Shown here: one piece after another, positions 1-64,000 of the stretch | Layout of the letters: each line of letters opens with the position of its first letter | How positions within the stretch are numbered: position 1 is the stretch's first letter | Source: Squalus acanthias | Lineage: Eukaryota | Assembly: GCA_030390025.1 (NCBI GenBank) | Contig: CM059431.1 | Span: 149,174,001-149,238,000 of the forward strand | Direction of reading: 5' to 3' | Length of the DNA stretch: 64,000 nt | The notes under the pieces: generated by a model | What the model was told of the DNA's origin: nothing | What the model saw: the letters and a program-made list of their open reading frames with translations, nothing else | Database searches by the model: none | Translations under genes and position numbers: made by a program

Positions 1-365
1 TGTGTCCCACACTTTGTACCCAGTGTCAGCATCGAGCGCTCCGAGGGCAGATACAGCACGGGTTAGATACAGTGTAGAGCTCCATCTACATCACCCTGAC
101 AGTGTGCCCCCCACTTTATACCCAGTGTCAGCATCGAGCGATCCCAGGGCAGATACAGCCCTCTTAGATACAGTGCAGAGCTACCTCTACATTACCCCAG
201 ACAGAGTGTCTCCCACTTTATACCCAGTTTCAGCTTTGTGCGCCCCCAGGACAGGTACAGCACGGGTTAGATGCAGTGTAGAGCTCCCTCTACTTTACCC
301 TGACAGTGTTTCCCCACCTTATACCCAGTGGCATCATCGAGCACTCCCAGGGCAGGTAGAGCAGG
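1..365. repeat. ~102-bp satellite (reverse orientation)
   Basis: Tandem units; reverse complement of the 3930-4542 array. Confidence 0.9.
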
Positions 366-495
366 GGTTATCAACACACCCTCCGGGTCGGGAGTTGAAC
401 TCAGCTCCCAGAGGGTGAAAGCTCAGAGTCTGACCCCCTGCCCTCACTCCAGTCCCCAAGGAATAAAACGTAAGTTGCGGTCAGTTGGTTTTTTT

Positions 496-700
496 TTAGG
501 GCTTCCGGAAGAATCTGAGCACGAGGTAGCAGGCGAGACGAAAGGCCACCATAAATAGGAGGAGAATGACGACGTTGGCCCAGATCGGGAGGGTGACGTT
601 AAAATAGGCCAAGATCTCGTCCCTGGGGATGTAGGTAGAGCTGTTGGTTGTGTTTCTGTCCATATTGCAGTGTCGATAGGCTGAGTTCCCCGCTTTACAT
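496..700 (-). pseudogene. ABCG-family transporter, last coding exon
   Basis: TTTTGCAG acceptor, phase-compatible with the 1219-1427 exon; CKAGNSAYRHC...IPRDEILAYFNVTLPIWANVVILLLFMVAFRLACYLVLRFFRKP* resembles the ABCG C-terminal TM helix. Confidence 0.85.
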
Positions 701-724
701 CTGCAAAACAGAAAATTAATAAAT

Positions 725-1190
725 CATTTAGGGATGGTCCCTAACTATCCATCAGGCACATGGGGATGAGGGAGATGATTGAGGAGAGAGTGCGTTTAGG
801 AACAGTCAATAACTATCCAGGTAAATGGGGTGGGAGGAGGGAGGAATCTGATTGAGGAGAGGTCGTGTGTGAGTTTAGGGACGGTACCAGATAGCCATCA
901 GACACAAGGCTGAGGGAGTGTGTGTTTAGGGACGGTTCCTATCTATTCAGGTACACGGGTGAGGGATGTGACTGAGGAGAGTGTGTGAGAGTTTAGAGAC
1001 GGTCATGTGTAAGGGAGCTGAGAGAGGAGAGTGTGTGTTTCGGGTCAGTCCCTAACAATCAGGTACATGTGGAAGGCAGCTGAATGAGGAGAGTGTGTGT
1101 TTAGGGACAGTCACTAACTATGAGGAATATGTGTATGGGAGCTGATTAAGGAGAGTGTGTGTGTTTAGGGACGGTCACTAACTATCCATC
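725..1190. repeat. ~55-65-bp degenerate intronic tandem repeat
   Basis: GAGGAGAGTGTGTGTTTAGGGAC.GTC.CTAACTATC.AGGTACA units; inverted copies at about 2300-2500. Confidence 0.8.
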
Positions 1191-1218
1191 AAGGACAGAG
1201 AAGGAGCGTGGTACTAAC

Positions 1219-1427
1219 AGAATGGAGTGATCATCGGAGAACTCCACACTCAGCATGACGCGGAACTGTTAGATCACAAAGGCCAGATATCGAGCCCAGG
1301 TGACCCAGGCTGGCAACTTCTGGATGTCGAACCCGCCCAGCAGGAGAGACGTCAGCATGAAGATAGAGGCGAAGATGATGGACTGGTCAATCCTGAGGAA
1401 GTCAGCGCTGGTAAACAAACCGATGGA
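1219..1427 (-). pseudogene. ABCG-family (ABC-2 membrane domain) transporter, penultimate exon, premature stop
   Basis: Polypyrimidine-TAG acceptor and GTTAGT donor; translates SIGLFTSADFLRIDQSIIFASIFMLTSLLLGGFDIQKLPAWVTWARYLAFVI*QFRVMLSVEF (GGF..P.W..W..Y signature); TAA at 1269-1271. Confidence 0.85.
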
Positions 1428-1644
1428 CTAAGAGAAAGAGAAAGAGAGAGAGGAGGAGGTGCTGTGGAATGATAATTGTCCGTCTACAGGTAAAATCCAC
1501 CCACCGAAATGGACTTGTTGCTCCCTCTCCCACCACCCACCCACACCTTACCGCTACCGTAGCAGTCACTGGGATTCACTCTACCATCGGATTCAAAATT
1601 TCGTGTTTCGAGCCCACAATCCTAGGCCTACACTGCCCCTGGAT

Positions 1645-2248
1645 GCAAGTGCTGAGGGAGCGCTACACTATCGGAGGGGCATAACTGATGGAGCGCTGCA
1701 CTGTCGGAGGGGCAGTACTGAGGGAGCGCTGCACTGTCAGAGGGTCAGTACTGAGGGAGCGCAGCACTGTCAGAGGGTCAGTACTGAGGGAGCGTTGCAC
1801 TGTCAGAGGGGCAGTACTGAGGGAGCACTGTAATATCAGAGGTTCAGTTCGGAGGGAGCGCTGCACTGTCGGAGGGGCAGTACTGAGTTAGTCCAGCACT
1901 GTCAGACGGGCAGTACTGAGGGAGCGTTGCACTGTTGATGGAGCAGTAATGAGGGAGCACTCCAGTGTCGGGGAGCAGTAATGAGGGAGTACTGCAGTGT
2001 CGGCGGGGCACTACTGCGGTGCACTGCACTGTTGGAGGGGCAGTAATGAGGTAGCACTGCAGTGTCGGAGGGGCAGTAATGAGTGAGCACTGCAGTGTCG
2101 AACGGGCAGTAATGAAGGAGCACTGCATTGTCGGAGGGGCAGTAATGGGGGCGCACTGCTGCGTCGGAGGTGCAGTAATGAGGGAGAGCTGCACTGTCGG
2201 AGGAGCAGTACTGAGGGAGCACTGCAGTGTAGGAGGGGCAGTACTGAT
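1645..2248. repeat. 33-bp SINE-derived minisatellite
   Basis: GAGGGAGCGCTGCACTGTCGGAGGGGCAGTACT units. Confidence 0.95.
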
Positions 2249-2604
2249 GGTACAACCGGTTGACTCGTATAACAGGAGGAGGCAAATCAGCCCCTCGAGT
2301 ACTGATAGTTAGGGACATACCCTAAACATACACTCTCATCAACCAGCCCCCTTACACATGTACTTGATAGTTAGGGGTCCTCACTAAACACACACTCTCC
2401 TCAATCAGCTCCCTCACACATGTACCTGATATTTAGGAACAAGTCCCTAAACATACCACACACTCCTCAATCAGCTTCCTGACACATGCACCTGATAGGT
2501 TGTGAAATTAAATTCATGATATCTGTTTTTTTAAGGGCTGACTCCCGATCAAAGTGAAAGGGAAAAATTGCCAGGTTTGTGGGAAAACAACAAACGGTTG
2601 ACTC

Positions 2605-3241
2605 TCAGGAACTGGAGGAGGCCAATCAGCCCCCTAGATCCTGTTACAATAGGACCAGGAGGGGGCCATTCAGCCCCTCGAGCCTGTTACACGGGAAAAG
2701 GAGGAGGCCATTCAGCCTCTCGAGCCTGTTACACAGGAACAGGAGGAGGCCATTCAGCCACGAGATTGTTACACAGGAACAGGATGAGGCCAATCAGCCC
2801 CCTCGAGCTTGTGACTATAGGAACAGGAAGAGGCCAATCAGACCCTTCGAACCTGTTACTATAGGAACAGGAGGGGGCCATTCAGCCCCTCGTGTCTGTT
2901 ACACAGGAACAGGAGGAGGCCAATCAGCCCCCTCGAGACAGTTATTATAGGAACGGGAGGAGGCCAATCAGCAACTTCGAGCCTGTTACTATAGGAACAG
3001 GAGGGGACCATTCAGCCCCTCGAGCCTGTTACACAGGAGCAGGAGGAGGCCATTCAGCCCCCTCGAGACTGTTACACAGAAACAGGAGGAGGCCATTCAG
3101 CTCCAGGAACATGTTACTATAGGAACAGGAGTAGGCCATTCAGCTTCTCGTGCTTTTTACTTTAGGAGCAGGAGGAGGCCATTCAGCTCCTTGAACCTGT
3201 TGCTATAGGAACAGCGTGAGGCCATTCATCCCCCTCGAGCC
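2605..3241. repeat. 42-45-bp minisatellite resembling the CR1 3'-terminal motif
   Basis: AGGAACAGGAGGAGGCCATTCAGCCCCTCGAGCCTGTTAC units; compare TAGGAGCAAGAGTAGGCCATTCGGCCCCTCGAGCCTG at about 19487-19523. Confidence 0.9.
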
Positions 3242-3709
3242 ACGTGACTCCCGTCCCACGCTACTGAGTCTGACTTGCGCTACCTCCCTTCACACGCTGT
3301 ATCATGCAGGGCGGCAATCGGAGAGGGCTGGCTACATGGAGCGTGGTGGGGGGAGAGGGGGGCGAATATGACCGTGACAACCTTGCCGATCCTCCCATCT
3401 CCGTCCTCTCGGTTTGTGCTGGTGGATGCAGGTGAGTGGCGACTGACTGATGCGGCCTGGAGCTCGCGACCGAACCGGAACTTTGACCATCCACCCAGAA
3501 TCAAAGCGCGAAGCGGAAAAGTGTAGGGACATGAGCGGGTTTCCAAACCGATCGAAGATATTCCACGCTGCCCGAATAAAGTGCCTTGGGACGGGGGTGC
3601 AGGGACTTCAGTCACCTCATCTCCTCACACCCAAGCCTCACCAAACACCCACCGCTGATAGAGGAATTTGACCTCTGGCACTGGTGGCCTGTGCATTTAC
3701 CTACACTTT

Positions 3710-3912
3710 CATTCTTCTCCTATTCATGGTGGGCTTTCGTCTCGCCTGCTACCTTGTGCTCAGATTCTTCCGGAACCCCTAAAAAAAAACAACCGACCGC
3801 AACTTACGTTTTATTCCTTGGAGACTGGGTTGTGGACAGGGGGACAGACTCTGAGCTTTCACCCTTTGCGAGCTGGGGTCAACTCCCGCCCCGGAGGGTG
3901 TGTGGATAACCC
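3710..3912 (+). pseudogene. Inverted partial duplicate of the ABCG last exon and 3' UTR
   Basis: Reverse complement of about 364-569 (TTTCGTCTCGCCTGCTACC...CTCAGATTCTTCCGGAA.CCCTAAAAAAAAA...GACTCTGAGCTTTCACCCT). Confidence 0.88.
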
Positions 3913-3929
3913 GTTTAGTACCTGCCCTG

Positions 3930-4542
3930 GCTGCTGACACTGTGTATAAAGTGGGGACTCACTGTCGGGGTAATGTAGAGGGAGCTCTACACTGTATCTA
4001 GCCCGTGGTGTACCTGCCCTGGGAGCGCTCGGTTAAGTCACTGGTTTTAAAATGGGGACACACTGTCAGGGTAATGTAGAGGGAGCTCTACACTGTATCT
4101 AATCAATGCTGTACCAGCCCCAGGAGCGCTCGATGCTGTCACTGTGTATAAAGTGGGAACACACGTCAGGGTAATGTATAGGGAGCTCTACACTGTATCT
4201 AATCGAGGCTGTACCAGCCCCGGGAGCGTTTGTTGCTGACACTGGGTATAAAGTGAGGGACACACTGTCAGGGTAATGTAGAGGAAGCTCCACACTCTAT
4301 CTAAGCCATACTGTACCTGTCCTGGGAGCGCTCGATGCTGTCACTCGGTATAAAGTGGGAGCCACACTGTCGGGGTAATGTAGAGGGAGCTCTACACTGT
4401 ATCTAACCCGTGCTGTACCTGCCCTGGGAGCGCTCGATGCTGACACTGGTATAAAGTGGGACACACACTGTCAGGGTAATGTAGAGGGAGCTCTACACTG
4501 TGTCTAAACCGTGCTGTACCTTCCCGGGGAGCGCTCGATGCA
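3930..4542. repeat. ~102-bp satellite
   Basis: CTGTC(A/G)GGGTAATG recurs at 4265, 4367 and 4468. Confidence 0.9.
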
Positions 4543-4894
4543 AACTCTGTCTATCAGGACGCTTCTCTATCTGCTCCCCATGATCTTTGAATGTAACAAT
4601 CTAATCAAGTCTCTCCCTCCCGGTGTCGTCTCAGGCCTCGGAGGAGGAGCAGGACTGAAGATGGGCCTAATCATTTTGGACTCAGTACCACACCCTGACA
4701 GCTCGCAACTTCAAGCAACGGCGAGAAATCATCCTGTCCTGGTTCAACCTCATCCAGACCCTGAGTGTGGCCATCGTATTCGGGGCAGTTTGGAGGCAAA
4801 TCCCGTAAGGGGTGGAACAGATCCAGGCCCAATCAGGATTTGTACGTAATTCACATAAACCCCTCCTTTCCATAGAAACTGTTCGGGCAGCCAA

Positions 4895-6218
4895 CGGGCA
4901 GAACTGAGGGAGCGCCGCACTGTCGGAGCGGCAGTACTGAGGGGCGATTTGCACTGTTGGAGGGGCAGTAATGATGCAGCTGTGCACTGTCGAAGGGCAG
5001 TACTGAGGAAGCGCCGCACTGTTGGAGGGGCAGTATTGAGGGGGCACTGCACTGTCAGAAGGGCAGGATTGAATGAGCACTGTACTGTCGGACGGGCAGT
5101 ACATAGGGAGTGACGCATTGTCGAATGGGCAGTACTGAGGGAGCGCTGCACTGTCGGAGGGACAGTAATGAGGAAGCGCTCCACTGTCGGAGGGAAGTAC
5201 TGAGGGAGCGCTACCCTGTCGGAGGAACAGTACTGAGGGAGACCTGCACTTTCGGAGGGGCAGTACTGAGGGAGCGCTGCCCTGTCGAAGGGGCAGTACT
5301 GAGGGAGCGCTGCCCTGTCGGAGGGACAGTACTGAGGGAGTGCTGCACTGTCGGAGGGGCAATACTGAGGGAGCGCTGCCCTGTCGAAGGGGCAGTACTG
5401 AGGGAGCGCTGCCCTGTCGAAGGGGCAGTACTGAGGGAACGCTACATTGTAAAATGGCAGTACAGAGCGAGCACTGCGATGTCGGAGGGGCAGAATTAAG
5501 GGAGCGCTGCACTGTAGGAGTGCAGTACTGATGGAACGCCACACTGTCAGTGGATCTGCACTGAAGGAGCGCTGCTCTACCGAAAGTGTGGTACGGAGGG
5601 AGCACTCCACTGTCGGAGTGGCTGTATTGAGGGAGCACTTCACTGTGGGAGAATCAGTACTGAGGTTCGCTGCACGTTCGGAGGTGCAGTACTGAGTGAT
5701 CGCTCCTCTGTTAGAGTGGCAGTACTGAGGGTGTGTGCTGCAGTTTCGGAGGGGCAGTACTGAGGGAGCGCTGCACTGTCGGAGGGGTAGTACTGAGGGA
5801 GTGCTGCACTGTCGGAGGTTTAACTGAGGGAGAACTGCTGTGTCGCAGGGGCAATACTGAGGGAGTGCTGTACTGCCAAAGTGTGGTACGGAGGGAGCAA
5901 TCCACTGTCGGAGGGGCAGTATTGAGGGAGCGCTTCACTGTGGGAGAATCAGTACTGAGGGAGCGCTGCACTGTCGGAGGGGCAATACTGAGGGAGCGCT
6001 GCATTTTCGGAGAAGCAGTACTGAGGGAGCGCTCCTCTATTAGATTGGCAGTACTGAGGGAGCGCTGCACTGTCGAAGGGGTAGTACTGAGGGAGTGCTG
6101 CACTGTCGGAGGGGTAACTATGAGGGAGTGCTGCACTGTCGGAGGGGTAACACTGAGGGAGTGCTACACTGTCGGAGGTGTAGTACTGAGGGAGTGCTGC
6201 AGTGTCGGAGGCCCAGTA
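4895..6218. repeat. 33-bp SINE-derived minisatellite
   Basis: Same unit as 1645-2248. Confidence 0.95.
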
Positions 6219-8685
6219 TTTTTTTTTTATTCGTTGCTGGGCTTTGGGCGTCCCTGGAAAGTCCAACAATTATTGCCCATCCATAATTGCTCTCGAGAAG
6301 GCGGTGGTGAGCCGCGTTAAAAACCGCTGCAGTCCATCTGCTGAAGGTACTCGCACAGTGCTGTTTGGGAGAGATTCTCAGGATTTTGACCCAGCGACGA
6401 AGAAGGATCGGCGTTATATTTCTGTGTCAGGATCATGTGTGACTTGCAGGTTAACTAGGAGGTCGTGGTGATCCCATGCGCCCTGCTACTCTTGTCCTTC
6501 GAGGTAGAAGACGTCGCGTGTTTGGGAGGTGCTGCCGAAGATTCCTATGTGAGTTACTGCAGTGAATCTTGTGGGTGGTACACACTGCAGCCACGGTACG
6601 CCGTTGGTGGAGGGAGTGAATGTTTAAGGTGGTTGACTTGGTGCCAACCAAGTGGGCTGCTTTGCTCTGGATGATGTTGAGCTTCTTGAGTGTTGTTGGA
6701 ACTGCACTCATCCAGGAAAGTGGAGAGTATTCCATCACACTCTTTACTTGTGTCTTGTACATATCGGAATGGCTTTGATGAGTCAGGAGGTGAGACAATC
6801 GCAGCAGAATACCTAGCCTCTGACCTGCTCTTGTTGCCACAGTATTTATGTGGCTGACCCAGTTAGGTTTCTGGTCAATGGTGATCCCCAATTGTTGATG
6901 GTGGGGGATTCGGTGATGGTAACGCAGTTGAATGTCAAGGAGCGTTGGTTAGACTCTCGCTTGTTGGAGATAATCTTTCCCTGGCACTTCTGTGGCGTGA
7001 ATGTTAACTGCCACTTATCAGTACCAGCCTGAACGTAGTCCATGTCTTGTTGCATGCGGGCATAGGCTGATTCATTATCTGTGGATTTGTGAATGGGAGG
7101 AAAACTGTGCAGTCGTCAGCGAACATTCCCATTTCTCATCTGATGTTGGAGGGAAGGACATTGATGAAGCAGCTGAAGATGGTTGGGCCTAGGACACTGC
7201 CCTAAGGAACTTCTGCAGCGAAGTCCTGGGGCTGAGATGATTGATCTTAAATCACCACAGCGATCTTCATTTGTGATAGTTATGACTCCAGCCAGTGGAG
7301 CTATTTCCCCCTGATTCCCAATAGCTTCAATTTTACTAGGGCTCCTTGATGCCACTTTCGGTCAAATGCTGCCTTGATGTCAAGGGCAGTCACTCTCACC
7401 TCACCTCTGGAATTCAGCTAATTTGTCCATATTTGGGCGAAGGCTGTATTGAGGTCGGGAGCCTAGTGGTCTTAGCGGAACCCAAACTGGGCTTCAGTGA
7501 GCAGGTTATTGGTGAGTAAGTGCCGCATTATAGCACTGTCGATGACACTTTCCATCATTTTGCTGATGATTGAGAGTAGACTGATGGGGCGGTAATTGGC
7601 CGGATTGGATTTCTCCTCCTTTTTGTGGACAGACATACCTGGATAGTTTTCCACATTGTCGGGTAGATGCCAGTGTTGTAGCTGTGCTGGAACAGCTTGG
7701 CTAGAGGCGCGGCTAATTCTGGAGCACAAGTCTTCAGCACAACAGCCGGGATTTTGTCGGGTCCCATAACCTTTGCTATATCCAGTGCGCTCAGTCGTTT
7801 CTTGATGTCACGTGGAGTGAATCGAATTGGCTGAAGACTGTCTGCTGTGATGGTGGGGATCACAGGAGGAGGCCGATATGTCATCCACTCGGCAGTTCTG
7901 GCTGAAGATGTTTGCAAAAACGTCAGCCTTGTCTTTTGTACTCAAGTCTTGGGCTCCACCATTATTGAGGATGAGGATATTCATGGCGCTTCTTCCTCCC
8001 AGTAGTTGTTTGATGGTCCACCACCATTCACGACTGGATATGGCAGGACTGCAGAGCTTTGATCTGATCCGTTGATTGTGGGATCACTTCGCCCTATCTA
8101 TAGCAGGCTGTTTCCGCTTTTTAGCCTGCATAAATTCCTGTGTTGCAGCTTCCCCAGATTGGACCTCATTTTTAGTTGAGCCTGGTGCTGATCCCGGCAT
8201 TCCCTTCTACAATCCTTATTGAACTAGGATTGTTCCCCTAGCTTGATGGTCATGGTAGAGTGAGAGATATGCCGGGCCATGAGGTTACATATTGTGGTGG
8301 AATACAATTCTCCTGTTGCTGATGGCCCATCTACCAAGGCTGTCATGGACAGATGCATCGGCGACAGGCAGATTGGTGAGGACGTGGTCAAGTAAATTTT
8401 TGCCTCGTGTTGCTTCTCTGACCTCCTGTCGCATGCCCAAACTTGTCTGTCCTTCAGGATTAGGCCTGCTCGGACAGTAGTGGAGCTACCGAGCCACCTT
8501 GGTGATGGACATTGAAGTCCCCCACCCTTGCTATACTCAGAGCTTCTTCCAAGTGCTGTTCAACATGGAGGAGTACTGATTCATCAGCTGAGGGAGGGCG
8601 GTAGGTGGAAATCAGCAAGAGGTTAGCTTGCCCATGCTTAACCTGAATCTATGAGTCTTCATGGGGTCTGGAGTCAATTTTGCTT
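6218..8685 (-). mobile_element. Degenerate CR1/L2-group LINE ORF2 (endonuclease part and RT)
   Basis: Frameshifted peptides NPANYRPISLLSIISK, AQFGFR, RAGQRLGILLR; A-rich tail at about 6218-6230. Confidence 0.88.
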
Positions 8686-8694
8686 TCCCTTCGC

Positions 8695-11600
8695 TGTGAG
8701 TTTTTGATGGGGCAGTGTAGAGGGCGACTAACTCTGTATCTAACCCGAGCTGTACCTGCCCTGGGAGTGTTTGATGGGGCAGTTTGGAAGGGAGCTTTAC
8801 TCTGTATCTAAACTGTGCTATACCTGCCCGGGGACTATTTGATGGGACAGGTTAGAGGCAGCTTTACTCTGTATCTACCCAGTGCTTTACCTGCTTTGGG
8901 GGTGTTAGATGCGGCAGTTTACAAGGAGATTTCCTCTCTATCTAACTCATGCTGTACGTATACTGTGAGTGATTGATGGGACAGTGCAGATAAAGCTTTA
9001 CTCTGCGTTTCACCAGTGCTGCACGTTCCCTGGGAGTGTTTGATGCAACAGTGCAGAGGGAGATTTACTCTGTATCTAACCAGTGCTATAAAGGCCCTGG
9101 CCGTGTTTGATCGGACAATGTGGAGGAAGCATAGTCTTTATCTAACCATTGCTTTACATGCTCTGGGAGTGCTTGATGGGACAGTGTGGATTCAGCTTTA
9201 CTCCGTATCTAACCCGTTCTTTAACTGCCCTGGGAGCGTTTGATGGGGCAGTATAAAGGGAGCTTGACTCTGCATTTAACCCTTGCTTTACCTGCCCTGT
9301 GAGTGCTTGTTAGGAGAGTGTACAGGGAGCTTGGCTCTGTATCTAACCAGTGTTGTACGTGCCCTGGGAGAGTTTGATGATACAATGTCGAGGAAGATTT
9401 ACACTTTATCTAACCATTGAGTTGCATGCCCTATGACAGTTAGATGGGACAGTGTGAAAGGAGATTTACTCTTTATCTAACCCGTGCTGTGCCTGCCCTG
9501 GGAGAGTTAGCTGGGGCAGCGTAGAGGGAGCTTTACGCTGTATCTAACCAGTGCTGTACGTGCGCTGGGAGTCATTGACGAGACAGTGCAGTGGGAGCTT
9601 TACTCTGTATCTAACTCGTGCTGTACCAGCCCTGGAACTGTTTGATGGCACAGTGTTTTTTTGATCGTTTCTTTATGGGATGTGGGCGTCGCTGGCAAGG
9701 CCAGCATTTATTGCCCATCACTAATTGCACTTGAGAAGGTGATTCTGAGCCGCCTTCTTGAAACGCTGCAGTCCGTGTGGTGAAGGTACTCCCACAGTGC
9801 TGTTAGGTAGGGAGTTCCAGTATTTTGACCCAGCGACGATGAAGGATCGGAGATATACTTCTATGTCAAGATGGTCTGTGACTTGGAGGGGAACTTGGAG
9901 GTGGTGGAGTTCCCATGCGTCTGCTGCCTTGTCCTTTTAGATGGTAGAGGTCGCGGGTTTGGCAGGTGCTGCCGAAGAAACCTTGACGAGTTGCTGTCGT
10001 GCATGTTGTAGATGGTACACACTGCAGCCACGGTACGCCAGTGGTGGAGGGAATGAATGCTTAAGGTGGTGGATGGGGTGCCAATCAAGCGGGCTGCTTT
10101 GTCCTGTATGGTGTCGAGCTTCTTGAGTGTTGTTGGAGCTGCACTCAATCAGGCAAGTGGAGAGTATTTCATCACACTCCTTTCTTGTGCCTTATGGATG
10201 GTGGAAAGGCTTTAGGGAGTCAGGAGGTGAGACACTCGTCGCAGAATAACTAGCCTCTGACCTGCACTTGTTGCTCTAGTATTTATGTGGCTGGACAAGT
10301 TAAGTTGCTGGTAAATGGTGAACCCCAGGATGTTGATGGTGAGGGATTCGGCGACGGTAATGCCATTGAATGTCAGGTTGCGGTGGTTGGACTCTCGCTG
10401 TTGGAGATAAGCATTTCCTGGCACTTCTATGGCGCGAATGTTACTTGCCACTAATCAGCCCAAGCCCGAACTTTGTCCAAGTCTTGTTGCATGCGGACAT
10501 TGACTTCTTCATTATCTGAGGAGTTGTGAATGGCACTTAAAACAGTGCAGTCATCAGCGAACATCCCCATTTCTGACCTTATGTTGGAGGGAAGGTCATT
10601 GATGAAGCCACTGAAGATGGTTGGGGCTAGGACACAGCCATGAGGAACTCCTGCACCGATGTCCTGGGGCTGTGATGATTGACTTTCAATCAGCACAATC
10701 ATCTTCCTTTGTGCTATGTATGACTCCAGCCAGTGGAGAATTTCCTCTCCCGATTTCCATTGATTGCAATTTTATAGGGGCACCTTCATCTCACACTCGA
10801 TCAAATGCTGCCTTGATGTTTAGAGGAAGACTCACTCTGTATCTAGCTCGTGCTGTACCTGCCCAGGGAATGTTTGATAGGTCTGTGCAGAGGAAGATTT
10901 ATTCTGTACCTAACCGCTGCTGAACCTGCCAGAGAGTTTTTGATTGGATACTGTGGAGGGAGATTTACTCTGTATTTAACCAGTGTTGTACGTGCCCTCG
11001 GAGTGATGGATGGGACAATATAGAGGAAGCTTAACTCATTTTCAAAACATTGTTTTACGTGCACTGAAACTGTTGGATGGGACAGTGTAAAGGGAGATTT
11101 AATCTGTAATAAACCCGTGCGGTACCAGCCCTGGGAGTGTTTTAATGGGACAGTGTAGATGGAGCTTCACTCTGTACCTAACCCGTGCTGTACCAACCCT
11201 GGGACTGTGTGATGTGACAGTGTAGATGCTGCTTTACTCTGCAGCTAACCCGTGCTGTACCTGCCCTGCGAGTGTTTGATGCGACAGTGTAGAGGAAGCT
11301 TTACTTTTTATCGAACCCGTGCTCTACCTGTCCTAGGAGTGTTTGCTGGGACAGTGTAGAAGGTGCTTTGCACTGTTTCTAACACGTGCTGTACCTGCCC
11401 TGGGAATGTTTGATGGGACAATGTAGAGGAAGCTTGACTCTGCATCTTACCAGTGCTTTACCTACTTTGGGGTTGCTTGGTGGAACATTTCAGAGGGAGA
11501 TTTATTCTGTATCGAACCCGTGCTGCACATGCCCTGGGAGTGTTTGATGGGACAATGTGGAGGAAGCATCACTCTTTATCTAACCATTGCTTTACGTGCG

Positions 11601-12248
11601 TGGGCATGTTTGATGGGACAGTTTAGAGAGAGTTTTACTCTGTATCTAAACAGTGCTGTGCCTATCCTGTGAGTGTTTGATGGGACTGTGCAGAGGAAGA
11701 TGTATCTGTGTTTCACCAGACCAGCACGTGCCCTGGGAGTGTTTGATGGTACAATGTAGAGGGAGCTTGACCCCGTATCTAACCCGTGCTGTACCTTCCC
11801 TGTCAGTGTTTGATGGGACTGTGTCGAGGGAGCTTTACTCTGTATCTAACCCCGTGCTGTACCTACCCTGGGATTGTTTCATGTGACAGTGTAGAGGGAT
11901 CATTACTCTCTATCTGAACCGTTCTGTACCAGCCCTTGGAGTGCTTGATGATACAGTGTAGAGGGAGGTATACTCTGTATCGAACCATTGCTGTACCTGC
12001 TTTCGGAGGATTGATTGGAGAGTGTAGAGTGATATTTAATCTGTATCTAACCAATGCTGTACCTGCCCTGGGAGTGTATGGTGGGACAGTGTAGAGGGAG
12101 ATTTATTCTCTATCTAAATCATGCTGTACCTATCGTGGCATTGTTTGTAGGACAGTGCAGAGGAAGTTATATTCTGTGTGTCACCAGAGCAGCATGTGCC
12201 CTGTACGTGTTTGATGGTATGGTGTAGATGGAGCTTTACTCTGTATCT
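8695..12248. repeat. 67-bp satellite array interrupted by a LINE at about 9656-10822
   Basis: CTGGGAGTGTTTGATGGGACAGTGTAGAGGGAGCTTTACTCTGTATCTAACCCGTGCTGTACCTGCC units. Confidence 0.93.
9656..10822 (-). mobile_element. 5'-truncated LINE, same family as 6218-8685
   Basis: GVPHGCVLAPTIF...MFADD RT motifs. Confidence 0.88.
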
Positions 12249-13695
12249 CTGATATATCCCATACCACTCACAGTAACACTCTCTGGTATACCCCACACCA
12301 ATCACTGTAACACTCTAAAATACCCCACACCCCCTTAAAACTTTGATATGTCCCACACCACTCACTATAAAACTCTCTGATATACCGCACACCCCTCACT
12401 GCAAAAGTTTGATATACCCCACACCCCTCACTGTTACAGTATGATATACCACACAGTCCTCACTGTAACCCTCTGATATACTCCACACCACATACTGTAA
12501 CACACTGATATACACCCACCCCTCACTGTAAAAGTCTGATATACTGTACACTCCTCACTGAAACACACGGATATACCCCAGACCACACACTGTAACACGC
12601 TGATATACCCCACACCCCTCACTTTAACACCATGATATACCCCAGACCGCTCACTGTAATACTCAGTTACATGCCACACCCCAGAATCTCCTTATACCTC
12701 CCTCACCACTCACTGAAACATGCTGATATACAAACCCAACGCAGTATCACTCTGATATCCCCACACCCCTAACTGTAAACAATTGATATATCACTCACCA
12801 CTCACTGTAAACCTTTTTATGTAGCCCACACCTCTCACTCTAACTCTCTTATGTACCACACATCCCACACTGTAACAATCTGTTATACACAATTCATCAC
12901 ACTGTACACCTTGATATACCCATACCCCTCACTATAACACTCTAATATACATAGAAACATAAAAAAAACTAGGAGCAGCATTAGGCCATTCGGCCCCTCG
13001 AGCCAGCTCCGCCATTCAATATGATCATGGCTGTTCCTTTATCTCAATACCATGTTCCCGCTCTCTCCCCATACACCCCACACCACTCACTGTAACAATC
13101 TGATATATGCCAAACATTGGGCTGTTACTCCCCATACCACTCACTGTAATACTGATATACGTCGCACCAAAAACTGTAAAACACTCTGATGTACTCCACA
13201 AACAACAATGTAACAATCAGAAACACCACACACTGTAACACTCTGCAATACCTAACAGGCCTGACTGTAAAATTCTGATATACTCCACAACCCTCAAAGT
13301 AACAATCTGATATACAACAAATCACTAACTGTAACACTCTGATATACGCCACAACCCAGTAACCCTCTGATATACCCCACACCACTGACAGCAACTCTGA
13401 TATACCCCAAAACGCTCACTGTAACACTCTGATATACCCCACACCCCTCACTGTAACACTCTGATATACTCCACACCACTCACTGTAACTCTGATATACA
13501 ACAGAACCCTCACTGTAACACTCTGATATACCCCACAACCTTCACTGTAACACTCTGATATACCCCACGCCACTCACGTTAACTCTGATATACCCCACAC
13601 CATTCACTCTAACACTCTGACACATGCCACACTCTTGATTGCTACACCCCACACCAGTCACTCTAATACTGATATACCTCATAACACTCACTGTT
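12247..13695. repeat. 32-bp minisatellite with a short CR1 3'-end insertion at about 12948-13070
   Basis: CTGATATACCCCACACCACTCACTGTAACACT units (13429, 13461). Confidence 0.92.
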
Positions 13696-14144
13696 GCCAC
13701 TGCCACTTCAACATGCAATGGGCTTCAATATTGGTAACATGTGTTACTTTATCAAGCATCTTTTGAAAGGATAGGGATATTGGGAAAGTGTGAGTAGTAT
13801 CAGTCATAAAACCATAGAATTGGTGAGACAAGTTGTGTTGACAATTTGTTTGGCGGAACATGACGAACCACTCTGATCACAGGCTACGCCTGTTTTCAAT
13901 CAGTGAATTTCAAAATCAGTGATTTTATTCCCATTTTATTATTTATATGTATTTGTTCTCAGGATATGCGTGACGCTGACAAGGCCGGTATTACCTGCCC
14001 ATTCCCAGTTACCCATGATAAAATGTAGTGCCTTCATCTTGTAGCGCTGCATTCTGTGTGGTGAAGGTGCTCCCACAATACTATTCCGGAACGAATTTCT
14101 GGCTTTTGTCCCAGTGACGATGAAGGAACGGCGATATATTTGAA

Positions 14145-14557
14145 GGGTACAGTAGGATAGTGGTTATGTTGCTGGATTAGTAAACCAGATGCCTGGACGA
14201 ATGATCCTGAGCTCAAATCACAGTAGCTGGGGAATTTAAATTCAATTAATTAAACAAATCTGGAATAAAATGTTAGTGTCAGTAATGGTAACCATGAAAC
14301 TACCGGATTGTCGTTCAAAACGCAACTGGTTCACTAATGTCCTTCAGGGAAGGAAATCTGCCGTCGTTATCCATTATGGACGAAATGTGACCCCAGACCC
14401 ACAACAATGTGGTTGACTATTTAGGACCCACTGAAATGGCCGAGCAAGCCACTCAGTTGCATGAGGCGGGTCACCACCAACTTCTCCAGCGCAATTAGGG
14501 ATGGCCAATAAATGCTGGCCTTGCCTGCAACGTCCACATTACAATAATGAATAAAAC
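14145..14557 (+). mobile_element. tRNA-derived SINE (second family) carrying a LINE-derived 3' tail
   Basis: tRNA-like head (TAGGATAGTGGTTATG...CTAG-like loop), tail GCAATTAGGGATGGCCAATAAATGCTGGCCTTGCC shared with the LINE 3' ends at about 9680-9730 (-) and 57250-57310 (+). Confidence 0.7.
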
Positions 14558-14759
14558 AATGATTTCTTAAAGATCATAATGATTTATAAATGTTTATAAT
14601 GTTTTAATCAGCCAGGGCCGCCACCTTTGTTCGGGGCGCCAGAGCCGTCATCTTTGTTATGTGAATTTCCCCGCCGGCGGGCTGCCCGGTCCAGGGATGT
14701 GCGGCTCGCCACAATATCAGGCCCAGGGCGCTCTCAGGCAGCAAAGTTTCAGCTTCACA

Positions 14760-15660
14760 TCATCCTTTCATGAATTTTACAATCAGGGTAAAGGGATATT
14801 TCCCCACATTCTTCAACTGCTCTCTGAACTTAGTCTGGGTGACGGCATAAATCCCAGTGTTTGTGCAGCAACTCAGCATCGCAGCATCAATCCTATTTCC
14901 CTTAGATAATGCGGTAGAGTTATAGACACAGGCCACAAATACCATTTACGCCTCCATATATAATACACCATAAACACTGCCCATAACAGGATGAAGTTGC
15001 CGGAGATAACAAGCAGTAAAATGATGGATTTCCTGCGGCTCTCCATCTCTTGGTCCCTGGGACTCTCCCCACTGCTGGGACCCCGGAGCCTCCTGCGGGC
15101 TCTGCTGGATACTAAAATGTATCTGACGGTGACAGCATTGAGTAGCAGAATCACAACAAATGGGACACACGGGGTGAGAATATAATGAAGGAACTCGATT
15201 GCTCCCCAGACCCGTGAAAATAGAACATCGAGTGTTACATCACAAAACCAGGGGGTATTGTCAAGCCATTACTGATCTGTGAACATAAAATACCAGAAGA
15301 TGTTCTTTAAACAGCTCAGCACAGTCACTGTTCCCAGAACCACAGCCGTCTTTTTCTCGGTGCAATATTTCGTTTTCAACTTCTGCCGACAAATGGCCAC
15401 AAATCGATCAAAGGTGAAAGTGACGGTGAACCAGACAGATCAGTCTGTGGTTGCATAAATCAGGACGGCATGGATATTACACACGGGGATGGACTCAAGG
15501 AAAATAAACTGTTTACTAAAAAGAATCGGAATCTGCCAAAATATTAGGTCAAGGATAACGACCAGTAGATCAGCCGCTGCCATGGCCACCAGGTAGCGCG
15601 TGACACATTTCGAGAGACCACACTTTCCCCGAGACAGGATCACAATCGTCACTAAGTTCA
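14760..15660 (-). pseudogene. GPR139/GPR142-like class A GPCR, exon 2 (TM1 end to C-terminus), pseudogene
   Basis: CTCACAG acceptor; VNLVTIVILSRGKCGLSKCVTRYLVAMAAADLLV...D*SVWFTVTFTFDRFVAIC...CCTNTGIYAVTQTKFREQL; stops TGA 15440-15442 and TAA 15269-15271; frameshift near 14880. Confidence 0.93.
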
Positions 15661-16249
15661 CTGTGAGCAAGGGAAATAAACAGGGAAATTATACATCAGG
15701 CTGGGAGCAAGAGCAGCAGTTATAGGAATTCGGGGAGAAATCTGCAACTAATTAGCGACATTCAATGATGTAATCTAATTCTATTACCCGTGGAGCTGAA
15801 TACAGGGTTTATTGTAAGAGTAATCGGGAATACATTGTGGAATTAAAAAATTAAACGGGGATAAATACAATATGAAAGTAACAGATGTTTGATCAATGAG
15901 AGATTTAATGGTAGGTCTACTTTTAGCCCAGCAGACAACAGCTCACCCCGAAAAAAAACACCGCCTGAGGTACCAGGGAGAAAAAGGACCAAAACCTTTG
16001 GGGACGCCTTCGTGTCCCGGGATCAGTCAGCAATTGGAGCGGTGCAATTCGCTTCTGTGCCCTTGTGTTAGGGAGGGGAAATCCCGCTTGGATTCCTGCT
16101 CCTGGTTAGAATATCTATGATATATAGAACTGAATCTAAATGCAACGGTAAAATACAGAAGCTGCAATCTTGGCGTGCAATAATTACAGGCAATTGGATT
16201 GAAAATGTACGGCTGTGATATGCAAGTGCTAAGATAATAAACACAAGAA

Positions 16250-16492
16250 CCATCCGGGAAGGCGCCGAAAACCTCGAGTCTCTTCGCCAGGAGCAAGCGG
16301 AAGCCAAGCGCAGGCAGCGCAAGGAACGCACGTCAACCCAAGCACCCCACCCACCCGCCCCTTCAACGACCGTCTGCCCCACCTGAGACAGAGACTGTAG
16401 GTCCCGTATTGGACTCATCAGTCACCTGAGAACTCATTTTTAATGTGGAAGCAAGTAAGACTCGCTTCCGAGGGACTGCCTAAGAAGGAGAA
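16250..16492 (+). mobile_element. RTE LINE 3' fragment in the GPCR intron
   Basis: C-terminal zinc-finger-like CPT..RDCRSRIGLISHLRTH; similar to the 21130-21330 (-) end. Confidence 0.75.
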
Positions 16493-17933
16493 TAAACACA
16501 AGTGCACTGCAGTTATAAAGATAACTGGGATGTAAGAACTGATTTGAAGATTGAGCTTTCTATAGTTTTGTTGAAATACTCAAATTGTGGCTCATTGAAA
16601 GGAAGATTTTGCAAATAACATTGCAAAGAATGGATTCTGAATTAAAATAAAAAGTTATCATTGACCAGGTAATAGCCCACTAAATGCTTTTATTAGCATC
16701 ATAATCAAGCGACTCATCCCACAGGCAACGAGCCGCCGAACGCTTTCGTAAAGTATCTGAACACAAATGGAAGAGATTTATCCTTGTATTTTTTCACCTG
16801 TTGCTTTCTAATTTATGCAGAGAATATTAGTCGAGAAAATATGACGCGATGTTCTTATCCTCAGTACTTCAGTTACAATCAGCTGGGATTGTTTAGCGTG
16901 CAGTACAGCAGGAGGCAATAGAGAATCACTCTGGGTCTCACTGAGAGATCCACTGAACTGTGACATGTGGGCATGGGATCCAATTATAAATTCAAACACA
17001 AAGATTGTAAATAAACGCATTGAAATATGGCTGAATGAACGTTTTTTGAGAATGTAAATTATCCTTCTAATCCTATTCTAACCACCAGAATCAGTGCCAC
17101 TAATGCAGAGCTTGAGATGGTGGGAAAGTAGACACTGACTGGAACTGAATGATTAGCGGATATTTCAGACTTTGAAAGATGTGTTTCTGATCTGCCAGAA
17201 TTTGTTCCTGTGACTCTGTGTCAGTAAATAGACCGACCATTCGGTGAAAACAAAAGCAAATTACTGCGGATGCTGGAAATCTGAAATAAGAACAGAAAAT
17301 ATTTTAAATACTCAGCAGGTCAGTCAGCATCTGTGGAAAGAGAGAGAGTTAATGATTGAGGCCGATAATCTTTTGCCACGAGGTTAAAAATCTGCGCAAC
17401 CAAGACAATATTCTACTGATCTGTTAGAAATGTTCAGTATAAATATCAGGACGAAATTCTTTAAGCAAAGAGTCTCGTGCAATATATTTTCTTGAGTTGA
17501 ATATAGAACAATTGAACCTTGGTAACACCGTATCACCTTCAGAATCAACAGCCGACAGCAGTGCGCATGGGATGGAGAATGACAAGGAGAGAAATCCATT
17601 TTAAAATGATTCATAGTATTAATTGCTGGATACAGAGACTTACCAGGGAGACGAACAGTCGCGAGGGGGTGTGGGGAGGGTGTAAATTACAAGATCAGTA
17701 ATACAGTAAAACATGATTTATATAATTAATCGCTGGATCCAGAGACTTACCAGGAACACCAACAGCAGCGAGGATGTGCCAGGCTTTTTAAACAACAATT
17801 CTTGCATTAAAATAGATGCAACTACTTGAAACACAGAATACCATTAATAACGGAGAATGCCACGGTAAATAGCAAGAATAACAATACAGTGTAGCATGGC
17901 TTAAAGAATTAATAACTGGACTTAGACACTTAC

Positions 17934-17985
17934 TATGAACACTTACAGGAGTGAGAAGGGGATAGTAAATATTTTGTATATTCTC
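17934..17985 (-). pseudogene. GPR139-like exon 1, 3' part, cut off by a Penelope-like insertion
   Basis: ENIQNIYYPLLTPVSVH followed by A|GTAAGT, phase 1, matching the exon 2 acceptor phase. Confidence 0.65.
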
Positions 17986-18785
17986 CCCCCCCCCCCCCCC
18001 CTTTCAGCATTCCGAAGGAACCGCACCCTCCACAACACCCTGGTCCAGTCCTCAATCAGCCCCAACAGACCCTCCCCTCCCGACGGCAACTTCCCTTGCA
18101 AGTACAGGAGATGCATCACCTGCTCTTTTATCTCCTCCCTTCCCACTTTCCAGGGCCTCAAACACTCATTCCAGGTGAAACAGAAATGTACTTGTACTTC
18201 TTACAATTTAGCATACTGTATTCGCTGCTCACGAAGCGGTCTCCTCTACATTGCGGGGAAGAAACGCAGATTGAGTGATTGCTTTGCGGAACACTACTGT
18301 TCAGTCCGTAAGTGTGACCCCGAGCTTCCGGTCCGCTGTGACTTTAATTTGCTGCTCTCCTCCCACTCTGACCTCTCTGTCCTCGGCTTCTTACAGTGTT
18401 TCAATGAAGCTCAATTTAAGCTCGAGGAACAGCACTTTATCTTTCTCTTAGGCACTTTATAGCCTTCTGGACTCAACATTGAATTCCACAATTTCGGTCC
18501 ATAACCTCCGCCCCTACTTTTTGCAGGCGGCAGCTGCTGATGTTTCTCCCATCCCCATTTGCAACATTTAACAACTTCTGCCTTCCACCCTATCACAGAC
18601 AGACTCTTATGTTCCTTCCTCTCCCAACCCCTTTCCCTGCCACTGCACCTGCTTAAAATATGTTGCAGCTCTAAACTTTTTCAGTTCTGACGAAGTTTCA
18701 CAGAACTGAATATTTAACTCTTTCTCTCTTCACGGATGTTGCCTGACCTGCTGAGTGTTTTCAATATTTTCTGTTGTTATTCCAA
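17986..18785 (+). mobile_element. Penelope-like element 3' fragment (GIY-YIG endonuclease remnant)
   Basis: FQVKQKCTCTSYNLAYCIRCSRSGLLYIAGKKRRLSDCFAEH...KLEEQHFIFLLGTL. Confidence 0.8.
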
Positions 18786-19474
18786 ATTATTCTTGTTAAC
18801 TGCCGCTTTTCAAGAATAATTTCCATATAGATCATCGAACCCACGACATCCCTTCTGTGAGAGGCTGGTGGTCTTTGTGCTGCGGGCAACGCGCTGATTT
18901 TGTGAGGTCACACAGTGAAGGTTGCTCCTTAAGTAGAGCAGAGGGAAATCCTCAAGAGAAATCATTAGGCCTCACTGTAACTGGCATTAATTACATTCAT
19001 TGACCAAACAGACTCCTTGATACAATGTCACCACAACACTTCACTACAACACAATCTAGCTCTCATTATTGTACACACATTTAAATTAAAAGTGAGCGCA
19101 TGCACAATATTTCACCCTTCCTCAGTCCAGGAACTTCTTTCCCAGGACCGCCGAGACAACACTGCTCCCGCCTCAGTCCAGGAATGTCATTCCCAGAGCA
19201 GCCAAGGTTACATGTCCCCGCCTTAGTCCAGCAAGTTGATTCCCAGGGCATTCTATTTGCCTGAATCGAGAACAAGAACAACAAGGTGTTTCTAATGATT
19301 GACCTCAAACAGCCAATTTTGTAATGGTGCTTTACAGAGGGAGATAACATAATAAAACGAGCAAAGTGTTGACACCAAGGAATTCAAGACAAATGCTTAA
19401 AATATTAACTAATTAGATAAATACCCTGTAACCGTCCCAATACTCCATGAAACGCTCTGGAGACATTGAATTAA

Positions 19475-20962
19475 CATAGAAGAAGATAGGAGCAAGAGTA
19501 GGCCATTCGGCCCCTCGAGCCTGCTCCGCCATTCGATGAGATCATGGTTGCTCATCCAAACTCAGTACCCTGTACCTGCCTTCTCCCCATATCCCTTGAT
19601 ACCATTAGCTTTATGAAATATTTCTAACTCATTCTTGAATATATTTAATGATTTGTACTCAACTACCTTCTGTGGTAGAGAATTCCACAACGTTCACCAC
19701 TCTCTGGGTGAAGAAATTCTTCCTCATTTCTGTCTTAAATGGCTTACCCGTTATCATTAGATTTTGACCCCTGGTTAAGGAATCTCCTTTCATCGGGTAC
19801 ATTCTTCCTGCGTCCAGTTTCTCCAGACCTGTCAGAATTTTATATGTTTCGATGAGATCCCCTCCCATTCTTCTATACTCCAGCGAGTATATGATCAATC
19901 GACCCAATCTCTCCTCATATGTCATTCCTGCAATCCCAGGTATCAGCCTTGTGAATCTTCGCTGAACTCCTTCAATGGCAAGAACATCCTTCCTCAGATA
20001 AGTCGACCAAAACTGCACACAATACTCAAGGTGTGGTCTCACCAAGGCTCTGTGCAACTGCAACAGGACATCTCTGTTACTATACTCAAACACTTTCGCT
20101 ATGAAGGCCAACATACTATTTGCCTTCTTCACCGCCAGCTGCACCTGCATGCTTACTTTCAGCTACTGGTGCACAAGGACACCCAGGTCTCGTTGCACGT
20201 CCCCTTCGCCCAATCTATTGCCATTCAGATAATTGTCTGCCTTTCTGTTTTTGACACCAAAGTGGATACCGCGCATTTATCCACGTTATATTGCATCTGC
20301 CACGCTTCTGCCCACTCACCCAACCTGTCCAAATCATCCTGGAGTTTCTCAGTATCCTCCTCGCAGCACACACTCCCACCCAGCTTTGTGTCAGCTGCAA
20401 ACTTGGAGATAGTACATTTATTTCCCTTATTTAGATCATAAATGTATATTGTGAATAGCTGGGGTACAAGGAACGATCCCTGCGGTACCCCACTAGTCAC
20501 TGCTTCCCACTCGGAAAAAGACCCATTAATTCCTACTCTCTGCTTTCAATCCGCCAAACAGTTCTCTATCCAAGTCAATACATTGCCTCCAATCCCATGT
20601 GCCTTAACTTTACACGCTAATCTCTTATGCGGGATCTTATCGAAAGCCTTTTCAAAGTCCAAATACACCACATCTACTGGTTCTCCCTTATCTATTTTCC
20701 CAGTTACATCCTCAAAAAATTCCAGTAGATTAGTCAAGCACGCTTTACCTTTTGTAAATTCAAGTTGACTTTGTCCGATCCTGTCACTGTTTCTCAAGTG
20801 AAGAGCTATTACATCCTTTATAATGGACTGTAGCATTTTCCCCACTACCGATGTCAGGCTTACCGGTCTGTATTTCCCCGCTTTCTCTCGACCACCCGTT
20901 TTGAATAGTGGGTTAACATTAGCTACCCTCCAATCCATGGGTACAGTTCCAGATTCCCGCAC
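19475..20962 (-). mobile_element. CR1 LINE RT 3' portion
   Basis: YRPVSLTSVVGK, YLDFEKAFDKIPH, SGVPQGS, LVRPHLEYCVQFW. Confidence 0.93.
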
Positions 20963-21511
20963 AGTCACAGACACAGGGCCATACCTATCAGTCAACATTC
21001 CCGTCTCCTCCATCGCCATTCTAGGGTATATCCTGTTCCACCGGCAGAACAGACTCACCAGAGGTGGGGACACAGGGGTATAGATTCGGCTAGGAGAGTT
21101 CCTGCGAGTCCTCAACATTGCCTCTTCTTCTCTTCTTTGGCATTAACTCGGAACCAAGGATGACTTCCATCCACACTAAAAATGAGTTGTCAGGTGACTG
21201 ATGAGTCCAAGATGGCACCTACATTCTCTGTCACTGGTGGAGCAGACGTTGTTTGAAGGGGCGGGTGGGTAGGGTGGTTGGGTCGATGTGCGCTCCTTCC
21301 GCTTGCTCCCGGTGAAGAGACAAGCGATGTTTGCTGCCATCCCTGTTTCTTCTCCTGCACTATGATCGGTCTTGGGCCAGGAATTCCCAGGTGTCGGAGG
21401 GAAAGTCGCACTTTTGCAAGCAAGCTTTGAGGGTGTCCTTGAAGATTTCCTCTGCCCACCTGGAACTCTCCTGCCGTGTCGGAGCTCCGAGTAGAGCGCT
21501 TTCGTTGTGTG

Positions 21512-21816
21512 TCTCTTAAGGATAAGGGCTAAACCATTTAGGACAGAAATGAGGGGGAATTTCTTCACTCAGAGGGTGGTGAACCTGTGGAACTCATTGC
21601 CACAGAGGGCAGTGTACGCCAGCTCATTAAATATATTTAAGAGGGAATTAGATATATTTCTACAGGCAAAAGGGGTTAAGGGTTACGGAGAGAAGGCGGG
21701 GACGGGATACTGAATTGAAGGATCAGCCATGATCTCATTAAATGGCGGAGCAGGCTCGAAGGGCCGGATGGCCTACTCCTGCTCCTATCTTCTATGTATC
21801 TATGTATCTATGTATC
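21512..21816 (+). mobile_element. CR1 3'-end fragment with (TATG)-type tail inserted in the RTE
   Basis: FRTEMRGNFFTQRVVNLWNSLP; TATGTATCTATGTATC tail. Confidence 0.88.
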
Positions 21817-23591
21817 AGTCATAAGGACGATGTGGCACGTCCATCGGAGCTGATCGAGCGTAGTCAAAGCATCGATGCTGGGGGTGTTGACCTGAGCGAG
21901 AACACTGACTTTGGTGCGCCTATCCTGCCAATGGAGCTGCAGCATCTTGAGAAGGCAGTGTTGGTGGAACGTCTTCAGTGATTTGAGATGTCTGCTGTAC
22001 ATGGTCCATGTCTCTGAAGCGTACAGGGGGACGGGAATCACTACTGCTCTGTATACCATGAGCCTGGTGCGGGTTTGAGTTCCTGCTCTTCAAAGACTCT
22101 CTTCCTCAGACGACCGAAGGCTGCACTGGTACACCGAAGGCGGTGTTGGACTTCGTCATCGACGTCTGCCCTTGTTGACAGTAGACTCCCGAGGTATGGA
22201 AAGTGGCCCAGGTTGTCCAAGGCATGTTCGTGGATCTTGATAATCGGGGGGCAATTCTGTGTTCTGGGGCAGTTTGATCGAGGACATTTGTCTTACGGAT
22301 GTTTAATGTAAGACCTATGCTCTTGTACGCTTCGGTGAAGGTGTTGACAATGGTTTGGAGTTCGAACTCCGAGTGTGCGCAGATGGCTGCATACTGTAAT
22401 TCGATGACAGAGGATGGGACTACCTTGGAATTGGACTGGAGGTGACGGAGTTTGAACATTTTCCCTTATTTTGTGTAAATTAGATCCACTCTAGCGGGGA
22501 GCTTAGTGAGGGTGAGATAGAGCTTTGCAGCCAGGAAGATCGAGAAGAGCTGTGGTGCGATGACACAGCCTTGCTTGACCCAAGTCCGTAAGTGAATTGG
22601 ATCTGTGGCGGATCCGTTGGTCAACATCACGGCTTCCATGTCATCATGAAGCAGGCAGAGGATGATGTCAAACTTTTGAGGGCAGTCGAATTTGAGGAGA
22701 ACACTCCCTAATCCCTCATGGTTGACAGTGTCGAAGGCCTTTGTGAGGTCAAAGAAGGCCATGTACAGTGGTTGGTGCTGCAAAATTAATTTCTCTTGTA
22801 TTTGACGCGTGGTGAAGATCATGTCCATTTTTCCACTTAGTGGGCGGAATCTGCATTGCGACTCTGGGAGGAGCTCTTCAGCCACTGGGAGAAGGCGACT
22901 GATGAGGATTATTGCGATTACTTTCCTTGTGCTGACAGCTGGGAGACTCCATGTAATTTCCGTAATCGTCCTTGACACCTTTCTTCGAGATGGTCATGAT
23001 TGCGGCATCTCTGAGATCCCCTTGCATGCGCTACTCCTTCCAAATAAGATAAATAATTTCATGTATTCGCGCCAATGTTGCTTCTCAGTCATGGTTTAGC
23101 ACCTCTGCAGGGATTCCATCTGCTCCTGAGTCTTTGTTGTTCTTCAGTTGTCGGGTGGCCTTTTCTACCTCATGCCGGGCTGGGATTGTGCTGTGGTGGT
23201 GGCGGGTAGCATGCTGCGGGATAGAGTTGAGGACAGTCGCATGGAAGATAGAATCTCGGTTAAGTATATCTTCGAAGTGCTCGTTTCAGCGGGCACTGAC
23301 TGCCTCTCTGTCCTTGACGATTACCTCTCCCTTCATGGCCCGCAGTGGGGTAGGACATGAGTGCTTGGTTGGTAGGTGGTCTTGACTGCGCTAACTTATC
23401 CATGCATGTCGTGGTTGTCGGCTAGCTGCTGAATTACCTGCGGTTTCTACACCCAGCATCTGTTCTTCAGATCGCGAGTTTTTGGTTGGACCTCAGCCCA
23501 CAGTCATCTTTCGAGCTGCTTTCTTGGTCTCGAGTTGTGTTGCTGTTTCCAGATCCTGGATCTCTTGGCCGTTCTCGTAGAACCAGTCTTG

Positions 23592-24364
23592 GGGGGAAAA
23601 ATTCAGCTGCTTGCGCCTCCCGTTAGCGCCTTAAGAGGGCGCTAATGGGGCGTAAAGCAGCTAACGCCCGGGCGCAGCGCCGCCCTCGCCTCCCGAAAAA
23701 TTCAGCGGGAGGTTAGCGGCGGCGGCAGCCGGTAGCGCCCAGTGGCGCTGCGCCGCCGGCGATGACGTCATCGCCGTGCACAGCACCCCGCTCGCGCCCC
23801 GGCCGTGATCTTCAGTCGCGCCCCCTGATTTACCACCAGACGCTATGTCCGACGGGTTCAGGGAGGCGTACGTGCGGCCGGGGCGGCGATATTTAAAGGG
23901 GAGGTGGCAGGCGGCCATTTTTGTTGCTGGCCGCCTGCCAGCACCTGCCCCCGTTGCTGTCCCCGGCCCCCGTGAAGCCCCCCCACCGTGAAGTGCCGGC
24001 TGCGCTCCAAGAGCCCGGCACTTCTCTTGAGTGCCGGGCTCTTTTGCCGGCACTCCCGATCCCTGGGTGCCCAGCTGGGCCCCGGTTCGCGCTGCGCAGG
24101 GTCCCTCCCCTTTAAGAAGGGGAGGAAGGCCTGCAATACCGCGGCGCGACGTGCCGCAGCGCGTGGCGCTGCGGCACGTTGCGCCAGGATATTCCCTCGC
24201 AGCGCCCCAAGAGCGATGCGGGGTGCTTCCAGTGGCGCCCCGCTTCCCTCTTGGGGCGCAACCACTGAAGTTCCGGCGCGGGGCCGCTAATTTTTCCGGG
24301 GCGCTAAAAGTCGCGCCCCGGCGAGGTTAGCGCCCCAAATGGGGCGCGACTCAATTTTTACCCC
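23592..24364. mobile_element. 773-bp GC-rich MITE, PIF/Harbinger-type, copy 1
   Basis: TIRs GGGGGAAAAATTCAG / CTCAATTTTTACCCC (13 of 15 match); 3-bp TSD TTG; removing it restores the RTE codons RKHQDWF. Confidence 0.92.
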
Positions 24365-24379
24365 TTGGTGTTTCCTGAT

Positions 24380-25213
24380 CGAAAATTTTATCGCCTGGCG
24401 CTATTTATCACCTCCGAGTGCAAATTTCGCTTTTATCGCCCCTGGAGGAGATGGGAGCGCTAAATCAGGTGCTTCATACCTGTCTTACGGCTAAAAGGCC
24501 GAGGAGTGAGGCGCTACCTCAGAGCGCCGGCGAAGCTCATGTGATGTCAGTCTGCAAGGTAACACAAACACAATGGCGCCGGCCAGTTCTTAAAGGGGAG
24601 AGTTGATCTTGCTCTCCATTCACATCCTGCACATTGCAGCCTTGAATGTCGGCCTGGAGAGACCTGTACATCAAATCTGCTGGAAAGAACAATGGAGAGT
24701 CCCAGGGAAAGAGCTCAGAGTGCAGCACCCACAGTCTCTTCTAATTCGATACAAGGAAGGGCAAATCAAAATGAACCTGCAAAGTGCTGCTCAGTGCCCA
24801 AAACTCCTTCACACAGCGTTGAATCACTGCAGAAGTTTCTCTCTCTCTCTCAGAATGCGTGGTGCCAAAATGTCACCAGCAAAAAAAGGCAGGAAGCGAT
24901 CACCTTTAAATAGCGCTCCCCCAATCCCTTCCTGACTGCAAAACGCTCTGCTCAACCTGTCGTTGCTAGCGGCAGGCGGTAAGGCAGGGGGCGGCAGTCA
25001 ATATCTGTTCCGGGGCGCTACCGGGGCGTTACGCACTCGACTGACGTCACGATCTGCCAGCGCAGGAGATCGTGGTGGTAGTGCTTAGCCCCGCCGCAAA
25101 ATGTCTAGTTAATTTCCTGAGCGGCGCAAACACCGCCGCCCACGGTAGCTTTGCACCCCATTAGCGCCCTCTTAAGATGCTAACGGGAGGCGCAAATCAA
25201 ATGAATTGTTCCC
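24380..25213. mobile_element. Older related Harbinger-type non-autonomous element, inverted relative to the 773-bp MITE
   Basis: 25147-25213 is a diverged reverse complement of the MITE left end (CCCCATTAGCGCCCTCTTAAG..GCTAACGGGAGGCGCAA...GAATT.TTCCC); left boundary uncertain. Confidence 0.6.
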
Positions 25214-26234
25214 TTTGTCTCTGAATCACTGGGATGATCACATAATGATTACTCATTGCTTCCAGTCAGACATGGGGAAGGTAACTTCCTGTTGATTACC
25301 ACCTACCACCCTGATTCAGCTGATGAATCAGCACATCTTCCTGCAGAACAACAGTTGATTGAAGCACCGAGAGCAGCTTGGTTGTGAGGCGCAGGCTGAA
25401 TAGGCTTTCTTAGCAGGGTCTTTTCGTGCTCCAGCGTTGATTTTCTGTGGCATTGTTTCTGTTGCCGCAACTGTGTTGGGGCTAAATTGATGGAGATGAC
25501 AGAGGGGATTAGCGGTGCTCTGTCCAGCAGTCGTCAGCTCCTGTCATTGCGCAGGTGATGCGTACAAGCATGTTGTCCCACGCTGGGACGATGACGTAGT
25601 CCAGCAGATGCCAGTGCTTGGAGTGAGGGTGTTGCCATGAAGTCTTGTATTTGTAAAGCTGACGAAACAAGATGTTGGTTATGACAAAGCCATTTTCTAA
25701 GCATTTCGTCACGAGGAGGTTACTGTTGTAGTTGGCTTCCCCTAACCCCTCCCTGCCGATCACAGCTCGCCAGAGGTCTGTCCTTTCCAACTCTAGCGTT
25801 AAAGCCGCCAAGGAGGATTAGCTTGTCGGCCGTTGGGAATCGGGACAGGGATTATTCGAGGCTGGAGTAGAATTCCTGTTTGGCATCGTCTGTTGCTTCC
25901 AGTGTTGGGGCGCACGCACTGATGATTTTGGCGCATTGGTTCCGGGCTAGGGTGATTGGTAGAATCATGAGGCGTTGGTTTATTCCACAAGGGGAGTCTC
26001 AGACGCCCAACTAGCTCATTTTTTATGGCGAAGCCTATCTCATGGAAGCGGCGTTCTTCCTCAGGTTTGCCATTCCAGAAGAAGGTGTAACCAACGCCTT
26101 GCTCCTTGAGCAGACCTTCACCTGCCCTTCGGGTGTCACTTAGGGCGGCGATGTCTACATCGAAACGTCTGAGGTCCCGGGCAACGATAGCTCTACGGCG
26201 TTCCGGTATATCGTTGCTGGGGTTGTCCATTGCC

Positions 26235-26735
26235 TAAGGACACAATGAAGTCTCACGTCTTCCAGTCAGATATGGGCAAGGTAACTTCCTGCTGATTATT
26301 ACCGACCACCCTGATTCTGCTGAAGAATCAGCACATCTTCAAGCAGAACACCAGTTGGTTGGAGCACCGAGAGCAGAAAGTGCACAAAATATACTCTCTG
26401 AGTGGGGAGGGGAGACTTCAATGACCATCGCCAAGAGTGACTCAGAAGAACCAGCATTAACAGAGCACTGGAGAAGTGCTGCCAGACTCGGATTGCAGAA
26501 GGTGGTGGGAGAAGCAACATGAGAAAATAACCTGTTTGACCACGTCCTCACAAATCTGCCTATCGGATATAAATCTGTCCATGACGATATTGGTAGGACT
26601 GACCACTGCACAATATTTGTGGAGAAGGAGTCTCGCCTTCAGACTGAGGACAGCATCCATCGTATCCCGTGCCACTACCATCGTGTTCAGTGGGATGAAA
26701 TTAGACAGTTTCAAGCGATCCCACAACCAACCGAT
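26235..26735 (+). mobile_element. LINE endonuclease-region fragment (6218 family)
   Basis: Reverse-complement similarity to about 8150-8640; a ~115-bp piece recurs at 25260-25375. Confidence 0.7.
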
Positions 26736-26859
26736 CAGATTACTTCAATGCTGTCATATGCTTTCGTGAATGGCAGTGAACAATTATTCCGTTTCCACAT
26801 AGTCCTGAAAATTGCTCCTTTTCAAGTATTTTTCGAATTACCTTTTGCAAGTTACTATT

Positions 26860-27200
26860 AAGAAAGAAAGACTTGCATTTATAGAGCGCCTTTAACGACC
26901 TTGGGATGTCTCAAAGCACTTTACAGTCAAATAAATACTTTTGAAGTGAAGTCAGTGTTGTACTGTAGGAAACACGGCAGACAGTTTGTACACAGCAGTT
27001 CCCACAAACACCATTGCAATAAAAACCAGGTCATCCGTTTTAGTGATGTTGATTGAAATAAGTATTGGCCAGAACACTGTGGAAAACTCCGCTGCTCTTT
27101 TTCGAATAGTGCCATGTGATCTTTTACATCCAGCTGAGAGAGAGCAGACGTGGCCTCAGATTAACGATGCATCCGAAAATCGGCCCATCCGGGAAGTCAG
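26860..27200 (-). mobile_element. SINE of the same family (3' two-thirds) running into the 33-bp minisatellite
   Basis: AGAAAGAAAGACTTGCATTTATA... is the reverse complement of the tail and body of 51792-52230. Confidence 0.8.
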
Positions 27201-29612
27201 TACACCCTCAGTACTGCAGCTCCGACAGTGCAGCGCTCCCTCAGTATTGCCCTCCGATAGTGCAACGGTCCCTCAGTACTGACTCTCCATCAGTGCAGCA
27301 CTCACTCAGAACTGCCCCTCCGAAAGTGCAGCACTCCGTCAGTACTGACACTCCGAAAGTGTAGCGCTCCCACAGTACTGCCCCTCCGACAGTGCAGCTC
27401 TCACTCAGTACTGACCCTCGGACAGTGCAGCGCTCCCTCAGTGCTGATCCTCCAACAGTGTAGCACTCCCTCAGTACTGACCCTCCGACAGTGTAGCGCT
27501 CCCTCAGTACTGACCCTCCGACAGTGTAGCGCTCCCTCAGTACTGACCCTCCGACTGTGAAGCGCTTCATCATTACGAACACTCCGACAGTGCAGCACTC
27601 CATCAGTACTGATTCTCCATCAGTGCAGCTCTCCCTCAGTACTACCCCTCCGACAGTGCGGCGATCTCTCAGTACTGCCCATCCGACAGTGCAGCTTTCC
27701 CTGAGCACAGAAACTCCGACCGTGCAGCGCTTCCTCAGTACTGACCACCTGACAGTGCAGCGCTCCCTCAATACAGAACAACCGACAGTGCAGCGCTTCC
27801 TCAGTAATGACCCTCTGACAGTTTAGTGCACCCAGTGTACTGACCTTTCGACAGAGCAGTGCTCCCTCAGTACTGACCCTCTGACAGTGTTGCACCCTCG
27901 GCACTGCCAATCCGACAGTGCAGCGCTCCCTCAGTCCTGCCCATCCGACAATGCAGCGCTACCTCAATACTGACCCTTCGACAGTGTAGCTCTCACTCAG
28001 TACTGACCCTCCGGCAGTGCAGAGGTCTCTCAGTATTTACCATCCATCAGTGCTGCTCTCCCGCAGTTCTGCCCCTCCGACAGTGCAGCACTCCCTCAGT
28101 ACTGCCCCTCCGACAGTGCAGCACCCCCTCAGTTCTGCCCCTCCGACAGTGCAGTGCTCCCTCAGTACTGCGCCTCCAACAGTACGTCGCTCCCTCAATT
28201 TTGCCCCTCCGACAGTTCAGCTCTCCCTCAGTATTGCCCCTCCGAGAGTGCAGCACTTCCTCAGTACTGACCATCCGACTTGGCAGCACTCCCTCAGTAC
28301 TCACCGTCAGACAGTTCAGCAATCCCTCAGTATTAACCCTTCGTCAGTGCAGTGATCACTCAGTACAGCCCATCCTAAAGTGCAGTGCTCCCTCAATACA
28401 GAACCACCGACAGTGCAGCGCTTCCTCAGTACTGACCTTACTACAGTTTCGTGCTCCCTCATTACTGCCCCTCCGACAGTGCAGTGTTCCCTCAGTACTG
28501 CTGGTCCGACAGAGCAGCGCTCCCTCAATACTGCGCATCAGACATTGCAATGCTCCCTCAGTACAGCGCCACCGACAGTGCAGCGGTACCTCAATACTGA
28601 CCCTCCGACAGTGTAGCTCTCACTCAGTACCGACCCTCCGACAGTGCAGCGGTCCCTCAGTACTGACCCTCCATTAGTGCAGCTTTCCCTCAGTCCTGCC
28701 CTTCCGAAAGTGCGGCGCTCCCACTGTACTGCCCCTCCGACAGTGCAGCACTCCCTCAGTATTGCTCCTCCAACAGTGTGGCTTTCCCTCAGTACTGACG
28801 GTCCGACAGTGCAGCACTCCCTCAGTACTGCCCCTCCGACAGTGCAACGCACCCACAGTATTACCACTCCGACAGGGCGGCGATCACTCAGTGCTCCCCA
28901 TGGGCCAGTGCAGCGCTCCCTTAGTACAGAACCTCAGACAGTGCAGCGCTTCCTCAGTACAGAACCTCCGACAGTGCAGCGCTTCCTCAGTACTGATCAT
29001 CCGACAGTGCAGCGCACCCTCAGTACTGCCCCTCCGACAGTTTATTGCTCCCTCAGTGCTGACTCTCTGACAGTTTAGTGCTCCCTCAGTACTGACCCTC
29101 TGACAGTGCAGCGCTCGCTCACTACTGACCATCCGACAGTTTAGTGATCCCTCAGTACTGACCCTCTGACAGTTTAGTGTTCCCTCAGTACTGACCCTCC
29201 GACAGTAAAGCGCTCCCTCAGCACAGAACCTCCGACGGTGCAGCGCTTCCTCAGTACTGACCCTCCGACAGTGCAGTGCTCCCTCAGTATTGACCCTCCT
29301 ACTGTTTAGCTCTCCCTCAGTACTGCCCCTCTGACAGTGCAGTGCTCCGTCAGTACTGACCTTCTGACAGTTTAGTGCTCCCTCAGTACTGGCCCTCTGA
29401 CAGTGTTGCTCCCTCGGCACTGCCCCTACGAAAGTGCAACGCACCCTCAAAACAGTGCCGCCGACAGTGCAGTGCTACCTCAATACTGACCCTCCGACAG
29501 TGCAGCGGTCCCTCAATACTGACCCTCCATCAGTATTGCCCTTCCGATAGTGCAGTGCTCCCTCAGTACTGCCTCTCCGACAGTGCAGCTCTCCCTCAGT
29601 ACTGCACCTCTG
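27200..29612. repeat. 33-bp SINE-derived minisatellite (reverse orientation)
   Basis: CCCTCAGTACTGCCCCTCCGACAGTGCAGCGCT units over about 2.4 kb. Confidence 0.95.
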
Positions 29613-29794
29613 CAAAATAAGTAGGTTCTAAGGTGTCATATTCAGGACAAGATTACAATCTGTGAACGAACGTTAATGGTCTAAGAATCGGTAAGGACCG
29701 ATATGAGGTCCTAGAATTTCAGATCCGAAATAGTTTGTTTGGTGCCATCGCTTGATAGGAATTTCTAGGCCCTTGAGCTTTCATCGTTTTTTCT

Positions 29795-30950
29795 CTTTAT
29801 AAAGCCTGTGACTGGTTCTGTCTCTTTTAAAAGCCTGTGTGACTGATTCTGTCTCTGTTAAAAGCCGGTGTGACTGTTCATGTCTCTTTAAATAGCCTGT
29901 GTAACTTGTGCTGTCTCTTTTAAAAAGCTTGTGTGATTGGTCCTGCCTCTTTACAAAGACTGTCTGAATGGACTTATAACTTTACAAAGCCTTTCATGAC
30001 CGTTCTCTTCAAAATGCCTGTGAGTCTAGTCCTGTAACATTATATATCCTATGTGTCTGGTGTTGAAGATTTAACAAGACTTTGCGAGATGTCCTGTCTC
30101 TTTACAAAACCTGTGAATGTTCCTGTCTCCTTAAAAATCGTGCGTTTGGTCCTGTCTCTTTAAGTAGCCTGCGTGAATGTTTCAGCTTCTTTAAGAAATC
30201 TCTGCGACTTGTCCTGTCTCTTTAAGGAGCCTGTTTGTCTGGCCCTGTCTCTTTTAAAAGCCTGTGTGACTGTTTCTGTCTCTTTAAAAAGCGTGTGTGA
30301 CTGGTTCTGTTTCTTTAAAATGCCTGTGCGACTGGTTCTGTCTCTTTAAAAAGCGTGTGTGACTGGTTCTGTTTCTTTAAAAAGCCTGTGTGACTGTTTC
30401 TGTCTCTTTAAAAAGCGTGTGTGACTGGTTCTGTTTCTTTAAAAAGCCTTGTGCGACTGGTTCTGTCTCTTTTAAAAGCCTGTATGACTGTTCCTGTCAC
30501 TTTATAAAATCTTTGTGACTGGCCCTATCTGATTTAAAGGTCTGTGTGACTGAATCTGTCTCTTTAAAATAAAGATGAAATACTAGCGTGTATGTAGCGC
30601 CTTTCTCAACCACCGGACGTCTCTAAGCGCTTTACAGCCAATGAAGTACTTTTGAAGCAATGTTGTAATGTGGGAAACGCGGCTGCCAATTTGCTCACAG
30701 CAAATTCCCACAAACAGCAATGTAATATTCACCAGATCAAATGTTTTTTTTATGCTGGTTGAGGGATATATATTGGCCAGGACTCAAATATCCTGTGTGA
30801 TTGTCCCTGTCTCATTGAAAAGCGGCTGTGACAAGTCCTGTCTCTTTCAAAAGCTTTTGTGACTGCACCTGTTCCTTTTAAAGGCTGTGTGACTGGACCT
30901 GTCTCTTTAAAAAGCCTGTATGAAGGGTTCTGCCTCATTAAAAAGCCTTC
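29795..30950. repeat. 31-32-bp minisatellite
   Basis: AAAAGCCTGTGTGACTGGTTCTGTCTCTTTA units. Confidence 0.92.
30575..30785 (-). mobile_element. SINE 3' fragment inside the 31-bp satellite
   Basis: TAGCGCCTTTCTCAACCACCGGACGTCTCTAAGCGCTTTACA matches the reverse complement of about 52175-52215. Confidence 0.75.
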
Positions 30951-31145
30951 TTGTTGGATGTTAAAATTGCATGTTAAGAAGAGCCGGAATGGATTTGTTT
31001 TTTTTAAAAAGGGGACCATGCGTTTTGGGAACACAGGGGTGTTGATGGTGCAGGATTACTGAGACAAGTTCCTTGACACAGAAGTAGCTTCAAAGAGTTA
31101 GGAGAAACCTTTGCTGTAAAAGTAGTGTTAAGAATTGAAGACTTA

Positions 31146-31918
31146 GGGGGAAAAATTCAGCTGCTTGCGCCTCCCGTTAGCGCCTTAAGAGGGCGCTAAT
31201 GGGGCGTAAAGCAGCTAACGCCCGGGCGCAGCGCCGCCCACGCCTCCCGAAAAATTCAGCGGGAGGTTAGCGGCGGCGCCAGCCGGTAGCGCCCTGTGGC
31301 GCTGCGCCGCCGGCGATGACGTCATCGCCGTGCGCAGCACCCCGCTCGCGCTCCAGCCGCGATCTTCAGTCGCGCCCCCTGATTTACCGCCAGACGCTAT
31401 GTCCGACGGGTTCAGGGAGGCGTACGTGCGGCCGGGGCGGCGATATTTAATGGGGAGGTGGCAGGCGGCCATTTTTGTTGCTGGCCGCCTGCCAGCACCT
31501 GCCCCCGTTGCTGTCCCCGGCCCCCGTGAAGCCCCCCCACCGTGAAGTGCCGGCTGCGCTCCAAGAGCCCGGCACTTCTCTTGAGTGCCGGGCTCTTTTG
31601 CCGGCACTCCCGATCCCTGGGGGCCCAGCTGGGCCCCGGTTCGCGCTGCGCAGGGTCCCTCCCCTTTAAGAAGGGGAGGAAGGCCTGCAATACCGCGGCG
31701 CGACGTGCCGCAGCGCGTGGCGCTGCGGCACGTAGCGCCAGGATATTCCCTCGCAGCGCCCCAAGAGGGATGCAGGGTGCTTCCAGTGGCGCCCCGCTTC
31801 CCTCTTGGGGCGCAACCACTGAAGTTCCGGCGCGGGGCCGCTAATTTTTTCGGGGCGCTAAAAGTCGCGCCCCGGCGAGGTTAGCGCCCCAAATGGGGCG
31901 CGACTCAATTTTTACACC
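31146..31918. mobile_element. 773-bp GC-rich MITE, PIF/Harbinger-type, copy 2
   Basis: Near-identical to 23592-24364, same orientation; TSD TTA (31143-31145, 31919-31921). Confidence 0.92.
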
Positions 31919-32727
31919 TTAGTCTTAGAATTTCGTCATTGACTGCAGTGGAACTGAATATCTCGCGCTGCGTGTAGCGGGCACCCGATCCGATAATGCT
32001 CGTTTAGCGCCACCGCCCAAGCCGAATTTCTCGGCCCTTGTCTGCAGACATTGGCAGATATCAAATGTCACAGCGTGCTGCCGAATTGGACTTAGAGTGG
32101 CCTCTCAAATGCTCGGCTTTAACTCGCCAAAGTCAGTTGTTATCTTCCGTGTCAGATTGCTCCAGGGTGAGGAGATGCGAGAGTTATGTCTAAAATTATT
32201 TACAGGCATTTCTGTCTGATCGAAAACTGTTCGGAACGTTTCCTAACTCGCACCAAGTCCCGTTCACCCTTCACCGCCGTGCTCGCTGATCTACGTTGTC
32301 TCCCCGTTAGGCAAACCCTCGATTTTAAATTTCTCATCATTTTCTTCAGCCCCAACTCATTGACAAGTGTCCAGTAAAGGATTTGCATCTTGAAAATGCC
32401 AAACGTTAGTTTGTTTATGTTTAGCATTTTGCCATAATTACTTTTCACCCCCCAGATCAGCAGTTGGATTCTTCCAATTGGCATCAGGGGGTCACTGCAC
32501 AGGCGAGGGGGTAGAAATCGGCCCGGACTGCGCACAAAACACCACCACCTCCAAATTACCTCTTATAGTCAGACACCATTCGGAGAAGGTGGTGGTGAGC
32601 CGCCTTATACATCTGAGTGGCTTGCTCGGCCATTTCAGAGGAGCAGTTAAGAGTCAACCACATTGCTATGGATCTGGAGTCACATTTCGTCCAGAATGGG
32701 TAACGATGGCAGATTTGCTTCCCTGGT

Positions 32728-35640
32728 CATAGTGATAGAGTTATACAACACAGAAAGAGGCCTTTCGGCCCATCGCGTCCGCGCCAGCCATCAAGCCCTG
32801 TCTATTCTAATCCCATTTTCCAGCACTTGGTCCGGAGCCTTGTATGCTATTGTTTTTCAATTGCGCATCTAAATGCTTCTTGAATGTTATGAGGGTTCCT
32901 GCCTCCGCCACCCTTTCAGGCAGTGAGTTCCAGATTCCAACCACCCTCTGGGTGAAAAAGTGTTTCCTCAAATCCCCTCTAAAACTCCTGCCCCTTACCT
33001 TGAAACTATGCCCCCTGGTTATTGACCCCTCTACTAAGGGGAAACGTTCCTATCTATCAACCCTCTCTATGGCCCTCATAATTTTGTACACCTCAATCTG
33101 GTCCACACTCAGCCTTCTCTGCTCTAAGGAAAACAACCGCAGCCTGTCCAGTTTATCTTCATAGCTGAAGCGCTCCAGCCCAGGTAACATCCTGGTGAAT
33201 CTCCTCTGCACCCGCACAACATCCTTCCTATAGTGTGGCGAAAAGAACTGCACACAATGGCCTGATTAGCGTTTTATACAGCTCCATCATAAGCTCCCTG
33301 CTCTTATATTGTATGCCTCGGCTAATGAAGGCAAGTATCACATATGCCTTTTTAACCACCTTATCTACCTGTCATTCTGCCTTCAGGGATCTATCTACAT
33401 GCACACCAAGGTCCTAGCATTCATTGTGTATTCCCTTGCCTTGTTAGTCCTCCCAAAATGCATCACCTCACACTTTTCAGGGTTAAATTCCATTTGCCAC
33501 TGTTCTACCCATGTAACCAGCCCGTCTATATCGTCCTGTGGACTGAGCCTTCCCTCCTCGCTATTTACCACTCCAGCAATTTTTCGTGTCATCTGAGAAC
33601 TTACTGATCATACCTCCTACATTCATATCTAAATCATTAATGTACACTACACACAGCAAATCACCCAGCACAGATCCCTGTGGTACACCACTGGACACAG
33701 GCTTCCAGCCACAAAAACAACCTTCGACCATCACCCTCTGCCTCCTGCCACTTAGCCAACTTTCGATCCAATGTGCCAAATTGCCCTGGATCCCATGGGC
33801 TCTTACCTTCTTGACCTGTCTCCCATCTGGGACTTTGTCAAATGCCTTACTGAAGTCCATGTAGACTAAATCAACTGCACTACCCTCATCCGCACACCTA
33901 GTTACCCCCTCGAAATATTCAATCACATTGGTCAGACATGGTTTCCACCTGACAAAACCATGCTGACTGTCCCTGATTAATCCTTGACTCTCCAAGTGGA
34001 GACTGACTCTGTCCCTCAGAATTTCTTTCCAGAAATGTCCCTACCATTCCTGTTTGGCTCACTGGCCTGTAATTCCCTGGTTTATCCCTACTACCCTTCT
34101 TGAACTATGGTACTACGTTAGCTGTTCTCCAGTCCTTAGCCACCTCCCCTGTGGCCAGAGGGGTTCTGACAATTTGTGTCAGAGCCCCTGCAATCTCCGC
34201 CCTTGCCTCACACAGCAGCCTGGGATACATCCCGTCAGGGCCTGGGGATGTATTCACGTTTAAGCTCGCTAAAACCGCTAGCACCTCCTCCCTCTCAATA
34301 ATAATTTGGTCAAGTATATCACAATCCCCCTCCCTGATTTCTATGCCTACATCGTCCTTCTCCATCGTGAACACAGACGCAAAATATTCATTTAAAACAT
34401 CATCTGAATCTTCCTGCTCTACACAAAGATTGCCACGTTGGTCCCCAATGTGCTCTACTCTTTCCCTGGTTATCCTCTTCCCCTTAATATAATTATAATA
34501 CACCTTGGGATTTTCCTTAATTTTGCACGCCAGTGTTTTTTTATGCCCCCTATTCGCTCTCCTAATTTCTTTTTTAAGTACCCCCCTGCACCTTCAATAC
34601 TACTCTAGGGCTTCCAATGTCTTTAGACCTTTGAATCTGCCAAAAGCCTCCCTTTTTTTTCTAATCCATTCTTGTATATCCCTTGACATCCAGGGTTCCC
34701 TGGGCTTGTCGGCCCCACCCTTGACCTCTACGGGAACATGTTGGCGTTGGTCTCTCTCTATTTCCTTTCTGAAAGTCTCCCACTGCTCTGATGTGGATTT
34801 TCCTATAAGTAGCTGATCCCAGTGCACTTTGGACAGATCCTGCCTTACCATATTAAAATCGGCCATCCCCCAATTTAGAACCTTTATTTCCGGTCCATCT
34901 TTGACCTTTTCCAGGAATACCTTAAATCTCACCGAATTATGGTCACTGTCACCAAAAATCTATCCTGCTGACACTTCCACCACTTGCTCGGCTAACTTTC
35001 CGAGAATTAGGTCCAGTACCGCCCCCTCTCTTGTAGGACTTTCTACATGCTGGCTCAAAAAGCTCTCCTGGATGCCCTTTAAGAATTCTGCACCCTCCAA
35101 GACTTTCACACTTTTGCTCTCCTAGTTAATATTGGGGATGTTGAAATCCCCTACTATTATTACCCTACCATTTCTACACCTCTGAGGTTTGCCTACATAT
35201 CTGTTCCTCTATCTCCCCCGGAATTTTTGGGCGACTATAGTACACTCCCAGCAAAGTACTTGCCCCCTTTTTGTTTTTAAGTTCTACCCATATGGCCTCA
35301 TTAGAGGAACCTGCTAAGATATTATCCCTCCTAACAGCAGAAATTGTATCCTTGATTAATATTGCGAAACCCCCTCATCTTTTCACCCACCTCTGTCTCG
35401 CCTGAAGGTTCTATAATCCGGAATATTGAGCTGCTAGTCCTGCCCCTCCCTGAAACATGTCTCTGCGATAGCAACAATATCATACTCCCATTTGTTCATC
35501 AACACCTTCATTTCATCTGCATTACTCGCAAGACTCCTTGCATTAAAATAAATGCCACCCGGCCTTACCATACTCCCGTGTGCCGTTACATATTTGCTCT
35601 GCATTCCAGGCTGACTTGTTTATCCCTTTATAACCCTGCT
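32728..35640 (-). mobile_element. CR1 LINE ORF2, degenerate
   Basis: SQHGFVR, YMDFSKAFDKVP, GVPQGSVLG, SKFSDD. Confidence 0.93.
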
Positions 35641-35933
35641 TAAAGCTGCGAAATTTAGATTTTAAACTGTATACAGTAACAGTAAATGTGAAACAAACAA
35701 GTTTGATTTTAGCAAACAGTTAAGATCCCTGACTCACCCAACTCGCAGCACTATGTTTAAACCACACTCACATTCGTGAACCAGATGTGTTTTTACTACA
35801 AGCCGGTAGTTTCAAGGTTACCATTCCTGACACTAGCTTTTTATTCCAGATTTGTTTAATTAATTTAATTTAAATTCCCGAGCTGGTGGGATTTGTACTG
35901 CAGGGTATTTCGTCCGGACATCTGGTTTACTAG

Positions 35934-36696
35934 TGAAGGATCCAGCTTGTTCCCAAAGAATGCTGGGATACTTGACTACATTACTCTCTATTTATTTCGG
36001 ATAGTAGGTTTAGCTAATTAAGGCATATTTGTAGACTGGAAGGTGCCTCCCTCCCCTTATGAAACCTTGGGATATATGTATTCACTACCTCAGTAGAGCC
36101 ATTGTCAAAGCACAGCCTGGCCTCCCAAGAGATAAGGGAGCAATTAACAACCAACACAGTTCCAGGCACAAAGGGGTACATCTACTATTCGAACCTGGTC
36201 TCCCAAGAGATAAGGGAGCAATTAATGACCAACTTGGTTCCAGTCACTGAGCATCCAAGCCATTACGGCCTTGAGCCACCCCGCTCTGTCCGACAGCCAG
36301 GGATAAAATATGTTTTCTCAAACTATAAACTATGCCCGCAAAGGAAGAGATAAAGCAAGAATTTGGGGAGTAGGATGAGGCAACCAACATCTGTGACTGG
36401 CATGGTCAGGGTTCAAGGGGAGGGCCCGACAGTTGAGTGACTAACCATATAACCAATAGAGAGTAACTGTAGTGACACTGTTTGTACGTGTACGCCCCAT
36501 TCTGTAGTAAGTGGGCGCTGCTTATAGAAATGTATAACTTGAATGAACCGTTACTTGTTCCTCAGAGAGTGCGCCCCTAGCTTGAGGAAGCTGAGTGGCT
36601 CTCCCTTGTGCACAAGTCTTTTTTTTATTTTAATAAATTCTGAACTTGTCCTCAATTCCGTCTCCGTCTAGAGTTTCTCCAAATTCGAATCTAACA
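35934..36696 (+). repeat. 5' LTR
   Basis: TGAAGGATCC...AATCTAACA; internal ~40-bp direct repeat with AGATAA (about 36116-36155 and 36194-36233), CCAAT near 36453, TATA-like sequence near 36523-36536, AATAAA 36632-36637. Confidence 0.97.
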
Positions 36697-36698
36697 GT

Positions 36699-36716
36699 TG
36701 GTGTCAGAAGTGGGAT
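36699..36716 (+). promoter_or_regulatory. Primer-binding site, tRNA-Leu type
   Basis: TGGTGTCAGAAGTGGGAT 2 nt after the 5' LTR; complement of the vertebrate tRNA-Leu 3' end ATCCCACTTCTGACACCA. Confidence 0.92.
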
Positions 36717-36720
36717 ACTG

Positions 36721-36729
36721 CAGGTAAGG
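36721..36729 (+). promoter_or_regulatory. Putative major splice donor of the provirus
   Basis: CAG|GTAAGG immediately downstream of the PBS. Confidence 0.6.
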
Positions 36730-37306
36730 ACCATAGGAGTTAAAGACACTGGAAGTGACGGTTAAGGCGAGAACTGTGTCGAGTCCTAAGGGAAAAGCCA
36801 GAGTAAGGCATTTATAAGGAACACGGACTCACTCGTCACCGGTGGGGCTAAAACCATTTATGGTTCAGTCAGTATAAAAGTACCCACAACTTAAATTATT
36901 CCACACGGAGACCTGACTGACGGAATTGATTAGACATAAGTGTATTTTTTTCTGATTTAGAGTATAAGGTGAAAAGTGTATATTTCTGATTTAAAGTATA
37001 AGATTGGATCCTTGAGAGTCACTGGTGATCGACACGGACAAGGGTGGTTGTCTATCTCAAACACCTAGCCTGAGCCTGAATTAAGAGGGCGATTGGGCCC
37101 CACGTGACGGCCAGGATCAAGTAGGTGTAGAGAACTAAAACACCACAGGATCGTGATCCCGTGACGATTAAGTGTACGCAAAAAAACGGGTGACGACCCG
37201 GAGGGATTTAAGTTAAAGTCTGTTTAGATTGTAAGTTTGTGTCGCTTGTGCCGATTAATGTATAAGATAGAGTATAAGAATACACGTGACTATTTATATG
37301 GATCAC

Positions 37307-37704
37307 ATGGGAAACAAGGGGAGATCTCTTTCACCCGACGTTCCGGCTATGGCCATCAGTGTCACTGTCGTTCAACAGGTCCGAGAGGCTAATTTGAAAC
37401 TTCAGAGTGAAATGGTTAAAAAGGGGTGGAAAGAAATAAGCTCAGTAGCTGACCAAATAAAGTGGTGGGCGGAACAAAAATAAGCCAAACAAGCTAGGTA
37501 CGGGGCGGTTCTATGTACTAGTTGGATGGATCAGATGGGATCTATAATCGTGGATAAGGGGGGAAGACCGACCCCGTTTCAAGGATTCTTGAGACCTATG
37601 CAGGAGGCTAAAGTCCAAGTTAGCAATCTCCTGCACCTTAAGTCGCCAGGGACTGAGAATCTAGACGATTTGAAAAACTGGGGAGACCCCGGAAATCCAG
37701 GGTA
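37307..37704 (+). pseudogene. gag: gag-like N-terminal remnant
   Basis: ATG GGA start (MGNKGRS...) at the expected post-leader position; in-frame TAA at 37481-37483; frame stays open to about 37700; no capsid or zinc-knuckle motif seen, so the call is positional. Confidence 0.5.
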
Positions 37705-38996
37705 ACCGAGCCGCCGATTCGGCAGCCCGACAAGCTGTGTTGGTTATCCCTGTGATGGCCCTTAGTCCTAAGGAAGTAGCACAAATTGAAAAGGCTTCCC
37801 TGATCAACGATTTAACGAACGATACGCTCCTAACCGCGTACCTTTCCGAGTCCCCTGAGAATATACAGTTTTGGGTGCGTGAGGGAGCGTACAAAGACTC
37901 TAGTGGGTTTTGGCGTCACGAGACAAAGTACGTAGTTCCTACGTCGATTCGACGTGCCCTGATACAATCTTACCATGAGCCTGCACACGTGGGAGGGTAT
38001 AAGCTATATTACATTATAGCTGACACCTGGTGGTGGCCCAGCATGGCCAGAGAAATCCACGAGTACGGGCGCCTATGTCTGCCCTACCTCCAAACAGGAA
38101 TCAGGAGCCACATACGAGTGCGTATGGGGCACGCACGGCGGCCCAGGGGACCCTGGACGCACTTACAAATGGATTACACAGGACCCCTACCCCCCACTGG
38201 CGCGTATAACCATGTCTTTGTAGTCATCGACCTTTTTACCCGTTGGGTCGAGGCTTTCCCCACAAGGAGGAATACAGCTGAAGCAGCTGCAAAAATCCTG
38301 GCGATGGAAGTCATTCCCCGATGGGGAGTGCCTTACCAAATAGATTCTGACCAGGGAACCCACTTCACCGGCAAGGCTATGAAACAGGCTTTAGCCCTCC
38401 TGGGGGTTCGACAACGGTTCCACATCCCTTACCATCCGCAATCCTCAGGAATGGTGGAACGGATGAACCGTACTTTAAAACAATCTGTGACTAAGGCCAT
38501 TTTACAGACCGGAAAGGGGTGGCATGCAGTTCTCCCCGCCATTCTTTGGGGCATACGAGCCACGCCAGCCAAAGGTACTGGCTTATCCCCGTTCGAACTA
38601 ATGACTGGACGAGCTATGGTGTTACCCCAAGACGCACCCCCTCAGGGTACGGGGGACACTTCACAATTCCAGACAACCCTCCTGACATACCTACGCCTGA
38701 TCAGTGAGGCCAATCAGGCCAATCACTTTCGGGTCCAACACCTACAGGAGGCACAGGATGCCAAGGGACAAATGGGAGTTTGGAAAGCGCCTCCTCAAGT
38801 AGGACAGTGGGTGATGGTTCAGCGACCGGTTCGAGGTACCTTTGAGCCGCGCTGGGATGGGCCCTTCCAGATCGTCCTAAGTACAGGGACTTCCGTGTGC
38901 CTACAGGAAAAATTAGATGTAAGATGGAGACACTGGAGCCAGACTAAGCCGGTGACGGGGCCCGGGGAAGAGATTTCCCCACCTCTTGGAGACTGA
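37674..38996 (+). CDS. pol: Truncated pol: RNase H C-terminal helix plus open retroviral-type integrase
   Basis: Open frame from 37674 reads KTGETPEIQGNRAADSAARQA (RNase H GNxxAD motif); then HHCC region (YHEPAH...CLPY, last Cys replaced by Tyr), catalytic D (LQMDY), D (DSDQG), 35 residues, E (GMVER), and GPF motif (WDGPFQI); no in-frame ATG before the RNase H tail. Confidence 0.93.
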   Translation, partial: KTGETPEIQGNRAADSAARQAVLVIPVMALSPKEVAQIEKASLINDLTNDTLLTAYLSESPENIQFWVREGAYKDSSGFWRHETKYVVPTSIRRALIQSYHEPAHVGGYKLYYIIADTWWWPSMAREIHEYGRLCLPYLQTGIRSHIRVRMGHARRPRGPWTHLQMDYTGPLPPTGAYNHVFVVIDLFTRWVEAFPTRRNTAEAAAKILAMEVIPRWGVPYQIDSDQGTHFTGKAMKQALALLGVRQRFHIPYHPQSSGMVERMNRTLKQSVTKAILQTGKGWHAVLPAILWGIRATPAKGTGLSPFELMTGRAMVLPQDAPPQGTGDTSQFQTTLLTYLRLISEANQANHFRVQHLQEAQDAKGQMGVWKAPPQVGQWVMVQRPVRGTFEPRWDGPFQIVLSTGTSVCLQEKLDVRWRHWSQTKPVTGPGEEISPPLGD

Positions 38997-39168
38997 AAAA
39001 AAAAAGGTAAAATTCAGAATTTGCTGAGCGAAAGGAATCTTAAAGGGAATGCTGAGATCTCAGTCTGTGTGTAAGTCTGTGTGAAAGTCTGTGTGAAAGT
39101 TTCCTGACTATAAACTCTAAGAAGTTACGGTATTTCCTTGGTCTGAAATTCTGTTTTAAAAAGGGTGC

Positions 39169-39304
39169 CTGTTGTATCTGTTAGCTCCACCCACCTTTTG
39201 GTACAGAGAGCTAAAAGCTGTTAACCCTTTTGAGGAAATGTCTGTTGTATCTGTTAACTCCACCCACCTTTTGGTACAGAGAGCTAAAAGCTGTTAACCC
39301 TTTT
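39169..39304 (+). repeat. 63-bp direct repeat x2 in the proviral pol-ORF spacer
   Basis: CTGTTGTATCTGTTA(G/A)CTCCACCCACCTTTTGGTACAGAGAGCTAAAAGCTGTTAACCCTTTT at 39169-39231 and 39242-39304. Confidence 0.92.
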
Positions 39305-39473
39305 AAGCTGTCAACCCTTTTAAAGACATATTTGTTGTGTTCGTTTTACAATTAAAAAAAGAAATAAAAACAAGTATTGACCTGCCTTTTCTCCCCTATA
39401 CTTGATAAGGACCGGATTTCGAAGGATTAAGTCGGTTCCTCGGGTTGCTATTTTACCTGTCTCTTTCTTACAG

Positions 39474-40133
39474 ATGAGTGGGTCTGACCTCAGTAGTGCC
39501 ACCACTACCGGGGATGTCGAGTTTTCCACGGTCCAGGCTTTCGACTTAACCAGGGATCCCGCGAACTCACATTATTATACGACTCTAACCTTCCCCGGGA
39601 TTCACCCCTTGACTCTAGAGTTCCGGTTATCTCCCTTTTGTGGTAGGGCCACCGGACCCCTCGCTTTTCATCCCAACAGAACTCAGACTCTTTTATTCAC
39701 CCTACCCCGTGCAGGGGAGACTGACCGGTTCCGAGATACAGCTGCTCTTTGGGAACCGCTGGTGTCGGGACTGGAGGACCTTCCTCAGGGGATATCCACT
39801 CCCTATTATAGACCCTCCTACCTCCGAAGGAGGACAGTGCAACCTGTCTTCACCCATCCCCGTCCGACAGCTCCTAACCCTTACCGGATCACGTTAAGTC
39901 AGGTAAGTTACATTGAGCCACTGTCACAAGGCCACCGTCTCCGCCTCAATGCCACATATGAAGTAGCCCCAACCCCGCTCCGAGCCCTGCGCACACGGCC
40001 AATACCCGGACAGACAGGGAGAGAGACAGAGAGAGACAGAGAGAGAGAGAGCCTGCTAGTTACTACTGTACAAGCTAGTGTCGAGACAGATAAACAAATT
40101 GGACTCCTTCTGCCTAGCGGAGGTATAGGATAA
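39474..40133 (+). CDS. Orphan accessory-type ORF between pol and env (219 aa from ATG; possible internal exon 39474-39902)
   Basis: Strong acceptor TTTTACCTGTCTCTTTCTTACAG directly followed by ATG at 39474; consensus donor CAG|GTAAGT after 39902; no stop until 40131-40133; no recognisable domain. Confidence 0.55.
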   Translation: MSGSDLSSATTTGDVEFSTVQAFDLTRDPANSHYYTTLTFPGIHPLTLEFRLSPFCGRATGPLAFHPNRTQTLLFTLPRAGETDRFRDTAALWEPLVSGLEDLPQGISTPYYRPSYLRRRTVQPVFTHPRPTAPNPYRITLSQVSYIEPLSQGHRLRLNATYEVAPTPLRALRTRPIPGQTGRETERDRERESLLVTTVQASVETDKQIGLLLPSGGIG

Positions 40134-40135
40134 CC

Positions 40136-42223
40136 ATGGGGTGGCTTATCATGGAAATGATAGGGATACTGATCAGTGAACAAACAACACGCATCACGAC
40201 ACTGGGTTTCTGCGTCGACCGGTCGGGAGCCCCCCTTTTTCTCTGAAATGCCTACTGTTCCACACAAAACGCACAGGGGAGTCTGTACCAGTAAAATCAC
40301 AGGGAAGACGGACAGGATATGCTGTCAGAATAATGCGGTGCACTGGGACCCCTCATGCACGCCTACCTCAGAGAGATGTCAGACTTTCGGAATCATAGAA
40401 CAATACGTGGAGCCCGGTCTACCGCTGGTGATCGACAGCTACTGGGCTGCCCCCCCTACACCCCTGTCCCCAATGGTTTCCACAAAACATTTCCCCTCCG
40501 AGCGCGAGCCACTGACCTGCCCCCCTCGTGAAAGAGGGACCCGCTAGTGGGTTGGTGTTCACCCGTACTGGGGATATATTGTATGATAACGTGCGTCATG
40601 AATTAGTGTCAGTGGTGCTAAACCTGGCCAACACCGCCCTGCCTGCTTGGTGCTCACCACAAACCCAACAGTTATACCAGCGCCTTCTAACACAGGTATT
40701 GAAACAAGGCGCGGATCGTAGCGGAGGCGGATATAGACAGGGAAGCCGGAGGGTATGGCGACGTAAGAGGTCTTTAGTTAATGATGCAGCAACGATTTTT
40801 AACACTGGCACGTCGGTCGTTAACACCATTGATCTGGCTACCGTAGATCAGATGGTCCGGGATCTGGGTTACCGCATTAAAGCTATCTTACAAGAGCAAA
40901 ATAAGAATGAGGACCAAGAGTTAAAGGAGGACCAGATATTAACCGTATACCTGCAGTATATAGCTACTGTGTTAGAAACACACGCACAGACTATAAATAA
41001 GTTAATTAAAGAAGAATACAATGCCTCACAGCAGGCAGCAGCAAACGACGTTTGCAGCACATATGGGAATTGGATAGTGGAGCAAACCCGAGAAAACCTG
41101 GAACAGATACAGGCAGGGGAGGTACCCCTGTGGATTACCAACCAACAGTTAAAAGGGACCCTGGCTCGCGGACACGCTGGGGCGGGTACACCCAAACATC
41201 TCTTAAGTAGCCTCAATATGACAGTTTGTCAATTCCGAGCCATGGTACGGGTATTCCCCACGCAGGTTGAATGCAGACCAGACGGGGGGGGGATTTCTGG
41301 GGCTAATTCTGGTCGTCCCGGTAATGACACCAGAGACACAAGGGCGGGAGGTGTATCAGGTACAAAATATTGGTATACTAAAAGATGGCATGCATATATC
41401 TTACCACAATATGTTACCTTGCGCAGTGATGGTGAAAGGAGATTGGATGGTTACCAAGCTGGAGAGATGTGTCACCAGACATGCCATCATCATGTGCCCG
41501 CATGCAATCAGCCAAAGCCCGCAAGCCCAATGTGGTTTTAATAACACAGGCATGGAAATTAACTGCACCATGGAAGCATTGGACGCAGCCTCAAAGCCTA
41601 CCCAGGTGGCGTACGCCAGCAAAGGCGAATACTGTGTGACGACCAACCTGAAAACGTTTGAGTATGCCAATCTAACTTGCAACATCCCCAGTTCAGAGTT
41701 CTGCTTCTACCCCGCAGTTCCGGTACGGATTGGACATGAGGAATTGGTGGACATACACCAGTTTGATATTACCTTTCTTCAAGTGTCTGAAGACGTCAAG
41801 TATGGATTATGGGACTACATCAACACCTTTGGGTATCCTATACCCCCCCTGCCCGAACTCCTGAGGCAGTTGCGAAAGGAGATACGACTCTCCCAGAAGG
41901 TGTACTATACTCTACAACAACGGAACACGGATCTGAAGAAAGATATCGACGCGATCAAGGTGACCACATGGCTGGATGACATTTGGGACTGGGGACTAAA
42001 TATACAGATCCATCCATGGATCCGATTGATTTCACATGTATTAGTCGTGATGCAGTTAGTAATTGTCCTGACCTAGTTATGTATGACATGCAGGAAATGT
42101 AAACGGACTCGGGCTAAACAAATTGCAAAGCAAGCGGTTAAAACTGTTAATGCGTGCACTGCTCCTACTCCAAGTGTTGCAGATGATGATTTTGACAACT
42201 TGTTGGAGAAATCATGTGCATGA
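40136..42223 (+). pseudogene. env: env-like class I fusion glycoprotein with F-protein-like layout, disrupted
   Basis: Kozak ACCATGG at 40136 with hydrophobic leader MGWLIMEMIGILIS; furin site RRKR at 40759-40770, then a fusion-peptide-like segment and heptad region; Cys-rich middle; second heptad; W-rich WLDDIWDW; TM segment; basic tail. Three +1 frameshifts at C6T5 (40230-40240), C6 (40520-40525) and G9 (41284-41292), plus TAG at 42074-42076. Confidence 0.88.
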
Positions 42224-42550
42224 ATAATGAAGCAAATATATAATGAATCGGGGAATGCCTAAATAGCAACTTCACTCATCTGATGCATACCTGGTGCCTA
42301 GACGGGTGGCCACCCCGACAGGACTCACACCAGACCACATGCAACGAATGTGCGGCCTACCTGGAATAGCCAAAGGCCTAGGGGGAAGTATAGAATAAAT
42401 TGGGTGGGTTTACAGGTAAACCTTCATCATTCGTGCTAGTTGATCCGGGAAAAACCTATATGCGTTTCTGACATATTATACACTCACTAGCTTATCACAC
42501 TATTTAGCGTAGAGAGCACACTCTCCAACCCCCTTTAAGGGTCCTTTTCG

Positions 42551-42568
42551 GGGGATTGGAAGGGGGGA
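42551..42568 (+). promoter_or_regulatory. Polypurine tract
   Basis: GGGGATTGGAAGGGGGGA ending 1 nt before the 3' LTR. Confidence 0.88.
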
Positions 42569-42569
42569 C

Positions 42570-43332
42570 TAAAGGATCCAGCTTGTTCCCAAAGAATGCT
42601 GGGATACTTGACTACATTACCCTCTCCTTATTTCGGATAGTAGGTTTAGCTAATTAAGGCATATTTGTAGACTGGAAGGTGCCTCCCTCCCCTTATCAAA
42701 CCTTGGGATATATGTATTCACAACCTCAGTAGAGCCATTGTCAAAGCACAGCCTGGCCTCCCAAGAGATAAGGGAGCAATTAACAACCAACACAGTTCCA
42801 GGCACGGGGGGTACATCTACTATTCGAACCTGGTCTCCCAAGAGATAAGGGAGCAATTAATGACCAACACGGTTCCAGTCACTGAGCATCCAAGCCATTA
42901 CGGCCTTGAGCCACCCCGCTCTGTCCGACAGCCAGGGATAAAATATGTTTTCTCAAACTATAAACTATGCCCGCAAAGGAAGAGATAACAGCAAGAATTT
43001 GGGGAGTAGGATGAGGCAACCAACATCTGTGACTGGCATGGTCAGGGTTCAAGGGGAGGGCCCGACAGTTGAGTGACTAACCATATAACCAATAGAGAGT
43101 AACTGTAGTGACACTGTTTGGACGTGTACGCCCCATTCTGTAGTAAGTGGGCGGTGCTTATAGAAATGTATAACTGAAATGAACCGTTACTTGTTCCTCA
43201 GAGAGTGCGCCCCGAGCTTGAGGAAGCTGAGTGGCTCTCCCTTCTGCACAAGTCTTTTGTTTATTTTAATAAATTCTGAACTTGTCCTCAATTCCGTCTC
43301 CGTCTAGATTTTCTCCAAATTCGAATCTAACA
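42570..43332 (+). repeat. 3' LTR
   Basis: TAAAGGATCC...AATCTAACA; matches the 5' LTR with roughly 20 differences by eye; the initial TG reads TA in this copy. Confidence 0.97.
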
Positions 43333-43527
43333 CTAGTTCAGCAACAAAACAACTATAAAACCGTACCCTTCAAATATATCGCCGTTCCTTCATCATCACT
43401 GGGTCAAAAGCCTGAAATTCCTTCCGTAACAGTATTGTGGGAGCACCTTCACCACACGGACTGCAGCGTCTCAAGATGAAGACCCACCAATCCAATTTAT
43501 CATGGATAAATAGGGATGGGCAAGTAA

Positions 43528-46500
43528 TAAGAACATAAGAAATAGGAGCAGGATTAGGCCAATCGGCCCCTCGAGACTGCTCCGCCATTCAATAAGATCA
43601 TGGCTGATCTAATCCTAACCTCAAATCTAAAGAACACAAGTAGTAGGAGCAGGACCCTGCCACTCAGCCCCTGGGCCCGTTCCGCCCCCCACAGGGCCCT
43701 GACCGATCCTAACTCAGCCTCATGTCCAATTTCCTGCCCGCTCACCGTAACCCCTAATTCCCTTTACCTCTAGGAAACTATCTATTTCTGCTTTAAATTT
43801 ATTTAATTATGTAGCTTCCACAGGAACCTGGGGCAGCAAATTCCACAGAGCTACGACCCTCTGAGTGTAGAAGTTTCTCCTCATCTCAGTTTTAATAGAG
43901 CAGCCCCTTATTCTAAGATTATTGTCCCTACTTCTAGTTTCACCCATCCTTGGGAACATCCTTACCGCATCCACCCGATCAAGCCTCTTCACAATCTTAT
44001 ATGTTTCAATAAGATCGCCTCTCATTCTTCTGAACGCCAATGAGTAGAGTCCCAATCTTCTCAACCTCTCCTCATATGTCTACACCCTCATCCCCGGTAT
44101 TAACCGAGTGAACCTTCTTTGTACTGACTCGAGAGCAAGTATGTCTTTTCTTAAGGATGGAGACCAAAACTGTATGCAGTATTCCACGTGCGGTCTCTCC
44201 AATACCTTATATAACTGCAGCAGCACCTCCCTGTTTTTATAATCTATCCCCCTAGCTATAAAAGCCAACATTCCGTTGGCCTTCTTGATCACCTGCTGCA
44301 CCTGCATACTAACTTTTTGATTTTCTTGCACTAGGACCCCCAGATCCCTTTGAACTGCAGTTATTTCCAGTTTCTCGCCATTAAGATAATAACTTGCTCT
44401 CTGATTTTTCCTGCCAAAGTACATAACCTCACATTTTCCAATATTGTATTGCATCTGCCAAATTTCCGCCCACTCACCCAGCCTGTCTATATCCACTTGT
44501 AGGTTTTTTATGATCTCCTCACTTTCTACTTTCCCCCCCATCTTTGTATCAACTGCAAACTTTGATATGTTACACTCTGTCCCCTTCTCCAAATCGTTAA
44601 CACAGATTGTAAAGAGTTGGGGACCCAGCACCGACCCCTGCGGAACACCACTGGCTACTGGTTGCCAGACCGAGAATGAAACATTTATCCCAACTCTCTG
44701 CTTACTGTTATATAACCAATCCTCCACCCATGCCAGAATATTACCCCCAATCCAGTGATTTTTTATCTTGAGCAATAATGTTTTATGTGGCACCTTGTCG
44801 AATGCCTTCTGGAAGTCTAAATATACTACGTCCACTGGTTCCCCTTTATCCACCCTGAACGTTATGTCCTCAAAGAACTCAAGCAAATTTGTCAGACATG
44901 ACTCCCCCTTCATAAAGCCATGCTGACTTTGTCCTATTAAATTATGTTTATCTAAATGTTCCGTTACTGTCGCCTTAATAATAGACTCAAAATTTTACCC
45001 ACCACAGATGTTAGGCTAACTGGTCTATAATGTCCAGCCTTCTGCCTACTTCCCTTTTAAATAAGTGTGTTACATTAGCAGTTTGCCAATCTGCCAGGAC
45101 CTTTGCTGAGTCCAGAGATTTTGGAAAATTATTACCAAAGCATCCACAATCGCTACTGCCACTTCCCTCAAGACCCTAGGATGTAAGCCATCAGGTCCAG
45201 GGGATTTATCCGCCTTGAGTCCCATTATTTTACTGAGTACCAATTCCTTAGTGATTTTCATCGTATTTAGCTTCTCCCCCCCTAGAGCCCCCTGTTTGTC
45301 CAGTGTTGTGATATTCTTAGTGTCCTCTACCGTAAAGACTGAAACAAAATATTTGTTCAGCATTTTTGCCATCTCCATGTTTTCCACCATTAATTTCCCG
45401 GTCTCATCCTCTAAGGGACCTACGTTTGCCTTAGCAACCCATTTACTTTTTATATAACTATCGAAACTCTTGCTATCTGTTTTTATATTTTTTGCTAATT
45501 TATTTTCATAATCTATCTTCCCTTTCTTAATAAATCCTTTAGTTATTTTTTGCTGTCTTTTGAAGAATTCCCAATCTTCTATCCTCCCACTAACTTTGGC
45601 TACCTTATATGTCCTTGTCTTTAGTCGGATACTATCCTTAATTTCTTTACTTAGCCATGGATGGCTGTCATTTCTTTTACACCCTTTTTTCCTTAGTGGA
45701 ATATATTTTTATTGAAAGTTGTAAAATAACTTCTTAAATGAACACCACTGCTCATGTAACGTCTTACCCTTTAATCTATTTTCCCAGCCCACTTTAATCA
45801 ATTCCGCTCTCATACCATCATAGTCTCCTTTATTCATGCTCAGTGCGCTTGTTTGAGAACCAACCTTCTCACCCTCTAATTGGATATGGAATTCAACCAT
45901 GTTATGGTCACTCATTCCAAGGGGATCCTTAACTAGGACATTATTAATTAATTCTGACTCATTACACAGGACCAGGTCCAAAGTTGCTTGCCCCCTTGTA
46001 GGATCAGTTACATACTGCTCAAGAAATCCATCCCTAATACACTCAATAAACTCTTCCTCAAGGCTGCCCTGCCCAATTTGATTTGTCCAGTTAATATGAT
46101 AGTTAAAATCTCCCATAATTATAGCTGTTCCCCTATTACATGCCCCAACTATTTTATGATTAATACTTCTTGCAGCAGAGTTGCAACTATTAGGAGGCCT
46201 ATATACTACTCCCACTAGTGTTTTTTTCCCCTATTATTCCTTATCTCCACCCAAACTGTTTCATTATCCTGATCCTTTGACCCAATATCATTTATCTCTA
46301 TTACAGTGATTACTTCCTTTATTAACATAGCCACCACACCTACACTTCCTTCCTGCCTGTCCTTCCTGATTGTTAAATACCCTGGCATATTTAGTTCCCA
46401 GTCGTTGTCACCCTGCAGCCATGTTTCTGTAATGGCCACAAGATCATACCCATACGTAGTTATTTGTGCCGTAAACGCGTCCATTTTATTACGAATGCTA

Positions 46501-47090
46501 CGTGCATTCAGATAAAGTACTTTCAAATATGTTTTCTGACACTTAGTTCCTGCTTTTTCCTTTTTAACACTTTACCTTTTACTCCATACCTTCTGTCCCT
46601 TCCTGACACGCTTTGCTCTGTCTGACTGCTCAGGTGCCCAATCCCCTGACACTTCAGTTTAAACCCTACACAACAGCACTAGCAAACGCTCCCCCTAGAA
46701 TAGCGGTCTCGGCCCTGCCCAGGTGCAGACGGTCCGGTTTGTACTGGTCCCACCTCCCACAGAACCGGTTCCAATGTCCCAGGAGTTTGAATCCCTTGCC
46801 CCATTCCTCTAGCCACGTATTCATTTGAAATATCCTCCTATTTCTACTCTGACTAGCACTGGTAGCAATCCTGAGATTACTACCTTTGAGGTACTATTTT
46901 TTAATTTACCTCCTAACTCCCTATATTCTGCTTTTAGGACCTCATCCCCTTTTTTACCTATATCGTTGGTGCCTATGTGCACCACGACAGCTGGCTGTTC
47001 GCCCTACCTCTTCAAAATGTCTGTAGTCGCTCCGAGACATCCTTGACCCTTGCACCAGGGAGGCAACACACCATCCTGGAGTCTCGATTG
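43528..47090 (-). mobile_element. Long CR1 LINE: ORF1 esterase 3' part plus ORF2 (endonuclease and RT) with frameshifts
   Basis: LYLNARSIRNK, AITETWL, GVVYRPP, MGDFN, SDHN, YLDFQKAFDKVPH, GVPQGSVLGP. Confidence 0.95.
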
Positions 47091-47319
47091 TGGCTTTAAC
47101 AGTGCCACCAATATTCTGAGAACAAATAACTATAAATAATGAAATGGGAATAACATCAATGATTTGTAATTCATTCATTGAAACCAGACAAGATCTATGA
47201 TCATTGCGAATGTCATGCTCTGATACACAAATTGTCAAAGTAACTTTTCTCAGCAATTCTATGGTTTTATGATTGATGCTACTCACACTCTACCCATTTC
47301 CCTATCTTTTCAAAAGTTG

Positions 47320-50300
47320 TTTGATAAAGTACCACATAATATCAAAATGGAAGCCCATTGGATTAAAGGGGCAGTGGCAATATGGCTCGGAAATTGGCTA
47401 AGATACAGAAAGTAGTGGTTGTTTTTCAGACTGGAGGGAAGTATAAAATGGCGCACCCCAGGGGTCATAATTGGGACAACTTCTCTTTTCATGTATATCA
47501 ATGCCATGGACTTGAGTATACAGCACATAATTTCAAAGTTTTCAGATGATAGGAAACTCGGAAATGTTAATTATCAGTGAGAAGGGTAATAACAGACTTC
47601 AAGAGCACATAGACAGATTGGTGAAATGGGCAGTTACATGGCAGAAACAAATTAACACAGAGGAGTGTGAAGTGATACATTTTGGTAGGAAGTAGGAGCA
47701 GAGGCAATATAAACTAAACGGTACAATTTTAAAGTGGGTGCACGATCAGAAGACGTGCGGAGTACTAAAGACATTTTTGATGGTGGCAGGAGAAGTTGCG
47801 ACAGCTGCTAACAAAGCATACGGAGTCCTTGGCTTTACAAACAGAGACACAGAGTAACACAATCCATGATGAAATACTAACATTTTCTAAATGAGTGGTT
47901 AGGTCCCAGCTGGAGCATTGTGTTCAATTCTGGGCACCACAGTTTGGCAAGCATGTCAAGGATTAGAGAAGGTTTGGAGATTTACCAGAATCGTACCAGG
48001 GATCTGGGACTTCAGTTACGTGTAGAGACTGGTGAATCTGGAATTGTTCTTTTTAGAGCAGCGAAGGTTAAGGAAAATAGAATCACAGAATCATAGAAAT
48101 ATGCGGCACAGAAGGAGGCCATTCGGCCCATCGTGTCTGAACCGATTGCAAAAGAGCTATCCAGCCTAAATCCACTTTGCAGCTCTTGGTCCGTAGCCTT
48201 GCAAATTGTGGCACTTCAAGTGCACATCCATGTACTTTTAAATGTGATGAGAGTTTCTGCCTCTACCATCCTTTCAGGCAGTGAGTTCCAGACCCCCACC
48301 ACACACTGGGTAAAACGAATTATCAACTCTCCTCGAATCCTTCTACCAATTACGTTACATCAATGCCGTTGGTTATTGACCTCTCTGTGAAGGGAATAGC
48401 TGCTTCCTATCCACTCTATCTAGGCCGCTCATAATTTTATGCCCCTTACTTAAAACACTCCCTCAACCTCCTGTGGTTTATAGAGAACTAGCATAAACTC
48501 TCTGCTGTTATATTCTATGCCTCGGCTAATAAAATTGCTTATCCTGTATACCTTCTAAACCACCAACCTACCTGTCCTGCTACTTCACGGATCTGTGCAC
48601 AAGCACTTAAAGTCGCTCTGTTCCTCTACATTTCTCCATATCCTACCAATTATTGCGTACTCCCTTGCCATGTCAGCCCCTCCCCCCCACTTCTCCCGAT
48701 TGACTTCCATTTGACACTTTTCTGTCCAAAAAACAGACCATTGATTACTTCCTGTAGTCTACAGCTTTCTTCCTCACTATCAACGACACGGCCAAATTTT
48801 GTATCATCTGCAAACTTTTTAATCATCGAGGTCTAAATCATTGATATATACCACAAACAGCAAGGGACCTGGTACAGAATCCTGCAGAAACCCAATGGAA
48901 ACCGCCTTCTAATCACAAAAACATCCGTTGACCATTACACTTTGCATCCTGCCACTGAGCCAATTTTGGATCCCACTTGCCACTTTCCCTTGGATCCCGT
49001 GGGCTTTAACTTTTTTTAACCATCCTGTCATTTTGGATCTCGTCAAATGCCTTGCTAATATCTATAGGGACTGCAGCTAATGCACTACCCTCATCGATCC
49101 ACATCGTTAACTCCCTATCAAATTCAATCAAGTTACTCAGATACAACCTTATCTTGTCTCTCTTAACAGCCTCGGATACATTTCATCCGGGCCTGGTGAC
49201 TTATCTACTTTCAAAAAAGCAAAACCTCATAATACTTCCTCTCTCTCTATGCTAATCGTATCTAATATTTCACACTCTTCCTCTTTAACTACAATGTCTG
49301 CATTGTCCTTCTTTTCTGTGAAGACAGACGAAATGTATTCCTGAAGAACCATATCCATATCTTCCATCTCCAAACAGAGGTTATCTTATTGATCTCTAAT
49401 CGGCCCTACTCCTTCCTCAGTTATCGTCTTGCACTTTATGTATTTATAAAACATATTTGGCCTTGCCTTGATTTAACTTGTTAATATTTTTTTATACCCT
49501 CTCTTTCCTTTCACTGAGACATGCCTACCGAAAATTCAGGCCTTGGAATAAAATATTTTTTGCTTTCACATATTTAGAAAAGATAGAGAGAGGGGAAAAG
49601 GGGAGGTGGAGTTGCTGTACTTATAGGGATACCATAATGGCAGTAGATAAAAGTGACGCAGGTATCAGCAAGACAGAAATAGAATACATGAGGATAGAGA
49701 TGAAAGCTAATAAATGATCAGACACACTAATGGGATATTCAACAGGCCACCTAATAGTGGAAGAGAGTTGGAGGAAGAAAAATGCAGAAAATTCGGGAAA
49801 TTAGTGACAAAAATAGAATAATTATCATGGGGGCTTTTAAAAAACCCACATACTAATTGGACAAAATAAGCAGGTAAAGGGGATAAGGGAATAGAGTTCC
49901 TACAATGTGTTCAAGTCTCCCTTATAACCCAATATGTAAAAGCCCAACAAGGGAGGGTTCGCTATTGCATCTAGTAATAGGGAATAAACCAAAGCATATA
50001 AGAGCAGTAAAAGTCGGGGAACATCCAGGCAATAGTGACCATAATATAACACGCTTTAAGATAATAATTAAGAAGGGCAAAGGGGTGAGAACGACCAGGG
50101 TAATAGATTGGAGAACAGTCGATATTGAGGAGCTGAGAAAAAAACTTAGGAAATAAAATGGACAACATTCGCAAGCAATGCTGTAGAACAGCAATGGGAA
50201 TCTTTTGAAACAGTGTTCAACAGAGTCCAGGAAATATATATTCTGCTAATAAACAAGAACAAGCTAGACACTGCTGAGACACCGTGTATGAATAAAGCCA

Positions 50301-51660
50301 TAATGTAAAAAAATGAGCAGAAGGAAAGCATCAAACATTCACTACATGGACAGCAGGGGAGAGTACGGTAAGGGAGAATATGAAGGGTTTAGAAGGGAAG
50401 TAAGAAAAAAACAATTAGGAATACAAACATAAACTAGGAAATTAAATTATCAAGGAACAAAAAAAAGTTAAATATTTTACATGCATATCAATAGGTATGT
50501 TTTGATGGGAATAGGGCCACGAAGCGATGGAGAGGATAATAAAACAGGCAGCAATAGAGAGTTGGCAGAGAGTAGGGATAAAGGGAAGCTAATCAGCGTG
50601 GCAGAAGGTGGGTAGTGGTGTTCTACAAGGATCACTGCTGGGACCACTGTTGCTCATCATTTATATTAACGATTTAGATTTTGGAACCAAAAACATAATT
50701 TCAAAATGTGTGGACGGCACGATTTTGGAGGGGATGGCCAACACTGAGGAGGACAGCAACACATTACAAGAAGACCTTCATAATCTTGCAGAATTGACAT
50801 ATAATTCGCAAATGAAATTCAACACAGACAAATGTGAGGTATTAAATTTTGGTAAGACAAATAGGGATGTCACATATTACTTGCAAAATAAGAATCCAAA
50901 ATGGGGCAGAGGTGCAAAGGGATCTAGGCTAAGAAATATACAAATCGCTGAAAAGTATCGACACAGGTTAAAAAGGCCATACAAAAAGCAATCCAAGCAC
51001 TATGGTTTATTACTAGAGGGATAGAATTGAAGAGGAGTGAAGTTATGCCAAACTTTGCATCGAACATTGGTGTGGACTTGGTTAGATCACACTTGGATTA
51101 CTATGTGACGTTCTGCTCGCCATATTATGAAAAGAAGGATATGAAGGCACTGGAGAGGGTGTAGAGAAGATTTACAAAAATGATACCCCAAATGCGAGGG
51201 TACACCTATCATGAAAGGATGAACAGACTGGATATCTTTTCACTTGAAAACAAAAGGCTGAGGGGTGACCTAATAGAGGTCTTTAAATCATGAAATATTT
51301 TGACAGAATAAATGCAGAGACAGTGTTTCCACTTTTGGGAAGAGGAAAACTAGAGCTCATCAATATAAGATAGTCACCAAGAAATCAAATAGGGAATTCA
51401 GAATAAACCTCTTTAACTAGAGAGTGGTGAGAATGTGGAACACGCTACCACAGGGACTGGCTGAAGAGAATAGTATGGATGCATTTTAGGGGCGGTTAGA
51501 TACGCTAAAAAGTGAGAAGGGAATAGAGGGTGATGCTGATAGAATTAGATGAGGAAAGACGGGTGGAGGCTCGAGTTGAGCATAAATACCAGTCTAGACT
51601 GATTGGGTCAAATGGCCTGGTTATGTGCCGAATATCCTATATAATCCTATGTAATCCTAT
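47320..51660. mobile_element. Cluster of old CR1 fragments (+ 47320-48075; - 48080-49480; + 49560-51660)
   Basis: Decayed RT and endonuclease motifs (GNSDHN, GVLQGSLLGPLL) and CR1 3' tails. Confidence 0.8.
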
Positions 51661-51791
51661 GAATCTCTTGCAATTACTTTACTTCTCTAGGCTTTCTGTA
51701 GTAGTGGGCTCTCAGCATTAGACAAAAGCTTCATTTATTTCCCTTCTTCTTCCCCGTATGTGGGCCCTAAATTTGAGAGTCCTATCCTTTT

Positions 51792-52230
51792 TGTCAGCTG
51801 TGGCTCGGTTGGTTGCACACTCGCCTCTGAGTCAGAAGGTTTGGGTTCAAGTCCTATTCCAGGAACCTGAGCATATAAAAAAATGCTGACTCTCCAGTGC
51901 AGTGCTGAGGGAGTGCTGCACTGTCGGAGGTAACGTCTTTCGGATGAGACGTTAAACGGAGGCCCAGTCTGCGCCATCAGGTGGATGTAAAAATGGCAAT
52001 GGCACTATTTCGATGAAGAGCAGGTGAGCTGTACTGGCAAATATTTATCCCTGAATCAACATAACAAATCAGATTATCTAGTCATTAACACATTGCTATT
52101 TGTGCGAGCTTGCTGTGTGCAAATTTGCAGCCGCGTTTCCTACAATACAGCAGTTACTGCAATTCAATTGGATGTAAGCGCTTTGAGACGTCCGGTGGTC
52201 GTGAAAGGCGCTATATAAATGCAAGTCTTT
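51792..52230 (+). mobile_element. tRNA-derived SINE (SacSINE1/Deu-SINE-like), near full length
   Basis: A box TGGCTCGGTTGG, B box GGTTCAAGTCC, body containing GAGGGAGTGCTGCACTGTCGGAGG, tail TATAAATGCAAGTCTTTC. Confidence 0.85.
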
Positions 52231-53480
52231 CATTACTTTTTTTCTTTGTGGGAACATATTTGCTCTGAACTCTCACTATCTCCTCCTTGAATGCCCCCCA
52301 TTGCTCTGACACTGATTTACCTTCAAGTAGCTGTTTCCAGTTCACGTTTGCTAAATCGCAGCTCAGCTTAGTAAAATTGTCCTTTCCCCTGTTGAAAACT
52401 TTTACACCTGGTCTATCTTTGTCCTTTTTCATAAGGGGAGATTTATTATAGATATTAAAAATGTTGATTGGATTTCATAGTGCGCATAAGTCGAATTGTT
52501 TTCCAGTGGCAGAAAGGTGGTTAACCAGAGTACACAGAATTAAGTTAATAGGCAAAAGACCCAGAGGACAGATGAGGAGAACTTACTTTTTGCGGTGAGT
52601 TGCTGTGATCTGGAATGCACTGCCTGAGAACGTGATGGAAGTAGATTCAGTGGTAACTATCGAAAGGGAATGGGATAATTAGTTGAATGGAAAGTTTTTT
52701 ACCGGGCTCTGGCTAAAGAGTAGGAATAATGAGACAGCACTTTGCTAGAGATGGCACTGACACGATGGGCCGAATGTCCTCCTTCTGTGCTGTACCATTC
52801 TATGACACTATGAGCAAGAGACAGAGAGAGAGATTAGGGAGAGTGAGAGACGGAGACAAAGAAAAATAGAGACAGAAAGTCTGGGAGAGGTACAGCAGGG
52901 AAGAAATTACATTAAAAGGGGTATTGGATAAATACTTAAAGGGTAACAATTTGCAGTACAATGGAAAAAGAACAGGGAAATGGGACTAATTGGAGGGGTG
53001 AGGCCATGGTGGGATTTGATCTTAAGTATGAGAAAATTACGACCGAGGCCTTTCCTGATCGGGAGCAAATGGTGATCAGTGAGCAAAGGAATGATAGGTG
53101 AACGGGACATGATGCGTCTTAGGATGTGGGCAGCAGAGTTTTGGATGAGCTCTAGTTTATGGAGGCTTGTAACTGGGAGGCCAGCCAGAAGAGTATTGGA
53201 ATAGTCGAGTGAGGTTTAACAAAGGCACTGGCGAGGGTTTATGCAGCGGAAAGGCTGAGGAGGTGCGGAGACGGTCGTTATTACGGAGGTGATAGTCGGC
53301 AGGACTGATGGCTCAGAGGATATGAGATCGGAACTCAGCACAGGCTCAAAGAGAACGCCGTATTTGCTATCAATCTGGTTCATCCTCAGACGTTGGTCAG
53401 GGAAGGGGACTGAATTGGTAATAAAAAAATGGAGTTTTTTGACGAGGACCGACGACAATGTCTTTGGACTTCCCAAGATT
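52230..53480. mobile_element. Mixed old LINE fragments (CR1 -, CR1 3' end +, L2-like -)
   Basis: WKQLLEGKSVSEQW peptide; CR1 tail near 52800; L2-like RT 3' sequence at about 53040-53480. Confidence 0.6.
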
Positions 53481-53748
53481 TAAATGATAAACACAATAAT
53501 ACAGTGAGACGTGGTGTACAGATCTAATTGCTGGATGTAGAGACTTAACAGGAAGACCAACAGCAGCACAGATGAGAGAGTAACTTCCGAGTATAGTCAT
53601 ACTTTATGCAAAGGTTTACAGATTTAATAGCTGGATACAGAGACTTACCAGGAACAACAACCGCAACAAGGAGGGGAATGTAAAAGGCAAGAACTGTAGT
53701 GCAGTTAATCACGTTATATATAATTGATAGTTGGATAGATTGACTTAC

Positions 53749-53971
53749 CAGCAACACCAACAGCAGCAAGGATGGGATAGTAAATGCATTGCATAATCAG
53801 AAGTGCGTAATAGATCTTATTTGCTAATGATAGATAATCACACAATTCAGAAAAAAAATAAAACGCCAAGGAGACACCCTTGCCCATTGATTTAACATTC
53901 CAATCTACTGATCTCAGATTCTGATACATTGTTGTAACATTCCAATCTATTGTTCTCAGATTCTGATCCAT
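53749..53971 (-). CDS. GPR139-like GPCR exon 1 (second copy), open; partner exon 2 not found nearby
   Basis: MDQNLRTIDWNVTTMYQNLRSVDWNVKSM...KIYYALLIMQCIYYPILAAVGVA G|GTAAGT; phase-1 donor; about three 42-bp N-terminal repeats. Confidence 0.75.
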
Positions 53972-54821
53972 TGCTGCAACATTCCAATCTACTGTTCTCA
54001 GATTCCGACTCACTTTCTGATGAGCAGCGCACTGATCACTGTTATTGCGGGAGGGGATGCTTTCACTGACACTATGGGATAACACACTGAAAGGAGTCCC
54101 TTATTAATAAAAGAGGGAAACCCTGCAATGATGCAATTAGGGTCCATGGAGAATGATATTAATTACAGTCACTGAACAAACTGCTTCGGATAAACCGTGG
54201 AGACTGACATTAATTACAGTCACTGAACAAACAGCTTCAGTTAACCCATTTCAATCCAGCACGTTTTGTACCACAGTAAAGTAGAACATTTCCGTGGTCC
54301 GGCTGAGATGTATGAGGATTGCTGAGGGAAGTAAAGGTGGAAACAGTGCAGGATCTACACAGAATCTTTCAATCCTCCTTTGATATGCGAGTGGAATCAA
54401 AGGATTTTTGGTTTGCCAATGTTACAACCTGCTTAACAAAGAAGGGAGGGATAAACCCTTTAACTACGGGCCAGTCAGGCTAACGTAGGCGGTGGGGAAA
54501 TTTCTAGAGGCCATATACACGGAGAAAATTATCTGTCACTTGGAAAGAAACATGTATTAATAAATGACAACCAGCACGGATATGTTAACGACAAAGTGTG
54601 TCTGACGATCTTGATTGAGTTCTTTGATGAAATAACGGAGAGTGTTGATGAGCCTAATGTGGTTGAAGTTTTTACATGACTTTGAAAATGCATTTGATAA
54701 AGTGTCTTTGAATAAACTTATTCGGAACAAAGGGGCAGTGGCAGTGTGAATCTGACATTGGTTACTGGACAGAACACAGAGAGTAGTGGTGACTGGTTGT
54801 TGTTCAGAGTGGAGTGAAGTA

Positions 54822-55790
54822 TACATAGAACATAGAACATAGAACAGTACAGCACAGTACAGGCCCTTGGGCCCTCGATGTTGTGCCGAGCATTGTCCGA
54901 GACCAAGATCAAGCTATCACACTCCCTATCACTCTGGTGTGCTCCATGTGCTTATCCAATAACCGCTTGAAAGTTCCTAAAGTGTCCGACTCCACTATCA
55001 CAGCAGGCAGTCCATTCCACAACCCAACCACTCTCTGAGTAAAGAATCTACCTCGGACATCCCTTCTATATCTCCCCCCATGCACCTTATAGTTATGCCC
55101 CCTTGTAACAGCTGCCTCTACCCGAGGAAATAGTCTCTGAACATCCACTCTATCTATCCCCCTCATCATCTTATAAACCTCTATTAAGTCGCCTCTCATC
55201 CTCCTCCGCTCTAAAGAGAAAAGCCCCAACTCCCTCAATCTTTCCTCATAAGACCTCCCCCCCAAACCAGGCAGCATCCTGGTAAATCTCCTTTGCACTC
55301 TTTCCAATGCTTCCACGTCCTTCCTATAGTGAGGTGACCAGAACTGCACACAATATTCCAAATGTGGTCTCACCAAGGTCCTGTACAGTTGCAGCATAAC
55401 CTCACGGTTCTTAAACTCAAAACCTCTGTTAATAAACGCCAACACACCATAGGCCTTCTTTACTGCTCTATCCACTTGAGTGGCAACCTTCAGAGATCTG
55501 TGGATATGAACACCCAGATCCCTCTGCTCCTCCACGTTCCTCAGAACCCTGCCGTTGACCCTGTAATCCTTATTCAAATTTGCCCTACCAAAATGAATCA
55601 CCTCGCACTTATCAGGGTTAAATTCCATCTGCCATTTTTCGGCCCAGCTCTGCATCCTATCAATGTCTCTTTGCAGCCTATAACAGCCCTCCACCTCATC
55701 CACTGCTCCACCAATCTTGGTGTCATCAGCAAATTTACTGATCCACCCTTCAGTCCCCTCCTCCAAGTCATTGATAAAAATCACAAACAG
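54822..55790 (-). mobile_element. Young 5'-truncated CR1 with uninterrupted RT C-terminal frame
   Basis: Open ORF 54909-55790 (SKFADDTK...LVRPHLEYCVQFW...FFTQRVV); (TTCTATG)n tail at 54822-54846; sits inside an older + strand CR1 (about 54280-54820 and 55880-56005). Confidence 0.95.
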
Positions 55791-56009
55791 TGGTGTCCCC
55801 CACGTGTCGCTATTCGGACCACTGATCATTTAGATAAATATTAAACATGTTGTTTTATATATATATATATATACATGTAACCGGCATAATTTGAAAGTTT
55901 GCAGATGACACACAACTGGGAAATGTAGTAAACACAGATTGGGAATGAGTAGGCTTCAGGAGGACATAGACAAACTGGTGAAATGAGCGAAGTGACGACA
56001 GATGTCGTC

Positions 56010-57320
56010 GACAGTGTTATTAAGTGTTACCTACTCACCAATAACCTACTCACAGAAGCTCAGTTTGGGTTCAGCCAGAACCACTCGGCTCCAGATTTCA
56101 ATACACCCTTTGTCGAAACATGGACAATGAGCTGGATTCCAGTGCTGAGGTGAGAGTGACTGCCCTCGACATCTAGGCAGTATTTGACCTAGTGTGGCAT
56201 CAAGGAGCACTCGTAAAATTGAAGTCATTGGGAATAAGGGGAAAAACTCCCCATTGGCTGGAGTCATACCTAGCACAAAGGAAGATGGCTCTGGTTGTTG
56301 GAAGCCAATAATCTCAGCCCCAGGACATCGCTGCAGGAGTTGCTCAGGGCAGTGTCCTAGGCTCAACCATCTTTAGCTGCTTCATCAGTGATCATTCCTC
56401 CAGCATAAGGTCAGAAATGGGGATGTTCGCTTACGATTGCAATGTTCACTTCCATTCGCAACTCCTCAGATAATGAATCGTCCGTGCGGCAAGCAGCAAG
56501 ACCTGGACGACTTTCAGGCTTGGGCTGATAAGTGGCAAGTAGCACTCGCACCACACAAGTGCCAGACAATGACGATATTGAACAAGTTTCACCTCCCCGT
56601 GACATTCAATGGCATTACCATCGGCAAATCCCTCACCATCAATATCCTGAGGGTCACCATTCACCAGGAACTTAACTGGACCGGGACCAGCCACATAAAA
56701 TATTTGGCCAGAAGTGCAGGTCTGATCCTGGGTATTCTTCGGCGATTGTCTCACCACCTGACACCCCAAAGCCTTTCCACCATCTACAAGGCACAAGTCA
56801 GGAGTGTGATGGAATAATCTCCATTGACTGGATGCGAGCAGGTCCAACAACACTCAATATGCTCGACATCATCCAGGACAAAGCAGCCCGCTTGATTGGC
56901 ACCACAACCACCACCTTAAACATTAACTCCCTCAACCGCCGGCGCACCATGGCTGCAGTGTGTATCATCTACAAGATGCACTGCAGCAACTCGACAAGGT
57001 TTCTTCGACAGCACCTTCCAAACCCGCGAACTTTACCACCTAGAAGGACAAGGGTAGCAGGGGCATGCAAACATCACCACCTCCAAGTTCCCTTCGAAGT
57101 CACACACCTTCCTGGTTTGGAAATATATCGCCGTTCCTTCATCGTCGCTGTGTCAAAATCTTGCATTCTCTCCGTAACAGCCCTGTGGGAGAAAAGTCGC
57201 CTTACGGTTTGCAGCTCTTCAAGAAGGCAGCTTATCGCCACCTTCTAAAGGGCAATTAGAGATGGGCAATAATTGCTGTACGTGCCAGCCATGGCCACTT
57301 CCCATGAATTAATAAAAATG
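56010..57320 (+). mobile_element. LINE RT 3' portion (6218 family)
   Basis: QQDLDDFQAWADKWQV, IYKAQVRSVME; AATAAAAA tail. Confidence 0.88.
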
Positions 57321-57327
57321 AAAAAGA

Positions 57328-58640
57328 GACAGATATAAGTTAATGCAGAGAGGGGTGAATGATAACTCTGGGAGGAAAATGAGGAGAGGCAATATAAACT
57401 AAACTGTACAATTTTAAAGGGAATGCAGGAAAAGAGCCACCTGGGAGTTTACCTACACAAGCCTTTGAAGATGGCAGGACAAGTTGACAAGATTGTTAAA
57501 CAAACACAAGCGATTATTCGCTTTATAAATCGAGGCAGAGAACAAGAGCAAGGAAGATATGATGAAGATTTATAAATCGCTGGTTAGGCCCCGGCTTGAG
57601 TATTGTGTCTCATTCTTGGCAGGACACTTGCGGAAAGATGTCAAGGTCTTGGATTTTGCACAGAGGAGATTTACTACAATGGTATCAAGGAAGAAGGACT
57701 TAATTTATGAGCAAAGACAAGAGAAGCTGGAATTGTTGTCCAGAGAGCACGCAGCATAAAAGGGAGAGATACTGAAGATGTTCAAAATTTTGACGGGTGT
57801 GATAGAGCAAATCAGGAGGAATATATTTCTACTGGCTGAAGGGTCGGTAACCAGAAGACACATATATAAGATAATTGGAGAAAGAATCAAAGGGATGATG
57901 AGGAGAATTTGATCTACGCAGCGAGTTGCTCTGATCGGGAATGCACTTCTTAAAAGGTGATATAAGCAGATTCAATGATAACTTTCAAAAGGGAACGGGA
58001 TCAATACTGGAAGTGAGGGAATTGCAGGACCATGGGAGAAGAAAAGGGGAGGGGCATTAATTGAATAGCTCTTTCAAAGAGCCGGCACAGGCTCGATGCA
58101 CTGAATGGCCTCCTTCTGAGCTGTTTGTTTCTGTGATTCTATGATAACAGAAGCCATTGAGTCCTTGTCTTATGTGTAGAATCGGCGTCCTGCAGTTTTT
58201 GAGCCGGATTCTAATCGTTTCTTGCCCTCTGATAAAGTCGACAGTGGAAAAGCATACACAATGTGCTGGCGAGACAAGAAGTGCTATCAAATTTATCATA
58301 GAGTTTAAAAAAACAGAAATTATGACATAATTACGAGACCAAAAATAAGGGCCATGAATATAAGATAGTCACCAATAAATTCAATAAGGAATTCAGGAGA
58401 AACCTCTTTACCCAGAGAGAGGTGAGAATGTGGAACTCACTACCACAGAGAGTGGTTCTGGTGAATGGCATTGATCCATTTAAGGGGAAGCGTGATTAGC
58501 ACATGAAGTAGAAAGTAATAGAAGGTAATCCTGTTAGTGTAGGATAAAGAGGGTTGGGAGGAGTTTCGTGTGGAGCATAAACACTGGCATGGAGCTGTTG
58601 GGCTGAATGGCCTGTTTCTGTGCTGTACATTCTATGTAAT
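57328..58640 (+). mobile_element. Old CR1 3' fragments (57328-58145 and 58340-58640)
   Basis: YKSLVRPRLEYCV; CR1 tails. Confidence 0.8.
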
Positions 58641-59089
58641 TTGTTTAGCGGAGCATGACACCCCGCTCTGATCACAGGCCTTGCCTGGTTTCAATCAATG
58701 AATTAAAAATCATTGATTATATTCCAATTACATTATTTATGTCTATTTCTTCTCAGGATATCTTGTCAAGACCTAACCAAGACATGGATGCGGTTTGAGC
58801 AGAAGATGAGCTCAGGCAGGGGCGGAGACGGCCGATGTAATGGAAGCGGGAATCACGATGGAGACTGACAGTGACGCCTCCCACTGTTCAATAGCAACAC
58901 TCAGCACTGACCAGTGAAGGAACTGCCCGGGGAACGCAGACCCCAGCGAGAGAAAGAACCTTACAGGGTGAACAGGAGTGGTTTTGTAATAATAGGACTG
59001 ACCAATACAAACACTGTCTCAGATTAATGCTAAGCAATGTGAAGCGTGGGAAATGACAATCATCTATGTTTAAACTGCTCCACCGGCGG

Positions 59090-59500
59090 ATAAAGCACGG
59101 AGTTACATAAAGAGTAAAGCTCAATCTACACTGTCCAATCAAACACTCCCAGGGCATGAACAGCACTGGGTAGTTAAAAAGTCAAACACCATCTACACTG
59201 CTTTTTAAATACTCCCAGGGAAAATTTAGCAAGGATTGGAAATAGAGTAAAACTCTATCTACACTGTCCTATCAAACACTCCCAGGGCAGGTACAGAACG
59301 TGTTAGATAGAGAGTAAAGCTCCCTCTACACTGTCCCATCAAACACTCCCAGGGCAGGAACAGCACGGATTAGATACAGAGTGAAGCTCCCTCTACACTG
59401 TCCCATCAAACACTCCCAGGGCAAGTACAGCATGGGTTAGATACAGAGTAAAGCTCCCCCGACACTGTCCCATCAAACATTCCCAGGGCAGGTACAGCAC
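59090..59500. repeat. 67-bp satellite (reverse orientation)
   Basis: CCCAGGGCAG recurs at 59281 and 59348. Confidence 0.92.
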
Positions 59501-59686
59501 AGTCCGGAGAGGGAGCCTGGGACATTTCCCAATGATCACAACCTCCTCACACTCTCCGTGATGCCCCTGCCTGGGATGCTGGGCTCCAGTCACTCTGTCG
59601 GATATCAATTCCTCCTTCTGTCGCTCCAGTGTATTTAAATTAATCCACTTTCTTCCTGGAACAACTCTACTGACATTCCAAATAAT

Positions 59687-60448
59687 GGCCCGAAAATTAG
59701 ACCTAATACGGGAGATTACACAATGTGTACTCTCTCCTATTAGGTCCCGAAGTGCCGGTATCCTGCATGCACTGCGCATGCGCGGGAAACCGGCACATCG
59801 CGTATTGCGAAGGGGGCGGTTCCTAAGTGAACCGCCTGCGCGCTGTGGTTGTGCGCAGGAAGGGCACTTAGTTTTTTTTTCAGGTTTGCACGCGCAGGGA
59901 TGTGTTGAAGCTTTTACACATAAAGAAAGCAGGCGTAAGACCCTCTTTTAACAAGGTAAGTAGTTAATTAAGTATTATTTTAATTTTTTTTCAACAGGTT
60001 TATCTTTTTTAGCGTCTTTTAAGAAAGGTAAGTTTATTTTTATAACTTTTAAAAAGAATTTAAATTTTTTCAAAAATTTAAATTTTTGTTTAAAGTGGTT
60101 AATTTATTTAACTATAGTTATTTTATTAAAGTGATGTCTTTTTTTAATTTAATTGAGGTTTCGCTGTTCTTTTGGTGGCATGTTGTATTCATAGTTTTGA
60201 CAGCTCTTGCTGTCAAAACTATGAATGAAAGATGGTGTGCTGCCATTGGCTCTAACTGGCCCACGTGATCCCAGAGGTAGCATCGAAATAACTGCGCCTC
60301 TGGGACACGCACACACTGCAAGCCGGCACCAGGGAGAGGCCCAGGAACTGAAGTTCGTGTGGGCCAAAACCATAAACGTAGGCGCGAAGTGCGATATCGC
60401 GGGGGATCCTTACCCCCGCAGCAACCATCGAACTCTAATTTCTGGGCC
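59687..60448. mobile_element. 762-bp MITE, Harbinger-type, second family
   Basis: TIRs GGCCCGAAAATTAGA / TCTAATTTCTGGGCC; 3-bp TSD AAT (59684-59686, 60449-60451). Confidence 0.85.
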
Positions 60449-60609
60449 AATGGCTTTGGTTTTGTTGGCAACAGCTCAGCTCTTTGTCATTATTGGAGAT
60501 AAATGATCTGGCATCACACCCAGTAATAAAGCACATTCTGTCAAAGGATCATCAACAGCGCAATGGGCCCACAACACACTGAATTTCACAGGACCAAGAG
60601 AGAAACACA

Positions 60610-61525
60610 CCTCCCTCTGTCTATAATCTGCTTCTCACTCCGCCTTTGTCTGCTATCATCTATCTCTCCTTTATCTCTGTCAAACTCTCTCTCTCCCAAT
60701 CTATATCTAATATCACGTCTCACCATCTCCATCAATCTCTCCTCTATCTCTGTCACCCCCTCTCTCTCTATCTATATCTAATATTCTCTTCCCTGTCTAT
60801 CTCCATTGATCTCTCCTCTATCTCCGTCACCCTATCTCTCACTCTTTCTCATTCTCTGCCTCAATCTCTCTCAGTTTCCTCCTCACTCTCTCAGTCTCTG
60901 CCTCAATCACTCACTCTCTCTCAGGGAAGAGAGAAAGACTGTGGAGAGACAGAGACGGGAGAGAGAGAGAGAGAGACTGTGGGAGAGAGAGAAAGACTGG
61001 GGAGAGAGAGACTTGTGGTGGGAGAGAGAGAGAGACTGAGTGAGAGAGAGAATGGAGGAGAGAGACACTAGAGGAGAGATAGACAGAGAGAGAAAAAGAG
61101 ACTGGGAGAGAGAGAGATACTGGGGACAGAGAGAGAGAGAGAGAGAGAGACTGGGGAGAGAGATACGGGAGAGAGAGAGACTGTGGGAGACAGAGAAAGA
61201 CTGGGGAGTGAGAGACTGGGGGTGGGAGAGAGAGAGAGAGAGAGACTGAGCGAGAGAGAGGGAATGGAGGAGAGAGCATGGAGGAGATAGACACTAGGGG
61301 AGAGATAGACAGAGAGAGTAAAAGAGACTGTGGGGCGAGTGAGAGACTGGGGACAGAGAGAGAGACTGGGGAGTGAGAGAGAGACTGGGGAAGAGAGAGA
61401 GTCTGGGGAGAGAGAGAGAGACTGGGGGGAGAGAGAGTCTGGGGGGAGAGTGAGAGACTGGGGTGTGTGAGAGGGACTGGATAAAGAGAGAGAGACTGGG
61501 GAATGGGAGAGAGACTGGGGAATAG
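60610..61525. repeat. TC-rich tract followed by GA-rich low-complexity tract
   Basis: (TC)n-like 60610-60921, then (GA)n with GACTGGGG units 60925-61525. Confidence 0.9.
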
Positions 61526-61734
61526 AGCGAGGCGTTGTGGTTTCACATTCTCATCACTTTCTATTTCTAAATTGACAATTTAGGGAATAATCCATCATGA
61601 AATATCTGCAAATTTATATATATCTAAATATGCACAACGCGCTTCAGCAAAATATCCCCACAAAATCAGCAACATTTCCATTTGAAATTTGGTCCCTGAA
61701 CCAGAAGCTTCACAAAAGATGGCTCCCCATCCGA

Positions 61735-61835
61735 CATGTCAATCACCGGACTGTGCTCCGCCCATCGCAAAAGCCATTGGCTGAACTTCAAGACCGGTCC
61801 GCATTCGATTGGCCGCTGCGGCTGTCAATCACCCG
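61735..61835. promoter_or_regulatory. Candidate promoter motif cluster (PBX/TALE decamer, CCAAT boxes, GC box)
   Basis: Minus strand TGATTGACAG (61822-61831) followed 9 nt later by CCAAT (61808-61812); second CCAAT near 61776, GGGCGGAG near 61756-61763, second TGATTGACA near 61737-61745; locally CpG-rich. Confidence 0.4.
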
Positions 61836-62470
61836 CGGCATCAACTTTCGCCGGTAAAATCCGCTGTCAACTTTTCACAGATCAGCTGTTGGCGTTTGCA
61901 ACTCTGACTGAAGTGAGCCAGCTGGCTGATGTTGCACAGAAATCACCACCGCTGCTCCATTTTAAAGGACTTTCTCACCAACACGTTGAGCGACTGATTA
62001 AAAACATCATATATTTATTTCTTTAAACTTTGTTTGGGAATGTGGCATTTTATGAACAATCCTTTCTCCTAATTGCAAACATCAGAATTCCCTTGAAACC
62101 GTCCAACGTTTAAATCAGCAGAAAAGTTTTAAAATCTGCTTTTGGGAGCTGGGTTTGCGGTGGAGGAACAGCCTGAGACTCAGTGCCAGCATGGTTTGCC
62201 CAAAAAGCTGCTCCCTGGGCAGCAGTGTTCTCACTGGAAACTCTCAGTAGAAACATCTGTCTTTTCCCTCGCTTCCTTCACTCTGCATGTCTTACACTTG
62301 CACAGAGATCCATTTGCTCTGAACGCGCACTTACGAACATAAGAACATAAGAAATAAAAGCAGGAGTCGGCCATTTGGCCCTTCGCGCCTGCTCCGCCAG
62401 ATACCAACGACATCGGTAGAACTAAGAATGAGGTTCTGCTGAGGAAGTTGGAGAGGACAGTTGGCAGTAA

Positions 62471-62544
62471 GCCCTGCTAGCTCAGTCATTAGAGCATGAA
62501 ATTCTATCATCTCCAGGTCGTGGGTTCGAGCCCCACGTTGGGCG
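62471..62544 (+). pseudogene. tRNA-Lys(CTT)-derived pseudogene
   Basis: GCCCTGCTAGCTCAGTC...GGTCGTGGGTTCGAGCCCCACGTTGGGCG aligns to vertebrate tRNA-Lys; D-loop GG lost and anticodon arm scrambled. Confidence 0.85.
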
Positions 62545-62559
62545 GTTGTTTCTTTAATT

Positions 62560-64000
62560 TTCCCCGCAGCAGCAGTGCGGAACTGGGAGGAGCGGCGAGG
62601 CGGAGGCGGCGGCACCAACTCAGCACCGACAGAATTTTCAAAGAGTGAGTCAGAAGTCAAAAGTGACGTCGGGACAAGGGGAGGGAGCTGATTGGTGAGG
62701 ATCTGGTAAGTCTTTCTTAAAGTTTTTTAATTTATTCCAGCTAGGTTAGTAAATTAGAGGTTAATTAGAGGTATGGCAGTGCAGCTCCCACCCGTAGAAT
62801 GCACATCCTGTGCCATTTGGGAAGTCCTGGACAGCTCCCGTGTTCTGGATGACCACATGTGCGGGAAATGTCACCAGCTACAACAGCTCGAGCACCGGTT
62901 TACGGAGCTTGAGCGGCGGCTGCAGTCACTGCTGTGCCTCCTTGAGGCTGAGAGCAAACTGGATAGCACGTCTCGGGAGTTGGTCACCCCGCAGTTTAAG
63001 AGTGTGCAAGCAGAGAGGGAATGAGTGACAGTCAGACAGAAGAGGCGGACCCGGCAGGTACTGCAGGAATCCCCTGAGCCCATCTTGCTCACCAACAAGT
63101 ATTCAGTGCTGAGTACTGGTGAGGGCGATGGTTCATCTGGGGAGTGCGGCCATAGCCAAGTCCACAGCACCATGGAGGGCTCAGCTGCACAGGCGGGAGG
63201 GAAGAGGAGAGGGAGAGCAATTGTGATAGGGGATTCAATAGTTAGGGCAGCAGACAGGTGTTTCTGTCGCCGCAGACGTTACTCCAGGATGTTATTTTGC
63301 CTCCCTGATTCCAGGGTCAAGCATGTCACTGAACGGCTGCAGGAAATTCTGAGGGGGGAGAATAGACTTGGTCCATATCGATACCAACGGCATAGTTAGG
63401 AAGAGGGATGAGGTTTTGCAGGCAGAGTTTAGGGAGCAAGGAAAGAAGCTAAAAAGCAGGTCCTCAAAGGTTGTAATCTCCAGATTATTACCAGTGCCAC
63501 GTGCTCGTGATTTCAAAAATAGGAAGACAGAGCAGATGAATGCGTGGCTGGAGAGATGGTGTAGGAGGGAGCGCTTTAGATTCCTACCGAATTGGAACCT
63601 TTTTTCTGGGGGAGGTTGGACCACTAAAAGCCAGACCGGTTGCACCTCACCGGGAACGGTACTAATATCCTCGCGGTAGGGCTTGCTAGTGCTGTTGGGG
63701 AGGGTTTAAACTAACTTGGCATTTATGATGGGAACCTAATATAGAATCAATAGGGAGGGAAGAGAAACTGGAATTGGAAAACAAAAACGTAGAAAATAAA
63801 TTGGAAGGACAGAGGAATCAAGAGCTAGATAGTAGTCAACAAGGAGGTTTAACTGTGCTAAATGATATATACATCAATGCAAGGAGTATAGCGAGCAGAT
63901 GAGCTAAGGGCACAGCTAGATACTTGGGACAATGATATTATAGCTATTAGAGAAACGTGGCTGAAAGAGGGGCTGGTATGGCAGCTCAACATTCCTGATT
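62560..64000 (+). mobile_element. CR1 LINE 5' end: 5' UTR, ORF1 (Cys-rich zinc finger, coiled coil, SGNH esterase) and start of ORF2, degenerate
   Basis: VECTSCAIWE...CGKC, AIVIGDSIVR, VHIDTNGI, SKVVISRLLPVP; ORF2 start YINARSI near 63870. Confidence 0.9.

What the first reader, a model, noticed from the sequence alone, without database searches (positions are those of the whole stretch)
35934..43332. RT-less endogenous retrovirus-like provirus retaining integrase, an orphan ORF and an F-like envelope
Seen: all cis signals of a genuine integration (paired 763-bp LTRs, CTAG TSD, tRNA-Leu PBS, PPT). Only about 1 kb separates the PBS from the RNase H C-terminal helix, and no capsid, protease or RT (YxDD) motif is visible, while the integrase frame is open for over 400 codons with D-D35-E intact. 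Established: retroviral replication needs Gag, PR and RT, so this genome could only have been copied with a helper. Inference: it is either a one-off post-integration deletion or a helper-dependent, satellite-like retroviral lineage keeping IN, an accessory gene and env, which is an unusual combination because non-autonomous ERVs commonly lose env.
Basis: partly seen in the sequence, partly recalled or inferred. Interest (0 to 1): 0.9.

Follow-up and report, generated by a model that had tools for sequence, protein, structure and literature searches.

The report
One-off deleted endogenous retrovirus copy
This is a real but dead endogenous retrovirus copy whose gag-to-RT deletion occurs nowhere else in the genome, so it is an ordinary broken copy; its virus family, with a paramyxovirus-F-like envelope and other deleted forms that did multiply, is the more interesting part.

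Summary
Window 35934-43332 is a provirus with 763-bp LTRs, a CTAG duplication, a PBS, a PPT and an open 440-codon integrase frame, and it has no capsid, protease or RT.

The satellite-lineage reading does not hold. A 40-mer across the deletion junction (up to 3 mismatches) occurs at 1 place in the 3.7-Gb assembly, the window itself. Relatives with the same LTR carry full gag-pro-pol, with RVP, RVT_1, RNase_H and integrase. The window copy lacks about 3.42 kb of that sequence, joined at a GGGG microhomology.

The copy is dead:
- The gag remnant has a private stop codon.
- The integrase frame is +1 relative to gag.
- Integrase has lost a zinc-ligand cysteine.
- Env is in three frame pieces.

The same family does hold amplified pol-deleted forms. 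One, with a capsid/nucleocapsid-to-integrase-end junction, occurs at 41 places, and 8 of 8 duplications read differ. Its LTR pairs differ by 0-3 substitutions, against 17 in the window copy. It lacks integrase.

The envelope folds like paramyxovirus F. The orphan ORF looks coding (dN/dS 0.34).

Verdict: an ordinary deleted provirus in a notable family.

The parts
35930..35933 (+). Target-site duplication CTAG, 5' copy
   Evidence: flank printed; same 4 nt at 43333-43336
35934..36696 (+). 5' LTR, 763 bp, TG...CA. It lacks the 49-nt 5' duplication that most other copies carry.
36699..36716 (+). Primer-binding site, 18 nt. tRNA-Leu assignment is by recall only.
   Evidence: tRNA identity not verified
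37298..37683 (+). 5' remnant of gag, about 129 codons, with a private stop codon at 37481-37483
   Evidence: translation; (intact counterpart in L031); table 3 (all contigs laid show a different base at 37481)
37680..37687 (+). Deletion junction. GGGG (37680-37683) is shared by the gag side and the RNase H side. About 3.42 kb of the full-length relative L039 is missing.
37684..38996 (+). RNase H C-terminal tail plus integrase. The open frame runs 37674-38996 (440 codons), +1 relative to gag. The second Cys of the zinc CxxC is lost.
39166..39307 (+). Tandem duplication between pol and the orphan ORF: two 69-nt copies, 96% identical, start-to-start spacing 73. Some other copies have one unit.
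39381..40133 (+). Orphan ORF (orfX): 250 codons stop to stop, Met at 39474, conserved core of about 185 residues
40173..42076 (+). env, broken into three frame pieces (40173-40547, 40516-41541, 41222-42076). It has an RRKR cleavage site and a C-terminal membrane anchor. The intact-frame relative folds like paramyxovirus F.
42558..42569 (+). Polypurine tract GGAAGGGGGGAC
42570..43332 (+). 3' LTR, 763 bp
43333..43336 (+). Target-site duplication CTAG, 3' copy

Best explanation
The element is one dead, internally deleted copy of an endogenous retrovirus family. Full-length members of that family are organised LTR-gag-pro-pol-orfX-env-LTR. This copy lacks about 3.42 kb, running from gag codon ~129 to the last helix of RNase H. 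The two sides are joined at a 4-nt GGGG microhomology (imperfectly 8 nt).

The deletion is private to this locus, so no lineage with this structure was propagated.

Timing is not resolved. I put about 55% on a template switch by reverse transcriptase while it copied a full-length genome in the cycle that made this provirus, which needs no helper. I put about 45% on a later deletion in host DNA.

Nothing in the copy is expressible as a retroviral protein:
- gag stops at codon 62.
- The junction puts integrase out of frame with gag.
- No protease is left to release integrase.
- A zinc-ligand Cys of integrase is lost.
- env is split into three frame pieces.

The open integrase frame is what chance allows at this age.

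Shown: the structure, the uniqueness of the junction, the existence of full-length relatives, and the lesions. Inferred: the mechanism and timing of the deletion.
For: Uniqueness of the junction:
- The junction 40-mer (up to 3 mismatches) occurs at 1 of 1 place, the window itself, with 0 hits for the reversed control.
- 39 of 39 other scored places match window 37500-37800 only up to 37687 (40 of 106 candidates scored).
- Seven other places at 90-97% identity match the integrase DNA only from 37680 onward.

Full-length relatives:
- L039 and L043 have the same LTR at 97-98% identity and a continuous gag-pro-pol.
- The L039 pol frame is 957 aa, with RVP 4.1e-9, RVT_1 2.8e-28, RNase_H 4.6e-19 and Integrase_H2C2 1.1e-11. 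Its gag piece has two CCHC knuckles.
- The sequences on both sides of the junction were read directly.

Age and relationships:
- In a tree of the shared 5' 1.75 kb, the window copy groups with the two full-length copies (support 0.92) and has a long terminal branch of 0.0186. The deleted-family copies have terminal branches of 0.001-0.007.
- The window's LTR pair differs by 17 substitutions, against 0-3 in 10 copies of the 41-place form.

No sign of selection on integrase:
- The window integrase has 17 private substitutions: 6 synonymous and 11 non-synonymous. One removes the CxxC Cys.

Lesions:
- The gag stop and the +1 frame offset.

Deletions are common in this family:
- Another single-copy deletion that removes RT and keeps integrase exists in L045; its junction occurs at 1 place.
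Against: - Only this one assembly was searched. It has 3882 contigs, and repeats may be collapsed or missing, so a few further copies could be unassembled.
- No related species' assembly could be searched.
- The BLAST-type searches scored only 40 of 106 candidates and 40 of 619. The pattern search is described as whole-genome.
- The timing of the deletion cannot be told from one copy.
Confidence: 0.87

Rival explanations
1. This is a helper-dependent, satellite-like lineage that keeps integrase, orfX and env and is copied in trans by full-length relatives.
For: - The family clearly supports trans-mobilised deleted forms, with junctions at 41, 7 and 3 places.
- The leader and the 5' part of gag, where packaging signals usually lie (my recall), are kept in the window copy.
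Against: - The junction is unique: 1 of 1 place.
- The integrase frame is out of frame with gag, and gag is stopped.
- The zinc-ligand Cys is lost, and the 11:6 ratio of non-synonymous to synonymous private changes shows no selection.
- Of the three forms found at several places, two remove almost all of integrase and the third removes its catalytic N-terminal half.
Confidence: 0.04
2. The junction is an assembly artefact: a collapse between the gag part of one copy and the integrase part of another.
For: - The family is highly repeated; the LTR search gave 621 first-look candidates.
Against: - The element is coherent. Its LTR pair, matching CTAG duplication, unique flanks and a uniformly long terminal branch all fit one old copy.
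- The private substitutions are spread over both sides of the junction.
- The join sits at a microhomology, as do the other real junctions in the family.
Confidence: 0.04
3. The integrase frame, or orfX or env, of this copy is kept open by host selection, that is, it has been co-opted.
For: - The integrase frame is open for 440 codons, although the copy is roughly 15 times older, by LTR divergence, than the young burst.
Against: - With 17 private substitutions, an open frame is roughly a coin toss. This is my estimate, assuming about 4% of random substitutions create a stop.
- The non-synonymous to synonymous count of 11:6 is near neutral, and a metal ligand is lost.
- There is no in-frame start from gag.
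- env is in three pieces.
Confidence: 0.03

Closest known systems
Ordinary internally deleted ERV proviruses: single-locus gag-pol deletions, common in all vertebrate ERV families (my general knowledge)
   Same: Both LTRs, the target duplication, PBS and PPT are intact. An internal deletion sits at a short microhomology, is private to one locus, and is followed by neutral decay.
   Different: Nothing essential. The retained part (integrase + extra ORF + env) simply reflects where the two breakpoints fell.
Trans-mobilised deleted ERV forms: mouse IAP I-delta-1 and ETn/MusD (PMC1331978, passages read); bovine ERVK[2-1-LTR] with 15% competent C-type and 85% defective D-type elements, 'parasite-of-parasite' (PMC10924933, abstract and passages read)
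   Same: The comparison applies to the family's 41-place form, not to the window copy. It has a shared deletion junction at many loci with different duplications and near-identical LTR pairs, and it outnumbers pol-bearing copies about 5-7 to 1.
   Different: - The window copy fails the defining test, because its junction is unique.
- The shark forms keep the whole orfX-env half. ETn is non-coding, MusD has no env, and the bovine D-type lacks intact ORFs.
- Even so, the env frames of the shark copies are broken in 0 of 12 intact.
Lokiretroviruses (PMC7947760; abstract, section 5 and passages read)
   Same: Retrovirus-type genome whose Env resembles paramyxovirus/pneumovirus F and has an RxKR cleavage site. 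Some members carry an additional gene.
   Different: - The paper reports sequence similarity to Pfam PF00523. Here no Pfam hit was found at E<=1 and the likeness is by predicted fold.
[quoted passage not shown] The words 'shark', 'cartilaginous' and 'Chondrichthyes' do not occur in it.
- The Pol here is much nearer to MLV-type RT than to foamy or Ty3 RT among solved chains (323 against 183 and 132 bits).
- The extra gene here is not SMC-like (no Pfam hit).
- Membership by RT phylogeny was not tested.
Class I (gamma/epsilon-like) ERVs
   Same: - The best solved-structure matches of Pol are p80 RT/RNase H chains (3.8e-95) and MMLV RT fragments.
- The gag stop is followed by pol in the same frame.
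- There is a weak MLVIN_C match.
- The target duplication is 4 bp.
   Different: - Env is F-like rather than gamma-type.
- NC has two CCHC knuckles.
- There is an extra ORF between pol and env.

Membership tests
LTR provirus (integrated retrovirus) | Paired LTRs ending TG...CA, flanked by a short target-site duplication | tested here: met
   763-bp LTRs, 98-99% identical in blocks. CTAG lies on both sides. The 3' LTR starts TA instead of TG.
LTR provirus (integrated retrovirus) | PBS after the 5' LTR and a polypurine tract before the 3' LTR | tested here: met
   An 18-nt PBS lies 2 nt after the LTR, and GGAAGGGGGGAC abuts the 3' LTR. Which tRNA it matches was not verified.
LTR provirus (integrated retrovirus) | Retroviral integrase domains | tested here: met
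   rve 7e-18 and Integrase_H2C2 3.4e-10. One zinc-ligand Cys is lost.
Autonomous (replication-competent) retrovirus | Complete gag, protease and RT | tested here: not met
   3.42 kb is missing relative to L039. Pfam finds no RVP or RVT_1 in the window element.
Trans-mobilised non-autonomous ERV lineage (ETn/MusD, IAP I-delta-1, bovine D-type) | The same deletion junction at several loci with different flanks and duplications | tested here: not met
   Window junction: 1 of 1 place. By contrast, the family's capsid/nucleocapsid-to-integrase-end junction occurs at 41 places, and 8 of 8 duplications read are distinct.
Trans-mobilised non-autonomous ERV lineage | Coexisting coding-competent relatives with the same LTR | tested here: met
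   L039 and L043 have the same LTR at 97-98% identity and carry gag-pro-pol. Both have some lesions.
Lokiretrovirus | Env related to Mononegavirales F | tested here: met
   - Shown by fold only. The model has pLDDT 65.3.
- Every chain listed down to rank 50 in Foldseek is a paramyxovirus or pneumovirus F; the best is 1ztm_A, E 6.6e-11.
- There is no Pfam PF00523 hit.
Lokiretrovirus | RT branches as sister to all other retroviruses | not testable with these tools
   No lokiretrovirus or reference RT sequences were in hand. Among solved chains, MLV-type RT is by far the closest, which leans against membership but is not a phylogeny.
Class I (gamma/epsilon-like) ERV | RT clusters with gamma/epsilonretroviruses | tested here: inconclusive
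   Only a ranking against solved structures was made: MLV-type 323 bits, foamy 183, Ty3 132, HIV about 65. No tree with reference retroviruses was built.
Class I (gamma/epsilon-like) ERV | Gamma-type Env (SU-TM with CX6CC and an immunosuppressive domain; my recall) | tested here: not met
   Env folds like paramyxovirus F. It gives no retroviral Env Pfam hit.

The most novel reading that the evidence does not exclude
This cartilaginous-fish ERV group combines an MLV-like Pol, a paramyxovirus-F-like Env and a conserved extra gene (orfX). It repeatedly spawns pol-deleted parasites that always keep the orfX-env half.

- Three deletion forms were each found at several places (41, 7 and 3).
- A further 18 places in an 88-92% subfamily match only the 3' half of integrase.
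- Two independent junctions end within about 20 nt of each other, just before the end of pol.

The novel reading is that the 3' half supplies a function in cis or in trans that favours mobilisation. Candidates are env splice or export signals, or orfX or Env activity. On this reading retention is selected rather than accidental, and the group may be a retroviral lineage not yet described in sharks.
Probability: 0.2. Interest if true: 0.6.

Novelty: new member of a known kind. Interest (0 to 1): 0.3.

Why it matters
The flagged element itself matters little. It is a single dead copy and tells nothing new about retroviral replication.

The check did map a young and diverse ERV family in a cartilaginous-fish-type genome. 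The family has three features worth a specialist's look:
- A paramyxovirus-F-like envelope sits beside an MLV-like polymerase. This bears on where retroviral envelopes came from, a question raised for lokiretroviruses in PMC7947760.
- An extra gene between pol and env has no recognisable relatives, yet its substitution pattern is that of a coding gene.
- Defective forms outnumber competent ones about 5-7 to 1. That is the 'parasite-of-parasite' dynamic described for cattle ERVK (PMC10924933), here with env retained.

Tried and rejected
1. **tRNA identity of the PBS.** A 15-nt PBS core followed by any base except A occurs at 588 places. ARAGORN found no tRNA in the three loci scanned with find_trnas. 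A scan of all DNA held found only a tRNA-Lys in L010. The tRNA-Leu assignment therefore stays a recollection.

2. **Public reads.**
   - No RNA holder was listed.
   - Four runs of contigs were laid on 37300-38100.
   - No contig bridges 37687/37688.
   - Contigs ending at 37687 run on into gag sequence. Contigs starting at 37680 are preceded by RNase H sequence (tables 7, 8).
   - Contigs cannot show absence, so this is not used as evidence either way.

3. **orfX.** Nothing was found by any route:
   - no Pfam hit;
   - no usable Atlas hit;
   - no homologue among 334 candidates of 120-384 aa;
   - no BLASTP hit among the 67 proteins held;
   - a fold of pLDDT 35.2, too poor to search with.

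4. **env by sequence.** There was no Pfam family at E<=0.1 or E<=1. The only PDB sequence match had E 0.6. Among 12 relatives, the only F-related match was a sub-threshold Baculo_F match in P0018 (E 0.0011). The Atlas features pointed to F-type clusters at 0.94, but recognition was low (1389), so I used it only as a lead.

5. **Earlier notes of this scan**. Nothing bears on this element.

6. **Further copies.** I could not fetch the 88-92% subfamily that breaks at window 38323, or the 3' halves of the full-length copies.

7. **Lokiretrovirus membership by RT tree.** No reference sequences were available.

8. **Other copies in the window.** A search of the window found none.
Full report
**1. 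What is at 35934-43332**

- Two 763-bp LTRs lie at 35934-36696 and 42570-43332. One search finds three repeat blocks of 98-99% identity at a spacing of 6635-6636.
- The LTRs differ by 17-18 substitutions and 3-4 gap columns.
- CTAG lies immediately outside both ends.
- An 18-nt primer-binding site follows the 5' LTR after 2 nt. A purine tract, GGAAGGGGGGAC, abuts the 3' LTR.
- The frame 37674-38996 is open for 440 codons. It matches rve (7e-18), Integrase_H2C2 (3.4e-10) and, below cut-off, MLVIN_C.
- Downstream lie a 250-codon ORF (39381-40133) and an env-like region split over three frames.
- The tRNA-Leu assignment of the PBS is my recollection. My attempts to find the matching tRNA gene failed.

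**2. The element is one of a large, young family**

- The LTR has 40 scored matches at 97-98% identity, out of 621 first-look candidates in the window's own 3.7-Gb assembly.
- Most paired LTRs lie about 6.2-6.3 kb apart. That spacing is shorter than in the window copy.

**3. What the other copies look like**

I compared eight other copies by BLASTN.
- Six of them share window 35934-37687 and 38934-43332.
- Between those two blocks, where the window has integrase, they carry about 875 bp that continue the gag frame.
- In L031 this is a 434-codon frame with a PPEY motif.
- The gag frame is joined directly to the last few codons of integrase.
- The remaining two copies, L034 and L035, carry other deletions (section 7).

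**4. Full-length relatives exist**

Searching with the integrase DNA found seven other places at 90-97% identity. All of them match only from window 37680 onward.

Two of these, L039 and L043, have the same LTR and a continuous gag-pro-pol.
- L039 has a 957-aa pol frame with RVP, RVT_1, RNase_H and integrase domains.
- Its gag piece has two CCHC knuckles.
- Its gag stop is followed by pol in the same frame.

Against L039, the window copy lacks about 3.42 kb. The missing stretch runs from gag codon ~129 to the C-terminal helix of RNase H.

The two sides share GGGG, or imperfectly GGGG[T/A]GAC, at the joint.

**5. The decisive test**

I searched the whole assembly for 40-mers spanning each junction, allowing up to 3 mismatches.

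| 40-mer | Places |
|---|---|
| Window junction | 1 (the window itself) |
| Capsid/nucleocapsid-to-integrase-end junction of the common form | 41 |
| Undeleted RNase H/integrase site | 8 |
| Undeleted capsid/nucleocapsid site | 6 |

- The reversed control for the window junction gave 0 hits.
- Of the 41 places, 34 are exact matches, 6 have one mismatch and 1 has three.
- In one search, 39 of 39 other scored places stop at 37687.

The window structure is therefore a one-off.

**6. The copy is dead, and its open integrase frame needs no special explanation**

- In the gag frame (ATG at 37298) there is a private stop at codon 62. After the junction the gag frame ends within eight codons.
- The integrase frame is +1 relative to gag.
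- Compared with five close copies, the window integrase has 17 private substitutions: 6 synonymous and 11 non-synonymous. One replaces the second Cys of the zinc-binding CxxC.
- That ratio is near neutral. With 17 substitutions, escaping a stop is about a coin toss. This is my estimate, assuming roughly 4% of random changes create a stop.

Age relative to the rest of the family:
- I built a tree of the shared 5' 1.75 kb from the window copy, 11 copies of the 41-place form, L035, L039 and L043.
- L034 and L044 were left out because their best match was under 1400 nt. L048 was not entered.
- The window copy groups with the two full-length copies (support 0.92). Its terminal branch is 0.0186, against 0.001-0.007 for the deleted-family copies.
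- Its LTR pair differs by 17 substitutions, against 0-3 (mean 1.1) in 10 copies of the 41-place form.
- It is therefore an older insertion, roughly 15-fold older by this measure, from the time when pol-bearing copies were integrating.

**7. Deletions that remove RT are commonplace in this family**

| Form | What is deleted | Places |
|---|---|---|
| Window type | gag codon ~129 to RNase H tail; integrase kept | 1 |
| Common form | capsid/nucleocapsid boundary to integrase end | 41 |
| L034 type | start of RT to integrase end, at an AGATGG microhomology | 7 |
| L035 type | gag codon ~57 to mid-integrase, at GTGG | 3 |
| L045 type | protease/RT to RNase H; integrase kept | 1 |

- In addition, 18 places at 88-92% identity match only window 38323-38938. 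I could not fetch them.
- The common form was copied as such. In 8 of 8 copies read, a matching 4-bp duplication flanks the element, and all eight differ: GCTT, GAGC, ACGT, ACAC, GTAG, TGAC, CTAG and ACAG.
- Four further copies were not read for this.
- This is the known pattern of trans-mobilised defective ERVs: IAP I-delta-1 and ETn/MusD (PMC1331978, passages), and bovine ERVK C and D types (PMC10924933, abstract and passages).
- Every deleted form seen keeps orfX and env.
- The env frame from signal peptide to membrane anchor is uninterrupted in 0 of 12 copies of the common form. It is also interrupted in the window copy, L034 and L035.
- The 434-codon gag frame is open in 6 of 12 copies. 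The 250-codon orfX frame is open in 2 of 12.

**8. Timing of the window's deletion**

One copy cannot tell whether the deletion was made by reverse transcriptase or later in host DNA. Both mechanisms use short microhomology.

Several junctions in this family were demonstrably made before integration, because they were then propagated. For that reason I lean slightly (55:45) to a template switch during the reverse transcription that produced this provirus. Neither route requires a helper.

**9. The envelope**

- Pfam and PDB sequence searches gave nothing.
- A full HMMER scan found 49 relatives. Where the ten looked up carry names, they come from sharks and frogs.
- I made a model from the longest env frame, which is L031's 629 codons without the signal-peptide part, aligned with 24 relatives. 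It has pLDDT 65.3 and pTM 0.46.
- By Foldseek it matches only paramyxovirus and pneumovirus F proteins among the chains listed down to rank 50. The best is hPIV3 F, 1ztm_A, with E 6.6e-11 and TM 0.35/0.49.
- The sequence has an RRKR site followed by long helices and a C-terminal anchor.
- 'F-like' is therefore supported at moderate confidence.
- F-like Env is the hallmark of lokiretroviruses (PMC7947760). That paper names no cartilaginous fish.
- Pol here is far closer to MLV-type RT than to foamy or Ty3 RT among solved chains.
- Whether this is a lokiretrovirus or a class-I-like virus with an F-like env needs an RT tree, which I could not build.
- Two paper searches turned up no description of such a shark family in their listings (15 papers; 197 papers, of which 12 were listed). 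This is not an exhaustive search.

**10. The orphan ORF**

- Between the window family and a subfamily about 9% divergent (L052), the ORF's frame is the only one of six without stops.
- It also has the lowest dN/dS: 0.34, against 0.48-1.47 in the other five frames.
- That value is similar to integrase at 0.29-0.38.
- The first ~185 residues from the Met are conserved across five copies. The tail differs.
- The ORF has no detectable relatives and gave no confident fold.
- It is probably a real accessory gene of unknown role.

**11. Verdict**

- The exciting interpretation is rejected for this element, which is an ordinary, privately deleted, decaying provirus.
- The family around it is moderately interesting. 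It has an F-like env, an extra gene, and several amplified pol-deleted forms that keep env.

Noticed in passing
L031-L033, L035-L039, L043 (5' ends of LTRs); window 35934: Most family copies, including both full-length ones, carry a 49-nt direct duplication of the first LTR bases. It sits just before the point where the window's LTR starts. The window copy, L047, L050 and L034 lack it. I first misread this duplication as a shared 5' flank.
   Followed up: partly
G000 C29:9455515-9468146; also C20:13698335-13704542: The common deletion junction recurs three times at 6295-6297-bp spacing on C29, and twice at 6168-bp spacing on C20. This suggests tandem LTR-internal-LTR arrays rather than separate insertions.
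   Followed up: no
window 41400-41420 region; same site in L031, L033, L046 and others: A run of G in env (after ...RPDGGG) differs in length between copies. It throws env out of frame in the window copy, L046 and L052, and apparently in others, while L031 and L033 stay in frame. It may be a recurrent homopolymer slip or a sequencing error.
   Followed up: partly
window 43807-44994, minus strand: A non-LTR (LINE-type) reverse transcriptase fragment lies about 0.5 kb downstream of the provirus (RVT_1 1e-19). A similar fragment lies beside L039.
   Followed up: partly
window 36116-36169 and 36194-36247 (U3): A 54-nt imperfect direct repeat (87-91% identity) lies inside the LTR. It appears in all copies compared.
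   Followed up: no
whole genome: The 15-nt PBS core followed by C, G or T occurs at 588 places, against 1+1 for the reversed control. Most are followed by C. Other ERV families in this genome probably use the same primer.
   Followed up: no
P0004, P0011, P0017, P0022, P0038: Env relatives from sharks and frogs share the F-like body. It starts at a conserved CP...EGP.SGL stretch. Their N-terminal heads of about 130-180 residues are unrelated to one another. One is named Ig-like domain-containing by its source. In this family the head is a small Cys-rich domain.
   Followed up: partly
runs X6 (organism B) and X8: Contigs from a run labelled as another organism match the gag part and the integrase part at 90-99% identity, so the family is not confined to the assembled species. 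A run guessed to be RNA holds contigs of the gag part only.
   Followed up: no

Follow-up and report, generated by a model that had tools for sequence, protein, structure and literature searches.

A provirus with an additional open reading frame ahead of env

The window analyzed here, a stretch of 64,000 nucleotides from Squalus acanthias, contains a provirus of 7.4 kb that extends from LTR to LTR (35934-43332), with all its features on the forward strand. The 5' LTR (TG...CA, 35934-36696) differs from the 3' LTR (42570-43332) by 18 mismatches and 2 gap columns in 762, and the pair is flanked by the target-site duplication CTAG (35930-35933 upstream, 43333-43336 behind the 3' LTR). The primer-binding site (PBS, 36699-36716) is presumably of the tRNA-Leu type, and the major splice donor CAG/GTAAGG (36721-36729) cuts after 36723, 7 nt behind it. 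A 5' remnant of gag with a stop inside (37271-37705) resembles the 492-aa gag frame of another family member, L047, which has zf-CCHC matches. The remainder of gag, the protease and the reverse transcriptase (RT) have been deleted, fusing this remnant to the end of RNase H and the integrase (IN; 37674-38996; Pfam rve at 7e-18, Integrase_H2C2, MLVIN_C). The env region (40136-42223), with its signal segment, RRKR site, heptad region and TM, is homologous to env frames of 660-760 aa in related families; it matched no Pfam family and no PDB sequence, and its layout fits the F-type. In this copy it is broken into several frames, which, together with the internal deletion in gag-pol, makes the provirus defective. 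A polypurine tract (42558-42569) precedes the 3' LTR.

Between pol and env lies an orphan open reading frame (ORF, 39474-40133) that opens with an ATG at 39474, runs for 219 codons and ends with a TAA at 40131-40133, leaving a 2-nt gap before the env ATG at 40136. It is preceded by a splice acceptor (39449-39473). A consensus donor, CAG/GTAAGT (39900-39908), falls after 429 nt, or 143 codons, of the ORF (cut after 39902, phase 0), a length-variable GA microsatellite lies at 40016-40052, and a weak candidate acceptor with 10/14 pyrimidines (40104-40117) would join 18 nt before the env ATG and in frame with it, although its use was not seen. An initial sequence-only reading had described the ORF, its splice signals and the 2-nt gap, all of which are indeed present in the window. 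Repeats are also found here: a 69-nt tandem duplication (96%) at 39166-39307 in the AT-rich spacer between pol and the ORF, and, elsewhere in the window, long arrays of 33-nt minisatellites at 27138-29500, 1900-2300 and 4700-5500 that give rise to spurious ORFs.

The ORF belongs to a family of recombinant proviruses

The ORF family occupies about 120 loci in the genome. A search with the full-length ORF gave 152 matches, with 150 of 212 candidates scored, and two half-length searches in which all candidates were scored gave 130 matches of 132 and 125 of 149. The half-length searches returned only this ERV family and one chance match (E 0.018), which lies in a frame that looks to us like a Harbinger-type transposase. 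For further analysis we used 89 non-self ORF loci, namely the 29 with the highest scores and 60 chosen further down the ranking; L044 was dropped from the projection, leaving 88.

The members are recombinants that mostly form pol-deleted subfamilies, and env has been replaced in some of them. Across members we could recognize gag with zinc knuckles, protease, an RT with the YVDD motif, tether, RNase H and IN. The RT has its best PDB hits in MLV and foamy virus RT, and L032 carries both RT_RNaseH_2 and RNase_H, a dual RNase H that is common to all retroviruses. In two members (L047:3498-3502 and L113:7556-7560) a single in-frame stop codon divides gag from pol, which suggests read-through as in gamma- and epsilonretroviruses. 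In L011/L012 and L021/L023/L024, copies on the same contig lie 6.2-6.3 kb from each other, which suggests tandem proviral arrays. In L033-L048 and L050, recombination has combined the family's LTR, gag 5' end and ORF with parts of IN and env from other families and with stretches of LINE sequence, and these recombinants have spread as non-autonomous elements.

Amino-acid changes are depleted in the ORF frame only

The ORF ATG is kept in 85 of 87 copies, and the core is undisrupted in 47 of the 89 copies, whose selection favoured good ORF scores. We used variants present in at least 3 of 88 copies as a proxy for changes passed on during the spread of the element, with counts that ignore phylogeny and sharing thresholds (3, 5 or 8 copies) that are our choice. 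In the ORF frame, the variants shared by at least 3 copies comprise 56 synonymous and 83 non-synonymous changes (omega 0.60, p 0.002). Omega is 0.81-1.37 in the other five frames over the ORF and 1.10 for rare variants in the ORF frame, which behave as neutral, while a non-coding intergenic control gives 0.64-1.26 with no frame significant. Eighteen of the 88 copies (L036-L044, L070, L073-L076, L078, L080, L083, L084 and L088) share one early frameshifting deletion that cuts the ORF down to an upstream ORF of about 25 codons; most of them also lack the internal donor. These subfamilies have spread with the ORF broken, and their pol and env are likewise broken or replaced. Without them, the ORF omega falls to 0.52, 0.46 and 0.39 at thresholds of 3, 5 and 8 (p 1e-3 to 1e-4), compared with 0.34 for IN, 0.41-0.46 for env and 0.43 for gag. 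The comparison of sibling copies proposed in the sequence-only reading thus finds a depletion of amino-acid changes, with omega between 0.39 and 0.60, that is confined to the ORF frame.

Codon positions show the same pattern in the middle of the ORF, with a third-position divergence of 0.167 versus 0.06 and 0.09 at the other two, and a weak bias over the first ~22 codons (0.21/0.11/0.20). Sibling copies do not combine a decayed ORF with open IN and env: distinct disrupting events number 2.3 per 1000 codons in the ORF core and 2.4-3.5 in env and IN, in loci picked by ORF score, which favours the ORF. The core of about 176 codons (39474-40001) is thus under purifying selection during the spread of the family, and its frame is open outside gag, pol and env across independent insertions.

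A non-coding passenger insertion that happens to be open would be in line with the lack of homologues, the poor structural models described below (pLDDT 33 and 41), an omega above that of IN and an unstable C-terminal tail. It would not produce a frame-specific excess of synonymous changes or a third-position bias, nor the retention of an ATG that, lying upstream, should cost env expression. We consider it very improbable, and have little doubt that the ORF is a real protein-coding gene.

The C-terminal tail differs between clades

Conservation of the ORF ends near codon 176. Behind about codon 180 the copies run in three different frames, because the GA microsatellite varies in length and the clade of the window has a short insertion near 40064. 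The 219 codons and the stop 2 nt ahead of env, which the sequence-only reading had noted, therefore hold for this clade and not for other copies. Neither of two tests detected significant selection on the tail frames; among the three, the long-tail frame, found in several older copies, has the lowest omega (0.40-0.69, p 0.11-0.33).

This long tail raises the question of a single-exon RNA export factor of the Rev/Rex kind. The export-signal consensus is L-x3-L-x2-L-x-L, and 4 of 20 aligned proteins, all in the long-tail frame, have such a motif in their tail. The core is basic (pI 9.6, with 18 Arg in 176 residues, and one cysteine). The pattern is nevertheless common in leucine-rich helices, a long Arg tract is absent, the tail frame varies between copies with no significant selection, and the clade of the window lacks the motif altogether. 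Sister families also do without the gene. We regard an export function as improbable.

The protein has no detectable homologue

Searches of Pfam, PHROGs, PDB sequences, the ESM Atlas (twice) and IMG/VR found no homologue of the ORF protein, and a word-indexed search gave 334 candidates with none at E<=0.01. The only hit in a profile search of 1.84 billion representatives, P0001 (E 5e-7), was rejected: it is a repeat protein from a bacterium, its score adds up 7 weak stretches, and the hhalign probability is 1.5%. Comparison with env alignments did not reveal similarity. In the openly accessible literature that we searched we found no description of this gene, and such an ORF is not mentioned in the available part of 10.1101/2023.10.26.564294; it may be annotated in subscription papers or repeat databases.

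AlphaFold2 models have a pLDDT of 33 (full length) and 41 (core), and suggest a beta-rich domain with one or two helices. Fold searches with the better of these poor models (pLDDT 41) gave only noise (best Foldseek E 0.03, best VIA-align Z 4.7) and no match in BFVD. The protein has neither a signal nor a membrane segment, with a maximum 19-residue hydropathy of 0.68. Vpu is a small membrane protein that overlaps env. The N-terminal transmembrane helix that marks the Vpu family is absent here, given the same hydropathy maximum and no Pfam match at E<=1.

The place of the ORF ahead of an F-like env and its predicted beta-alpha-beta layout recall, in what we take to be a loose resemblance, the matrix protein M of rhabdoviruses. 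They could point to a matrix gene that the family acquired from a negative-strand RNA virus, either along with its F-type env or later. Yet Pfam, PDB, BFVD and VIA-align returned no match, with the caveat of a poor model (pLDDT 41), and the other env families of the genome lack the ORF, which therefore did not arrive with env. We give this origin hardly any weight.

The ORF start codon is the first behind a spliced junction

The stretch occurs in 8 sequencing runs from 2 studies and 2 organisms, all of them contigs; none is recorded as RNA, and their RNA nature is a guess. The sequence-only reading had predicted a junction from 36723 to 39474, and precisely this joint, with GT..AG ends, occurs in 4 of the 8 probable RNA runs (X1, X2, X4 and X6). 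The short side of the junction contigs measures 27 nt in three of the four and 51 nt in X1. In the genome, the leader does not lie directly ahead of any of the 85 ORF starts examined, so these copies do not account for the joint; the transcripts could stem from copies other than that of the window. The orphan gene is probably still transcribed and, since a spliced message is present, its protein may still be made in the host. Positions 37706-38308 are not covered in the 8 contig runs, which is a blank only.

The acceptor itself is the most pyrimidine-rich (12/14) among the 17 YAG sites with at least 10/14 between 36723 and 42570. Its CAG is intact in all 87 copies that cover it, and it is 98.6% identical in 45 divergent copies versus 83.8% just upstream. 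A single splice from 36723 to 39474 puts the ORF AUG ahead of all others downstream of the junction. The context of this AUG is weak (C at -3, A at +4), and that of the env AUG, 662 nt downstream, is strong (A/G at -3, G at +4). In two of the three ORF frames, the stop codon is no more than 7 nt from the env AUG. This arrangement suits leaky scanning or a stop-restart mechanism. There are, however, further AUGs between the acceptor and env (39514, 39949 and 39958), and together with a 219-codon ORF that is long for re-initiation they mean that env may use an acceptor that we did not see. Contigs cross the ORF-env boundary, which is compatible with more than one transcript.

The internal donor at 39902 suggests two ways in which the ORF might be a first exon. 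In one, its first 143 codons would be spliced to 40118 and form a long cytoplasmic leader of Env, as in foamy viruses, where the Env leader contacts Gag (PMC3667135, available part). Such an arrangement would explain how Env is translated, and several features agree with it: the donor is in phase 0, 40118 lies 6 open codons ahead of the env ATG, and where the linker contains a stop, the env of the clade has mostly been replaced or broken. Against it, the donor is missing in env-bearing copies such as L047, the AG of the 40104-40117 acceptor is missing in L049 and in the L033 clade, and codons 144-176 stay conserved (omega 0.39-0.59, not significant alone). We therefore judge an Env leader to be unlikely.

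In the other, put forward in the sequence-only reading, the ORF would be exon 1 of a two-exon regulator of the Tat/Rev type, with a second splice leading from 39902 to an acceptor within or downstream of env. The donor is a perfect 9-mer at a codon boundary, and 67 of 88 copies have retained its GT. Splicing to candidate acceptors at 41718, 42440 or 42508 would extend the protein by 48, 16 or 49 codons, respectively, and SnRV, whose RT looks the nearest by eye, splices complexly (PMC12193657, as far as available). These acceptors are nonetheless no stronger than background, the donor sits inside the best-predicted hairpin of a low-confidence model, and the GT is missing from 21 of 88 copies through a clade-wide loss that changes V conservatively to I. 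For both arrangements the transcripts are unfavorable: no joint from 39902 or to 40118 is listed in the 8 runs, and contigs run through both sites (X6 record 14 and X8 record 28 cross the 39902-40118 region), bearing in mind that contigs cannot show absence. The donor is probably incidental or of minor use. An uncharacterized accessory protein expressed from a spliced mRNA, as initially proposed, thus stands on the junction and on selection; its extension to a two-exon regulator is a poor fit with the loss of the GT, with conservation that continues to about codon 176 and with the absence of a listed 39902 joint, and we think it has only a slim chance. Single-exon, bicistronic expression is the probable mode.

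A sister family has the same acceptor and no ORF

A search with the env fusion region, in which 150 of 6659 candidates were scored, gave 20 loci of related families. Seven of these form a sister family with an env about 75% identical and with the PBS (an identical 18-mer) and acceptor of the ORF family. All 7 copies have the acceptor, carry ACG in place of the ORF ATG, and have env as the first ATG at +104/105 nt. The acceptor is hence an ordinary env acceptor, and the ORF amounts to ~560 extra bases in the env leader. In a DNA alignment, its first ~22 codons (39474-39539) are homologous to the sister family's env leader, which contains no AUG. In the more distant families covered by the comparison, which does not extend to L101-L104, env follows directly behind pol. 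The seven sister copies (L092-L097 and L099) have gag and pol deleted, with open env frames of 688-690 codons in some, and the major donor of this family lies at a different place behind the PBS.

The same comparison bears on whether the segment is simply the true 5' part of env, the case that the sequence-only reading had named as fatal to an accessory gene. We rejected a contiguous env 5' part: the ORF is in a different frame, the start of env aligns with that of the sister env, and env has its own ATG and a hydrophobic signal segment, which the ORF lacks.

A profile search found no ORF homologue in 22 loci of other families and elements, and the source of the ~560-base segment was not found among them, with no similarity at the protein or DNA level. 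A gain of the gene must lie at or just below the ORF-bearing family. In the env tree the ORF rows form one side of a branch with support of only 47/55, which does not settle gain versus loss.

The env of the window (40136-42223), L051 and L092-L111 belong to a very large and diverse ERV group (6659 first-look candidates) that combines an F-type env layout with RTs that look like those of SnRV and unlike those of Loki.

Discussion

Our proposal is a lineage-specific accessory gene located in the leader of the spliced env mRNA, which probably carries both the ORF and env in the manner of HIV-1 vpu/env, a reading to which we assign a probability of roughly 0.6. Splicing of the donor at 36723 to 39474 would place the ORF AUG first on the env message, from which the ORF would likely be translated as a soluble protein. 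Env would likely be made from the same mRNA by leaky scanning or re-initiation. The protein, predicted to be basic, beta-rich and non-membrane, might then act inside the cell on a host factor, in a counter-defence role of the Vif/Vpr/Vpu class. This last step is the weakest of the scheme, and we put the intracellular role forward tentatively, as a function deduced from these properties. Since sister families have spread without the gene, the protein would be dispensable for the core replication cycle.

We also considered a more elaborate scenario in which a new protein of unknown fold arose by capture or insertion into the env leader, part of which was recruited as its N-terminus, and in which the internal donor lets the exon be used in either of two ways, as a foamy-like leader of the F-type Env or as an independent protein for export or counter-defence. 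Taken as a whole, we find this combination rather unlikely.

The accessory gene on the env message has precedents. As described in the available part of PMC2657110, HIV-1 vpu and env are expressed from a bicistronic mRNA, and the ORF shares with vpu its place ahead of env on the env message, a weak first AUG and a lineage-restricted distribution. Unlike Vpu, the protein is ~176-220 aa long and lacks a hydrophobic segment; its frame closes ahead of env, and its sequence is not similar to that of Vpu.

Ray-finned-fish foamy-like ERVs carry homologue-less ORFs between pol and env that are under purifying selection, namely ORF-1 of DrFV-2/PpERV-1 and ORF-1/2 of AcERV (PMC5210030) and acc3/acc4 (PMC5512871), according to the parts of these sources that were available. 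The category of orphan pol-env ORFs is thus already known; what appears new is the protein itself, with its position in the env leader. By their description in the same sources, the foamy-like ORFs are set apart by lengths of 334-465 aa, very large genomes and 3' accessory genes, whereas the present family has one shorter ORF, a gag (zinc knuckle)-pol-env genome, an observed splice junction and an ORF-less sister.

The RT motifs of this family and its relatives match best, by eye, the SnRV row in the part of the PMC7947760 supplement that we could consult. The SnRV clade also has complex splicing and small accessory ORFs (PMC12193657 and PMC6001957, available parts), but the SnRV ORFs given there (52, 94, 76 and 205 aa, PMC12193657) differ from ours in that the largest lies 3' of env. 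Lokiretroviruses, in the available part of PMC7947760, share with this family an F-type env layout (signal, RxKR, heptad, TM), a dual RNase H and an occasional extra gene, smc, to which the ORF has no match. That source reports none in 6 chondrichthyan genomes, and its Loki rows have the RT motif WNRCPFGY where we find WTRLPQGF. Compared by eye, these motifs would point away from Loki and towards SnRV.

The literature that we found describes hardly any accessory genes in the retroviruses of cartilaginous fish. An ORF-bearing family and an ORF-less sister that use the same acceptor in one genome offer a before-and-after view of the gain, or shedding, of a gene on the env message. The ORF protein can be studied singly for its fold, location and partners, and accessory genes point to the host defences and the export bottlenecks with which a retrovirus had to cope.
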